Assembly (NCBI RefSeq): GCF_963853765.1 | Contig: NC_088855.1 | Span: 53,568,001-53,632,000, forward strand | Direction: 5' to 3' | DNA length: 64,000 nucleotides | Source: Magallana gigas | Taxonomy: Eukaryota | In this document: positions 1 to 64,000 of the stretch, piece after piece | How the letters are laid out: the number at the start of each line of letters is the position of its first letter | How positions within the stretch are numbered: position 1 is the first letter of the stretch | The notes under the pieces: generated by a model | Told to the model about the DNA's origin: nothing | The model's database searches: none | The model's input: the letters and a program-made list of their open reading frames with translations, nothing else | Made by a program: the position numbers and the translations under genes

Positions 1-525
1 ATGCATATTTGTCCAGTTCCGCCTTCTGCGTACACGTATATTGTTTCCAAGTGAACAGATGTAATTTTCTTTTGTGACCTGGTCCCCCACGCAAAATTTT
101 GGAGGATCGCATTGTGAAATATTTGTGATTCACTCGTACTTTAGTATTTGGGATGAATTTAGGATTCTTCATATTTAGATAAATGTTTAGCTGTATGAAA
201 TACATGTATGTAAGTAATTTTGGTCAAAACGATTATGAGTGAAACTTAAACAATTACTTATTTTGAAAAATTTAAATCAAAATTTACAATCAAAATTTAC
301 TTATTTTCTTTTCTCAAATCGGGAATTCAATAGCTAGCGCCACGAAGCATCTAAAAGTGCCTTAAATTTTCCCCAAAATTCAAGTTCAAATAGAAATATC
401 TTATAATATAGGGCACAATATCCTGCTTCTATACATATATATATATATATTTTTTTCATCGTGGTTCCGCCGTTTAGCACATGCGCAACATCAAACATAC
501 CATGGTGGTCCAAAATAATGCATGA

Positions 526-623
526 AAATTTTGAATTTACCGGGTGGCAGTAAATACTAAATTTACAACTTAATGTAATGTTGTAAATTTTGTATTTACT
601 GCCACCCGTTAAATTCAAAATTT
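526..623. repeat. Imperfect palindrome, about 44-bp arms and 10-nt loop; probably part of a non-autonomous element
   Basis: aaattttgaatttaccgggtggcagtaaatactaaatttacaac is mirrored by gttgtaaattttgtatttactgccacccgttaaattcaaaattt with 2 mismatches; loop is ttaatgtaat. Confidence 0.8.
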
Positions 624-2621
624 ACAACATGACAAATAGCTGAAAGTTGTAGATTTGACCGCAATATTTCTTAAAATTGAATATGGTGATTTTTTAAGAA
701 AAGACAATTTTTGATGGTTCGTGACTCTAGCTCTTTGAAAAAAACCTTTTGACTTAAAACACAAAAACAAAATGTTAAATTTTATTCATTTTATTTTTAT
801 TCATTTTATTTTCCTTTCATTTTATTTTATCATTTATGGGAGTTATTTTAAATTATTAAATGTTTTATGTCACAAAAAGAGACTATGATATACCTCTGCA
901 TTCAATGGAAAACTTCATAAAATATGAATAACTAGAAATGACGTAGTAAATTTTGCAACGTCCAATCATGCAATGCCATGACTATGTAAATAATTTTTGG
1001 ACAAATACCATGCAATTCTATAAATAATCTGGAGGTTTCCTTCTTTTTTCATTAATATTAATATACTATTTTACTATAAAACGCATACAAATTAAAATAA
1101 ACCCCGTCGCCGCTGTGCGTATAATCCACAATTTAAGCAAAGTGCTTCCGTATCAAGGGCAATGAATCAAGACGACCAAATTAAGACGTTAAATATGCAA
1201 ATATCCATTTAAGTTTCGTATTTTTATCTTAAGGAGCATACTTTTCACAGAGTATTCCCAAGATTTCCCATTTATCTTTTTAGTGTATGCTTTATTGCAC
1301 TTTGCATGTTTTTGTGTTTAGTACCATATTTTTGTTACAAGTGACATATATATATATAAGGTGTGAAGGGACGGGTGAACCTTATTAATGTAATAAAAGG
1401 CAATGATATACAGTTTAAGAATACACAATACATTGTACCTGTACACATATCACGATAAAAAATTGATTACATACACATGATCTATAATATGGTTTATAAT
1501 ACGAGGTCGGTAAATTCCATAAAGGGTGAGAGGGCATACCAGGTAAGAGCAGAGCTTTATAATTGAATACGATCATATCTTACCCACTGCATTTGTACAA
1601 ATGGCAAATAATAAACAATTAAATTATAACGTTTTATAGCTTAGATTTACAAGTTTCAATCAGGGTACAAAACCTGATATACGTGTATTCTTTTTTCTTA
1701 TTCAGCAAGAATATTAATTTTAAAAAAACTGGCTATAATAAACTGCAATCAATTGCTCACTTTTCCTTATTCACGTGGTTTTCCATTGTGTGTTGACTAG
1801 AAATGTTTACAATTACACCATATCGTAAATTTGATATGATTTTTAAAAACGTTGGAGTTAGCATGGTAAGAAACATTAGATATTTTAATATAGTATGGAA
1901 TAACTACTATAACTTTTTTGTGCGAATTGTGGGATTTTTTTTTTATCAACAAACAAAACCACACTGGTCATTATAAAGCCATAAAAACAATTTTTTAATA
2001 AATTTAAGTTGATCAAACTCAAACTTTTATATAATCGCTGCCCGATATGGATAAATTGTTCTCTATTGAATGATTTTGTACAGATATTAAACAGAGTTTA
2101 AAATTTAATTTAAGTAGATTGGAGAGGGTTATTAAATTGCAAGCATTTGTTAATTCATTTGCATGAACAAGAAATATTTCATGAAATACTATAAAGTATA
2201 TCTAAAACATTCGAGAACAAACCTATGGTGGTATATTTTGTATAGGCTTAGACAGTTGAACAATGGCAACGGAACAAGATAGACAAGAAACTCAACGGTA
2301 ATGAAATGGAAAGCGACGGAACAATAACCTTGAGGATAATGGAAGGGAACGGATAAAACTTATTTCCTCTTAAGAAGGAAAATATAGTGTTCGTAAAAAA
2401 AAAATTCGAAGAAATATTTGGAATATTTTTATTTAATTCTAATATAAGAGGTTCATATGCAATAATTAAAATTTCTCATTGTTCTCAGCTTTAAAGGTTT
2501 ATGAACAAAAGGAACGAAAACTAATATAAACTAAAATTACATCTTTGTTTTGGGTTTTTAATACATAAATGACCTACATTTCATTATGTTTTCAATAGCT
2601 AAGAGAACAAAGTAGCATTAG

Positions 2622-2627
<6 letters not shown>

Positions 2628-2686
<59 letters not shown>
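2628..2686. repeat. (CT)n microsatellite
   Basis: Uninterrupted run of about 29 ct units. Confidence 0.97.
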
Positions 2687-2688
<2 letters not shown>

Positions 2689-4688
2689 AGTTGTTGTAAA
2701 TATACATGTACATTGTATTTTATTTGCAATTAATTAGCTCTAGCCAGTTTCTTATTTTCTGTTTGCAGTCAATATTTCTTATTTATATAAAAGAAAGTTT
2801 ATATTAAGTTATATATATCTACGCATGTAATTCTATTCTGTTTAATATAATTTGTAATTGTATTTTTAAAAAGTATGATATTCTAGTTACAATGTATTTC
2901 AAATGCAAACCGTTTACATGCAATGCAAACAAGAAAATACCATGCAAAGGTATTTAATATTATGTAAAATGCATATGTGTAATGATAGAAAATATTAGCA
3001 TACAAATGAAATGAAATATAATTTCATGAACACATGTGCATTATTTATGCTATGATATATATCTATAATTGTGTAATAGTTTTGCCTAGATTTCTCCTTT
3101 TAGAGTAAATACCATCGGACCATGTGGTCGGTCCAACAGTCATTGCTTGTGCTGTTTTAACGAGTCAGTTTTTCAGTCGGTATGCATAATGCATGTGTCT
3201 TTCCTCTTTTTCCTTTACTTTTTAATATATGTTTTTATAGCATTTCATAAATCTTGACTATGTTTGAAGTTTTGTGTTTTAATCAGACAAGATTTATAAA
3301 CAAGTCAGTGGTTTTTGTATTTTGGCTGTATTCGTTCAAACAAACGCGGCCAAAGCCTTCTAATGGTGCTAAACGCATTTTATCTTGCTTAAAAAAAATG
3401 AGGGTCAGTTCGAAATCCAAATTTAATTAATCACAAATGATTGTTAAGCATATGATCAAATTAACGATGCATGTCATTCAGAAAGTTTCGTTTGAAAACA
3501 ACAATATCCCAGTAATGCACAATTTACGTGTAAAAGATTTTAAAAAATTCTAATTTGATTTTTTAAAAATTATTTTATTGAAATACAAATGGATTGGGTA
3601 ATAGGTAAATCCTGTGTCAATTTTGTTAGATTCATGCTAACACATTCTTTTCCTAATATCAAATTCAATTTGCCTGTCAAATTACGGGACCGGGCGACCG
3701 TCGGTCGAGGTATAACAGGTTCTAAAAGATGGAGTAGGAATACCTTCATAAAGCATTATTTTGTGTGTGGTTAATTGATATGTAGATCAAGTTCTCACAA
3801 TCATTTAATGCCCACACGGGCTACATAGATCCATCCCATCAGAAAACAAATGTTGTGGTGTTTGCATAATTAGTTAAGCATTTAGATTTTGTGCAGTCTT
3901 TACAGAAAGTTATGATTACAAATAGGACTTGGGCATTAGGTCAGAATAGGATAGGATTGTCCTTGATTTACAAGACAGAACTGGTTCAACATTCCATTAG
4001 TTGATCTCTGCAGTATAATTGACCCAGAAGATATACAGAGGCGGTGGGTAGGTAGCTTACCGAAATACGTATGCCTCTTGATTGTCCAGGGAAGGTGATT
4101 CCAATGTTTCAAAGGTATTTTGCAATTATAAGTGAACAGTAAGCTTTTGTAAAAATTCAAGTGCATGTATGTAGTTTTTTTGTATATGGATATGAAAAGG
4201 TGGCATTTGCAGAGAACTGGTGTTCGTGGATTTCATTTGCATCATTTTTTTTCAAATTTAAAAGTAAGTACTGATTTCTATATGCAGATCCTTTCAAATG
4301 TTTCACATGATTTGTATAAAAGTCATTAATATTTATTTCTCCAATTGAAATTTAGTGTCAAGATTTTATCTGTGAGATTTCCGTAAAGTTGTAGGATGCC
4401 ACTCCGCTTTCTACTACCCAACTTTCACGAAGGTATCTTGTATTTATTGTAATGTAAAAGGTTTTAAATTCCATATGATGAATGGGAAAGCTCAATTCGT
4501 ATTTACTCCAAAACAAAACAAAAGTGCAACAAGTTGTGTTTAAGTTGGACAATATAACGGTACATATCATTCCAATGAAACCGATTCTTGGAATTGCGAG
4601 AAACAACTTAAAATCGTGCGGAGATTCCAGCACGGACAGTCTGATTTAAATCTGCACACAAAGTCGACACTAACGTATGGAAATCCAG

Positions 4689-4880
4689 ACCAGCACAGTT
4701 TGTCCGATATCACATACTCCCACTAACGTGCGGGACCAGCACAGTTTGTCCGATATCACATACTCCCACTAACGTGCGGGACCAGCACAGTTTGTCCGAT
4801 ATCACATACTCCCACTAACGTGCGGGACCAGCACAGTTTGTCCGATATCACATACTCCCACTAACGTGCGGGACCAGCAC
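4689..4880. repeat. 46-bp tandem repeat, 4 identical copies plus a partial copy
   Basis: Unit accagcacagtttgtccgatatcacatactcccactaacgtgcggg starts at 4689, 4735, 4781 and 4827. Degenerate ctaacgt...cagcac copies flank it on both sides. Confidence 0.95.
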
Positions 4881-7800
4881 GGAAAGCTCAACATGACGCA
4901 CTCTACGCTAACGTGCGGAGTTGCAGCACAATTAGCCCAGCTGTGCTCTGAAACTATTTTCTTTTACATTTTTTTTTTACAGGAATTGCTCTTTTTTCGA
5001 TTACAGAGGTCGTTTAGTCATGCCAGAAAAAATTACATTACACATATAGCTGTCCATATAAATTCACTCTTCCATTGTCCAGCAATAATTTAATTTGCTT
5101 GGAGATTGATTTAAGTAGATATCGAAGACTAGTGTCAGTGGAATAAACATTTTTGTCACATGAAAGTTTTTTTTTTTTCAATTTCCAATTGAAACTGGAA
5201 TATGGAATAACATAGAAAGATGTCTTAGAATTTGTTCATTATGTAATGAAAATACATTGGATGACGAATACCACTTTGTTATAGAATGTCATCAGGCATG
5301 TTTTTAGTCCGCAAAAAATTACATGTAATTGATAAAAAATACTCAACAAATGTTTACACTTTTATAAATGTGGGAATCTTATGGATACCATAGATATTGA
5401 TTTATAGGAAAAATTGTACATATTTAAAAAAAATTAGCTCGATTTATCTAAATTTCTGTACTCTTCCTTCTTTTGTACATTTGAGAATATTTTCCGGATT
5501 TTTTTGTACCTCATATGCCATTGATGTGGTTTGAGTAAAATAAACAATCATTCACAGTTGTTTGTTTGTTTTTTTCTCTGTACAAACTACTACATACGTC
5601 TATCAAACTGAGAAAAAACTCGAAGTTATTTTCTCATAGCGGCTGGTACATTTTAAATCTAAAACCTGTTACATAAAAAGTTTAAAATCAAAGATAAAAC
5701 AATCACTCTCACAGCCTTAACGAACTTTGTCCCGGAGCGGGTGTGGCGGAAGCGAGCTTATGGTGGCCCGATCCCTTCTCACGACATTTGGAGGGTCATG
5801 ATAACGGCCAGAAGACGATTGGTGGCGGCGATTAGTGGCTCGGGGACTATTGTTTATCTGCAGCTAAGAGTTTCCTACAAGAAGTTAAGGGTTCCAAGTC
5901 CAGTCTGGAGTTTCCGGTCCTGGGACCGAGTCTGATATCGAGGGGATATAGCGGGGTTTGGACCTTACTTACATAGTGAATTTAAAGAATCTTACAAAAA
6001 CTTTTAAAATGCTAAAGAAAAATGAATACATGTATTTGCTTCACTTGATAACGGAAGTCAAAATTTCTTTGATTATTCAAGTTTTTGCAGACTAATTTGA
6101 ATAGAAATGCATAATTAAATTTATACTATGGAAAGCAGAAATAAGCATTTTAAAGTAAATCGTACGCGCTAAGACCCTGGCCTACTATAAAACCTTAGTC
6201 AACTTTATCGGACGTATAAAAATTACACTCAACCTTATAGTAAAAGCAGCCAAGAGAATGAAAAAAATTGAAAGTAATTAATTACATGTATTTACGACCG
6301 GAGAAAATCAAACATACCGACGGACAACCGGACTAATATACTAGTATAGAAAGAAACGCACCACTTGACCACAATTCAATGAACAACTATACACCCTCCA
6401 CAGGAAAAACCCACTGATTCGGTGTATTATATTGTGGATCAGCAGTCTGAAACAAAAGCCATACTCTCTATTAACCCTGACCTATTTGTTCAAGCACTCT
6501 CTGTAATGATTGATTACGTAAAGCTACTACGCGTGAGACAGTGCGTGAAAACGGGAAATCCCCTTATACATCCTATTACTTTATGCTGATTCAAAACATC
6601 TTGGGTTTGTAAATAACAGCTATATACGAGTTTGTAGCTTATCATGTCTTTAAATCTGTCTGAAATTTACTCAGAAATATCCCTTACGAAATCATGCAAA
6701 TGCAATAGGGCCTACAGATATAAAAATATATATACTGTATATATTTACAGTTCGTTAGATCGTTATCGTCGATTTATAAAAAGAAGAATTTAATAAGATG
6801 GTGGTTTTTATGGATTTTCAACCGTGAGCTTGTTAAATACAATAGATGGTGGTTATGGCACTGTATGCTGTTAACTTGCTGGTTGCAATCTTGGGCCTTT
6901 TTTGTGCCACAAACACCAAATCAACATTTTTTTTTGCGATCCTGACGTTTTGGTATCGTTGGTTGTGGCTGAGGTTTTGTGAGTAGTTTATATTGGTACT
7001 CTGTCGTTCAACCATTGGTTGTCGGGTTTGTTTTCATATGTTTCGTGAGTTTTGGTTGTTTTTGTTAATTTGTTGGTTTGTTTCATATTGTTGATGTTGA
7101 TGTTTTGAGTGTTTTATTTGTATGTTCTTATCTTTTAGGTATTGGTTGTAGCCCTACAGGTTGTTGTTTGTCTCATTTCGTTGATTTGGTTTTTAATTAT
7201 AGATACTTTATTGTTCGATTGTTGGTTTATTGGTTAGAGACTTTGTTTTTTCTTCTTCTTCATTTGGTATCGATTATTAGATATATTGTGTTCTAGGGGT
7301 GGTTTTCATAGGTACTATGTCGCTCAGCTTGTAAGTACCAATTCTGGCTCTGGTAAGATTTCGTTGATAATAGTAAAAGGTGGTTATGTAGATTGTGTAT
7401 TCACACCTGTTAAGTGAAATGTTGATTGGAGTTGGTATAGGTATGGTGACGAAAAAGAATAAATGACAATTTTACGCAGTACAGTGTACTTGAGATTCTC
7501 AGATTTTGATTTTTTTTAAAATCCCTGTGTAAATATCGTTGACTGTAAAAACTGCGCACATACCTTTAACAGTTGTTTATCATTTACTCAATATCTTGCA
7601 CGTATACATACCCAATGATAGGATATTTTAACCTACTATAATATTTATGTACAATGCATATCAAATTGTACCCCTTCTTCAATCTTTCCCCTCTCAAACG
7701 TATAATTGCCAACATTGTGCTGACATTCACAATATAAACAACGGTGTTGAAGTGGTTTTCTGTTCCAAGAAAAAAGTAGGACATTTGTGGTGTCCGACAT

Positions 7801-8033
7801 TACCCCTAGATAGATCTATATAAGTAAATACACCGTCCTGCTTGGATATAACCGCTGGGTCCTGGAGTTTGTGGTCAGACGACACGTGTTCCCCAGGAGA
7901 TTACAGCCGGGCATCCGGTTTGCTGTAACACACTTGCGTCGATTTGACCGAGTAACGTGCAAATCTACTCCGTACACCTCCACCAACCAAGTGAAAAAGA
8001 CGGATTCAGGCTGTACACAGCTATTTGAGCTAT

Positions 8034-10298
8034 ATAATGTTCTAACATTAATATTATTCATGAAATGTTCTAGCAGTACTTTATGTAATGTTCTAACAAT
8101 ACTTCATGTACTGTTTTAAACAATACTTCATGTACATGTAATGTGCTAACAATACTTCATGTAATGTTCTAACAATACTTCATGTAATGTTCTAACAATA
8201 CTTCATGTACATGTAATGTTCTAACAATACTTCATGTACTGTTCTAACAATACTTCGTGTAATGTTCTAACAATACTTCATGTAATGTTCTAACAATACT
8301 TCATGTACATGTAATGTTCTAACAATACTTCATGTAATGTTCTAACAATACTTCATGTACATGTAATGTTCTAACAATACTTCATGTAATGTTCTAACAA
8401 AACTTCATGTACATGTAATGTTCTAACAATACTTCATGTAATGTTCTAACAATACTTCATGTACATGTAATGTTCTAACAATACTTCATGTACATGTAAT
8501 GTTCTAACAAAACTTCATGTAATGTTCTAACAATACTTCATGTACATGTAATGTTCTAACAATACTTCATGTACTGTTCTAACAATACTTCGTGTAATGT
8601 TCTAACAATACTTCATGTAATGTTCTAACAATACTTCATGTACATGTAATGTTCTAACAATACTTCATGTAATGTTCTAACAATACTTCATGTACATGTA
8701 ATGTTCTAACAATACTTCATGTACATGTAATGTTCTAACAATACTTCATGTATAATGTTCTAACAATACTTCATGTACATGTAATGTTCTAACAATACTT
8801 CATGTAATGTTCTAACAATACTTCATGTACATGTAATGTGCTAACAATACTTCATGTACTGTTCTAACAATACTTCATGTACATGTAATGTGCTAACAAT
8901 ACTTCATGTACTGTTCTAACAATACTTCATGTAATGTTCTAACAATACTTCATGTAATGTTCTAACAATACTTCATGTAATGTTCTAACAATACTTCATG
9001 TACATGTAATGTTCTAACAATACTTCATGTAATGTTCTAACAATACTTCATGTACATGTAATGTTCTAACAATACTTCATGTAATGTTCTAACAATACTT
9101 CTTGTAATGTTCTAACAATATTTCATGTACATGTATTGTTCTAACAATACTTCATGTAATGTTCTAACAATACTTCATGTACATGTAATGTTCTAACAAA
9201 ACTTCATGTACATGTAATGTTCTAACAATACTTCATGTACATGTAATGTTCTAACAATACTTCATGTACATGTAATGTTCTAACAATACTTCATGTAATG
9301 TTCTAACAATACTTCATGTAATGTTCTAACAATATTTCATGTACATGTATTTTTCTAACAATACTTCATGTAATGTTCTAACAATACTTCATGTACATGT
9401 AATGTTCTAACAATACTTCATGTACTGTTTTAAACAATACTTCATGTACATGTAATGTTCTAACAATACTTCATGTACATGTAATGTTCTAACAATACTT
9501 CATGTACTGTTTTAAACAATACTTCATGTAATGTTCTAAACAATACTTCATGTACATGTAATGTTCTAACAATACTTCATGTAATGTTCTAACAATACTT
9601 CATGTAATGTTCTAACAATACTTCATGTACTGTTCTAACAATACTTCATGTAATGTTCTAACAATACTTCATGTACTGTTTTAAACAATACTTCATGTAC
9701 TGTTTTAAACAATACTTCATGTACATGTAATGTGCTAACAATACTTCATGTAATGTTCTAACAATACTTCATGTACTGTTTTAAACAATACTTCATGTAA
9801 TGTTCTAACAATACTTCGTGTAATGTTTTAAACAATACTTCATGTACATGTAATGTGCTAACAATACTTCATGTACTGTTCTAACAATACTTCATGTAAT
9901 GTTCTAACAATACTTCATGTACTGTTTTAAACAATACTTCGTGTAATGTTCTAACAATATTTCGTGTAATGTTCTAACAATACTTCATGTACTGTTCTAA
10001 CAATACTTCATGTAATGTTCTAACAATACTTCATGTAATGTTCTAACAATACTTCATGTACTGTTCTAACAATACTTCATGTACTGTTTTAAACAATACT
10101 TCGTGTAATGTTCTAACAATACTTCGTGTAATGTTCTAACAATACTTCATGTACTGTTCTAACAATACTTCATGTAATGTTCTAACAATACTTCATGTAA
10201 TGTTCTAACAATATTTCATGTTATGTTCTAACAATACTTCATGTAATGTTCTAACAATATTTCATGTACATGTAATGTTCTAACAATACTTCGTGTAA
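8034..10298. repeat. Minisatellite of about 2.26 kb with interleaved 23/24/29-bp variant units (about 90 units)
   Basis: Core atgtaatgttctaacaatacttc (23 bp). Variants add atgtac (29 bp) or read atgtactgttttaaacaatacttc (24 bp). There are no unique spacers. Confidence 0.97.
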
Positions 10299-13053
10299 CT
10301 TTATCGAACATATGGACTTTAAAGATAAGTAAAGTAATTTATTACATAAATGCACGAAAATGAATACACATTTTAAGCAATTATGAAATAGAATTGAATT
10401 AACAGTGCATTGTGCACTCAGCGTTAATAATAATAAACAGAAATGCAAATGTTGAATAAATTAAAGTAAAAAAAAGTGGCCGTGTGAATTTTCTGTGAAA
10501 TGAAGGTGCGACGTCAATTGTTTTCGTTTCATTCAAGGGATCTGTCATAAAAATATGAAAATATCTTAAATCGTCATTAAAAGAAATGTGCAAAGTGGAC
10601 AGGTTGAATAACTTAAAGCATGAAATCTTTTATTAATGAGCTGGGAAAACCAGACTTTCCCTGAATGAAAAGAACAAAACAAAGCGGTCGCGGCTGACGA
10701 ATTGAGCTAAATATATATGAATCCAGCGTACATGCCTCGCTACTCATCAAGATGGAGTGTTGACCACAATGTGACATTTGTCGATATTCTCCAATGCATC
10801 CTTCAGTATCGTTGTAATTGATGATTCTTCGTTGATTTAATGTTCCAAAAAGAACGTTATGTAATGACTATATATATACTTATATCATAAACGCGTAAAA
10901 AAAACCCAACAGTATAGTCAGTCTGCCAGCATCCCATTTCACAAGGTCTTTTTTTGACCTATCATGTTACATTAATTTTAAAAAAAAAAGATCTTTTGAT
11001 CTTTTGTGATCTAGGCCATTAAAACTTACAAAAAATGCCTTTCTTCACTTGTAATCAACATTTTAATTCTGTGTGAATAAAGAATTCCGAAGTTTAAAGG
11101 CTTTGCCAGGTACGAGTACCAGAGTTGTGGGAGGGGGCCAAAACGAGCGTGAAATTACTCTACTGATATTAATTGTTGTCCTTCATATTTAATCCTCTTT
11201 CAAAACACTCATTTGAGATCTCCCTATTGAATCTGGATGTGTATGGTCTTGTTAAGAGCGCGTGAATTGGGAGTCAGTGTGTTTGCACTTATGTTCTACA
11301 TTGTTCAACATCTCACCTCTTCCCATTATACACACAAAGGTGAGTTCGGCATCACATTAATTGTTACCTGGACTTCCGAAGCAAAAAATCGGAAATCTAT
11401 GCATTGGCCAAGATGGTCAGCCATCTATAGATACATGTACATGTTTATATATTGACCATAATTCTCGAGAGTCAAAAACTGGGCACCAGATATTAAAACC
11501 ACGTCGCATTATGGAGATCAATGTATGCATGATTTATTGGTAAATGAATGGACCTCATAAAATATTGGCTTTGTTTATTGGAACGGATAGTACATTCCAA
11601 TGGGAAAATCAAGATGCTTATATTATTTATTGGTTTTCATACAGAGACCGATGAACATCATCCAACCTTTGCTGAAGGGTTGCCCGCAAGAAATCGATGT
11701 AAATCTGCCCTACGAAATTATTGGCTAGGCTTCAAAATTGTTTGAATAGTTCGCCGTCATTAGCCAGTCGAACTCGACTCCGCGAGTTCCCGCCATTCCC
11801 GACCTCTCAGGTTTCATTTTTTCCCCGTAAAACAACGCCCCTTGCTTTTATAGCTCCAGAAACATCTAGTTGTCCATAATAGTGAAATATTGTGTCCCTG
11901 TTTCAATAAGAGCGGATTATCGTTGAATAAGTTCCCCACTTTTGAGTGTGAACTATTGACAATCCATCGTGCGTGCAATGAATGTTGACCGAGGAAAAAT
12001 CGTTTTATTTACATAAAACTCGAACTAGTACAAACATAGTTCCCCTTGTAATTACTGGACTTAACACGTTCGATTTCTGCCTGAATACTCTCTATTCTCC
12101 CATTTTCTATTCTGTTTGTACGCCAGGACCCTAGGAGACTAGAACCTCGGGTTATATCTGATCAAAGGTCAAGTACAGTCATTTATTTGTGGGTGGTGGT
12201 AAATCATATTTAATAACGGTCCACTCGCAGTTCTGTCAATGGATGAACCGCTTGGTTATCAAACTTGTAAATCAAAAACAAGATTTATATTTTTGAACAG
12301 TTTATTAACATGTGCCTTACAGTCCACTGTATCAAGACAGTAGATGTAGGACCATCAGTTTAATAATCATACCAAATTCAGTTCTACTGAAACGTGTAAA
12401 AAATATATTTATATACAATAAGTAAAAGGTGGAACTGCTCGCAGCTACCGGGTAGATGAATGATTAAAGTCATAGCCATGTCAGACACAAGACGGGGCGT
12501 GCAGTCAGACCCGTAACTAAGACCCGGGGGTTGTGTATTTTTTTAAAGCATTTGTTTTCAGAGGAGAACGTCCTAAATAATCACACAGAAATCGACACCA
12601 TCGATCCGGTGGTGTTTTAAAGGGCGGTATTGAATGGTCCTCGCATGACTGCACTCTTTGAACAGAGTAAAATCGTGACGAGGATTGAGGGTGGTTTTTG
12701 GTCGGGTTAAAATGTAGGGCAGTTTTCGGGTTGACTGCATGCACGAAATATGTAAAATGATATGAAAATTGCTTGCCATCTCAGAGATAATTCATCAGTG
12801 ACATAGAGAACATTCAACTGTAAGAAGAGAATACTGTGCATATGTGAACAAAACAATGGAAATGAAGACGAAAATTAATTTCTCAGATAAATACTGAGTA
12901 CACTGGTATACCGCTTGACATGATAAATCAATACGAATGATGACTGAAAAAGTCAATGGTATGTAGCATCACAAATGCAAAACACTGCTTGATTGTCTGT
13001 TAAGTCATTGGTCAGCCTAGCGACAGCTATCACATGAGCCGATGTACCCCTGG

Positions 13054-13839
13054 TCAGCTCTTCGCGACTTTTGCAATGTTTTCTGGGAGATTGGCACCAT
13101 TTGAGATCACAAAGTCTTTCAATAGTTCAAGCTGCTTTGTAACATTGTCCAGTTTACCTTTTAGCTGCATGTTTTCCGATTCTAGATACTGCAGGCGATT
13201 TTCCATTTCCACCTGCTTCAGCTTAGCCTTTTCACGACATTTGCGAATTGCAAGATTATTTCTCGCTCTCTTTTCGAAATATTCACGGGTACCTTTTTCT
13301 GGCTGCCTCTTCTTTTTCACCGGTCCGCCAGCTGAGGGTTTCCTACCTGGTCGTCCCCGGGGGCGAGGGGTATAATCTACGTCCATAGGACTAGGGGGTG
13401 GGGTCACAAAGGAAGAGATATCCTGATCGGAGCTATCCGAATCCTCGTTAGATCCGGACAGGGAATTTTCCAGCTCACCGTCAGAACTCACTGACCCCGT
13501 GGAGTGAAGAGTTTCTCTGACCGACTGTAAACACGAGGAGACCTGGTCCGGATTAAGCACAAATTCCAAGTTCTCGTACCGGCTGAGCTGTGCGATCAGG
13601 GCCTGGTCAGGCACGGCCTGGGTCTGCACGGTGACCGGGGCAGCGTTTACCAGCGTGGTGAAGGCTTCGTTTCCAGACACGCTCTGGACAATGTCATTAG
13701 ATTTTATATCCAGAATGAGTTTCTCCAGCGTCTCGTCATTCACCTGTGTGGAATTGTTGAAAAGTTCTTGGATATCCACAGAATTTTCCAGCACCGGGTC
13801 CAAATCGAATGGGGTTCTTTCCATCATAATCTGTGACAT
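13054..13839 (-). CDS. C/EBP: CCAAT/enhancer-binding protein, activator (alpha/beta/delta) class, paralog A; intronless, 261 aa from the first ATG
   Basis: bZIP EYFEKRARNNLAIRKCREKAK plus leucine zipper. N-terminal ENSVDIQELFNNSTQVNDETL resembles the C/EBP-alpha activation box [26 protein letters not shown] phospho-motif. The ORF track starts at a GTG (13875); the first ATG is at 13839. Candidate polyA signal at 12301-12306. Confidence 0.93.
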   Translation of the reverse strand: MSQIMMERTPFDLDPVLENSVDIQELFNNSTQVNDETLEKLILDIKSNDIVQSVSGNEAFTTLVNAAPVTVQTQAVPDQALIAQLSRYENLEFVLNPDQVSSCLQSVRETLHSTGSVSSDGELENSLSGSNEDSDSSDQDISSFVTPPPSPMDVDYTPRPRGRPGRKPSAGGPVKKKRQPEKGTREYFEKRARNNLAIRKCREKAKLKQVEMENRLQYLESENMQLKGKLDNVTKQLELLKDFVISNGANLPENIAKVAKS

Positions 13840-13874
13840 GCAGTAATGTATTGGAGCGGCCGCTGCTAATACCA

Positions 13875-13883
13875 CTAGGCCAT
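13875..13883 (-). other. Two-codon out-of-frame uORF (ATG GCC TAG) in the 5' leader of C/EBP paralog A
   Basis: The only ATG between the predicted TSS (about 13950) and the main ATG. It lies 44 nt upstream of the main ATG and is out of frame. Confidence 0.6.
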
Positions 13884-13977
13884 CCGGGAGGCTCGGCTAT
13901 GCGGCTTGAGAGAGTTTGCTCGATGTATTCGCTACGACGGTAATCCAAGGATTGCGGTTTTCCTGGCCGGCCTTTAA

Positions 13978-14172
13978 ATTTATATTGACTAGCGCTCAGG
14001 TAAACCCCAAGATAGGGTATTACTAATGCAACATGTGACGCTTAGCGTTGCTACACCAGTGACGTCACTTTATTTTGAAATGTTCGGTCTACTGTAGCAA
14101 AACAAATAACCACCTTGAAGAATAAAAGTAGGTTATGTATATTAGAAGTGTAAAAATAGCTTGATGACGTCA
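13978..14172 (-). promoter_or_regulatory. Promoter of C/EBP paralog A: TATA box, two full CREs and a half CRE
   Basis: TATAAAT on the minus strand at 13978-13984; TGACG at 14036-14040; palindrome AGTGACGTCACT at 14058-14069; TGACGTCA at 14165-14172. Confidence 0.75.
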
Positions 14173-15833
14173 GAAGTTCTATTTTAAGCATATATACATA
14201 CTGCCAAAATATTTAAACACCACTATAGTAATTGTATATACATGTATATATTTATATAGATAATTTTTTTCCTTTCTCATATTTCTTTAACGTCCCCCTT
14301 TCAATCTACCGATACTTGAATAGCAAAAGATTTGTTTATAGGCCTTAGAACAACCCGGGCAAACTGAAGTACCGGTACGTCGCAAAATCAAGCTACGGGT
14401 ATTGAGACAATAATACTACGCACTATGTGTTCTGACTGTCTAGATGGACCAGTGGAGTTGTTAAATCCATAAGGAAATGATATTTGTGTGTAAATTTAAC
14501 CCACTAGATATAGTTGATATCTCCTATAAGAATATCAGGGTCCGGTTTTTCAAGTCAATTCTATTCGTTTATTCGCCTAAAACCATATAAATGGGACAAG
14601 AGGTACAGTAATGGTACATAAACATATTTACATATATACAAACAGTCTGGATGAGCAGAACTGGATAATTTTGCTTGCAGAAAACAGACGATCACATAAA
14701 AAGTTAGCTATGAAAATACAAAGATTTTATAAATGCAGAGTTGGTATTTGACAATAAATTACAGAACTTATAACATTTATTTCTAATTTAGAGCCAAGAG
14801 CAGAGTATGAAATATGAAATTATTACAGTAATAAGAAATAGATAAGTCAATGCATAGTATAACAATTAATAATTGACATTGCTCATTCCAACAATGTTCT
14901 TGTACTATTTCAGTTAATTAAAAGGAATACAATCTGAAAAAGTGTATGACAACTATAACATGTTATCATTTTTATATTTATGTGTAAATGTTTCTAATCA
15001 AATCAACAATTTATTCTCAACTTATGGTACATTTTCAATCTTGATTGATTGTCGCTCGAGATCGTGAACTGTTGATACATGTACGTTGCTTTATATATAT
15101 TTATATACAAGCATTTTATATGTACTTTTTGCCTGGAGTCTCTGGTGTGAAAACTCTAGACAAACAATAGTGTTCTTTATTGTAGTCCCCATCTACTTTA
15201 ACTTATCCACTTATGTTACTTATGAATACCACAAATAAACGGATTATCGCATTAATCTTATTGTATCGGCTGGGAAATCCCGAATGAACAGAGAATCACG
15301 GGATATTGTGAAGTCATTATTCAGAACGGGTCATAAACTAGAACACCTTTCATGCCCGGGAATGCTGTAGATTGCCATGACAACAGGTAAATAATGAGTA
15401 AACAAATCAATGCCGACGACACGCAGCATCCGATCATATGTACTCCTGTGTTCTAATATACATCCGCCAGGGTCAGGGAAAAATCGTTATCCGGGATCTG
15501 CAGCTCCCGTAAATTTGGTTCCATTATTATCTGTGTAATGTCCTTGTAGCTAGTTTTGTGAAAAAAATCTCAAATTTCACCAACTAATTCCTGGCGTATT
15601 TAGACGTCCTGAAATATTTAAAAGGAAACTGTTAATGTTGCGGAGATCAGAAATGAGGCTTTGTTTTGGGCGTTTGCAGACATTGCAAACAACGTCGCAC
15701 GAGTGATCTCTCTTGAACGACAATCTCAAAAAATTTAGGTTTATTATGTATCGCTGTACTTGCATGTCATATTTAACTTACTGAATTCGAAGAAAAATTG
15801 CAATAGAATTTGTTCACAAATTACAAGCATGTA

Positions 15834-15993
15834 CATGCACGGATCCAGAAATTTTTTCCACGGGGGTCCTAAGGATATTTGAGTTTTCAATTGGGTGGGG
15901 GGGGGGGGAGGGGGGTATATTTTTGGTAATTTTACCAACGTTTGTAAATTTATAAAAATTGAATTTGCCATGCCCCTCTTCTAGATCCGCGCA
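15834..15993. mobile_element. Short non-autonomous element with gcacggatc...gatccgcgc termini and a poly-G tract
   Basis: Inverted termini catgcacggatcc / gatccgcgca. Related fragments occur near 34720, 37985 and 45568. Confidence 0.6.
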
Positions 15994-17066
15994 GGAAGTG
16001 ATCACAAAACGATTTAACGCCCTCACATTTAACAATTGCTAATTGTTAAACATTAAAAAAAATGTCACCCCCCCCCCCATAAAAAAATCAAATAACACTC
16101 GCTGACCAAATTTTGTTAAATCTAGAATAATTATATTGCTTTTTTTTCTAATTTGTATATTGAAAACTTTCATACGTTATCGTTATGTCGGCGCGCGATA
16201 TTCATTTTTATAAAATTGATAAACAGCAAATGATTGCACGCGTGACAGCTACATGTACGGTTTCAAAGGATGGGGAGTGACGGACTTCCTTTGAAAATTA
16301 GCCCCCTCCCTAGGAGGAGCAAATAAATAACCCCCTTTTATGGTTAAGTACGAGCTACTTTTATGGTGGACTTGTTAATTGCTCCAACTGATTTTTCAGT
16401 CTTAATCAAAATTTCCGAATGCTTTATCTGTCTTCGATACATAAAATAGAGGTCACGCCCCATCTGAATAAACGTTTATCTTTTACTCTCATTTTGCGAT
16501 TGTTTTACGGATAATTATAGTGGTTTTTCATGTTTGTTTGTTTACTTGCATGTGTTAGTTCATCATCAAAAATCAAGATTTTAAGAAATTAATCATTTTG
16601 CTCATTGATATTCCGGATTTGAAAAGACATCAAGCAAGAGGGAGTGCCAATGATCTAATATTATTCATTGTAAAAGGGGGATGACAGTCATTGCTTGATC
16701 AACCTGAATAACACTTGTGCATTCCATCGCCAATGGAAAAACCTAGTGAGTGTCACACACGTGTTTCCATTAGAGACAGTGACTTTATAGTTAAAGATTA
16801 TTGTAAAATAAAATAAGACGAGAGTAAATGTTAATATTTCATTTTTAATGATACATTTAAGTAAAAAAGTTAATAAGTATTTAAAAATACAACAACAATA
16901 ACTTGTTACTTCAACAGCATTGTCGCCGTTCAGTTCTGTGTTTGTACAATTTTTACAAGTAAAAAAGATCAAGTTTATACTATCTACATGGTAAACAGTG
17001 TCACTATATACAGGAAAACCCGAACAGACATCGGGCCTTATCACTCGTCTATTGCTTGATCGTGTG

Positions 17067-17999
17067 TCACCTGGACATGATTTCGTCGAACTTTGTGGGT
17101 AAGGAGGCTCCAACATTGATGAATAAACTTTTGAGCACATTAAGTTCTTTTGTTAGTAAGTCTAATTTCTTTTGTAAGTTTTCGTTTTCTGTTGACAATT
17201 CGTGCACTCTTTGTTCGGTCTCTTGCTGCTTTTTCTTCGCCTTGTCCCGGCTTTTTCTCACTGCGAGATTGTTCCTCACTCGCTTGTCTACATATTCTTC
17301 AGTGCCCTTGGGTGGCTGTTTCTTTCGGTTTGGTCTGAGGGGTCCGGCGGCGGATGGCTTCCTACCAGGACGGCCACGAACTATTTCAAAAGGTGAGGTG
17401 GGAGGGGTGAGAGTCGATGATGTGACGTCGTGCTCCGATTGAGAGGGAGAGTTCACGATACTCTCGATGTCACACGTGCTGTATTCCTCCCCCTCACTGG
17501 CCGACCAGCCGGCCTCCGATATCTTTGATGTTTGCTCTTGGTTTGTCATAAAGTCAAATTCTTTGAATGTAGGCAACACACTGTCTTGTGCAGGTTGCAG
17601 TTCAATAAATGGGACACCCGTAACTGGGTCAGCGGTCTTCTCCCCCAAAATGATGTTCACTAAAGTGGCGTCGTTTACTTGTGTGCTATTGTTCAGTAGT
17701 TGTCGAATGTCGACTGAATTCTCTAAGAGCGGGTCCAAATCAAACTGGCCCTGACTATCTTGCAGAATAGTTGAAACTTTCTTACTTTGCTCAGAATCGT
17801 AGAGTACCGATTCCATCAAATTTTCTTGTGGACATGGTGAACCAGGGAAAATGTTTTCGTCAAATGAAAATACTGGGAAATCCAGCGCCTCAGATTGAGT
17901 GTTCACACCCAAAACAGACTCGAGAGTCTGTAAAACGTTTACACGCGAATCTTGAAGATTGCGGTTGTTTCGTTGGTTCACACCGGAGTTGTTAGACAT
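17067..17999 (-). CDS. C/EBP: CCAAT/enhancer-binding protein, activator class, paralog B; intronless, 310 aa
   Basis: Canonical basic region EYVDKRVRNNLAVRKSRDKAK plus zipper. Shares FDLDPxLENSVDIxxLxNNSTQVNDxTL, TPPxSP and RGRPGRKPSA blocks with paralog A. The true start may be M1 (17999) or M62 (17816). Confidence 0.93.
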   Translation of the reverse strand: MSNNSGVNQRNNRNLQDSRVNVLQTLESVLGVNTQSEALDFPVFSFDENIFPGSPCPQENLMESVLYDSEQSKKVSTILQDSQGQFDLDPLLENSVDIRQLLNNSTQVNDATLVNIILGEKTADPVTGVPFIELQPAQDSVLPTFKEFDFMTNQEQTSKISEAGWSASEGEEYSTCDIESIVNSPSQSEHDVTSSTLTPPTSPFEIVRGRPGRKPSAAGPLRPNRKKQPPKGTEEYVDKRVRNNLAVRKSRDKAKKKQQETEQRVHELSTENENLQKKLDLLTKELNVLKSLFINVGASLPTKFDEIMSR

Positions 18000-18028
18000 G
18001 CCAATGACGAAACATCGTTGGCTCAGGG

Positions 18029-18626
18029 TATATATAGAATTTGTCCGAAGGAGAGGTGGATTAATACGCGAAAGTGTTTCGTTCCTTTTTTAATAAATAA
18101 TGCATTACCTCGATATGAAACCCTTTTAAAGTTAAGAAAGTGTTACTTGAAACTAAAGTTTTATTATTAAAAAGTGGTGGCAACAATTATGTACTCTATA
18201 TTAATTAGCAATGAAGGAACTATTTTTATCTCGTATTAACTTTTTGAAACGCGATTCGGATTGTGTTAGAATATGATGTAAGGAGAAACATATCTGATTG
18301 GTTCTTAGAATAGAGATTACCATGCTCTTCTGACGTCAATTGAAATGGAAAACTCCCAAATTAATCTCGTGTGTTACTGTAAATTCGAGAAGTGTTTCGA
18401 ACAAAAGGATTTCCTAAGCTACACTGGTTCTCCTCTCCGTTCGGAAGTTATTGATAAGCTGTACTTATAATCATATATGACCATTGCAGACTTCTTATGA
18501 CTGATAGATAATTCACCCCCTTATATCTACTTATATTGTGTATGTGTTGTCAGAGATCAGCACTTTAGGCTTGTCGTACAATGTCTGTATGTATAAACAT
18601 ACTTGTATTTATAGTAATTTACGCAA
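18029..18626 (-). promoter_or_regulatory. Promoter of C/EBP paralog B: TATA, CARE-like site, CCAAT, CRE and C/EBP site
   Basis: TATATATA at 18029-18036; TGATGTAAG at 18274-18282; ATTGG at 18297-18301; TGACGTCA at 18331-18338; TTACGCAA at 18619-18626. Confidence 0.6.
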
Positions 18627-19490
18627 CAATATTTCGATATAGAAAAACACCCGCACTTTTAAGTCTAAACTACAGTAATACATGCATTATTAGTCGAGTT
18701 TAATACAAATATACGTATGTTCTAAAATATATCTCTTTATTTTAGTGTAAAATCGTTAAATAATCAGTACTCTGTATTATAGACAAGTATATTCTTAGTT
18801 GGAAACCCTTAAATTCAATCAATCATACTGATTTAAATGCAAAACTCCAAATAGCGTAGCATTTCCTATTTAAAAAGTTCATTAAAAGTAGGCATTATTG
18901 ACAATTTTCTTCAAAATATATCTCAGGTACATGGGTACCCTTTAAAGAGATGAGAGATATCAATATATTCATTGTTTATCAATCGTCATATAAAATTATA
19001 AAAGTTCAATATGAGAGATTTTTCTCCATGGTCGATCATACGAATGTTTTCTAGTACGAGTAAATGAATGTGAACTAGCCTGGTTCCCTGACTTCATGAC
19101 TAAATAAAGAAAGAAAACCAGGCAATGACAAGAACCAGTATTGGAAATTCCAAAAATCTAACGATCCATTCTTTCGCCAGAGGTCGCGCAAGCTTCGCTG
19201 TAACAGCAATCGGTAATCATCGGTTGTTTCCGTATATCGTACTCGGTACATCTCGGTCGATTGTTTGATGTCACTAGCGGAATCTATCGAGGCTTCCCGA
19301 ATGGGAACCGGAAACAACCGTGGATCGTCGATTAATGAATGTAATTTGTTTATATTTAAAAAAAAAGAAAAAGTATGAATATATTTACAATGTTCATGAA
19401 ATAAGTGTGTTGAAATAATTTACATAATTTGACCGGTTGCAGCAGTCTGCACTGAATACAGGAAGTGAGAATCGATTGGTGAAGCAGTTT

Positions 19491-19932
19491 ATTGCATCAC
19501 AGATTAAATTGCATGGAAGGCCATTAGTATACAGTGTACATTTGGAAGGATATTCTGTTCAAAATCCCGAGTGAATGTCAGGTGAGTGCATGGTATATAA
19601 TATAATACCCAGTCATTAATGAAACAAGTTATAATATTTTGATTTTGACGAGTTATTCGTGTTACTTTTGGTTTGTTGATATTGACAATTCTACTTCCGG
19701 TTTTTGATTTTGCAATCAAATATTCAATTGTTCTTTACAAAATTGCTTCACTGCTCGTTTCTTCTAAATTTAATTAATACAAATAACTATTATCAATAGT
19801 TTTGTTAAACAATTAATATCTTTGAGACTACATCTTGCTCAAACCTGAGGGTTGAAATCTTATTGCATCAGGTTCTAAATCAAGAGAAAGGGAGAACACT
19901 CCGATATTACTATCTTTAGTTCATGATGCAAT
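19491..19932. promoter_or_regulatory. Three perfect C/EBP-ATF response elements (TGATGCAAT) at the 5' end of C/EBP-gamma
   Basis: attgcatca at 19491-19499 and 19862-19870; tgatgcaat at 19924-19932; one-mismatch attgcttca at 19742-19750. Confidence 0.75.
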
Positions 19933-19955
19933 ATCTTTTTGTTTCAGATAAAAAG

Positions 19956-20333
19956 ATGGCACCAAAGCGTCCTGATTATGAGGGTTCAGATGGAGAGTCA
20001 TATGGTAAACCATCGAAACGTTCAAGAATGATGGAGAAAGACACAGATGAATATCTCAAAAGGAGAGAAAGAAATAACATTGCTGTTAAAAAGAGCAGGG
20101 AGCGTTCAAGACAAAAAGCCAAGGAAACAATCGAGCAAGTTAATAGGTTGAGGGCAGAAAATGAAATGTTGGAACAGAAGGTTGAAATTCTTTCAAAAGA
20201 ACTTAGTGTTTTAAAGGACTTATTTTTGGCTCATGCCGGCAATGTTGCCCAGTCAGAGCGTGCCATAGAAGCAACAGAATCAAGAGCTCCTATTCCCGAT
20301 CATCAGTACAGCTCATCAAAACAAAAACAGTGA
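19956..20333 (+). CDS. CEBPG: C/EBP-gamma (short bZIP without an activation domain), 125 aa; possibly 130 aa from a spliced upstream ATG
   Basis: DEYLKRRERNNIAVKKSRERSRQK...LRAENEMLEQKVEILSKELSVLKDLFLAHA. Acceptor tttgtttcag ends at 19947 and donor CAG|GTGAGT starts the intron at 19582. An ATG at 19575 splices in frame (MSDKKM). The ORF-track start at 19923 is intronic. AATAAA at 20490 and 20634. Confidence 0.93.
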   Translation: MAPKRPDYEGSDGESYGKPSKRSRMMEKDTDEYLKRRERNNIAVKKSRERSRQKAKETIEQVNRLRAENEMLEQKVEILSKELSVLKDLFLAHAGNVAQSERAIEATESRAPIPDHQYSSSKQKQ

Positions 20334-20990
20334 CTCTCATTTTCAGTGGGTACAAATATCATTAGTGCTGTGACCCTTGTTGTTAGAGATATTTCAGCAA
20401 AAAATCATATTCTGTACAATACACAGTCTCACAGTGCTTCAGTTTCATACATTTTAGTTTCATTCAAACGAATGAGGATTGTGTTATTGAATAAATTTCT
20501 ATGTCTTTACAGTTTGTCTTTAAAAAAAATTCAGTTTATATACTGAGTATTTAAATGAAGTGCATTTTAGATTTTGGACATTATCATCTCCGCTGTCTCT
20601 GAGTAAATTGTGGATACAGAAACTGATAGTGGCAATAAATATTTAGGGGTAGGTTGAAAAGACCAACTCCTCTATTTTAAAATCCCCATTAGAAATATAT
20701 TGAATTCACTCATTTAGCCTTTGTTGATGAGGTGCTGTCTAAGAGAGTTAAGTAAAAGTTCCAGATTTAAAAAAAATTTATACCAGAAATTTATTTCACA
20801 TATTACATGTACCTTTAATTTCAATGTTACAAAAAAACTTTGCCTGGTATCAATTTTTAATTAACAAAAAAAAGAGAAAATGTCAAAGTTATGGGTACAA
20901 TCTTGATTTTATAAATTTGTTGAAACTCTTAAAAGTAGTGTTTTAGACTTTTTCAGAATAAAAAATTATATAACTCTGACATCAGCATTA

Positions 20991-21210
20991 CTGTAAATTC
21001 CTTATTTTATGCGAGTACTTAATTCCACGATTCCACTGTTTTGCATCAATTTGTGATAATATATAAAATTGTGAGCACCAATTTTTTATAATGATTTCAT
21101 ATAGCCCAAAACTGTCCGAAAAATAAGAGCAACATTTTAAAATTCATGAGGACTGCTTCTCAGGATTTTGTGCGGAAATTAATTCCTCACATTTAATAAG
21201 GAATGTACAG
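20991..21210. mobile_element. Tc1/mariner-type MITE, 220 bp, TA target-site duplication
   Basis: TA|ctgtaaattccttatt ... aataaggaatgtacag|TA. A second diverged copy lies at 48910-49086. Confidence 0.8.
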
Positions 21211-23743
21211 TAAACAATGATAGTACATGCATAATTAAAGCAGAAACATGTAGTGCCATAAGAAGAAAAAATAGAGTCCAAACAAGAATTTTACAAAGTC
21301 TGCTATGACTGTACATTTTCTTTAGAGCATGATCCAAATCTGTAAGTGTAGTACATGGACAAAAGATGGATAGTACACTGTATATGGTTCAGACAAACGT
21401 TTTGCAAAGTGGTGTGATATGACTTTAACCTCTTGCCTTGAAACTTTGTTCAAGGTCACTGCACAAAGTTACAACCCAAAGGCACTTGATGGATGAAGTA
21501 TGAGCTAGTTGGGCTAAGGGGAGAGAATGTACAATACAGGCAAATGATGATGCATGAATAGAAAGATTCACAACATATAAGCATTTGATATAACGGTAGT
21601 CATGATGACTGTATTTCAATAAAATATTTTAAAATATTTACATTTGCAAACACGCTTCCTTATATGAACCTATAGAATAGCAAAAATGTTCAATTCTGCA
21701 TGAACGTTTTTGTGACGTTACAATGATAACGCATATATGCTTATTGCAATATTGTAAACATAAAAACACTGAACATTATATTATTGATTCTAAACAGTTT
21801 GCCAATATCAAACGTAAATATAAGTAATAAACAGCAATGTTAAAAAGTTTGCAGGGATATGAACTTGGTTGGTACATGATGAAATCTTTACTTTTTAAAT
21901 TTTTAAATATATTTCTTAATTGCACTAAATAATGGTTTTTAGTTAATGTACAAAACAAATCATAATAGTATCATATTATAAATGGCAAATTAGCTGTGAA
22001 ATTAGTTTACTCTCACTGTTGAAGAATTCCCTTAGAACTGACATCTAGGGCAAGATAAGGGTTTTGGACAATCCTACCCTCAGTACACAGCTCTTTACAT
22101 TCCACCCTGGTGCATATTAATGCTCGGGTTCAAATGTAAAAGTCAAAGAATTATGTCACATGGAGACCTTGGAGTAATACAAAACACCCATGGACTACGT
22201 CACTCACCTGAGTAACAGATCTTAAAAGAATTATGTTATCCTTTTCAAATTTTTTTTCATTACCGGTAAATTTCTGAACTCAGAAAGGTGAGCCAGAGGG
22301 GAACACAGAGTTTTTAACAAATCATGAAATGGAGCTACACTATATACTGTATGTATTTGGGTATAAGAAATATCACAAGTTTTGTGGCAGACTTGAGCCT
22401 AAACATTGTTACATTTATATTCGTACACATAATTTGGCATTCATTTGGAACCCCATTATGCCCTGTGGCCAGTGGTCTAGCATCGTAACCTCGGGAGATT
22501 TTTCTCAGTATATTCTTAAGTTGAACTTTGCCCCCTCCTCCTATAATAATAGTGGACGGGGTGGTCATAAATAATACAAATACATGTACAGTACACAAAT
22601 TGCTTTCATCATAATTTCACAATTTGAAGTTCTCTATGATTTCCCTTTTATACATTTCTATAGTGATATTTTTGCATCCCTCCTTGAGGAAAACTAGACC
22701 ACAGACGCCTGACATCAAACATTTTTTTTTCAATAATAAAATTATTCCCTGTGCTACTACTATTATAATATTATTATCATTAAAGTAGAGGGGATAATTT
22801 TCTTATTAAATGAAATATTTTTAATTAAATATTATAACCTGTGCTTTAGACAAAGGTTTAACAAGTTGGAATTACAGCACAATATCATAGTAAACCTCTG
22901 TTAGGCTGTCTAAAAATTAATTATATGTTTAACATAATCCACGTACATAGGTTTAAGAGAAATTGACGATTAAAATAAACAAACCCCAATTTCAATTTAA
23001 TTTTTTCCAGTTTGGTGTTACTTTTTGCAACTACCGTAAAATCTGTAGATTCTGCAATAGGACATGTTAAGGGCACATGGATTATACAGCCTTTAATATA
23101 AACAGGAGAGATGATGAAACAGCTACTCTATATGTAGCTTGAATATTCAATTTATTTGTATTAATAGAAATGAATAAAAAACCACTTGATTGAAAATTAT
23201 GTTTAAATTTTATTACCTTACCTTGTACGTTTGGTATTTTCAATGATGACATTATAGATTAAATGTAGAATCAACTTTGGACAGCCTTATAAATTATGGC
23301 ATTTCTGGTGCTGTTATAAAAGGGAAGATTTTTAAGACACCACATTATTTTTCCATTTTCTTATTATCTCCTAAAAGGATGGGTATTTTAATAATTTGGA
23401 ATCTCTATAACCTTTGGATGATTTATTTTCAAGTTTGGTTGAAATTGACACATAGGTTCTAGAGAATAAATATACAATGCAAGTTTACAGACAAAAGCCT
23501 GTAAACAGAAAAGCTTACAGCTCATGAAGGCTTTACCACATTATTTATTAATTTTCTTTCTATGCTTTCTAAATTTTAACATTGTTAAAATAAAAGTTTG
23601 ATCATTTTTACTCCTGATCTGGCCACTGTGATATTGACAGACTACAAGTAGCACTATTTTCTATTAAATAGAAATGAGAATGTACTGGTAAAATAAAATA
23701 CAAAGACTAATATTGAAAAGCACATTTATTTCAATGAACAGTA

Positions 23744-26700
23744 CTAGTCTTCCCACTGCATGACTTTGTGGGTTGCATTTCTCCGTTTTTTCTTTAACCA
23801 CGACGGGAGACCTCTATTTTCGAGCTGGAGCCTATAGAGGGGGTATTTGGGATCAGTGCTAGGTTTAAATGGGTGCACAGTCTTCAGCTTTTCCTGTAAC
23901 ACCTCCTCATTAATGTCCTTGATGTCTCTATACCTATCTAAATACCTGAAGAAGAACAAAAGGAACAAATTGAATTGAGCTGTCTTCAAAAGACATAAAA
24001 CACCTCAAGGCTCTGAGCATGTTAAAATCAAAACATCCATCTGCTTCCCTGTTTTTCGATGTGTCTCGACATTAAAAACCAGGAGCAGATGGAAGTATTA
24101 ATTTTTATCAGATTGTTGCTATCCGGACCTAGATAATAATGAGGTTGCTTACTACGGTTTCATTTATTGTAGAGCAACAATTTACTTGGATTTTTTTGTT
24201 GGGTCTCTCCACAAAACGAATTTTTATTGAAATAAGGTATCAGTATGTGACAACAGAATTCATTTATAGGACCTCCAACCATCGTCCATTAAGTTGCATA
24301 CATCCTGATTTTTACTAATAACCAATAATATTCATGAAACCGCTCCAACTCCAGGATGACAAGACCCAAATATTTATCATTTTCATTACCGTATTAAATA
24401 AATGATGGCGAAAGTGTAAACAATTGAGATTTTACTGGTATGTCAAAATGTTGATAGTTATTTTTAGTTTTATCACATTGATCCTCAAAGTCGTTCACAA
24501 GTAACAATTAAAGTTGAAGATGAGAAAACTGATCAAAGACAATCTACCCCCCCCCCCCAATCTCCTATCATTGGGATATGAAAATGATGTATTAGGGAGC
24601 TAAAGCCACCCAGTAGAAGCATACATACAAGTTAAATGGTTTTTTGTGTGGAAACTTCTTCTGTATTGGATGATATGGTACAGGGAAAACAAATTCAAAA
24701 GACGGCTCCTTCATATCTAAAACAAAAATTCAAAGTGTTCAGGGTCACAGTCCATTGAATCTTTACATACAGCATACTGTTCTTCCTTATTTTATGCAAG
24801 AACTTTATTCAGCAAGTCCACCGTTTGTGTAAATAAATATATAGTCCTGAGTACAAAACTTTTACCGCGGTAATACAATTTCATATGGTTCACAAGTTTC
24901 AGAAAAATAATAGCTAAATTTTAAAATGACAAAGGGTTGCTTCTTGCAATTTTATGCAGATATTAAATTCATTCTTTTAGTCAGTGATCTACAGTATAAA
25001 ATATATGCTGGTTACCAGGAACTGAATACTTGGAACTCTTATACAACATCAAACAATATCATATTTAGATTGAATTGAGACCTATCATTGCTTTCCCTCA
25101 ATACTTTTATCCATTAAAAACTTCTGGTCAAAATCTTACCCAGTTTGTTCCAGAATACATCCCGAACACTCTCATCATGCTCACTTTGAAAGAAACAGAA
25201 ACCTGCAGGGGTCATGTGATCCTGGTGTCTCTCGTAAAAGTTAAAGGTATTGAATGTCCTCTCCTTTAGAGAGCATCTGTAACAAAAGTAAGATATTTTC
25301 AAAAAATTGAAAACAATCTCTTTAGTTTTGTATTGAGTAAATCTTTTAATTTAAAGCAATATGAGCTGTATTTTTTAGAATTGTATTTTGCTACAAAAAA
25401 CTGCTAGTATGATAAGTCTGCATGTAACTTAAACTTTTATGATAAATAAGATTTGAAAAATCATTAATTTTTGTCAGAAGAAAGATTTCTCTTCTAAGGA
25501 AAATATAGGAGATCAATTTTTGTACAGGACAACAATAATTCAATTTTGCTTCAATTAAGGCTTCTTAACAGCTTTTCCCACATAAATATAAATACCATGA
25601 TATTTTTTGTCATTTTAGTAGAAAATAACATTTTCTTCTTAAAAAATTTCAGCATGAATTGCAGCTCATATTGCTTTAAAAAAATGGATCAAAGCATCAT
25701 AGAATTCATGAAAAATGTATTCAATATCAAACATTTTCAATTGGCCCATGTCCTTAAAGGTTACCTGAACATAAAACAAACTTGGGATAAGTAAGATCAA
25801 CAGAAAAAAGGAGAGAGATCATGATGATTTACATGTAGTTTTTGCAATACATGTATTTGATTTCTGGTGGTACAGGTATGTTACGTTCAAAGATGACCCC
25901 CTATAGCATTGTTTAAGGCACCATATACAAACTGGTCTCCAGACATGAATAAGTATTAAGATGTGTTTAAAATTGTAAAGACAATATCATAAATATTCCA
26001 GCAAGAGGAGTTGGAGGAAGACCACCTTATGATTCCTAACTACATGTTCTCTTTTCACACACAGTGAATAACAGAAGATTGGAAGTGGTTGCAATGTATC
26101 ACCTGAAAAACTCCATCTTTGCTAGCCAAGATGGCAAAACTCAAGTAACAAACAATAGAAAAGAGCACATAACTGCCTTACGTGTTTGGGGATAGCCTGT
26201 CATCTCTGAAGTCAATTTGCTGTTCCTGTTTGAAGAGAATAAATACATAACGATGGAAACCAGTGCCTTTGACAGGAAAAACTTGCAGATAATCACAGAG
26301 TTGTTCCCCTTTACTAATGTCATTTCCTGGTATGTTGGCTCTGAAAAATAAAAACAACTTGATTGACCTAATACATGTATATGATTTCATTATGTTTATT
26401 AAATCAAGAGGCCCATGGACCATCTCACTCACCTGACTTACAGTTGTGCTTATTTTTGTATTCCTTCGTACATTTTAATGAAAACTTGAATAATACATGT
26501 AGTTAAACACTCACTTTTGGATATTACATAAGAAAATGTTCCAAAATACATGAACATGGACTTTACTGGTATATTCACACTAGTCAGTGGAGGTACTTGA
26601 CACTTACACTAGTCAGTAAATGAACTTGATACTTACATTAGCCAGTAAAGGAACTTGACACTTACACTAGCCAGTAAAGGAACTTGAAACTTACACTAGC

Positions 26701-29700
26701 CAGTAAAGGAACTTGACACTTACACTAGCTAGTAAAGGAACTTGACACTTACACTAGTCAGTAGAAGAACTTGACACTTACACTAGTCAGTAGAAGAACT
26801 TGACACTTACACTAGTCAGTAGAAGACCTTGACACTTACACTAGTCTGTAGAAGAAGTTGACACTTACACTAGTCAGTAGAAGATCTTGTCACTTACACT
26901 AGCCAGTAAAGGAACCTGACACTTACACTAGCTAGAAAAGGAACTTGACACTTACACTAGCCAGTAAAGGAACTTGACACTTACACTAGCCAGTAAATGA
27001 ACTTGACACTTACACTAGTCAGTAGAAGAACTTGACACTTACACTAGCCAGTAAAGGAACCTGACACTTACACTACGTAGTAAAGGAACTTGACACTTAC
27101 ACTACGTAGTAAAGGAACTTGACACTTACACTAGCCAGTAGAAGAACTTGACACTTACACTAGCCAGTAAAGGAACTTTACACTTACACTAGTCAGTAGA
27201 AGAACTTGACACTTACACTAGCCAGTTAAGGAACTTGACACTTACACTAGTCAGTAGAAGAACTTGACACTTACACTAGCCAGTAAAGGAACTTGACACT
27301 TACACTAGTCAGTAGAAGAACTTGACACTTACACTAGCCAGTAAAGGAATTTGACACTTACACTAGCCAGTAAAGGAACTTGACACTTACACTAGCCAGT
27401 AAAGGAACTTGACACTTACACTAGCCAGTAAAGGAACTTGACACTTACACTAGCCAGTGGAGGTACTCTGCATTGTTATCCTGTAGATGGCTGTCTGGTG
27501 CTGTCATCAACAGAGTCCATAAACTATCGCCATCAACTTCATAGTGAACATTCGGAACTCTGGATGTCTGCCATTACATTGACAAAGTACATAATCAGTC
27601 AAAGATGGCATAATCATAGCCATAATATACATGCAGACAACATTTGCGCAAACGGGAGTATGGATGGTGTGTAACAAGGTTAACTGCTGCGGTTTGCATA
27701 CCTAGGTGGCAGATATTAATATAATAAAACAGTTTGAATGTTGGTATAAAGAAAACTATGCATAGTGTTGCTAGATCAAATCCAAAGATGATGAAGGAAA
27801 TTTTCGCTATGGTCACCACCTTTTAAGTCCAAACCAGATGTACAGTCAATGTAGGTAATGAGGCTCAAGACACATCTTACTAAGAATTAAAATGTAAGCT
27901 TATATACTGGCTTACAAATTTACTTGTTACAGCAAACATTTACAGTTTATAACATGAACCAGCTAAATTGATGACTGAATACTTTTGGCACATTCCAATT
28001 TATTAATTAGTCAGCTTATCCACAATGTAACACAATCAATCCTCTTTGATAGGATGTTTGCACTCCTGATTGAAATAAAATGTCATGTCATATGATGTGT
28101 AAGGTTTGGGCTAATTAGGAGCTTCAAGTGTCCTCCTAGTTTAGCTTTACTTTCCATATTCAAATCACAAAAACTCATATAAATGGTGGTTTCCAACAAC
28201 TCTATTAATTTCTACCTACTTGAGAAGGTTCAATCAAGTTTCCATGAAAAACTGGCACTTCATCCTCTTCTGATATATCATAGCTGACCTCTAGATCAAC
28301 CTGGGGATAAAAGAATGCACCCCCGAACAAGTCGCGGAAAACTCCATAATGTACAGCAAGTCTGTGGAGATGCTCCCTTTTATTTGTATCCCAGGATGCA
28401 GCATCAACCTCATCCAGATCAATCATCACTGTGAGAAACAAAATTTAAGCTTGCAGCCATTTTTTGTGACAATTTTAATGTACTCAATAATTATGCACAC
28501 CCATGCTTAAAGTAATACTAATATGACAATGTCTGTTATTCTGGTTTCTTTCTCGTATATCTCACAACTGTAATGGCAGTTATTCTTTTTAACAGATACA
28601 AATTTTTTTGTTAATGAAATTCAAAAAGCACATGGTAAGAAACATTCTTTGTTTACTTGTTTTGAATAACATTGTAATCAATACAAAAAATAACTGACAA
28701 AAGATTACGCTAGTCGGATAACTCGGATTAAAATCAAATCTTCCACAAGCTCTTCCAAGATGCTTGGAATACCTCCCATTCAACACTAAAAAATACCAGC
28801 TACTGCTAGTGAAAGCTTTTATCAGACAGGGCTCAGGCCAACATACATATATTTTAGATAACTTAATGAACTTGAGCTCGTTTCATTTCATGGGTTCAAA
28901 TGATTTCAGATATTACGGAAAAATTCAAATATAACAAACACAGATATAGCGAATTTACCGCTATAACAAACTCTTATTTATGTCTAAGCAAAATTCTTAA
29001 ATAAAACTATAGAAAGTTGTTGAATATAACAAACATAGCTACAACGAATTTAGATCTTTAACAAAGTAATTTTAATACCCCAGCTGGGGTATTAAATTCT
29101 AATGTACTTTATTATTTATATAACAAATTTTTTCCATGACAAATTTTATTGAAGATACATGAAATTTTAAGATGCAAATCTTCAATATTCAAATTCAAAA
29201 CATAATACAGTAAATTAAAAAAAATTAAATGAAAAGTTTATATCATTTTATTTTGTAAATGGCGTTAATATTGATTTTATAACTTACAATAGTTTGAAGT
29301 ACTTTCAGCTACCTATTTTATAACAAATTTGCAATAAGAATTTAAACGTATAACGAATTACAAGTATAAAGAAGTTTTTTCTATGGTCCTTTGAAATTTG
29401 CTATAAACAAGTTTTGCTGTATGCATCAGACAACTGATTAAAGTGATTGAATAGAAAGTTGATACTTACACTCTCCATCTTGAACAAGGGCCAGTAACTC
29501 CTGTTTGTTTTTCCTAATCACAGCTCTCTTTTGGGATTGTGTTATGGCCGTATTAGTCAAAGGGAATCCAATGTTGACATTATTGGCTTTTGATTGTTCA
29601 GTAAGCTTCATATCTAAAATATTTACAGAATTTATATACTGACGGTATGATTAAACTATTGCTGCAACCTAAATTGTGGAAACTGAGCGCAGCCAGAGGT

Positions 29701-31175
29701 GAGCAAAGCCCGCCTCATGAAGTAATGTGTATGGTTACATGAACATCTAAGAAAATTTGTGAAAAAATGAAAGTTGAATCAGGGGTTCTAAAGGCTAAAA
29801 AATTCTAAATAATAAAGTTAACTCAATCATTATATGACTGGCGCTTGTTTGTTTGTTGTCTCTAAACGTGATTAAAACTTTCCAAGTTTCAATGCATATG
29901 CAAAACAGATAACTTTCAAAAGTGCTTTATTCAAGAAATACGACTAGTTTTACATATGTCTCATCAAATTATTAGATGGAAAATAAAAACATTAACATTA
30001 AGGCACCAATCTCTTAGGTACTGATTACTACTGAACAAAGTTGCGAAACTTCAATTCATCAACATATGAAATTGATAAACATTTACAGAAAATTAAATAC
30101 AAATTTCTTGGAATCTCGTACTATTTAGCTGAATGTATGAAACTTATTGAAACATGATGTCATTATGTACATTGAGCATGGGACGTTTAGATTATGATAG
30201 GCAGGCATATCCACATGAGTAGGCAAATCCACAGCAGTTGGCAATTTTATCAATTTGTTGTAAATAAATAAGAATCAAAATTCTACCAGAGAACTTTGCA
30301 AGCGTAGCAACAGGATGGCAACAAGTTTTCTAGATTTTCTTTCATTCTATAATTTCATGCATGAAATATTTTCGGCTCTGAGTGTGACGTCACACAAAAA
30401 CTTTCAATGGCTGCTGTTTAAGATCAAGATGTGCAGAAATTGGTTTAAAATAACTGAATAATAATTGTAGAGAAATAAACACAAGGAATTGATAAAATAA
30501 CATCATGGAGTTGATGTCTGGTATTTAATGTTGTTGGTTGGATAGAGACTTAAAAAAAAATGTAGAAAACTTGTTGCCATTCTGTCGCTTCGCTCACTCT
30601 GCTCGCAAAGCTCACTGGTAGGATTTAGCCTGTTTCTCATTTTATATTTACAATAAATTCATGAAATTGCTGACTCTTGTGGCAGATTCTGCCGTGTGTG
30701 TTTCAAATGCGTTTTATCAGAGACATAAAAAACATTGTTATTTATGTCTCTGATTTTATTCTGTCTTTTAAAAAAGAATCATCTGTTTAAACCAGAAATA
30801 TCTATGCATCTATGGCCCACAGTCAGACCGTTTACATATTTGATATTATACTGGGTTGTCTGAAATGTAAACATTTCTGAAACTGGATAAAGACACTCCC
30901 ACAATCGAGAAAATAACCGTTTTAAATGTGAAAGAAATATATTTGATCTTCACAAAATAAAAGGTTGTTTGAGGAAATTCGAAAGAGATGAATCCACCGA
31001 TTTTCTTTTTAGAAATACCTGCTAATCTCTGCTCAAATGTTCTAGCAAGTTCGGGCATTTTCCCAAGCCTCTTTGATTTTCGTAATCCCGTCGCATAACG
31101 TACATTTTCTAAACGATAAGAACTTTTGCAACTAATTAAAGTTTTGATCAAATGTTTTGCAGTGGAAGCGGCCAT
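23744..31175 (-). CDS. MRPL38: Mitochondrial ribosomal protein mL38 (PEBP fold), 8 exons, 404 aa
   Basis: Exons 31175-31019, 29613-29470, 28428-28220, 27567-27449, 26340-26182, 25276-25140, 24716-24629 and 23945-23744. All introns are GT-AG with consistent phases (1215 nt total). Motifs [42 protein letters not shown] and YLDRYRD. AATAAA at 23725-23730. Confidence 0.93.
26596..27458 (-). repeat. 29-bp minisatellite (29 full units plus the exon-overlapping unit) filling most of MRPL38 intron 4; each unit carries the 5' splice site
   Basis: Plus-strand unit cttgacacttacactagccagtaaaggaa contains the reverse complement of CTGGCTAGT|GTAAGTGTCAAG. The span 26596 to 27437 is exactly 29 x 29 bp. Confidence 0.95.
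30252..30659. mobile_element. Foldback-type element with diverged inverted arms of about 80-95 bp in MRPL38 intron 1
   Basis: Left arm ...ctaccagagaactttgcaagc...ggcaacaagttttcta matches the reverse complement of tagaaaacttgttgcc...cgcaaagctcactggtag...tatttacaataaatt. Confidence 0.7.
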
Positions 31176-31481
31176 TTTCACATTTTTGGAGCTAGGTAAA
31201 CTTGGTGAACATAAAGAGTTTGCACATTTTTTCTTCTGTTTACAAATATTTATATTAGCTTATGAAATTGGTTTATTAGTTTTCAAAACCTTTACAAAAC
31301 ATCACAACGAAAGATGAAGACCGTAGTTATTTTATTTTAAAATAATTTTATTTACCTAGTCCCAAAGGAAACCCCCCCTAATGCGCATGCGCAAATGTAC
31401 ACAAAAGCCTGTCATCCACTTCAGTGACTTCTGGAAAGACTTTGGTAAGGACTAATACTAAGGACTCTATTGGAAAGCGAC
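31176..31481. promoter_or_regulatory. Bidirectional promoter between MRPL38 and HSBP1 (306 bp between the ATGs) with a perfect NRF-1 site
   Basis: TGCGCATGCGCA at 31382-31393. A YY1-like GCCATTTT (31171-31178) overlaps the MRPL38 start codon. Confidence 0.8.
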
Positions 31482-34864
<3,383 letters not shown>

Positions 34865-35276
34865 TCCCAGCATTCCATCATTACTTCCTGTGTGGTTTAG
34901 CGTGTGTGCCTTAGGGATCAGTATACATTTTTGCACCTATCAAGGAAACATCTTGCCGTTTGGTTGAAAAAGAAATCTCATGAATGCAATATGGGTCTAA
35001 CTCTAAACTGTGACATTATACATTGTCATAATTTGGCTTAGTGTGTTGGCATAATTTTTAGTACTGTAAAAGTTGCAATGGAAAGGATGTTTGTATAAGT
35101 TTAATCAAAGAGAACAAATTCATCCTGTTTGTTATTTTCTCTTACAATTGTGATAAGTGTAATATTATTTATTGACTGTATTCTGTTTTTATTGGTGTCA
35201 ATTAATTTCACAAATAAATTATAGTTTTATACACAACATTTTTATTTGCTTTGTAAAAAAATAAACGATTGAATTA

Positions 35277-35450
35277 CAGTAAAACACGGTTATAACCAAG
35301 CGCTAGGGACAGGTGATTTTGCTTCGTTATAAGCATAATTCGTTATATCCGTCAAGTTTACAACATGTAATATAGTCACGGGGAATGAAAATCACTTCGC
35401 TGTAAGCGTCAATTCATTATAAGCGTGTTCGCTATAACCATGTTTTACTG
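35277..35450. mobile_element. Tc1/mariner (pogo-like) MITE, 174 bp, TA TSD
   Basis: TA|cagtaaaacacggttata ... tataaccatgttttactg|TA. Confidence 0.8.
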
Positions 35451-36108
35451 TATTATGGAAAGAAGTGAAAGCTGCATGGTTCAATCGATGAAATATTTTA
35501 TGGAAGCTTTAAACCAGTGTTTTTTGTTATGACATATATACAGTATTAATAACCATAGAAGTAATTTTACCAACGTATCCAACATCTATGTCAAAAATTT
35601 AATGAGAAGAATTTTTAAAAAAGTGAAGAGGATGTCTCTCTTGTAAGATTTGTCCCAGTGACGAGGCAGCTACTTTCATAGAAGGACTGACATTCAGCTT
35701 CAATTTCAGAAATGTTTTGGTTAATGAAAAATGTGTCCACGTAAATTTTGAAAAATTTTCTTTGTGTAAATGCATATCAGGCAGCCCAATCAAAGGACAA
35801 TACCAAGTGGAACCTTTTGTGTTCTGATAATGCTTGCCATTGCTTGGGCTTTGCTTTAATTTGAAAATTTGGGATGTTGCAGATGTAACATAAAGCATAT
35901 ATATATGTAACCTTCAAAGTGTGCTGGGACAAGTACATGTATAGTAAAAATATTAAATAACCTTGCCTAATTTAAGGACATTAAGATGGAGGGAATTGTA
36001 AAGGACTGTGTTTGACCAAAAATTTTTTATATACCTGATTCAGTTTATTGCACACCCAATATGAAATGTAAAAGAAAAAAAATGTGCTAAGCTAGATTTC
36101 AAAATGAA

Positions 36109-36235
36109 GATAATTTGACCTCTGACCTAGAAACACCAAACACTCTTTATATTGCGAATTTGCAATGCAGATAATTTGACCTTGACCTCTGACCTAAAAA
36201 CACTAAACACTCTATATATTGCGAATTTGCAATGC
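36109..36235. repeat. Tandem duplication of about 61 bp
   Basis: gataatttgacc...aaacactct.tatattgcgaatttgcaatgc occurs at 36109 and 36170. Confidence 0.85.
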
Positions 36236-36332
36236 GTTTCCAAAAGGAACTGTTGGAATTTGGAGGACGATACGTACAACATAAAAAGATGTTAAAGGTA
36301 GTGTTGTAAATTTCTATCTAAATGCATTCAGT

Positions 36333-36365
<33 letters not shown>

Positions 36366-37206
36366 GGGGGGAGGGTCTAAGTCGAGCGTCTTACTACCTT
36401 CGATAAATCGGATACATACACAAAAACTCCTCCCAATCATATGTCCATCCCCTGTCCCCAAGTGACAATACACTTTGGAAAAATTATGCACTTTAATTTT
36501 TTCGTCTTTCGAAGTCCGTTAAAGGATGACTGCACTTAATTTAATTTAACAAACATTTTATCATGGAAATAAATGCAAAATAGAATTGGACATCAGGCTA
36601 GCCTATATTGGTCCTCTCCCCAAGGATCAAAGTTACAACTGATATTTCAATTACATTTGAATCGACTAAATTAATGACTGCACTTGCCACTTTGGGACTT
36701 TTAAAAATTGCGCCAAAAAAAGTTCAGTATGGGCATATTTCTTTTAATTGTAGGAATTGCCAATGTCTTAACTGCAACTTTATGTAATTACACCAATATA
36801 AAGTTCATATTTTCAAATAGCGTGTCGTTTTCATAGGTAGGGGTCATTACATTTTCCTGAATCGCCATAGGATAATGAGGACGCCCCCTTTTTTTTTACA
36901 GCGTAAATACATAGTCAGCTCAACATCATGTTTTGTTCTCCTTTTCATGGTAGTTGTATATATTTATAAGCTTAATTATGTTAAAAGGTGAACAATATAC
37001 AAACATGCGCTCGTGGTTAAACAGAAAGAACACTGTTTCTTCTTGCATTCACATTATCTGTTGTAGAAGGTATACTATAACATGTTGAATATCATAATTC
37101 ATCACGTGATTTCCAACTCCAGGTTACTATGTGAATACAAGACGCCCGTCATGTGACGTGTAAGGTAGCATGCATTCTGCTAGTCGATAATATTTGTCCA
37201 TACTTA

Positions 37207-37392
37207 CTGTATACAGGAAAATATTTTCGCACTTTTCACCCTCGTTGTCGACAGGCGAATTTAAAACTGGGCAGATTCCTCTGTCTCAAACTATCTTTCA
37301 TTATTCACAACTTTGTCTTGGCGAATTCAAGACGGGCCGTTTGCAAGTGGAAAAGGACGGAAATAACACAAGAAAAATAACCCTGTATACAG
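37207..37392. mobile_element. Tc1/mariner-type MITE, 186 bp, TA TSD
   Basis: TA|ctgtatacagg ... cctgtatacag|TA. Confidence 0.75.
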
Positions 37393-38080
37393 TATTTCAA
37401 AAATAACCCTGTGTAAAGTATTTCAATTCATCCCAATCGAGTGATATTTTCTTCACTTCTCTGAGATCCCTGTAAGAGATTATCGGTTCTGTGCTTTACT
37501 GATTAATCTACTTGGTATAATTTTTTTTCGAACACATTGAATGTTGACATCAGTTACTGGTTTACGATCATCAATGGCTACTTGTGCTGGCTGATATCAA
37601 ATATCTTTTATAAAAAAAATGGCAACATGAGAGAGAGAGAAAGAGAGAGAGAGAAAGAGACAATTTTTCAAAAAGACATTGTTACTGTTACAAGTTATCA
37701 TATTTGCAAACCTGACAAGATTTTCAATGTTTAATTGTGTAAACATTGGGTACCAATATGATATTTTAGTACGATATCATAATGTCAATGTAATCAATGA
37801 CAGAAACATTGTCGTGATATCGATAGTATCACGTGGCTGTAAAATATCAATAACATTACGTTTTGCAACAGATGTACGTTGCTCAATATTTCAATTTTTG
37901 TATTTTCAATGTTCATTTCATCTGAGGTTGATGCCTAATTGTGTATGCATTTTAATATTTCATTACAACGATGCGTTATACATTCATGCTCGGATCCAGG
38001 GGGAGGGGGGATCAGATAGATAATTTTGTTTTTGAGGGGGGTGGGAGGGTCCAAGGCATAAACCTAGAACATTTTGACTA

Positions 38081-38287
38081 CTGTGGTTTCATCAATATTC
38101 GTTGAATACCAATTTTCGTGGATTTCGTTGTTAAGTTGATCCACGAAATTAAATGTTCTTTGAAGTTCAATATCAACTAACATTTTGTATTGATAGGATT
38201 ATTGGCCACGAAATTACGTATCCTTGAAACTGTGGTTTTCAGAAAATCCACGAAAATTGATACCCACGAAAATTAATGAAACCACAG
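38081..38287. mobile_element. Tc1/mariner-type MITE, 207 bp, TA TSD
   Basis: TA|ctgtggtttcat ... atgaaaccacag|TA, with internal repeated ccacgaaa motifs. Confidence 0.85.
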
Positions 38288-41200
38288 TATCAACGTAACT
38301 TTCACATCAAAAGCATATTTACTTTATTTTAATAAATACCAGGTAGAAAAAATATATCCAATCGTCTCAGCTCTAGTGCTTATTTTTCTACAATAGTAAT
38401 TTTTATGATTAGTATTAGTGTTTCTAAATTCAAATGTCAGGTGTCGTTTTCCTTGAAAGATACAGAGCCCTCAATTTTTTTATTTTTTTTGTAGATAATT
38501 CTCAATCAGTTGTAACTTGTTTATTATAATTTTTTGGTAATTTCAACTACAGATAATCCATCCCATATCTACATGTGACATGTCCAACCATTCCTGGCAC
38601 GTAACAACGGGAGATGAGTAATAAGCCTAAGGTTACCCCAAAAGTGATATTAGAGAACACCTTATATAGACAGGGCTCATTCTCTCTACCTTACCATCAC
38701 CGACCCAAGTACCAGTATCTCGTAAAGCTATTTTGGAGAAAACCACTAATTATTTACATGCAGGCACACTTTTTTTTATCAGAAGTCAAATTGACCACCA
38801 CTTTTGGCATGCTTAACTGAAACAGATGTCACATACTGAACAAAAGCCACTGAAGCGTATTAGTGCTACGTTGTAATTTTTTTCTTTATGAAATTTTTTA
38901 AAATTTCAAAAAGAAAAAAATACAATGTAGTACTAATACACTTCCATACAAAACTACAGTCAAGTACCCATGAGCAGTAAACAAAAACAAGAACAAATCA
39001 TACATTTGTGGATTTGCAGTTTATTCATAGCAACCTAATCAGCTGTCTCCAAATTTGTAAATACAATGCGTATCAACAGAGGTGAGAATGGTCACATCTA
39101 CAGTTATAGTGAGTGATGAACTGATGGTGAAAACAAGCTGATGGGAACGAACGACGCAGAGTAGGAAAGATGTGAAGTCACTTGGCACTCCCTGTGTACA
39201 AGCAACCCCCCTCCCACGAAAAAATGTGAAATATTTTATGAACCACTTTAAAAAATGCTTACAGAAGTTATTTAACTTGAATGAATTGAGTGCCACCAGA
39301 GGAGCCCAGCTTCAGTTATGGAATGATAGATGACACATATGAATGAATATTTCTGTAGATGAAATCAAAGCTAATACATGTACAAAAATGTGTGCTATGT
39401 CTTTAAGTTTACAAAAGTCACAAAAACAACCTTAAAGAGCAGTTCTGCTACTAATAGAACAATTCTATAATATGAGTAAAAAGTCAATTTACAACCAATA
39501 GGAAACAATCAATTTTGTCATGGGTTGTTATCATATATATCATAGTCAGAAATGGGAAAAGTGTTTCATCTGCTATATCATGAATACAATGCTTTATTAT
39601 GGTCTCAGATTTGGAGATAGCTGAGACTGACCCCACCAAAATTACAGACATTGAGACATTTGAAGAGTGGGGTTGAAGGGTGGTTCATTGGGTGGTCTGT
39701 CTGTCTGTCTATCTGTGGTCTCACAAAGACATTAAGCACTCTTCCTAACCCATCACTAAAAATCAAATCTAAATTAAATGCCAATAAACAGTTCGTTTTA
39801 AAGTTACTTGTGAACATACATGTAAAACATTAACATATTTTCACTACAAATGATTTCATTAAAGATAACACAATACTAGTCCTTTTCTTATCCCTAATAC
39901 TTCATTGTCATAAGATGTACATGTACAATGTAAAGAAGATTTGAGCACATCTGGTGAAATGCCAATATGATTTTAAATTTATGTATTCTAAAAAAGACTG
40001 GTTTTCACAATAGATGCAGCCATTATTGCACATTAAAAGTGAGGCCTGATGAAAAAATCCAGCACCATAGTACTTCTTGTGAAAAATATTGCACTTAAAC
40101 AAAAAAGAATCTACAAAATACTTGTACCAAATTAAAAGAGAAAGAACCCATCAAAGACTGTTCATAGCTAAACAGAGAAAGAAAGGAAAGGGGAATAACT
40201 CGATTAATTAATTTATTCTATTGTTGTTATGTTTTTATGTAGCCTAAAAGTAAATGCCAATCAACTTGAAGAATAGCTACTTCTGTTTGGACATCATCTC
40301 CCACACAGAGACCACTGGACAACTTACTGAACTTCTTTTTGTCTTTATAAACATTCATTATTCTCAATCTACCCAAGAAAAAATGAACTCTTGAATTTTG
40401 TTTTGATGTTATAAAAACAAAAAGCATGATATGAAAACATGTGGTTGTTTAAAAACAATCATGATAAATGCATGCGTAAGCAAAACCATTAATTGGCAAG
40501 CTTCACTTCAGGAAAGTGTGAAGGACCAATCAGGATAAATATAAATTACTAGTATTGATAAGAATAAGAAAAATTCAGTAAGATGGCCCATGGTCAGTAA
40601 GCTTCTGTGAGAAGAAATCAAAATTCAACAAGGATAATATTGGACTGAATTTACAATACCAAATGAATGTTCTACTTAACAAAATACAAAAAAAATACAT
40701 TTGTATTCTACACTTGCTGTCTGTATACTGGTACCTATCATACGTTCGTAAAGTTCATAAACTGGGTTAGGTGAGATCTAAATGTAAAGGCTTATTATGT
40801 ATATGAAAATGCCCAAACTCAGTAACAGCCTAAATCTTGATATATGCAAAAATGACCTTGTGTAACGCTTGTAGAAAAAAACTAACAAACTGTAAAAAAA
40901 AAAAAAAATAATAATAATAATAATAAAAGCCAATACATTTACACACAAAAAGAAGAAACAAAATCATGTTGCAAGAATGCAGATTGCAATTCCAATCAAA
41001 ATTAAAGCTAGTAGTAAGCCTTCTTGTGTAGAAACCATTGCTGTCTCTTGCATCGAAATCAAAAAACAAAATATTGATTAATGTTACAATGTAAGAATAA
41101 CTTGTAGTTAAAAGTCCACAAAAAAACCCAAAACAACCCACTATAAACAATAACGTGTTATAACTGTGGACTTTCTTTTGCAGAATACTGCACCACATTA

Positions 41201-42020
41201 CATTAATAAATACATATACATGTACATGTACAATATACTACAAATTTTGTGTAAATTTACATTTCGATAAAGCATTGTGTGATAAAGCTTATTCATGACA
41301 ATGTGTCGAAAGAGACTACATAGGCATTTTAATTTAAGTTGTACTTCTAAATACATAAAAGTGTTTAAATTTTCAAATGCACATGTCAAATAAAACTGAA
41401 TGTACCTGTCCAATTTGATATTATGAAATACGTGTATGTCAATTAGATTATCAATCTTCTAAATTTTGTGTTTCATAAACAGATTTTTCATTCAAGTACT
41501 TATCCACACCATACAACTTGCCCAACCTGTATACAATTCAAATACAGTATAGAGGGAAATCCAGAAATTGTACCATTTATAAATGGAACACAGTTTTACT
41601 CGTTGTAATCCAAGAAACATCTACATACAGCAAAGAAATTTACAAAAATCAGATCTTTTAAATATAACAACTATTGAATAGAGAGATTCAAATGTTGAAT
41701 GAGAAAAAATATAAATAGGATTTTCTGACATCCAAATCTATATTAAGTGAAAGATTTTAAAACATTTATTATGCACTTACAACAACTAAAAGTAATACCT
41801 GTAATTTACATTCTGTGATGTCAAATATATTAAAATACATAGCATAATAAATACATATAAAAAAGGCAATTATTGAGCCATTAATTTTATAAGGGGAGGT
41901 AATTCCATTAAACAAATATATTTGCACATATTTCTTACAAACACTATGTTTACAATGACATTTAAATATGACAACCGGGAAATTCTTAATTTCGATTTAC
42001 ATGTAGTTTCAATGCTTAAT

Positions 42021-53825: not shown

Positions 53826-55430
53826 GATGTATTCAGGTACTGATGATTGGGATGTATTCATGTACTAATGATTGGGATGTATTCACGTACTGATGATTGA
53901 GATGTGTTCAGGCCCTGATGATTGGGATGTATTTATGTACTGATGATTGGGATTTATCCATGTACTGATGATTGACATGTATCCATGTACTGATGATTGG
54001 GATGTATTCACGTACTAAAGATTGGGATGTATTCAGGTACTGATGATTGAGATGTATCCATGTACTGATGATTGGGATGTATTCATGTACTGATAATTGG
54101 GATATATTCATGGACTGATGTTTGAGATGAATTCTCGTACTAATGATTGGGATGTATTAACGTACTGATGATTGGGATGTATTCATGTATTGATGATTGG
54201 TATGTATTCATGTACTGATGATTGGAATGTATCCATCTACTGATGATTGGGATGTATCCATGTACTGATGATTAGGATGTATCCATGTACTGATGATTGG
54301 GATGTATTCACGTACTAATGATTGGGATGAATCCATGCACTGATGATTGGAATGTATTCACGTACTGATGATTGGGATGCATTCAGGTACTGATGATTAA
54401 GATGTATCCATGTACTGATGATTGGGATTTATTTACGTACTGATGATTGGAATGTATTCATGTACTGATGATTGGGATGTATTCACGTACTGATGATTGG
54501 GATGCATTCATGTACTGATGATTGAGATGTATTCATGCACTGATGATTGGGATGTATTCATGTACTGATGATTGGTATGCATTCATGTACTGATGATTGA
54601 GATGTATCCATGTACTGATGATTGGGATTTATTGACGTACTGATGATTGGAATGTATTCATTCACTGATGATTGGGATGTATTCATGTACTGATGATTGG
54701 GATTTATTTACGTACTGATGATTGGGATGTATTCATGTACTGATGATTGGTTTGTATTCACGTACTAATGATTGAGATGTATTGACGTACTGATGATTGG
54801 GATGTATCCAGGTACTGATGATTGGGATGTTTCACTTACTGATGATTGAGATGTTTTCATGCACTGATGATTGAGATGTGCTCATGTACTGATGATTGGG
54901 ATGTATTCATGTACTGATGACTGGGATGTATTTACGTACTGATGATTCGGATGTATTCACGTACTGGTGATTGGAATATATCAATGTACTGATGATTGGG
55001 ATGTGTTCAAGTACTGATGATTGGGATCTATTCATGTACTGATGATTGGGATGTATTCATGTACTGAAGATTGAGATGTATTCACGTACTAATGATTGAG
55101 ATGTATTGACGTACTGAAGATTGGGATTTAACCAGGTGCTGATGATTTTTATGTATTCATGTACTGATGATTGAGATGCATTCACGTACTAATGATTGAA
55201 ATGTATTAACGTACTGATGATTGAGATGTATCCAGGTACTGATGATTGGGATGTATCAATGTACTGATGATTGAGATATAATCACGTACTGATGATTTGG
55301 ATGTATTCATGTACTGAAGATTGGGATTTAACCAGGTGCTGATGATTGGGATGTATTCATGTACTGATGATTGAGATGTATCCATGTACTGATGATTGAA
55401 ATGTATCCATGTTCTGATGATTGGGATGCA
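53826..55430. repeat. 25-bp minisatellite, about 64 copies
   Basis: Unit gatgtattcatgtactgatgattgg with point variants and constant length; it degenerates towards 55485. Confidence 0.97.
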
Positions 55431-58400
55431 TCTGTTTACTTATGTATGGGTTGTATTTATGAACTGAATGATGATTGGGATGTATAAGCGAAATGCACTG
55501 ATGAATGGGGTGTTTAGGCGAAATGCCATTTTAATTTTAAAATGTGTGAAATACGTAAGTTATATTTTCCAATTGTAATAACCTCACTAGAAAAAGGAGA
55601 CTTCTTATAGGACAACTTCGGAATTTATTTCCGTGTAGTATTATGTTTGATTTTTTTTTTATTTATATATAGACGCAATTTTTTTTTCATGGAAACGAAC
55701 TATTCGGCGATTTATCTATTGAAAGGCTCCGTACATTTTATACATTCTATTTCCAGATTCTTTGTACGAGCAATTCTTCTTTTTCTATCTTTCTGACTTC
55801 ATTAATGAAGACACATTTTGCGACTCCCCGGCTATCTGTCTGACGGAGATAATTTTCTGAATTAAATATTGAACTTTAAAGAAAGTCTTCTATCAACTAT
55901 TTAATTTCTGGAAGCTGCATGAGCATGGGGCAAATGATAAATCCGTAGAAATTTGATTTCTTTTGGAGATTTGGTTGATCCATGGCGCAATTGATAATGA
56001 GTTTTAGCGCCAGTGGATTAACGCCTCATCCGGGCTATGTCGGGGCGCTCCGCCTTACTTTGCCTAAGTACAGGAATTCAAGACGAAAAGCTCCAAGGAT
56101 TCAGTCTGTATATCAACAGGGGTTAATTTACACAAAGGAAGACATTTATATATCATCATCCCCTCCTGGCCAAGTGCACGCTAATTGTTTTGCCCTGTTA
56201 AATACATAATAATATATATACAAATCTTTCAGCTGATCTGGATTTTGGCGTAGCCTAAGAACTTCACCAACAGGAGACACTCGTGACATGGTAGGGGTAG
56301 AGGGTTTTTTTTTCAATTGTCAGATCTCACACGAAAAGTGCAAACTTCTTGTCAATGTAGCACTAACATCGATGTAACAGACAGATCTCGTGTCGACGTG
56401 CGCCGTCGCCAGAGATCACCCAACAATTGACATACACAAGAACAGGTGTACTTTTTGAAATATTAAACAATTTTCCTGTATTCCTTCAATCATTTAATGA
56501 CATAACACTGAAGCGATTATTGGTGATAAGAAAGAAATAAACTCGAGCCATCGCACAAATCCGGCCATTGGGCAGCTACAAAGGGAAGGTACATGAACGG
56601 GGCGTCACAAGATGGGACGCGTGCTGGGATAATCTTTTTAAGGTAATTCAGTAGCTAGGGCAAGAGTTGGAGAGTCTCCTCCCTATCAAAGATATGTAAG
56701 TATATTTCTTATGATCCCTGACCCACGTTATATATATGCACGATTATTAACAACATAAGTCAAATCTTTGCATTTTAAATAATCCATGTGGTGAACTTCT
56801 ACGATGAAATGAGAATAGCCTCTGTGGAAACAAGGACGCAGCCGTAGAATAAATTTTATTTCTAGTTTATCAAAAATATTTTAAGGTAATTCCATATGAT
56901 ATGTACTTTTCTGCACAATTTGTGCCCAGGGTTCTTATATTAATATGGCGTCGCTCATGTCAGTTTTAGTTGGAATATCGTCTACAGAAATTTTCATTAA
57001 TATCGAAAAGAATGTTAAAACTTTTCTTCAATTTGAAAATTTAAATTTTTTTCTTCAATCTGCATCGTGAACGGATTTTTGACATTATGGGAACATTTTC
57101 ACTCACTCAATTTAATTTGATCCTTTCGTGCTATGCGCGCTGCATTCATTGTAATGCATAGGAAACACCCACGACTGCAATAGAGATAACTTACAGAGGG
57201 AAGATTTCATATAATCTGCTTATCTTATTTGATATTGCTGTTTTTATTATCGTCATCTTCCGTCTTATCTTATTGCGAGCTGTATAACAGCAAAAGCCCA
57301 CTTCCTGTCGGGTGCGTTCGTTCCGCCTATGTAGAAGTACACCGGTCACCATCAAATAGCAGCACTCGGCTCAGTTGCTTACAAATGACCGAAACATGGG
57401 TTTTGAAGTTCAGTGTAGGTCACATTTATCACTTCTGTATACAATAAGGGGCAGGGATTAGTGAACTCCGAAAAAGATGAAGCGATTTCTGAAAATTGCT
57501 ATCACGTATCAATCATTCTGTAAACACTGTTGATTTAGAATAACAAACGATGGCTTCCAACCAGTGGTGGAAAGACTGGAAGTGTAATTACACTCCAAAC
57601 AGATCCAGTTTTTTGTACGACTACCACCTCTGTAGGACTATCTAACACGTGTTCGAAATCTGGACATTGAACACCTGAAACATGCACATAAATTTACCAG
57701 CTCGTGCCTGCCAATTACACTATCACCATACAAACGAATTGGTCGAAATGCTTGCCTTCTTTTGTGGACATATGGATATCTATTTTTATGTATTTATCCT
57801 TGCAAACTTATTGACTTACAAAATTGTGTTCGAACATTCCAGAAAAACCACCCAAAATGTTGTTAAGCAAACTATTTCTAGCAAATATTTAGAGGAAGTC
57901 TACTTGCGATTCCCTTTTTCTATAAACATGCGAAACTGATGAAAATAAAAATGTACTGTATATATTGTATCAATTGTCAGCGATTGAGTGAACTTCATCC
58001 TGTCTAAAACCTGCTGCAGTCTGTTTACATCTTCCGGTCGAATCTCACAAAATTATTTACGATTATCGAACCAAGACGAAAACAAATTCCATTCTTGCGG
58101 GCAATAGATCAGCATATTACTATTCTCTAATTACACAATTTATTGGGTTTAAGACACTGTGTCATTCAATAAGCAAACAATTGGCGAATTCGGTAGACGA
58201 TGTAATGCCTTAATGCAGGAGAATCCGCCGATTGGAGCAGCATTGTTCAATACTAGGTTGAATCTTAGATATATTAATGAACTTTGTTTTTTTTCGATAA
58301 ATCACATGAACGCAGAAATTGATAGGCTGTCCTGATATTCATTATGTCAGCGAAGACCGTTATAAGGCAACTTGTTAGCCCTGATCACGTGACGTACGGT

Positions 58401-60268
58401 CGAATTTGCTCGGGTGTGAAAACAATAAAACACGGGAACAGATATCTACCGTCTGCTAGTGAAAACCATTAGTCCGCTGATCTACAGATTTTTACCAAGA
58501 ATTTAGGAAATTATGATTAATTTTACAAAATTTGCGATATCTGCTACGCCAAATTTTTCTCGCCACGAGATTTGCGCGAGATATAATCCTTTTATCACGC
58601 AGTGGCTTTGTGAGTTCGTCTGGATTCACACATTAATTTAATCCTGTGGATAGTTAAAACGATGCGACCTTATTACGTCCATTCTCAGCAGGTTTTCATA
58701 ATTCAACAATTTTCTTCGAATGGAATTTGTCAGCAACCGTGCTTCGAAGTCATAAACAAAATTCTAAGGATAACTCTTGGTCAGGGTGCTACAACTAAAC
58801 GGAAACGTTCTGTCAAATCCCAAATCATTAACTAATTCTTTATGTATAACAACCCCTGCAATGTTGCAGCTTCCGCTGCCTCTATTACGCCTCATCCAAA
58901 CAAAATCGGACAAAATCTATCGCACCTGCTCTGTTTGTTTCTTGGCCCCAAGGCTCTGAACTTGAAAAAATAAATGCATTATGTAATTAACTAAGATGCT
59001 GTGATCCCTATGAAATAAAACCATCCGGTGAAACATAACTGGGTCAATGGTGTTATAACCTTGATTCAGAGTTGGAAACAAGCACATAGTTTGCATACAT
59101 AACCAAGGGTTGCTATAAGTGTTATAATTTCACTTTGGCAAACTGGTTTCTAGAATATCAATTGATAAGGCCAAATTCTCTGCTTTGCAATAAAAAAAAA
59201 TAAACATTGGTTTTATGATATATGTTCTATACAGAAGGAGAATTACCATGATGACGAACTAACGCTTTCTTTGTGAAGTTCTTGCATGGGTACTGATGCA
59301 TCTCAAGTTCTTGTCTCGGACATTTCCTTTAATAGAAAAAATCAGGGCTCATTACGTGATTGAAACCACAGAGAAAAATATCTGAACAATGAAATATATA
59401 AATCCACCGCAATCGAATTAGAGCATTTAGTCATCAGTAATGAAATCAGGTTCCATTTCAATGACGACAGCAAAATCCCGATGTCTGGGGCGGTCCGGGG
59501 AACCGGCGCAAGATGGCGTCCGAGCTGGAAAACCATAACGCTGAATTACTTCTCTTTTAATTTGATAAGAAAAAGAAATTGTACGAAATCGATCCGCCGA
59601 CTTTCTTTAAAATATGCCTCTGTTTTATCATGTGCATCTCGGTAATTTGTTTGTAGAGTCTAATCTTTCCATCCTATTTATACTGCAGAGCAGTTAATCA
59701 ACGTAAATATGACAAGAGCGCTCGTTTATGAACCGACATTGTTTTCAGTGCATGTTTGTTCTTACTCTCCGTGTCTGTAATTTCATGTTGATGTCATACC
59801 ACACACAGGGTTCAAATGAATTGCTCATTAGTTTTTGCATTAAGATTATTTCTTTTTACTACTAAAATTTGATTACAGACAGGTGTATGTTTCGTATGAA
59901 TCTCACCTGTTGATTTGACCAACGTCTGTGAATCTGACGTCACGGAATCCATTATAGGCTGATTGGTAAAGTTAACCCATTACTGTTACTTCATTTTTCA
60001 AAGGTGTCATTTGAAATTTAGCGGAAGAAAAAGAGTTTCTGAATAAAATATTTTGAAAAAGCAATAAGTTATGACCATTTGCGAATTTACCCACGGACTG
60101 CAATTGCGCGAGATTATTTTTATACGATCTGCGAGCAGTGGTTAATTGTAAGTGTTTCTGATTCCAAGACAATTTTATATAAATTTAACCTAATTGACAA
60201 ATAGTTGACATTATATGAAACTTGTTTAAAAATTATTACATTGCAAAAGATGTACTCCCAATTTGCCC

Positions 60269-60545
60269 GAGGACAGGGAGTAACAAGTAATTGTTATTTG
60301 TCTAAGGATAGGGAGTAGTAATGCGTATTTGTAATTTTTTTTAAGGACAAGGAGTTGTGAAAATAGTTACTACACCATCATTACACTATTATATAGCAAA
60401 AGAGTAGTAAGTATTTGTAACTCATCTCAGGAGATGAAGTAGTGAGTATCTGCAATTTATTTAAGGACAGGGAGTAGTCAGTATTCGTAAACTATATCAG
60501 GACATGGAGTAGTGATTATTTGTAATTAATGTAAGGACAGGGAAA
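60269..60545. repeat. Old degenerate tandem repeat of about 35 bp
   Basis: Recurrent aaggacagggagtagt...tatttgtaa, about 7 copies. Confidence 0.65.
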
Positions 60546-61354
60546 AATTCGAGATTTGTACAGCTTTGGTGTTGAGGTATACAGAAACAAATTCTAAACA
60601 TTCTGCTGCAATAATTTTTTTTCACTGGCAGCTTTGGCATTGCTTTTGTATATATAACCTATTAATCTGATCATAACGAACACATATTTTTTTCCTGATA
60701 TAACCGATGAATATGAATTTTTGGTAAGAAAGCGATTACTTTTGATATGAATTAAGTATTTGTTAAGGTTGAATACATTTTATTGGGTCATCGGTCCAAG
60801 GACATCTCGTGTTTGAGGAACTCGTGTCATGGTAGATCATCACACGCATCAACAGCCTTCAAAAGACACTGATTACAAATGAAGGCTGTTTATTCATGTG
60901 AATTCTCAGGGCTCTCGTTAAGTTATCTACTATTCACTTTGATATAAATGTTAAAAGATATATCAACCTTAAAATATTTTAAGCCGAGCGCTTCATGAAC
61001 TTTTCATGACCGTCATTCGCTAATCATTCAATTATTTCATAAATCGCCGCCTACGAATCGCTTCTCCATCCCATTTATTCCTCCGGTGTTGTCTCCAAAC
61101 CCTTAACCATCTTCCCATGCAACAGAAATTGCTAATTTGTTAATTTTTAAACAAAATGTTTTGTCAATTTTAATTATAGCGAAAGACAAAGAGGGAAAAA
61201 TTGCTCCTTTTCTCGGTGATTATTCCATTTGAAAAGTACAGTTCAAAAGCTTCTTTTACCTATACTTAGAAAAATTTTAAATTTGTTTACAGCAATTCAT
61301 TCATTTGATATTTAAAAACATTTTTACGGCGATTTCTGAGTAATTTACTTAAGG

Positions 61355-61500
61355 AATGAATTCAATATTTATTTGTTTTATACGATATAAAATGGTTTGG
61401 TGCAGTTTACGCTTTATAAACCGCGAAGCGGTTTATAAACAAGCGTAACATGTTTCAAACCATTTTATATCGTATAAAACTAATAAATATTGAATTCATT
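61355..61500. repeat. 146-bp near-perfect palindrome with a GAA loop
   Basis: The 45-bp outer arms aatgaattcaatatttatt.gttttatacgatataaaatggtttg differ at 1 position. The inner part reads tttataaaccgc-GAA-gcggtttataaa. Confidence 0.9.
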
Positions 61501-62915
61501 GCTTATAATTTAATTTTTTAACTCTTCATTGTAGATAAAAACGGTCATTTAACCTTTAAAATGATGTAAAATTGTACAAAATTCAAACGTAACGTCAGGC
61601 GTATTGATACGTTTTTGACGTTAGTCTTACTATAACGTAGGCAACATTCTTTATACAATATAAAACATTGTTTTTTAGCCAATCAGAAAGCGCGTTGCAA
61701 CCAGAATTAAATTATTTGGAAATTAAAACATTTTTAAGACGATCAATCGCGAAACGTTTAGGATTCAATTATGTTAAAAGATTTTGAAAATTGGACTGTT
61801 GTCACTATACATAAAAAATAAGTTCCGCGGAAATGGTCTTGGTATGAAAATTAATTAAATCGAATTAGCTGAACTCCCGGTTTCTTATAGTTTTGCCGTT
61901 ATCACGTGGGACGCAATATCCGGTACGTCCCCGCGGTTTATTGGGGTACGCACCAAGGTATTCCTCGAGAGGTTTTGTTTACGACATAGAAATCTATATT
62001 AATATAATTCTCTCTCTGGATGTGGTAAACAAATAGGGCGTAGTATGGATCAAAACCCCCTCGGTGAACAGTTCCCATTTTTTTCCATTCACCAACCCGA
62101 GTCCATTTAGGCACCTAAATTTTTATTCTATATATTAGGCATCGGAAAATCAAAGACTTATCAAAATATCCAAATGCCGTCAACAGAGGAACAATTCTCA
62201 TAAATTAATATCTGTTTATTTCAGAAGACGTCGAGCATTGCTTTGTGGAGGTTGCGGCGATTCGTTGTTTGTGTCTGGGCGCTGTGCAGGGGCAGATACA
62301 GACGGCGATTGGTTATTGAACACTCATACAGCGGCCTCTGTGCTAAGCCTCCAGTATTCCTCCCAGCAGCTCATAACACGGCCCTACTTTATGTCAAAAT
62401 GATGTCGACTTTTATTAGAAATCGCTCAGTGTAAACTCGGTTTTTAATTTCGTCTTCAGGATTTTAAAATTTGGATTTGCGTGTTCTTTGAAGTTTAAAG
62501 GATTTTTAACTGTATCTGAAGGAAAGCAACAATCCGCATTTATATATTCGCCTTGGACGTCAAAGTAAGTTGCGTGATATTTTTACTTAAAAATTTCAAA
62601 AAGAAATTTCTTTTAAAATCTTTCAATCATGCTTTGTGTCTATTTTTAGTTATGTATTTTCTACCAGTGTTTTAGATTCAAATTTTGATTGATGGTCAAT
62701 TTTGATCTCATTCTATCTGAAAGATCAGTTCGATTTGATTTATCAAACAAGAAACGTTTAATTTGGGTGGAAAAGGGAAAGAAAGGAGTTTTCTGACCTG
62801 CTATGAGTATCCGTTAGGGTATACCGGCCTTATTTATTTTGATGATTATCTGATCGTACCAAGGCACTTAATGACTCGCTATTTATCTTTTTCTTTTAAT
62901 TTCCAGTTTTCAGCA

Positions 62916-64000
62916 ATGTCTGAATACCTCTCAGAGACCACCGTTAGCAATAGCAGTGGGGACCAGCGCGCCATGGACAATCAGACGATTCTACAGTCCA
63001 TGACGCTGGAATTTCCTGAGGACTACCTCTCAAACGGAACCTTTGTGCCCTATTTAATCATCCCCTTCCCAAAGAATCTAGCCTTCCCCGTGTATGGTGT
63101 TTTGGTCCCCATTATCACTGTACTGACGCTGGTGTCCAACGTCCTCGTCATCTGTGTTTTCTTGAAGAAGAAGATGCGTTCAGTGACAACGCTTTTTCTC
63201 GCGGGATTGGCATGTTCGGATACACTCTCCGCTATTTTGTGGTGTGTGGTACACCTCTATTTTTATGGATTCAAAAGCGACTACACAGTCCCGGTCCAGC
63301 ATCCGCTGTGTGTTTTCCATGACTACGCTTTATATTTAGCGGTGATGTTTCATGCGACGTCAGTCTGGCTCACTACAACGCTTGGCGTACAGCGATGCAT
63401 CATTGTCGTCAAACCGTTCTGGGGACCACGATTGTGGACAATGAAGAAGTCGGCCTTCATGACCCTTTTGGCTTATCTATTGTCTGTGATGTTTTTTCTT
63501 CCGTTATTTTTTATGAACAATTATAAGAAAATTGAAGTGACGGAGAACAATATAACGTCTGTCGTCTGCGGGGTAAGAGTGGACCCTTTCTTCGAAAAGA
63601 GACTGTATGAGTACTCCATTGTAAATAATTCTTTCCGTGGAATATTCGTACAGTTCCTGCCATGCATTTTGATGCTGATTACGACGTTCGTCCTGGCGTA
63701 CAAATTAAAACACGGCAAGATTCTGCAGCGCTGCATCTCCTCGGCGGCGGAGGGTCCAAAACGAGACTTCCAGCACCGACAGCGGACGACGTTAATGGTG
63801 GTCATCATCATGATCATCTTCCTCATCGTGGAGATTCCGAACGGCATCGTCTTCGGAATCAAAGTATACGAAAACCTGTCCGACAATTACATCATAGAAA
63901 CTGAAACTGACTATTCGATAGCCATTCTACAGAACTTTGTTCTGTTGTTGAGCTATCACTGTAACTTCTGGATTTATGTAGCGCTGAGCGCCAGGTTTAG
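62916..64000 (+). CDS. Class A peptide GPCR of the sex-peptide/MIP/FMRFamide receptor-like group; 3' end lies beyond the window
   Basis: Frame is open from ATG 62916 to the window end (361 codons); it is absent from the ORF track because there is no stop. Seven hydrophobic segments: SNVLVICVF (TM1), LAGLACSD (TM2), FHATSVWLTTTLGVQRC (TM3, QRC replacing DRY), FLIVEIP (TM6), CNFWIY (TM7). N-glycosylation sequons at the N-terminus. Candidate 5'-UTR intron from 62565 to 62906 or 62913. Confidence 0.92.
   Translation, partial: MSEYLSETTVSNSSGDQRAMDNQTILQSMTLEFPEDYLSNGTFVPYLIIPFPKNLAFPVYGVLVPIITVLTLVSNVLVICVFLKKKMRSVTTLFLAGLACSDTLSAILWCVVHLYFYGFKSDYTVPVQHPLCVFHDYALYLAVMFHATSVWLTTTLGVQRCIIVVKPFWGPRLWTMKKSAFMTLLAYLLSVMFFLPLFFMNNYKKIEVTENNITSVVCGVRVDPFFEKRLYEYSIVNNSFRGIFVQFLPCILMLITTFVLAYKLKHGKILQRCISSAAEGPKRDFQHRQRTTLMVVIIMIIFLIVEIPNGIVFGIKVYENLSDNYIIETETDYSIAILQNFVLLLSYHCNFWIYVALSARF

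What the first reader, a model, noticed from the sequence alone, without database searches (positions are those of the whole stretch)
13054..20333. Compact three-gene C/EBP cassette: two activator paralogs head-to-head with C/EBP-gamma, mirroring the vertebrate CEBPA-CEBPG arrangement
Seen: three C/EBP bZIP genes within 7.3 kb; two are intronless on the minus strand and gamma is on the plus strand with a 5' intron, sharing about 1.6-2 kb of upstream DNA with paralog B. Known: human CEBPA (intronless) and CEBPG (5'-UTR intron) are divergent neighbours on 19q13, and gamma is a preferred heterodimer partner that lacks an activation domain. Inference: the linkage predates the protostome-deuterostome split, with a later tandem duplication of the activator. 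The cassette could be a self-contained circuit with cAMP input on A and B, stress input on gamma, and output tuned by dimer choice.
Basis: partly seen in the sequence, partly recalled or inferred. Interest (0 to 1): 0.8.

Follow-up and report, generated by a model that had tools for sequence, protein, structure and literature searches.

The report
Ancient C/EBP and C/EBP-gamma gene pair
An oyster carries three related C/EBP gene-switch genes side by side, and the back-to-back pairing of a full-length C/EBP with the short C/EBP-gamma recurs in limpet, lamp shell, starfish, acorn worm, amphioxus and fish, so the arrangement is probably over half a billion years old.

Summary
The window has exactly three C/EBP-type bZIP genes in 7.3 kb.

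- **A:** 13054-13839 (-), 261 aa.
- **B:** 17067-17999 (-), 310 aa.
- **Gamma:** CDS 19956-20333 (+), 125 aa, behind a predicted 5'-UTR intron (19583-19947).

In a bZIP tree, gamma falls in a 100/100 clade with vertebrate CEBPG. A and B fall with the full-length C/EBPs and carry the C/EBP-alpha-type activation box, which every gamma lacks.

The head-to-head activator/gamma pair, 0.9-7.3 kb ATG to ATG, was found in all 10 genomes sampled from five phyla: four oysters and pearl oysters, Patella, Lingula, Asterias, Glandiceps, amphioxus and turbot. Mouse has the pair 64 kb apart (literature). It is absent in the one arthropod sampled, a mite. Flanking genes differ between phyla.

The gamma/B/A array is shared by Crassostrea, Saccostrea, Ostrea and Pinctada, so the tandem duplication predates the oyster/pearl-oyster split. 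A further A-like paralog lies outside the window.

The proposed circuit rests on motifs only:
- Three perfect ATF4-C/EBP response elements, conserved in ostreids only.
- cAMP response elements upstream of A and B.

I found no paper describing the deep linkage. Near notes of this scan on this same window cover its motifs; the linkage itself was not noted before.

The parts
13054..13839 (-). C/EBP paralog A: single-exon CDS, 261 aa. It has the N-terminal activation box (ENSVDIQELF...), an RGRPGRKP motif, and a bZIP with a divergent basic region (NNLAIRKCR) and Val at the third zipper d position.
   Evidence: Clade with Ostrea, Saccostrea, C. virginica and Pinctada A-type genes at 100/99.
14060..14172 (.). 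Two perfect CRE octamers (TGACGTCA at 14060 and 14165), 221 and 326 bp upstream of the A ATG.
   Evidence: 5 in the window against 0.72 expected. A CRE at a similar distance upstream of A is present in Ostrea, Saccostrea and Pinctada.
17067..17999 (-). C/EBP paralog B: single-exon CDS, 310 aa. This is the slowly evolving copy, with a canonical basic region (NNLAVRKSR), four zipper leucines and the activation box ENSVDIRQLL.
18267..18374 (.). Conserved B promoter block. It holds a CRE (18331-18338; TTACGTCA in Ostrea and Saccostrea), a GGGAGTTTTCC kappaB-like motif, a CCAAT box and a TTACATCA element.
19450..19582 (+). Predicted gamma promoter and non-coding exon 1. It holds an ETS-like GGAAGTG, an inverted CCAAT box (GATTGG) and CARE 1 (19491-19499). 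The TSS is not mapped.
   Evidence: block conserved in three ostreid genera.
19583..19947 (+). Predicted 5'-UTR intron of gamma. It contains a nearly invariant 54-bp block (19665-19718, with ETS-like and C/EBP-like TTGCAAT motifs), CARE 2 (19862-19870) and CARE 3 (19924-19932).
   Evidence: No RNA evidence.
19956..20333 (+). C/EBP-gamma CDS, 125 aa. The bZIP starts about residue 30 and there is no activation box. It has the gamma-type zipper end KELSVLKDLFLAHAG and a C-terminal DHQY motif.

Best explanation
This is the oyster C/EBP locus. Its core is an ancient, divergently transcribed pair of paralogs. One is a full-length C/EBP with a single-exon CDS and an N-terminal activation box (gene B). 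The other is the short C/EBP-gamma, which lacks the activation box and has its whole CDS in the last exon behind a 5'-UTR intron.

The pair most likely arose by an inverted tandem duplication before the protostome/deuterostome split. It has stayed head-to-head ever since; vertebrate CEBPA-CEBPG is the same pair.

In the common ancestor of true oysters and pearl oysters, the activator was duplicated in tandem. This produced the fast-evolving paralog A, with Cys and Ile at DNA-contacting positions and an altered zipper.

Inferred, not shown: the three proteins cross-dimerise through a shared zipper register with Asn at a2. Gamma would act as a partner or attenuator without an activation domain. 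The shared, motif-rich intergenic DNA (CRE-type sites for A and B, an ATF4-C/EBP CARE cluster for gamma) would feed second-messenger and integrated-stress signals into the ratio of the three. Selection on that shared regulatory DNA would be what keeps the pair together.
For: Identity:
- All three proteins match bZIP_2, and the best solved structures are the C/EBP-beta and C/EBP-alpha bZIPs.

Orthology:
- The gamma/activator split has 100/100 support, with vertebrate CEBPG inside the gamma side.
- The amphioxus gamma query hits vertebrate CEBPG first.
- The activation box [E/D]xS[I/V]D[I/L] is present in A, B, and the scallop, starfish, acorn-worm, amphioxus and turbot activators. It is absent from all 28 gammas.

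Linkage, always divergent:
- Branchiostoma, Asterias, Patella, Glandiceps, Lingula, turbot, Ostrea, Pinctada and Saccostrea.
- Sinanodonta has adjacent locus tags.
- In mouse, Cebpg lies 64 kb upstream of Cebpa (PMC4777376).
- Flanking genes differ in every phylum (same calls), so only the pair was retained.

Duplication:
- The gamma/B/A order is identical in four genera.
- The A clade has 100/99 support and a long stem.

Regulation:
- All 3 TGATGCAAT sites of the 64-kb window lie within 442 bp at the gamma 5' end. They are position-conserved in Ostrea and Saccostrea.
- TGACGTCA occurs 5 times against 0.72 expected, and 3 of these lie in the A and B promoters.
- In mammals CEBPA represses CEBPG, and a CEBPA enhancer contacts the CEBPG promoter (PMC8284328).
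Against: - Transcription, the TSS, the intron and any co-regulation are therefore unverified.
- The pair is unlinked in the mite, so the linkage is dispensable in at least one lineage.
- The CARE cluster is not found in Pinctada, Patella, Lingula or the deuterostome intergenic regions. The stress input may therefore be an ostreid feature rather than the reason for ancient retention.
- The tree rests on 70 columns and has no outgroup.
- Very short intergenic distances could lower the breakage rate without any selection.
- Annelids, other ecdysozoans and cnidarians were not sampled.
Confidence: 0.87

Rival explanations
1. The adjacency is ancestral but selectively neutral. The two genes stayed together only because the gap between them is tiny and few breakpoints fell in it. 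No shared regulation or functional coupling is involved.
For: Intergenic distances are only 0.9-7.3 kb. The mite lost the linkage without losing gamma. The simple motifs I scanned (CARE, CRE, C/EBP palindrome) show no shared pattern between phyla in the intergenic DNA.
Against: Every other neighbour in the fetched loci differs between phyla, whereas this pair and its orientation survive in 10 of 11 genomes sampled, plus mouse. In mouse the pair persists even with 64 kb between the genes. Mammalian data show cross-regulation and enhancer-promoter contact across the pair.
Confidence: 0.3
2. The short gene arose repeatedly. Each lineage duplicated its C/EBP locally and truncated one copy, so the similar arrangement is convergent rather than inherited.
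For: Tandem duplication of C/EBP does happen in this locus (paralog A). Midpoint rooting draws the activators as a grade around the gamma clade.
Against: All short genes form one clade with 100/100 support and in 100% of bootstrap trees, together with vertebrate CEBPG. They share the zipper end KELSVLKDLFLxHA. Most invertebrate ones also share a C-terminal DHxY motif that no activator has.
Confidence: 0.03
3. Paralog A is a decaying duplicate, a pseudogene in the making, and not a working third member of the cassette.
For: A has a long branch (stem 0.79 changes per site), Cys for Ser and Ile for Val in the basic region, and Val at a zipper d position.
Against: The ORF is intact, of the same length and colinear in Crassostrea (two species), Saccostrea, Ostrea and Pinctada. 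The activation box and bZIP are conserved within the A clade at 85-91%. CREs upstream of A are conserved in all four genera.
Confidence: 0.05

Closest known systems
Vertebrate CEBPA-CEBPG locus (human 19q13.1, mouse chr 7)
   Same: A full-length C/EBP with a single-exon CDS lies head-to-head with the short C/EBP-gamma, whose CDS sits in one exon behind a 5' intron. The turbot locus fetched here shows this directly. Mouse Cebpg lies 64 kb upstream of Cebpa (PMC4777376). The orthology of gamma has 100/100 support.
   Different: The oyster gap is 2 kb rather than 7 kb (turbot) or 64 kb (mouse). The oyster has a second, and elsewhere a third, lineage-specific activator copy. Oyster gamma carries a C-terminal DHQY motif that the vertebrate proteins lack. 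Which vertebrate paralog (alpha, beta, delta or epsilon) is the positional heir was shown here only for the fish neighbour. I read that neighbour as alpha-like from its box and zipper end, which is an inference.
Aplysia ApC/EBP, the cAMP/CREB-induced immediate-early C/EBP of molluscs
   Same: Oyster B groups with the molluscan activators, including the Aplysia kurodai C/EBP (P0178). Its conserved promoter block contains a CRE-type site.
   Different: Inducibility by cAMP was not tested here. The perfect CRE of this window is TTACGTCA in Ostrea and Saccostrea.
CEBP/CEBPg split described by Jindrich and Degnan 2016 (PMC4736632)
   Same: That paper places the CEBP-CEBPg duplication on the bilaterian stem or just before it. 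My tree and the distribution of gamma agree.
   Different: The paper contains no occurrence of 'synteny', 'linked' or 'tandem'. The retained head-to-head arrangement is additional evidence that the split was a local inverted duplication.
Classical conserved paralog clusters and ancient microsyntenic pairs (Hox/ParaHox, NK, Fox and Wnt clusters)
   Same: Paralogous transcription-factor genes born by tandem duplication are kept adjacent across bilaterian phyla, while the surrounding genes are shuffled.
   Different: Only two genes are involved, they are of the bZIP class, and they lie in divergent orientation. No shared enhancer has been demonstrated. The comparison is from general knowledge, not tested here.

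Membership tests
C/EBP family, full-length (activator) class: genes A and B | bZIP_2 domain with the C/EBP basic-region signature (R-x-R-N-N-x-A-V-R-K-S-R) followed by a heptad leucine zipper | tested here: met
   Pfam PF07716: E 1e-15 for B and 3e-12 for A. B has the canonical signature. A deviates at two positions (Ile for Val, Cys for Ser) and has Val at the third zipper d position.
C/EBP family, full-length (activator) class: genes A and B | N-terminal conserved activation box shared with vertebrate C/EBP-alpha (…E-x-S-I-D-x-S-x-Y-I…) | tested here: met
   The motif is found in A (residue 30 of the ORF) and B (residue 93). It is also found in the scallop, starfish, acorn-worm, amphioxus and turbot activators, and in none of 28 gammas. 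Its activating function is inferred from vertebrate knowledge.
C/EBP family, full-length (activator) class: genes A and B | Falls on the activator side of the C/EBP tree | tested here: met
   The gamma/activator split has 100/100 support. B groups with Saccostrea and Ostrea B. A groups with the A-type genes of four genera.
C/EBP family, full-length (activator) class: genes A and B | Binds C/EBP sites and activates transcription | not testable with these tools
   No binding or reporter data are available.
C/EBP-gamma (CEBPG) orthology group: plus-strand gene | Groups with vertebrate CEBPG to the exclusion of other C/EBPs | tested here: met
   Clade of 28-29 gamma sequences, including 8 vertebrate CEBPG, with 100/100 support and in 100% of bootstrap trees.
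C/EBP-gamma (CEBPG) orthology group: plus-strand gene | Short protein that is little more than a bZIP, with no activation domain | tested here: met
   125 aa. The bZIP spans about residues 30-93 and there is no activation box.
C/EBP-gamma (CEBPG) orthology group: plus-strand gene | Gamma-type zipper (Glu at both g1 and e2; C-terminal KELSVLKDLFLxHA) | tested here: met
   Read from the sequences printed. The same residues occur in oyster, amphioxus and vertebrate gammas. The activators have Q or K at e2 and end in LF(I/T)NVG or a variant of it.
C/EBP-gamma (CEBPG) orthology group: plus-strand gene | Heterodimerises with other C/EBPs and ATF4 | not testable with these tools
   Only a zipper e/g-pair reading is available, which is an inference.
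Ancient bilaterian microsyntenic pair | Same two orthologues adjacent, in the same relative orientation, in several protostome and deuterostome phyla | tested here: met
   The divergent pair is present in Mollusca (5 genera), Brachiopoda, Echinodermata, Hemichordata and Chordata (amphioxus, turbot). It is absent in a mite.
Ancient bilaterian microsyntenic pair | Retention exceeds that of surrounding genes | tested here: met
   No flanking Pfam family is shared between phyla in the same loci. Only the PBP/MRPL38-like gene is shared, and only within molluscs. This is a small sample, not a genome-wide statistic.
Ancient bilaterian microsyntenic pair | Shared cis-regulation or co-regulation that explains the retention | not tested
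There is only motif evidence within oysters and mammalian literature.
ATF4/integrated-stress-response target with C/EBP-ATF composite elements (gamma gene) | Clustered CARE motifs (TGATGCAAT) at the promoter or first intron | tested here: met
   All 3 sites of the window lie at 19491-19932. They are position-conserved in Ostrea and Saccostrea and not conserved in other phyla.
ATF4/integrated-stress-response target with C/EBP-ATF composite elements (gamma gene) | Induced by stress through ATF4 binding | not testable with these tools
   No expression or ChIP data could be reached.

The most novel reading that the evidence does not exclude
The divergent C/EBP / C/EBP-gamma pair is an 'activator plus attenuator' unit more than 550 million years old. 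Its adjacency is held by selection because the shared intergenic DNA sets the ratio of the two partners, as hinted by CEBPA repressing CEBPG in mammals. That would make it one of the oldest conserved bidirectional pairs of transcription-factor paralogs. Pteriomorph bivalves then built on it: a 3-4 gene array with a new Cys-bearing DNA-binding variant, and an integrated-stress (CARE) entry point on gamma.
Probability: 0.3. Interest if true: 0.65.

Novelty: new member of a known kind. Interest (0 to 1): 0.5.

Why it matters
CEBPA and CEBPG are medically important neighbours. CEBPA loss de-represses CEBPG in myeloid leukaemia, yet why they are neighbours has not been asked in an evolutionary frame.

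This work shows the head-to-head pair is shared by molluscs, brachiopods, echinoderms, hemichordates, amphioxus and vertebrates. That turns a human-genome curiosity into a bilaterian-wide feature, and gives physical evidence that the CEBP/CEBPg split was a local inverted duplication.

It also offers compact invertebrate versions of the locus, with a 1-4 kb intergenic region against 64 kb in mouse. In these, shared regulation of an activator and its partner can be dissected directly.

For oyster biology, it defines a three-gene C/EBP array with candidate stress, immune and cAMP inputs.

Tried and rejected
- **RNA evidence.** I looked instead for spliced cDNA among the Logan contigs encoding gamma. 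L012 and L013 are colinear with the genome across the predicted intron, and L014 merely starts at 19955. That gives no splice evidence either way.
- **Lingula gamma isoform.** P0065 was not on record. The Lingula activator was used instead.
- **Mite.** Tyrophagus has no linked C/EBP within 10 kb of gamma.
- **CARE or CRE pattern across phyla.** I tested whether the gamma-proximal CARE cluster or any CRE pattern is conserved across phyla. It is not, so I do not claim an ancient stress input.
- **A fourth copy.** I looked for a fourth C/EBP-like gene in the window with the extra KCR-type paralogs. There is none.
- **Which vertebrate paralog.** The PDB comparison cannot tell whether the turbot neighbour is alpha or beta, because the solved constructs differ in length.
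- **Literature.** Searches for prior description of the deep linkage returned nothing relevant. The library lacks most subscription journals, so prior mention elsewhere cannot be excluded.
- **Not tried.** AlphaFold and structure searches were not used because the fold is not in question.
Full report
**What is there**

The window is AT-rich, about 33% GC. Between 13054 and 20333 it has three long ORFs with bZIP domains. All three match Pfam bZIP_2, with E-values from 1e-15 to 3e-12. The best solved-structure matches of the plus-strand protein are the C/EBP-beta and C/EBP-alpha bZIPs. A tblastn of the three bZIPs against the whole window finds these three genes and nothing else.

- **Gene A.** An uninterrupted ORF on the minus strand. 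The tool's GTG start at 13875 is a bacterial-code artefact. The first ATG is at 13839, giving 261 aa. That is the length of the Ostrea and Crassostrea virginica orthologues.
- **Gene B.** 17067-17999 (-), 310 aa.
- **Gamma.** The ORF begins at 19923, but the conserved protein starts at the ATG at 19956. That ATG is preceded by a pyrimidine tract and an AG at 19946-19947. A CAG|GTGAGT donor lies at 19583.

A and B are colinear paralogs, 41% identical over 253 aa.

**Organism**

B is 77-78% identical to the Saccostrea and Ostrea proteins. A is 85% identical to C. virginica XP_022344681. The window therefore comes from a Crassostrea/Magallana-type oyster other than C. virginica. The window's own proteins are listed without names by design.

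**Which C/EBPs they are**

I built a maximum-likelihood tree of the 70-residue bZIP from 57 proteins. They were the three oyster genes, named mollusc, brachiopod, echinoderm, hemichordate, amphioxus and mite proteins, eight vertebrate CEBPG, and the neighbours translated from the fetched loci.

- The branch separating gamma-type from full-length C/EBPs has 100/100 support and appears in all bootstrap trees. The oyster plus-strand gene lies inside the gamma side with vertebrate CEBPG (repeated with 63 rows).
- Used as a query, the amphioxus gamma finds vertebrate CEBPG as its best group of hits.
- The gammas share the zipper end KELSVLKDLFLxHA.
- The motif [E/D]-x-S-[I/V]-D-[I/L], which in the turbot neighbour reads [24 protein letters not shown], is present in A and B. 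It is also in the scallop, starfish, acorn-worm and amphioxus activators, and in none of the 28 gammas. From memory, this is the C/EBP-alpha activation box.

The labels 'activator' and 'gamma' are therefore justified by sequence. Function itself was not tested.

**The linkage test**

I fetched up to 10 kb on each side of gamma or of the activator in other genomes. A divergent (head-to-head) pair was found in every lophotrochozoan and deuterostome locus.

| Genome | Locus | Activator | Gamma |
|---|---|---|---|
| Branchiostoma lanceolatum | L001 | 3548-5745 (-) | 10001 (+) |
| Asterias rubens | L002 | 5446-6357 (-) | 10001 (+) |
| Patella caerulea | L003 | 6366-7124 (-) | 10001 (+) |
| Glandiceps talaboti | L004 | 4598-5623 (-) | 10001 (+) |
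| Lingula anatina | L007 | 10001 (+) | 8613-9143 (-) |
| Turbot | L008 | 1830-2738 (-), 302 aa | 10001 (+) |
| Ostrea edulis | L010 | see cassette below | |
| Pinctada imbricata | L015 | see cassette below | |
| Saccostrea cucullata | L016 | see cassette below | |

- Sinanodonta has consecutive locus tags for the two genes.
- ATG-to-ATG distances run from 857 bp (Lingula) to 7,262 bp (turbot).
- In mouse, Cebpg lies 64 kb upstream of Cebpa (PMC4777376).
- The only negative was the mite Tyrophagus, whose gamma sits among unrelated genes.
- Flanking genes are different in every phylum: adh_short, Gly_acyl_tr, DUF4502, Ras. This serves as a small internal control that the pair, and not the neighbourhood, was retained.
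- In most species the activator CDS has one exon. Amphioxus is the exception, with an intron inside the bZIP. The gamma CDS also has one exon.

The simplest reading is an inverted tandem duplication before the protostome/deuterostome split, kept ever since. This fits Jindrich and Degnan (PMC4736632), who date the CEBP/CEBPg split to the bilaterian stem or just before it. They say nothing about gene position.

**The third gene**

The order 'gamma, then B divergent from it, then A downstream of B' is identical in the window, Saccostrea, Ostrea and Pinctada.

- A-type genes form a 100/99 clade on a long stem.
- An exhaustive search with A found close relatives only in oyster-like and pearl-oyster-like clusters.
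- The duplication therefore predates the Ostreida/Pteriida split. No A-type gene appeared among the scallop, mussel or heterodont hits; this is weak negative evidence.

A keeps the activation box but has NNLAIRKCR in the basic region and Val at the third zipper d position.

Reading the heptads by hand from the sequences is an inference using the usual e/g-pair rules. On that reading:
- All three proteins share Asn at a2.
- Gamma has Glu at both g1 and e2, which is repulsive in a homodimer. Vertebrate gamma has the same.
- B has Gln at e2.
- A has Lys at e2 and an Arg/Glu pair at g0/e1, which would favour A homodimers and one attractive contact with gamma.

This is compatible with 'output tuned by dimer choice' but does not show it.

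**Regulatory DNA**

- **CARE sites.** TGATGCAAT, the C/EBP-ATF composite element, occurs three times in 64 kb, and all three lie between 19491 and 19932. Ostrea and Saccostrea have three sites at matching positions.
- **Other conserved features of the gamma 5' region.** The same alignment shows a conserved promoter block (ETS-like motif and inverted CCAAT box), a conserved donor and acceptor, and a 54-bp nearly invariant intronic block at 19665-19718.
- **CRE sites.** TGACGTCA occurs five times against 0.72 expected. Two lie upstream of A and one upstream of B. A CRE upstream of A is present in all four genera.
- **The B promoter.** The B site sits in a conserved promoter block. In Ostrea and Saccostrea it reads TTACGTCA, next to a kappaB-like motif and a CCAAT box.
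- **Limit of conservation.** None of these motif patterns is conserved in the intergenic DNA of other phyla.

The proposed cAMP and stress inputs are thus plausible for oysters only, and remain motif-level inference.

**What could not be done**

No reads could be laid, and transcription, the intron and co-expression are unverified. The Logan contigs I fetched as a substitute are unspliced.

**Comparison with what is known, and novelty**

The genes belong to well-known families and are annotated in related oysters. The vertebrate adjacency, and the repression of CEBPG by CEBPA, are in the literature. Five literature searches returned no paper describing the bilaterian-wide head-to-head arrangement. 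The library is incomplete, and synteny databases may already show it.

I rate this a new example of a known kind of thing: an ancient conserved paralog pair. It is of moderate interest. It is a solid, easily extended evolutionary observation with a link to a medically relevant locus, but it is not a new mechanism.

Noticed in passing
window 20298-20309 (gamma residues 115-118); also P0008, P0011, P0026, P0061, P0065, P0069, P0102 and others: A C-terminal D-H-x-Y motif about 10 residues from the end of C/EBP-gamma is present in 18 of 20 invertebrate gammas (molluscs, Lingula, acorn worm, starfish, amphioxus). It is absent from all 8 vertebrate CEBPG, the mite, the sea cucumber and all activators. 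Its function is unknown.
   Followed up: partly
outside the window; P0366 (C. virginica LOC111137718), P0357, P0384: There is a further C/EBP-like paralog with the same RPGRKP motif and KCR basic region as A but a different zipper. It is sister to the A clade (98/84, long branches). In C. virginica it lies on the same chromosome as the A orthologue. In a Pinctada-like ENA assembly it lies on the same 108-kb contig as the gamma, B-like and A-like genes. The locus may therefore have four members. None is in this window.
   Followed up: partly
window about 23747-26354 and beyond, minus strand: A PBP-domain (MRPL38-like) gene lies tail-to-tail after gamma. The same neighbour follows gamma in Patella (L003 14096-20387) and Pinctada (start of L015). 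The block C/EBP / gamma / MRPL38-like is therefore shared by bivalves and a gastropod.
   Followed up: partly
window 18290-18310 (minus-strand reading of the B promoter block): A GGGAGTTTTCC motif, Rel/NF-kappaB-like, is invariant among Crassostrea, Ostrea and Saccostrea just upstream of the CRE-type site of B. It may be an immune input.
   Followed up: no
window 19665-19718: A 54-bp block inside the predicted gamma intron is almost invariant across three oyster genera, while the surrounding intron is poorly alignable. It contains ETS-like CTTCCGG and C/EBP-like TTGCAAT motifs.
   Followed up: no
L001 3548-4096 (Branchiostoma activator): Unlike all other activators sampled, the amphioxus gene has an intron inside the bZIP. 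It lies between the basic region and the zipper (…ETQHK | VQELQ…), with GT/AG ends.
   Followed up: yes
window 51660-51809: A run of N (assembly gap or masked stretch). It was left untouched.
   Followed up: no

What the first reader, a model, noticed from the sequence alone, without database searches (positions are those of the whole stretch)
13300..13375. AT-hook-like motif just upstream of the bZIP in both activator C/EBPs
Seen: PRPRGRPGRKPSA in paralog A and VRGRPGRKPSA in paralog B (about 17345-17385), one of the few blocks conserved between otherwise divergent middle regions. Known: (P)RGRP with flanking basic residues is the AT-hook minor-groove binder, and vertebrate C/EBP-beta cooperates with the AT-hook protein HMGA1 in trans. 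I do not recall an AT-hook in vertebrate C/EBPs. Inference: these proteins carry a built-in minor-groove anchor suited to an AT-rich genome.
Basis: partly seen in the sequence, partly recalled or inferred. Interest (0 to 1): 0.7.

Follow-up and report, generated by a model that had tools for sequence, protein, structure and literature searches.

The report
AT-hook-like arm in oyster C/EBPs
Two neighbouring oyster C/EBP transcription-factor genes carry a conserved short basic motif with the RGRP core of an AT-hook just before their DNA-binding domain; it probably gives an extra, weak contact with DNA, but only part of it is conserved in other bivalves and the function is untested.

Summary
PRPRGRPGRKPSA (13330-13368, minus strand) and VRGRPGRKPSA (17349-17381, minus strand) lie in two expressed, intronless oyster C/EBP genes. 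Each sits 32-34 residues before the basic-region NN, in a disordered stretch 17 residues before the predicted bZIP helix.

It is not chance. Among 232 family members, RGRP occurs 28 times in that 18-residue window and nowhere else (0.68 expected). In A versus B the ten residues are identical, while 8 of 10 codons differ synonymously.

The AT-hook reading is only partly supported:
- The RGRP core is kept in oysters, pearl oysters and scallops. It becomes RGKP, CRKP or RRTP in other bivalves, where the constant part is PGRKPS..GP[IV]R.
- Pfam AT_hook does not score it, although native controls pass.
- The flanks fit canonical hooks poorly.
- RGRP-type cores recur at the same place in several unnamed non-molluscan C/EBPs.

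Drosophila Xrp1 is a published AT-hook plus C/EBP-class bZIP protein whose hook is functionally required, so the architecture has a precedent.

Best reading (about 0.4): a weak, AT-hook-like DNA-contacting arm beside the C/EBP half-site. The main rivals are a nuclear localisation signal or a regulatory or docking motif. The link to an AT-rich genome is unsupported.

The parts
13054..13839 (-). Paralog A coding sequence (C/EBP-family bZIP, 261 aa from the ATG; the mechanical ORF runs to 13875 from a GTG)
   Evidence: ORF list. Pfam bZIP_2 at 2.6e-12. Orthologues of 256-261 aa in other oysters. Continuous RNA contigs from 12900 to about 13918-13933.
13330..13371 (-). Paralog A motif TPRPRGRPGRKPSA (ORF residues 169-182): PRGRP core followed by GRKP
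   Evidence: The same block occurs in Saccostrea and Pinctada A-type orthologues.
13306..13317 (-). Paralog A KKKR cluster (ORF residues 187-190), a monopartite-NLS-like block between the motif and the bZIP helix
   Evidence: Read directly from the translation; the NLS reading is inference.
13135..13284 (-). Paralog A bZIP_2 match (ORF residues 198-247)
13387..13404 (-). Paralog A TPPPSP proline-directed Ser/Thr sites, just upstream of the motif
   Evidence: the kinase-site reading is inference.
17067..17999 (-). Paralog B coding sequence (C/EBP-family bZIP, 310 aa)
   Evidence: ORF list. bZIP_2 at 1.1e-15. A 99%-identical 310-aa protein from transcript assemblies. RNA contigs from 16118 to about 17996, no joints inside the ORF.
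17349..17381 (-). Paralog B motif VRGRPGRKPSA (residues 207-217): RGRP core without the N-terminal proline, followed by GRKP
   Evidence: No secondary structure and pLDDT about 60 in the AlphaFold2 model; the helix starts at residue 234.
17319..17327 (-). Paralog B RKK cluster (residues 225-227); with R213-K214 it fits a bipartite-NLS spacing of 10
   Evidence: Read from the translation; the NLS reading is inference.
17145..17303 (-). Paralog B bZIP_2 match (residues 233-285)
17391..17408 (-). Paralog B TPPTSP proline-directed Ser/Thr sites upstream of the motif
19923..20333 (+). C/EBP-gamma-like short bZIP (136 aa) that lacks the motif; context and a likely dimer partner

Best explanation
The block is a conserved, intrinsically disordered, basic Pro/Gly-rich arm N-terminal to the C/EBP basic region. 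In bivalves it reads x-[RG]-[RK]-P-G-R-K-P-S-[AG]-x-G-P-[IV]-R. In oysters, pearl oysters and scallops its first half reads (P)RGRP, the core of an AT-hook. The most likely mechanism is as follows. While the bZIP helices sit in the major groove of the C/EBP site, the arm is tethered by about 17 flexible residues and lies on the DNA next to the half-site. The RGR would enter the adjacent minor groove, and GRKP plus the following R/K cluster would touch phosphates. This would add affinity and a mild preference for A/T-rich flanks, as a weak hook rather than an HMGA-grade one. It may be modulated by the neighbouring TP/SP and RKPS sites. What is shown: sequence, position, conservation, disorder and expression. 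What is inferred: DNA contact, groove, and the effect on specificity.
For: RGRP core with nearby basic residues in A and B, and full PRGRP in A, matching the literature definition (PMC11526092, PMC3353895, PMC5028900). Fixed position 32-34 residues before NN; 28 RGRP inside the window, 0 outside, 0.68 expected. Protein-level constraint: 10 of 10 residues identical with 8 of 10 synonymous codon differences between A and B. Both paralog lineages have Pinctada orthologues with the motif. A third paralog just outside the window has GRPGRKP. RGRP or GRP cores occur at the same place in at least five further non-bivalve clusters: RGRPRSS, KRGRPRT.., VRGRPKGS, KRGRPRTVT, VGRPRAS. The arm is disordered and directly N-terminal to the DNA-binding helix. 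The conserved Pro and Gly are not what a plain NLS linker needs. Precedent: the Xrp1 AT-hook next to a C/EBP-class bZIP is required for function, and RGR-to-AAA abolishes it (PMC6946401, PMC6219715).
Against: The RGRP core is not kept across bivalve orthologues: RGKP and RNKP in unnamed bivalve-type relatives, CRKP in heterodont clams, RRTP in unionids. Only 16 of 50 distinct bivalve sequences have GRP. The constant part, PGRKP, resembles the MeCP2 hook 2 core RGRKP, which has barely detectable AT-hook activity (PMC5028900). Pfam AT_hook (cut-off 17.4 bits) reports nothing for A, B, D or nine homologue peptides, while native hooks from the same genome score 17.8-21.5 bits. A rough matrix gives A 5.2 and B 6.5, against 28.6 for the HMG-I consensus and 19.6 and 16.5 for the MeCP2 hooks; 2-4% of shuffles reach those values. 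B has no basic residue or proline N-terminal of RGRP. No binding data exist, and no protein-DNA model could be made.
Confidence: 0.4

Rival explanations
1. The block is mainly part of a nuclear localisation signal. R-K of GRKP is the upstream basic pair of a bipartite NLS, and the downstream half is the RKK, RKR or KKKR cluster before the bZIP helix.
For: In B, R213-K214 is followed by 10 residues and then RKKQP. Heterodont sequences have RK, 9 residues, then RKREP. A has the monopartite-like KKKR. AT-hook-like and NLS functions overlap in other proteins; the LEDGF tripartite element is cited in PMC6219715.
Against: The spacing is only 7 in paralog A. NLS linkers are normally free to vary, yet P, G, P and G-P-[IV] in and after the block are nearly invariant in 50 distinct bivalve sequences. 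From general knowledge of vertebrate C/EBPs, the basic region itself supplies nuclear import, so an extra NLS is not obviously needed.
Confidence: 0.2
2. The block is a regulatory or docking motif rather than a DNA contact. It could be a basophilic-kinase site (R-K-P-S), an arginine-methylation target (RGR), or a short linear motif bound by a cofactor, placed between the proline-directed TP/SP sites and the bZIP.
For: Ser or Thr follows RKP in 45 of 50 distinct bivalve sequences. TPPxSP sites lie 5-10 residues upstream in A and B. Non-bivalve C/EBPs carry a different conserved motif at the same place, GRN[TP]LKA[TK]PPSK or G[TS]RPAPGKA, which does not look like a hook.
Against: The Ser is replaced by A, L or I in some species, while PGRKP is present in all 61 bivalve-type sequences recovered (anchored on PGRKP itself). 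No known docking consensus was matched. The repeated appearance of RGRP cores at this site in unrelated clades is easier to explain by DNA proximity.
Confidence: 0.2
3. The arm binds RNA or holds the factor on chromatin non-specifically, in the manner of extended AT-hooks, without reading A/T-rich flanks.
For: The flanks differ from canonical DNA hooks. The region is very rich in R, K, P and G.
Against: Nothing specific. Its position directly next to a sequence-specific DNA-binding helix favours DNA.
Confidence: 0.1
4. Chance similarity with no function of its own.
For: The motif is short, and AT-hook-like tetrapeptides arise easily in basic disordered regions.
Against: Positional enrichment is 28 against 0.68 expected. 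There are ten identical residues against saturated synonymous sites, and the motif is retained in two paralog lineages that predate the oyster-pearl oyster split.
Confidence: 0.03

Closest known systems
Drosophila Xrp1 (AT-hook plus C/EBP-class bZIP; partner Irbp18, the C/EBP-gamma homologue)
   Same: A single RGRP-type hook lies immediately N-terminal of a C/EBP-class bZIP within a C-terminal DNA-binding region of about 104 residues (Xrp1 565-668; oyster B 207-310). The Xrp1 hook is required in vivo, and RGR-to-AAA inactivates it (PMC6946401, PMC6219715). A C/EBP-gamma-like gene sits next to the oyster genes.
   Different: Xrp1 is reported only from Diptera and evolves fast. The oyster proteins are conventional C/EBPs with a canonical basic region. 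Orthology and the hook-to-basic-region spacing could not be compared because no tool gave the Xrp1 sequence. The oyster hook fails Pfam AT_hook.
HMGA1/HMGA2 AT-hooks (HMG-I consensus TPKRPRGRPKK)
   Same: Paralog A reads TP-RPRGRP, which is the PRGRP core with both prolines and a preceding TP (consensus quoted in PMC5028900; structure in PMC3353895). The region is disordered.
   Different: There is one copy, not three. The C-flank is G-R-K-P instead of K-K, R-K or P-K. It is not detected by PF02178, and the matrix score is 5-6 against 28.6. It is embedded in a sequence-specific factor.
MeCP2 AT-hook 1 (GRGRPKGSG) and AT-hook 2 (KKRGRKP)
   Same: Paralog B, like hook 1, has RGRP without the N-terminal proline. 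The pan-bivalve GRKP equals the core of hook 2. Both are auxiliary hooks beside a main DNA-binding domain (PMC5028900).
   Different: MeCP2 hooks need about 25-fold more protein than the HMG-I consensus, and hook 2 is barely AT-specific (PMC5028900). If that applies here, the bivalve-wide part would be a weak, unspecific contact.
Vertebrate C/EBP-beta working with HMGA1 in trans
   Same: A C/EBP site is used together with an AT-hook protein that helps C/EBP-beta bind DNA (INSR and leptin promoters; PMC6043803).
   Different: In vertebrates the hook is on a separate protein. No human bZIP homologue of Xrp1 carries an AT-hook (PMC6219715).
Gastropod C/EBPs (Aplysia, Lymnaea, Elysia and others)
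   Same: They carry a basic G/R/P block, GRGRRPHGS, starting at the same distance (-34) from the basic-region NN.
   Different: They read RGRRP, not RGRP, so the hook core is interrupted. No function has been assigned.

Membership tests
C/EBP family of bZIP transcription factors | bZIP domain with the C/EBP-type basic region (R-x-R-N-N-x-A-[VI]-[RK]-K-[SC]-R) and a leucine zipper | tested here: met
   Pfam bZIP_2 at 2.6e-12 (A) and 1.1e-15 (B). Signature NNLAIRKCR in A and NNLAVRKSR in B. Nearest named relatives are annotated C/EBP. A long helix is predicted from residue 234.
AT-hook (HMGA type) | Core Arg-Gly-Arg-Pro with the invariant Gly-Arg-Pro | tested here: met
   RGRP is present in A and B; paralog D has GRP only. 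Definition taken from PMC11526092 and PMC6219715.
AT-hook (HMGA type) | Prolines on both sides of RGR (PRGRP), which steer the backbone out of the groove | tested here: inconclusive
   Met in paralog A, scallop and Pinctada A-type sequences (PRGRP). Not met in paralog B (VRGRP). The criterion is from PMC3353895 and PMC5028900.
AT-hook (HMGA type) | Basic residues directly flanking the core, as captured by the Pfam AT_hook profile PF02178 (cut-off 17.4 bits) | tested here: not met
   No PF02178 match at E up to 10 for A, B or D as 25- or 32-residue peptides, nor for nine homologue peptides. Three native hooks from the same genome score 17.8-21.5 bits. The rough matrix gives 5.2 and 6.5 against 28.6 for the HMG-I consensus.
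AT-hook (HMGA type) | Lies in an intrinsically disordered segment | tested here: met
   In the AlphaFold2 model with a 44-sequence alignment, residues 196-233 of B have no secondary structure and pLDDT 58-65.
AT-hook (HMGA type) | Binds the minor groove of A/T-rich DNA | not testable with these tools
   No protein-DNA prediction or binding data were available.
Xrp1-like AT-hook bZIP proteins | AT-hook directly N-terminal of a C/EBP-class bZIP | tested here: inconclusive
   The architecture matches at the level of the published description (PMC6946401), but the oyster hook fails the Pfam profile.
Xrp1-like AT-hook bZIP proteins | N-terminal Xrp1-homology domain and reciprocal best similarity to Xrp1 | not tested
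   The Xrp1 sequence could not be obtained with the tools: it is not in the papers' text or supplements and not among the listed search hits.

The most novel reading that the evidence does not exclude
An RGRP-type hook joined to a C/EBP bZIP may be an old protostome feature rather than a fly oddity. On this reading, lophotrochozoan C/EBPs keep it or repeatedly rebuild it at one fixed site, and Drosophila Xrp1, so far an orphan, descends from such a hook-bearing C/EBP that pairs with C/EBP-gamma. That would make the oyster cluster (three hook-bearing paralogs next to a C/EBP-gamma gene) the slow-evolving counterpart of the Xrp1-Irbp18 system.
Probability: 0.12. Interest if true: 0.7.

Novelty: new member of a known kind. 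Interest (0 to 1): 0.42.

Why it matters
If the arm contacts DNA, molluscan C/EBPs would read more than the 10-bp C/EBP site. A built-in flank reader would do in cis what HMGA1 does for vertebrate C/EBP-beta in trans, and this would affect motif-based target prediction in oysters, where C/EBPs are studied in immunity and stress.

It would also give Xrp1, the AT-hook bZIP protein central to cell competition in flies and so far without relatives outside Diptera, a set of slowly evolving proteins with the same architecture for comparison.

If the arm is only an NLS or a regulatory site, the finding is a routine lineage-specific linear motif.

Tried and rejected
- **Pfam on whole proteins and peptides**: no AT_hook match. 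The controls show the tool can find hooks.
- **Sequence search of solved structures with the 25-residue peptide**: only a chance-level hit (E 1.1) to an unnamed chain.
- **ESM Atlas look-alikes of the C-terminal part**: ordinary C/EBP/NF-IL6 clusters, none with an AT_hook label.
- **Literature**: no paper in the library links an AT-hook to oyster or other canonical C/EBPs.
- **Obtaining the Xrp1 sequence** from paper text or supplements and from the listed hits: failed, so no direct alignment with Xrp1.
- **Naming the taxa of the non-bivalve RGRP-bearing C/EBPs** via cluster members, encoding contigs and a second homologue search: only accession numbers and unnamed records. In the tree they fall in the well-supported non-molluscan clade that also holds Lingula.
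- **A small HMM built from native hooks**: returned no output, a technical failure. It was replaced by a simple position matrix, which is overfitted to 11 sequences and should be read only as a ranking.
- **The "suited to an AT-rich genome" idea**: the window has 33.9% G+C, but no data here relate motif state to genome composition. Close relatives without the RGRP core argue against a simple link.
- **Complex prediction**: not used, because no protein-protein claim is made.

Full report
**What is there.**
The window (33.9% G+C) comes from an oyster genome. The nearest named relatives of the proteins are from Saccostrea and Ostrea at 77-78% identity.

Two single-exon ORFs lie on the minus strand: paralog A at 13054-13875, with the likely ATG at 13839, and paralog B at 17067-17999. 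Both match Pfam bZIP_2 (2.6e-12 and 1.1e-15), and both have the C/EBP basic-region signature.
- A reads ...TPPPSPMDVDYTPRPRGRPGRKPSAGGPVKKKRQPEKGTREYFEKRARNNLAIRKCR...
- B reads ...LTPPTSPFEIVRGRPGRKPSAAGPLRPNRKKQPPKGTEEYVDKRVRNNLAVRKSR...

A and B are 42% identical, with a gapped middle region in which this block stands out.

RNA-seq contigs from several studies cover both ORFs without joints. PolyA reads have the orientation expected for minus-strand mRNAs, and no variant is listed inside either motif.

A C/EBP-gamma-like gene (19923-20333, plus strand) lacks the motif. A fourth family member lies 1.4 kb outside the window (L004 694-1761, 355 aa) and has PPGRPGRKPG.

**More than chance.**
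- In 232 family members collected by two searches, RGRP occurs 28 times within the 18-residue window -42..-25 from the basic-region NN.
- It never occurs in the other 62,180 positions. Composition shuffles predict 0.68 occurrences in total. Relatedness inflates the count, but at least six separate clades contribute.
- Between A and B the ten residues RGRPGRKPSA are identical, while 8 of 10 codons differ at synonymous sites.
- Both lineages have pearl-oyster (Pinctada) orthologues with the motif, so the duplication is old and the block has been kept in both copies.

**What exactly is conserved.**
The 120 closest homologues show a graded picture.
- Oysters, Pinctada, scallops and some unnamed relatives have [P/V/T]RGRPGRKPS.
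- Other unnamed bivalve-type sequences have RGKPGRKPS or RNKPGRKPS.
- Heterodont clams (Mercenaria, Mya, Mactra, Dreissena) have CRKPGRKPS.
- Unionids have RRTPGRKPS.
- All 61 bivalve-type sequences have PGRKP at 30-32 residues from NN, followed by [ST] (45 of 50 distinct sequences), then G-P (47 and 49 of 50), [IVL], and R/K (49 of 50).
- Only 16 of the 50 distinct sequences have the GRP triplet.
- Gastropod C/EBPs, Aplysia included, have GRGRRPHGS starting at the same -34 position.

So the canonical hook core is a variant found in oysters, pearl oysters and scallops, within a broader basic Pro/Gly-rich arm.

Outside molluscs the same site usually carries GRN[TP]LKA[TK]PPSK or G[TS]RPAPGKA. 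Several unnamed clusters carry clear hook-like cores there: RGRPRSSLKATPPSK, KRGRPRTSS, VRGRPKGST, KRGRPRTVT and VGRPRAS. The insect-like sequences have none. On a short, weakly resolved tree, the motif state changes at least 12 times.

**Is it an AT-hook?**
The literature definition is a core RGRP flanked by positive residues (PMC11526092), nine residues centred on an invariant GRP (PMC6219715). PRGRP is the part held in the groove (PMC3353895), and both prolines matter for strength (PMC5028900).
- Paralog A meets all of this. Its TP-RPRGRP closely follows the HMG-I consensus TPKRPRGRPKK quoted in PMC5028900.
- Paralog B has RGRP without the N-terminal proline or any basic residue before it.

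The profile test fails. PF02178 (cut-off 17.4 bits) finds 11 hooks elsewhere in this genome, all of the form K[KR]xRGRP[PRK]K. Three of them, given as 32-residue peptides, score 17.8-21.5 bits. A, B, D and nine homologue peptides give nothing at E up to 10.

A rough position matrix built from those 11 hooks gives these scores:
- HMG-I consensus: 28.6
- MeCP2 hook 1: 19.6
- MeCP2 hook 2: 16.5
- Paralog A: 5.2
- Paralog B: 6.5

The values for A and B are reached by 2-4% of shuffles. The matrix is overfitted and harsh on the G at +1, but it shows that only the tetrapeptide, not the flanks, is canonical.

**Placement.**
An AlphaFold2 model of B residues 196-310, built with a 44-sequence alignment, gives mean pLDDT 84. 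It has no secondary structure and pLDDT 58-65 up to residue 233, then one long helix from 234.

The motif (208-216) is therefore 17 flexible residues from the start of the DNA-binding helix. By inference, that is enough to reach the minor groove within about one helical turn of the half-site.

**Precedent.**
Drosophila Xrp1 is an AT-hook plus bZIP protein of the C/EBP class. Its hook, basic region and zipper lie together in residues 565-668. The hook is required when deleted at the endogenous locus (PMC6946401), and RGR-to-AAA abolishes its genetic activity (PMC6219715).

The latter paper reports that no other bZIP protein in SMART carried an AT-hook and that no human homologue has one. Xrp1 pairs with Irbp18, the C/EBP-gamma homologue, and here a C/EBP-gamma-like gene is the immediate neighbour. 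I could not obtain the Xrp1 sequence, so common descent is untested.

**Verdict.**

The most likely function (about 0.4) is a weak AT-hook-like DNA contact that supplements the bZIP. It would be strongest in A-type and scallop proteins, which have PRGRP.

The main rivals are a bipartite NLS and a regulatory or docking motif, at about 0.2 each. The NLS spacing fits B but not A, and an NLS would not explain the invariant Pro and Gly.

The claim of adaptation to an AT-rich genome has no support.

The finding is a new example of a known arrangement (a hook beside a sequence-specific domain, with Xrp1 as the bZIP precedent), not a new kind. Its main value is as a testable link between canonical C/EBPs and Xrp1.

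Noticed in passing
L004 694-1761 (G000:C3:53565534-53566601, plus strand, 1.4 kb before the window start): A fourth C/EBP-family gene (355 aa) has PPGRPGRKPG before a KCR-type basic region and groups with paralog A. The local cluster therefore has four genes (D, A, B, gamma), not three.
   Followed up: partly
window 13723-13809 (-) and 17658-17744 (-): A second conserved block, FDLDP[VL]LENSVDI..L.NNSTQVND.TL, is shared by the N-terminal halves of A and B. It is a candidate activation or partner-binding motif.
   Followed up: no
homologues P0054-P0120 and P0128-P0238, 20-40 residues before the basic region: Non-bivalve C/EBPs carry deeply conserved motifs at the same site as the oyster block: GRN[TP]LKA[TK]PPSK in many lophotrochozoan-like sequences and G[TS]RPAPGKA in another large group. 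Their function is unknown.
   Followed up: partly
window 13387-13404 (-) and 17391-17408 (-): TPPPSP and TPPTSP proline-directed Ser/Thr sites lie 5-10 residues before the motif, and gastropods have SSPGTPGPS there. From memory, this resembles the ERK site region of vertebrate C/EBP-beta and the CDK sites beside HMGA1 hooks.
   Followed up: no
window 16118-17066 (-): RNA contigs show that paralog B has a 3' untranslated region of about 950 nt. B coding sequence is covered at word depths in the thousands, against a few hundred for A, in the same runs.
   Followed up: no
window 13225-13290 (-): The paralog A basic region reads NNLAIRKCREKA (Ile and Cys where B and most C/EBPs have Val and Ser). 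The same changes occur in Saccostrea and Pinctada A-type orthologues and in paralog D.
   Followed up: partly
G000, 11 places listed (for example C3:6981989-6982024, C2:31484441-31485067): Canonical Pfam-positive AT-hooks of this genome all read K[KR]xRGRP[PRK]K. One open frame on contig 2 holds at least three of them.
   Followed up: no

What the first reader, a model, noticed from the sequence alone, without database searches (positions are those of the whole stretch)
19491..19932. Three perfect ATF4-C/EBP response elements clustered on C/EBP-gamma suggest a conserved integrated-stress-response loop
Seen: TGATGCAAT three times in 442 bp (one near the promoter, two in the 5' intron), a one-mismatch copy at 19742, and a short MEGH* ORF at 19513-19527 that would be a uORF if the TSS is upstream of it. 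My rough estimate is under one such 9-mer by chance in the whole window. Known: TGATGCAAT is the ATF4-C/EBP composite element, and mammalian CEBPG is both an ATF4 target and an ATF4 partner. Inference: an ATF4 to C/EBP-gamma positive-feedback loop operates in this invertebrate.
Basis: partly seen in the sequence, partly recalled or inferred. Interest (0 to 1): 0.75.

Follow-up and report, generated by a model that had tools for sequence, protein, structure and literature searches.

The report
Conserved stress-response sites on oyster C/EBP-gamma
Three perfect ATF4/C-EBP composite binding sites sit at the start and in the first intron of an oyster C/EBP-gamma gene; they are conserved, and one recurs in other molluscs, amphioxus and vertebrates, so a link known in mammals looks ancient.

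Summary
TGATGCAAT occurs three times in the 64-kb window, all within 442 bp at the 5' end of a 125-aa C/EBP-gamma gene. The genome has one copy per 50 kb, so about 0.45 such triplets are expected genome-wide. RNA contigs confirm the 366-nt GT..AG intron (19582-19947). Site 1 therefore lies at the 5' end of exon 1, 11 nt after a reverse CCAAT box, and sites 2 and 3 are intronic. The MEGH* uORF is transcribed.

A second oyster (86% protein identity) keeps all three sites, while neutral intron sequence has fallen to about 44% identity. The CCAAT-N10-12-ATTGCATCA promoter module, followed about 210-260 bp later by a C/EBP site, is collinear in Mytilus and Pecten. The promoter part recurs in Haliotis. 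Amphioxus, a pika and a bream also carry a TGATGCAAT or TGATGCAAC site upstream of CEBPG.

The oyster has an ATF4 gene, and its bZIP is predicted to pair with C/EBP-gamma. Exact sites are enriched near ISR-type genes (7 against 1.5 expected).

The one-mismatch copy is not conserved. Binding and stress induction remain untested. ATF4 control of Cebpg is already known in mouse, so this is a new member of a known kind.

The parts
19475..19479 (-). Reverse CCAAT box (ATTGG), 11 nt upstream of site 1
   Evidence: Read directly. ATTGG-N10-12-ATTGCATCA is kept in the second oyster, Mytilus, Pecten and Haliotis. Pinctada has ATTGG-N11-ATTGCACAAT.
19491..19499 (-). CARE 1 (TGATGCAAT), at the 5' end of exon 1 or in the core promoter
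   Evidence: It lies in an 84%-conserved block, against about 44% identity for neutral intron.
19487..19581 (+). Exon 1 (5' leader). The 5' end is at or upstream of 19487 and is not mapped precisely.
   Evidence: An RNA contig end joined to adapter lies at 19487, and there is some RNA depth at 19356. The splice joint 19581|19948 appears in 4 runs and in a spliced contig of a sister species.
19513..19527 (+). Four-codon uORF MEGH*
   Evidence: It lies inside transcribed exon 1. It is kept as MEGH* in L084 and as MEGC* in L004. It is not seen in the putative exon 1 of Mytilus or Pecten.
19575..19577 (+). Exon-1 ATG, in frame with the main ORF after splicing (adds MSDKK). Weak context, and absent in L004.
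   Evidence: (P0003 N-terminus).
19582..19947 (+). Intron 1 (366 nt, GT..AG)
   Evidence: Joints in X21, X22, X3 and X1.
19664..19722 (.). Conserved intronic block: ETS-type CTTCCGG (19694-19700) plus C/EBP-type site TGATTTTGCAATCA (19705-19718)
   Evidence: 92% identical to L004. GATNNNGCAATC is unique in each locus and lies +205 to +261 from the promoter site in the oyster, L004, Mytilus and Pecten. Pinctada has it flipped at +203.
19862..19870 (-). CARE 2 (TGATGCAAT), intronic
   Evidence: It lies in an 81%-conserved block, 19858-19905. Pinctada has GTTGCATCAGCTTCTAAAA with the same flank.
19924..19932 (+). CARE 3 (TGATGCAAT), intronic, 16-24 nt before the 3' splice site. It forms a 19-nt inverted repeat with CARE 2.
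   Evidence: The 9-mer is kept in L004 with an indel, in otherwise diverged sequence.
19956..20333 (+). C/EBP-gamma coding sequence (125 aa plus stop), all in exon 2
   Evidence: bZIP_2 at 3.3e-14. Best named hits are C/EBP-gamma. There are 31 invariant columns from oyster to pika.
19742..19750 (-). One-mismatch copy TGAAGCAAT, judged not part of the module
   Evidence: Deleted in L004, changed in L001 and L002, and A>T at 19750 in RNA contigs.

Best explanation
The three TGATGCAAT sites are working C/EBP-ATF composite response elements (CAREs) of the oyster C/EBP-gamma gene. One sits at the transcription start beside a CCAAT box, and two sit in the 366-nt first intron, together with a conserved C/EBP site and an ETS site. 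The proposed mechanism is inferred by analogy with mouse. Stress-activated eIF2-alpha kinases raise ATF4 translation. ATF4 pairs with a C/EBP partner, either basal C/EBP-gamma or a neighbouring activator C/EBP. The pair binds these sites and raises C/EBP-gamma transcription, which supplies more of ATF4's preferred partner. This is a feed-forward loop and possibly a self-reinforcing one. The promoter site appears to be ancestral; oysters have added two more perfect copies.
For: Shown:
- The cluster is far beyond chance and is single-copy DNA, not a repeat family.
- The gene structure places the sites at the 5' end and in intron 1.
- All three sites are kept in a second oyster whose neutral intron sequence is only 43-45% identical, while the blocks holding the sites are 81-92% identical.
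- A collinear module runs CCAAT, N10-12, ATTGCATCA, a candidate GT donor at about +87 to +119, then a C/EBP site at +205 to +261. It is present in Mytilus and Pecten, and its promoter part is present in Haliotis.
- In amphioxus, TGATGCAAT lies between CCAAT boxes upstream of CEBPG. A pika and a bream share TGATGCAACC-N4/5-GGCAACAC upstream of CEBPG, and in the bream a TATAAA lies 21 nt before it.
- Every exact copy in the roughly 82 kb of mollusc and amphioxus loci fetched lies in the interval between the divergent C/EBP gene and CEBPG.
- The oyster has an ATF4 ortholog with basic region NKNAAIRYRNKKR.
- The ATF4 and C/EBP-gamma bZIPs are predicted to pair in register: ipSAE 0.64 against a best control of 0.01, runs agree in at least 93% of contacts, partner pLDDT at least 82. 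The mark was reached by 51 of 78 solved complexes and 2 of 108 mismatched pairs.
- Exact sites are enriched in 76 kb around ISR-type genes: 7 against 1.5 expected, P=0.001, 0 of 100 shuffles. A ChaC paralog carries 3 exact copies plus 2 TGATGCAAC, and sestrin carries a pair 31 bp apart. Controls were 2 against 1.4 expected, and 0 in the rest of the window.

From the literature:
- ATF4 ChIP signal on the mouse Cebpg promoter under amino-acid starvation (PMC9303372).
- CEBPG is both a partner and a target of ATF4 (PMC9941348).
- The Drosophila CEBPG homolog Irbp18 is the required partner of crc/ATF4 (PMC13585082).
- CEBPG is listed among the genes raised by heat in one family of the mussel Perna (PMC10902150).
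Against: There are no binding data and no stress-expression data for the oyster gene.
- In Pinctada the promoter position holds a pure C/EBP palindrome (ATTGCACAAT), so the ATF half is not universally kept.
- Mya shows no site within 8 kb.
- The ISR-gene enrichment is carried largely by one ChaC paralog. Without it the count is 4 against 1.3 expected, P=0.046, and most of those sites are kilobases from unmapped starts.
- The complex prediction cannot tell which bZIP family member pairs.
- In mouse, C/EBP-gamma itself was not found on the Cebpg promoter (PMC9303372), which argues against a true auto-feedback arm.
- The promoter site lies in a shared interval 0.5-1.5 kb from the ATG of a divergent C/EBP gene, so it may also, or instead, serve that gene.
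Confidence: 0.6

Rival explanations
1. C/EBP-only control. The conserved feature is the C/EBP half-site. The sites are bound by C/EBP homodimers or heterodimers, such as the two activator C/EBPs next door or C/EBP-gamma itself. This would give family auto- or cross-regulation with no ATF4 or stress input.
For: Pinctada has a pure C/EBP palindrome at the promoter position. A separate, deeply conserved C/EBP consensus site sits in the intron. Three C/EBP genes are clustered here.
Against: The ATF half (TGATG) is letter-perfect in all three sites of two oysters, and in Mytilus, Pecten, Haliotis, amphioxus, pika and bream. By established knowledge, C/EBP dimers prefer ATTGCGCAAT-type palindromes. 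That form is used at the intronic site, so the two site types are kept distinct.
Confidence: 0.15
2. The sites are real composite elements, but the ATF-side partner is a different bZIP, such as an ATF2, ATF3 or ATF5-like factor or a lineage-specific Xrp1-like factor. The input would then be a pathway other than the eIF2-alpha/ATF4 response.
For: The genome holds at least 26 bZIP_1 matches. The complex test does not discriminate among family members. In Drosophila the CEBPG homolog also pairs with Xrp1 (PMC6946401, PMC13585082).
Against: TGATGCAAT is the sequence reported for ATF4-C/EBP dimers in mammals (PMC9941348, citing Huggins 2016). Mouse ATF4 occupies the Cebpg promoter (PMC9303372). The same 9-mer is enriched at ChaC and sestrin loci, which are classic ATF4 targets.
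Confidence: 0.1
3. The cluster mainly serves the divergent upstream activator C/EBP gene (17067-17999, minus strand), acting as a shared or bidirectional enhancer rather than a C/EBP-gamma element.
For: In Mytilus, Pecten, Haliotis, Pinctada and amphioxus the promoter site lies only 0.5-0.8 kb from the ATG of the divergent C/EBP gene. Mammalian CEBPB is also an ATF4 target (PMC9941348).
Against: In the oyster, site 1 lies within a few bases of the mapped 5' end of C/EBP-gamma RNA, and sites 2 and 3 are inside its intron. RNA of the other gene stops near 18.0-18.1 kb, 1.4 kb away. In vertebrates, where CEBPA is far away, the site stays with CEBPG.
Confidence: 0.1
4. The cluster is a chance grouping of an AT-rich 9-mer with no function.
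For: Single copies occur every 50 kb or so. One-mismatch copies are not enriched.
Against: About 0.45 triple clusters are expected genome-wide, and this one sits on the one gene predicted a priori. The sites are kept against a 44% neutral background. The module is collinear across Pteriomorphia.
Confidence: 0.03

Closest known systems
Mammalian C/EBP-ATF response elements (CAREs/AAREs) of ATF4 target genes: CHOP/DDIT3, ASNS, TRIB3 and the intronic sites of SLC38A2 and aminoacyl-tRNA synthetase genes
   Same: Same 9-bp composite (TGATGNAAN; here the CHOP-type TGATGCAAT). Same promoter or first-intron placement, and several copies per gene. The intronic and multi-copy precedents are from my own knowledge plus Shan et al. 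2016 as cited in PMC9941348.
   Different: The host is an oyster gene, and no binding or induction has been measured. One site lies at the transcription start next to a CCAAT box.
Mouse Cebpg as a direct ATF4 target, with the ATF4-C/EBP-gamma heterodimer as the main CARE-binding species
   Same: Same gene and same logic: ATF4 induces its own dimer partner. A TGATGCAAC site lies upstream of CEBPG in pika and bream. ATF4 ChIP signal is reported on the mouse Cebpg promoter (PMC9303372).
   Different: Vertebrates show one TGATGCAAC, while the oyster has three perfect TGATGCAAT. In mouse, C/EBP-gamma was not detected on its own promoter, so a feedback arm is unsupported there.
Drosophila Irbp18 (CEBPG homolog) with crc (ATF4), and intronic crc sites in Thor and dgp-1
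   Same: An invertebrate ATF4/C/EBP-gamma partnership with first-intron response elements (PMC13585082).
   Different: My term search of that paper found no mention of Irbp18 expression or mRNA, so it does not appear to report the Irbp18 gene as a crc target. Here the evidence concerns cis-elements on the C/EBP-gamma gene.
ER-stress element ERSE (CCAAT-N9-CCACG; NF-Y plus ATF6)
   Same: A CCAAT box at a fixed short distance (10-12 nt) from a stress-bZIP site, conserved across species.
   Different: The partner site is a CARE, not CCACG, and its orientation relative to the CCAAT box differs. The resemblance is from my own knowledge and was not tested.

Membership tests
[quoted passage not shown] | 9-bp composite of an ATF half-site and a C/EBP half-site, TGATG(N)AA(N) | tested here: met
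   Three exact TGATGCAAT copies.
[quoted passage not shown] | Located in the promoter or a 5' intron of the regulated gene | tested here: met
   The RNA-defined exon 1 and intron 1 place site 1 at the 5' end and sites 2 and 3 in intron 1.
[quoted passage not shown] | Under purifying selection (phylogenetic footprint) | tested here: met
   Kept in a second oyster against 43-45% neutral identity. The promoter site is kept in Mytilus, Pecten, Haliotis, amphioxus and vertebrates. It is not kept in Pinctada (C/EBP palindrome) and was not found in Mya.
[quoted passage not shown] | Bound by an ATF4-C/EBP heterodimer | not testable with these tools
   Only indirect support. An ATF4 ortholog is present. 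The predicted bZIP pairing scored 0.64 against a best control of 0.01 (51 of 78 solved complexes and 2 of 108 mismatched pairs reached the mark), which is family-level support only.
[quoted passage not shown] | Confers induction by eIF2-alpha kinase stress or ATF4 | not testable with these tools
   No oyster stress series could be laid. The only hint is a Perna heat-stress gene list (PMC10902150).
C/EBP-gamma (CEBPG/Irbp18) subfamily | Short bZIP protein with a C/EBP basic region (RRERNNxAVxKSR), the zipper ending LSKELSVLKDLFLxHA, and no long activation domain | tested here: met
   125 aa; bZIP_2 at 3.3e-14. There are 31 invariant columns with pika, bream and amphioxus CEBPG. Best named hits are C/EBP-gamma.
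C/EBP-gamma (CEBPG/Irbp18) subfamily | Head-to-head linkage with an activator C/EBP gene | tested here: met
   Seen in the window and in Pinctada, Mytilus, Pecten, Haliotis, amphioxus and bream.
Stress-regulated uORF leader (ATF4/CHOP type) | A uORF inside the transcribed leader, conserved, with an architecture that gates the main ORF | tested here: inconclusive
   The uORF is transcribed and kept in three oysters. It has only 4 codons, does not overlap the main ORF, and has no ATG counterpart in the putative exon 1 of Mytilus or Pecten. Its ATG also lies inside a conserved ATTGCATGG motif, which could instead be a protein-binding site.

The most novel reading that the evidence does not exclude
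A CCAAT-box plus CARE module at the transcription start of CEBPG is an ancestral bilaterian cis-regulatory element, over 550 million years old, that ties the supply of C/EBP-gamma to ATF4 activity. On this reading the ATF4 to CEBPG feed-forward step belongs to the original integrated stress response circuit. Pteriomorph bivalves added a fixed intronic C/EBP site, and oysters tripled the CARE.
Probability: 0.45. Interest if true: 0.55.

Novelty: new member of a known kind. Interest (0 to 1): 0.45.

Why it matters
ATF4 needs a C/EBP partner, and in mammals it switches on the gene for that partner. A letter-perfect, conserved set of the same response elements on the oyster gene, with a counterpart in other molluscs, amphioxus, fish and a mammal, suggests this partner-supply step is an old, hard-wired part of the integrated stress response. 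It does not look like a vertebrate addition. For oyster biology it offers a compact (about 500 bp) candidate stress-responsive promoter-intron module. It also marks C/EBP-gamma as a likely read-out of eIF2-alpha kinase stress from heat, air exposure, starvation or infection.

Tried and rejected
- The fourth, one-mismatch site (19742) is rejected. It is deleted in L004 and variable in L001, L002 and the RNA contigs, and one-mismatch copies are under-represented in the window.
- The CCAAT-N9-13-CARE pattern has 60 genome-wide hits, many of them in repeat families, so it gave no clear ISR-wide module. I did not annotate the hits.
- Precise TSS mapping failed. Raw-read depth on exon 1 was under 1x. 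The adapter-joined contig end at 19487 is only suggestive, because a similar end at 17067 lies inside another mRNA. The 5' 32 nt of the spliced contig L084 match nothing in the window and may be chimeric.
- The transcripts L005-L007, from an unknown bivalve at 65% protein identity, show no CARE in a leader of about 200 nt. This is uninformative because their promoter and intron are not available.
- Mya arenaria has no site and no divergent C/EBP gene within 8 kb. I treat this as no data, not as absence.
- RTP801/DDIT4 (PF07809) was not found in the genome.
- The MAFFT alignment of pika against bream failed. The shared element was read by eye.
- Literature searches found no report of CAREs on an invertebrate CEBPG gene.
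- Huggins et al. 2016 could not be read.

Full report
**1. Observation**

TGATGCAAT occurs exactly three times in the 64-kb window: at 19491 (-), 19862 (-) and 19924 (+). Dinucleotide shuffles of the window expect 1.42 copies in all.

The whole 564-Mb genome holds 11,342 copies, one per 49.7 kb. A 442-bp span therefore expects 0.009 copies, and the whole genome expects only about 0.45 triple clusters of this tightness.

The 521-bp region is single-copy in the genome, so the cluster does not come from a repeat family.

**2. The gene**

The ORF at 19956-20333 encodes a 125-aa protein. It has a bZIP_2 domain at 3.3e-14, and its best named relatives are C/EBP-gamma of bivalves, gastropods, amphioxus and vertebrates. 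The basic region and zipper share 31 invariant columns from oyster to pika.

Run labels ('oyster metagenome') and an 81% match of the genome's ATF4 to Saccostrea place the window in a Crassostrea/Magallana-type oyster.

**3. Transcript structure**

- Reads and contigs of four RNA runs show one joint that skips 366 nt with GT..AG ends. The intron is 19582-19947, and the strand signal fits a plus-strand RNA.
- A spliced contig from a sister species shows the same junction.
- Exon 1 reaches at least back to 19487. A contig end there is joined to adapter, and some RNA depth is also seen at 19356. The exact start is not mapped.
- Site 1 (19491-19499) therefore sits at the very 5' end of the transcribed region or in the core promoter. 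Sites 2 and 3 are intronic.
- The uORF lies inside the leader.
- An in-frame ATG at 19575 would add MSDKK to the protein, but it is missing in the second oyster.

**4. Conservation among oysters**

A contig from another oyster (L004, protein 86% identical) carries all three exact sites in the same order and orientation. Identity between the two species, by segment:

| Segment | Identity |
|---|---|
| Ordinary intron stretches | 43-45% |
| CCAAT / site 1 / uORF block | 84% |
| Intron block 19664-19722 | 92% |
| Site 2 block | 81% |

Site 3 is retained as a 9-mer with an indel next to it. The one-mismatch copy is deleted in L004 and variable in closer relatives, so it is not part of the module.

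Sites 2 and 3 form a 19-nt inverted repeat. All three sites share TATTGCATCA, which hints at local duplication.

**5. Deeper conservation**

Upstream of CEBPG, in the interval shared with a divergent activator C/EBP gene, Mytilus, Pecten and Haliotis each have a single exact copy. In each it has the same orientation as site 1 and lies 10-12 nt after a reverse CCAAT box.

In Mytilus and Pecten a candidate GT donor follows at about +87 to +119. A C/EBP-type site, GATNNNGCAATC, is unique in each locus and lies at +205 to +261. In the two oysters it lies at +215 and +216. The whole module is therefore collinear across pteriomorph bivalves, which argues for common descent and against chance.

Pinctada keeps the CCAAT box, the spacing, the intronic ETS/C-EBP block and a site-2-like GTTGCATCAG. 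At the promoter position, however, it has a pure C/EBP palindrome. Mya shows nothing within 8 kb.

Outside molluscs:
- Amphioxus has TGATGCAAT between CCAAT boxes, 3.8 kb before the ATG.
- A pika and a bream share TGATGCAACC, 4-5 nt, then GGCAACAC upstream of CEBPG.
- In the bream a TATAAA lies 21 nt before the site, which would place the site at the start of transcription, as in the oyster.

**6. Does the oyster have the rest of the pathway?**

A 326-aa open frame on chromosome 7 (the last exon plus read-through from the intron before it) ends in an ATF4-type bZIP with basic region NKNAAIRYRNKKR. It matches proteins named ATF-4-like, CREB2, or 'activating transcription factor of chaperone'.

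Its bZIP is predicted to pair in register with the C/EBP-gamma bZIP. The score was 0.64 against a best control of 0.01, the runs agreed in at least 93% of contacts, and the partner pLDDT was at least 82. The mark was reached by 51 of 78 solved complexes and 2 of 108 mismatched pairs. A pass does not say which family member binds.

In 76 kb around ATF4, ASNS, three ChaC genes, sestrin and 4E-BP there are 7 exact sites against 1.5 expected (P=0.001; 0 of 100 shuffles reach 7). One ChaC paralog has 3 exact copies plus 2 TGATGCAAC around exon 1, and sestrin has a pair 31 bp apart. Controls show no excess: 22 other bZIP loci have 2 against 1.4 expected, and the rest of the window has none. Without the ChaC paralog the excess is marginal (P=0.046).

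**7. Known biology**

- In mouse cells ATF4 is recruited to the Cebpg promoter on amino-acid starvation, but C/EBP-gamma itself is not (PMC9303372).
- CEBPG is listed as both a partner and a target of ATF4 (PMC9941348).
- In Drosophila the CEBPG homolog Irbp18 is the required partner of crc/ATF4, and crc sites lie in first introns (PMC13585082).
- A Perna heat-stress study lists CEBPG among raised genes in one family (PMC10902150).
- I found no report of these elements on an invertebrate CEBPG gene.

**8. Verdict**

The most likely reading (about 0.6) is a working set of CAREs that couples C/EBP-gamma transcription to an ATF4-type/C-EBP dimer. A deeply conserved promoter copy sits beside a CCAAT box, and oysters have two added intronic copies.

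The main rival is C/EBP-only control, supported by the Pinctada palindrome and the intronic C/EBP site. Binding, stress induction and the self-feedback arm are all inferred, not shown.

Because the ATF4 to CEBPG link is already established in mammals, this is a new member of a known kind. Its added value is the evidence that the promoter element is ancient.

Noticed in passing
window 13054-13875 (-), 17067-17999 (-); G000:C3:53566431-53566589 (just before the window): Two activator-type C/EBP genes lie upstream of C/EBP-gamma, one of them head-to-head with it. A further bZIP open frame of 373 aa lies just outside the window start. The head-to-head C/EBP/CEBPG pairing recurs in Pinctada, Mytilus, Pecten, Haliotis, amphioxus and bream.
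   Followed up: partly
window 20985-21030: A short stretch in or just after the C/EBP-gamma 3' UTR has very high RNA depth on both strands, many variant letters, and loose ends running into unrelated sequence. It looks like a dispersed repeat.
   Followed up: no
window 21784-21967: An expressed patch on both strands shows 'opposite strands' joints at 21836/21845-21873 and loose ends at 21808 and 21849. It may be an inverted-repeat element or a hairpin transcript.
   Followed up: no
L076 (G000:C7:50840001-50850000), minus strand: The oyster ATF4 gene has an N-terminal exon (MDMDILEMDQFPLFEDL...) followed by an intron, with the bZIP in the last exon. An out-of-frame upstream ORF of 65-67 codons overlaps the presumed ATF4 start, as in the inhibitory uORF2 of vertebrate ATF4. 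The leader structure was not checked with RNA.
   Followed up: partly
L080 (G000:C6:11298001-11308000) and L082 (G000:C9:92001-102000): A ChaC paralog carries 3 exact TGATGCAAT and 2 TGATGCAAC within 3.6 kb around its first coding exon. Sestrin has TGATGCAAT and TGATGCAAC 31 bp apart, 1.45 kb before its first matched exon. Both are candidate oyster ATF4 targets.
   Followed up: partly
L010 10851-16390 (-), L011 14342-16411 (-): A PBP-domain gene (PF01161, MRPL38-like) lies downstream of CEBPG on the opposite strand in Pecten and Mya.
   Followed up: no
L008 3893-3922 (Pinctada): TGACGTGG, an ATF6/XBP1-type core, sits 11 nt before the site-2-like GTTGCATCA in the Pinctada CEBPG intron.
   Followed up: no
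window 19458-19467: An ETS-type ACAGGAAGTG lies 8 nt before the CCAAT box. Its conservation could not be checked because the L004 contig starts at 19473.
   Followed up: no
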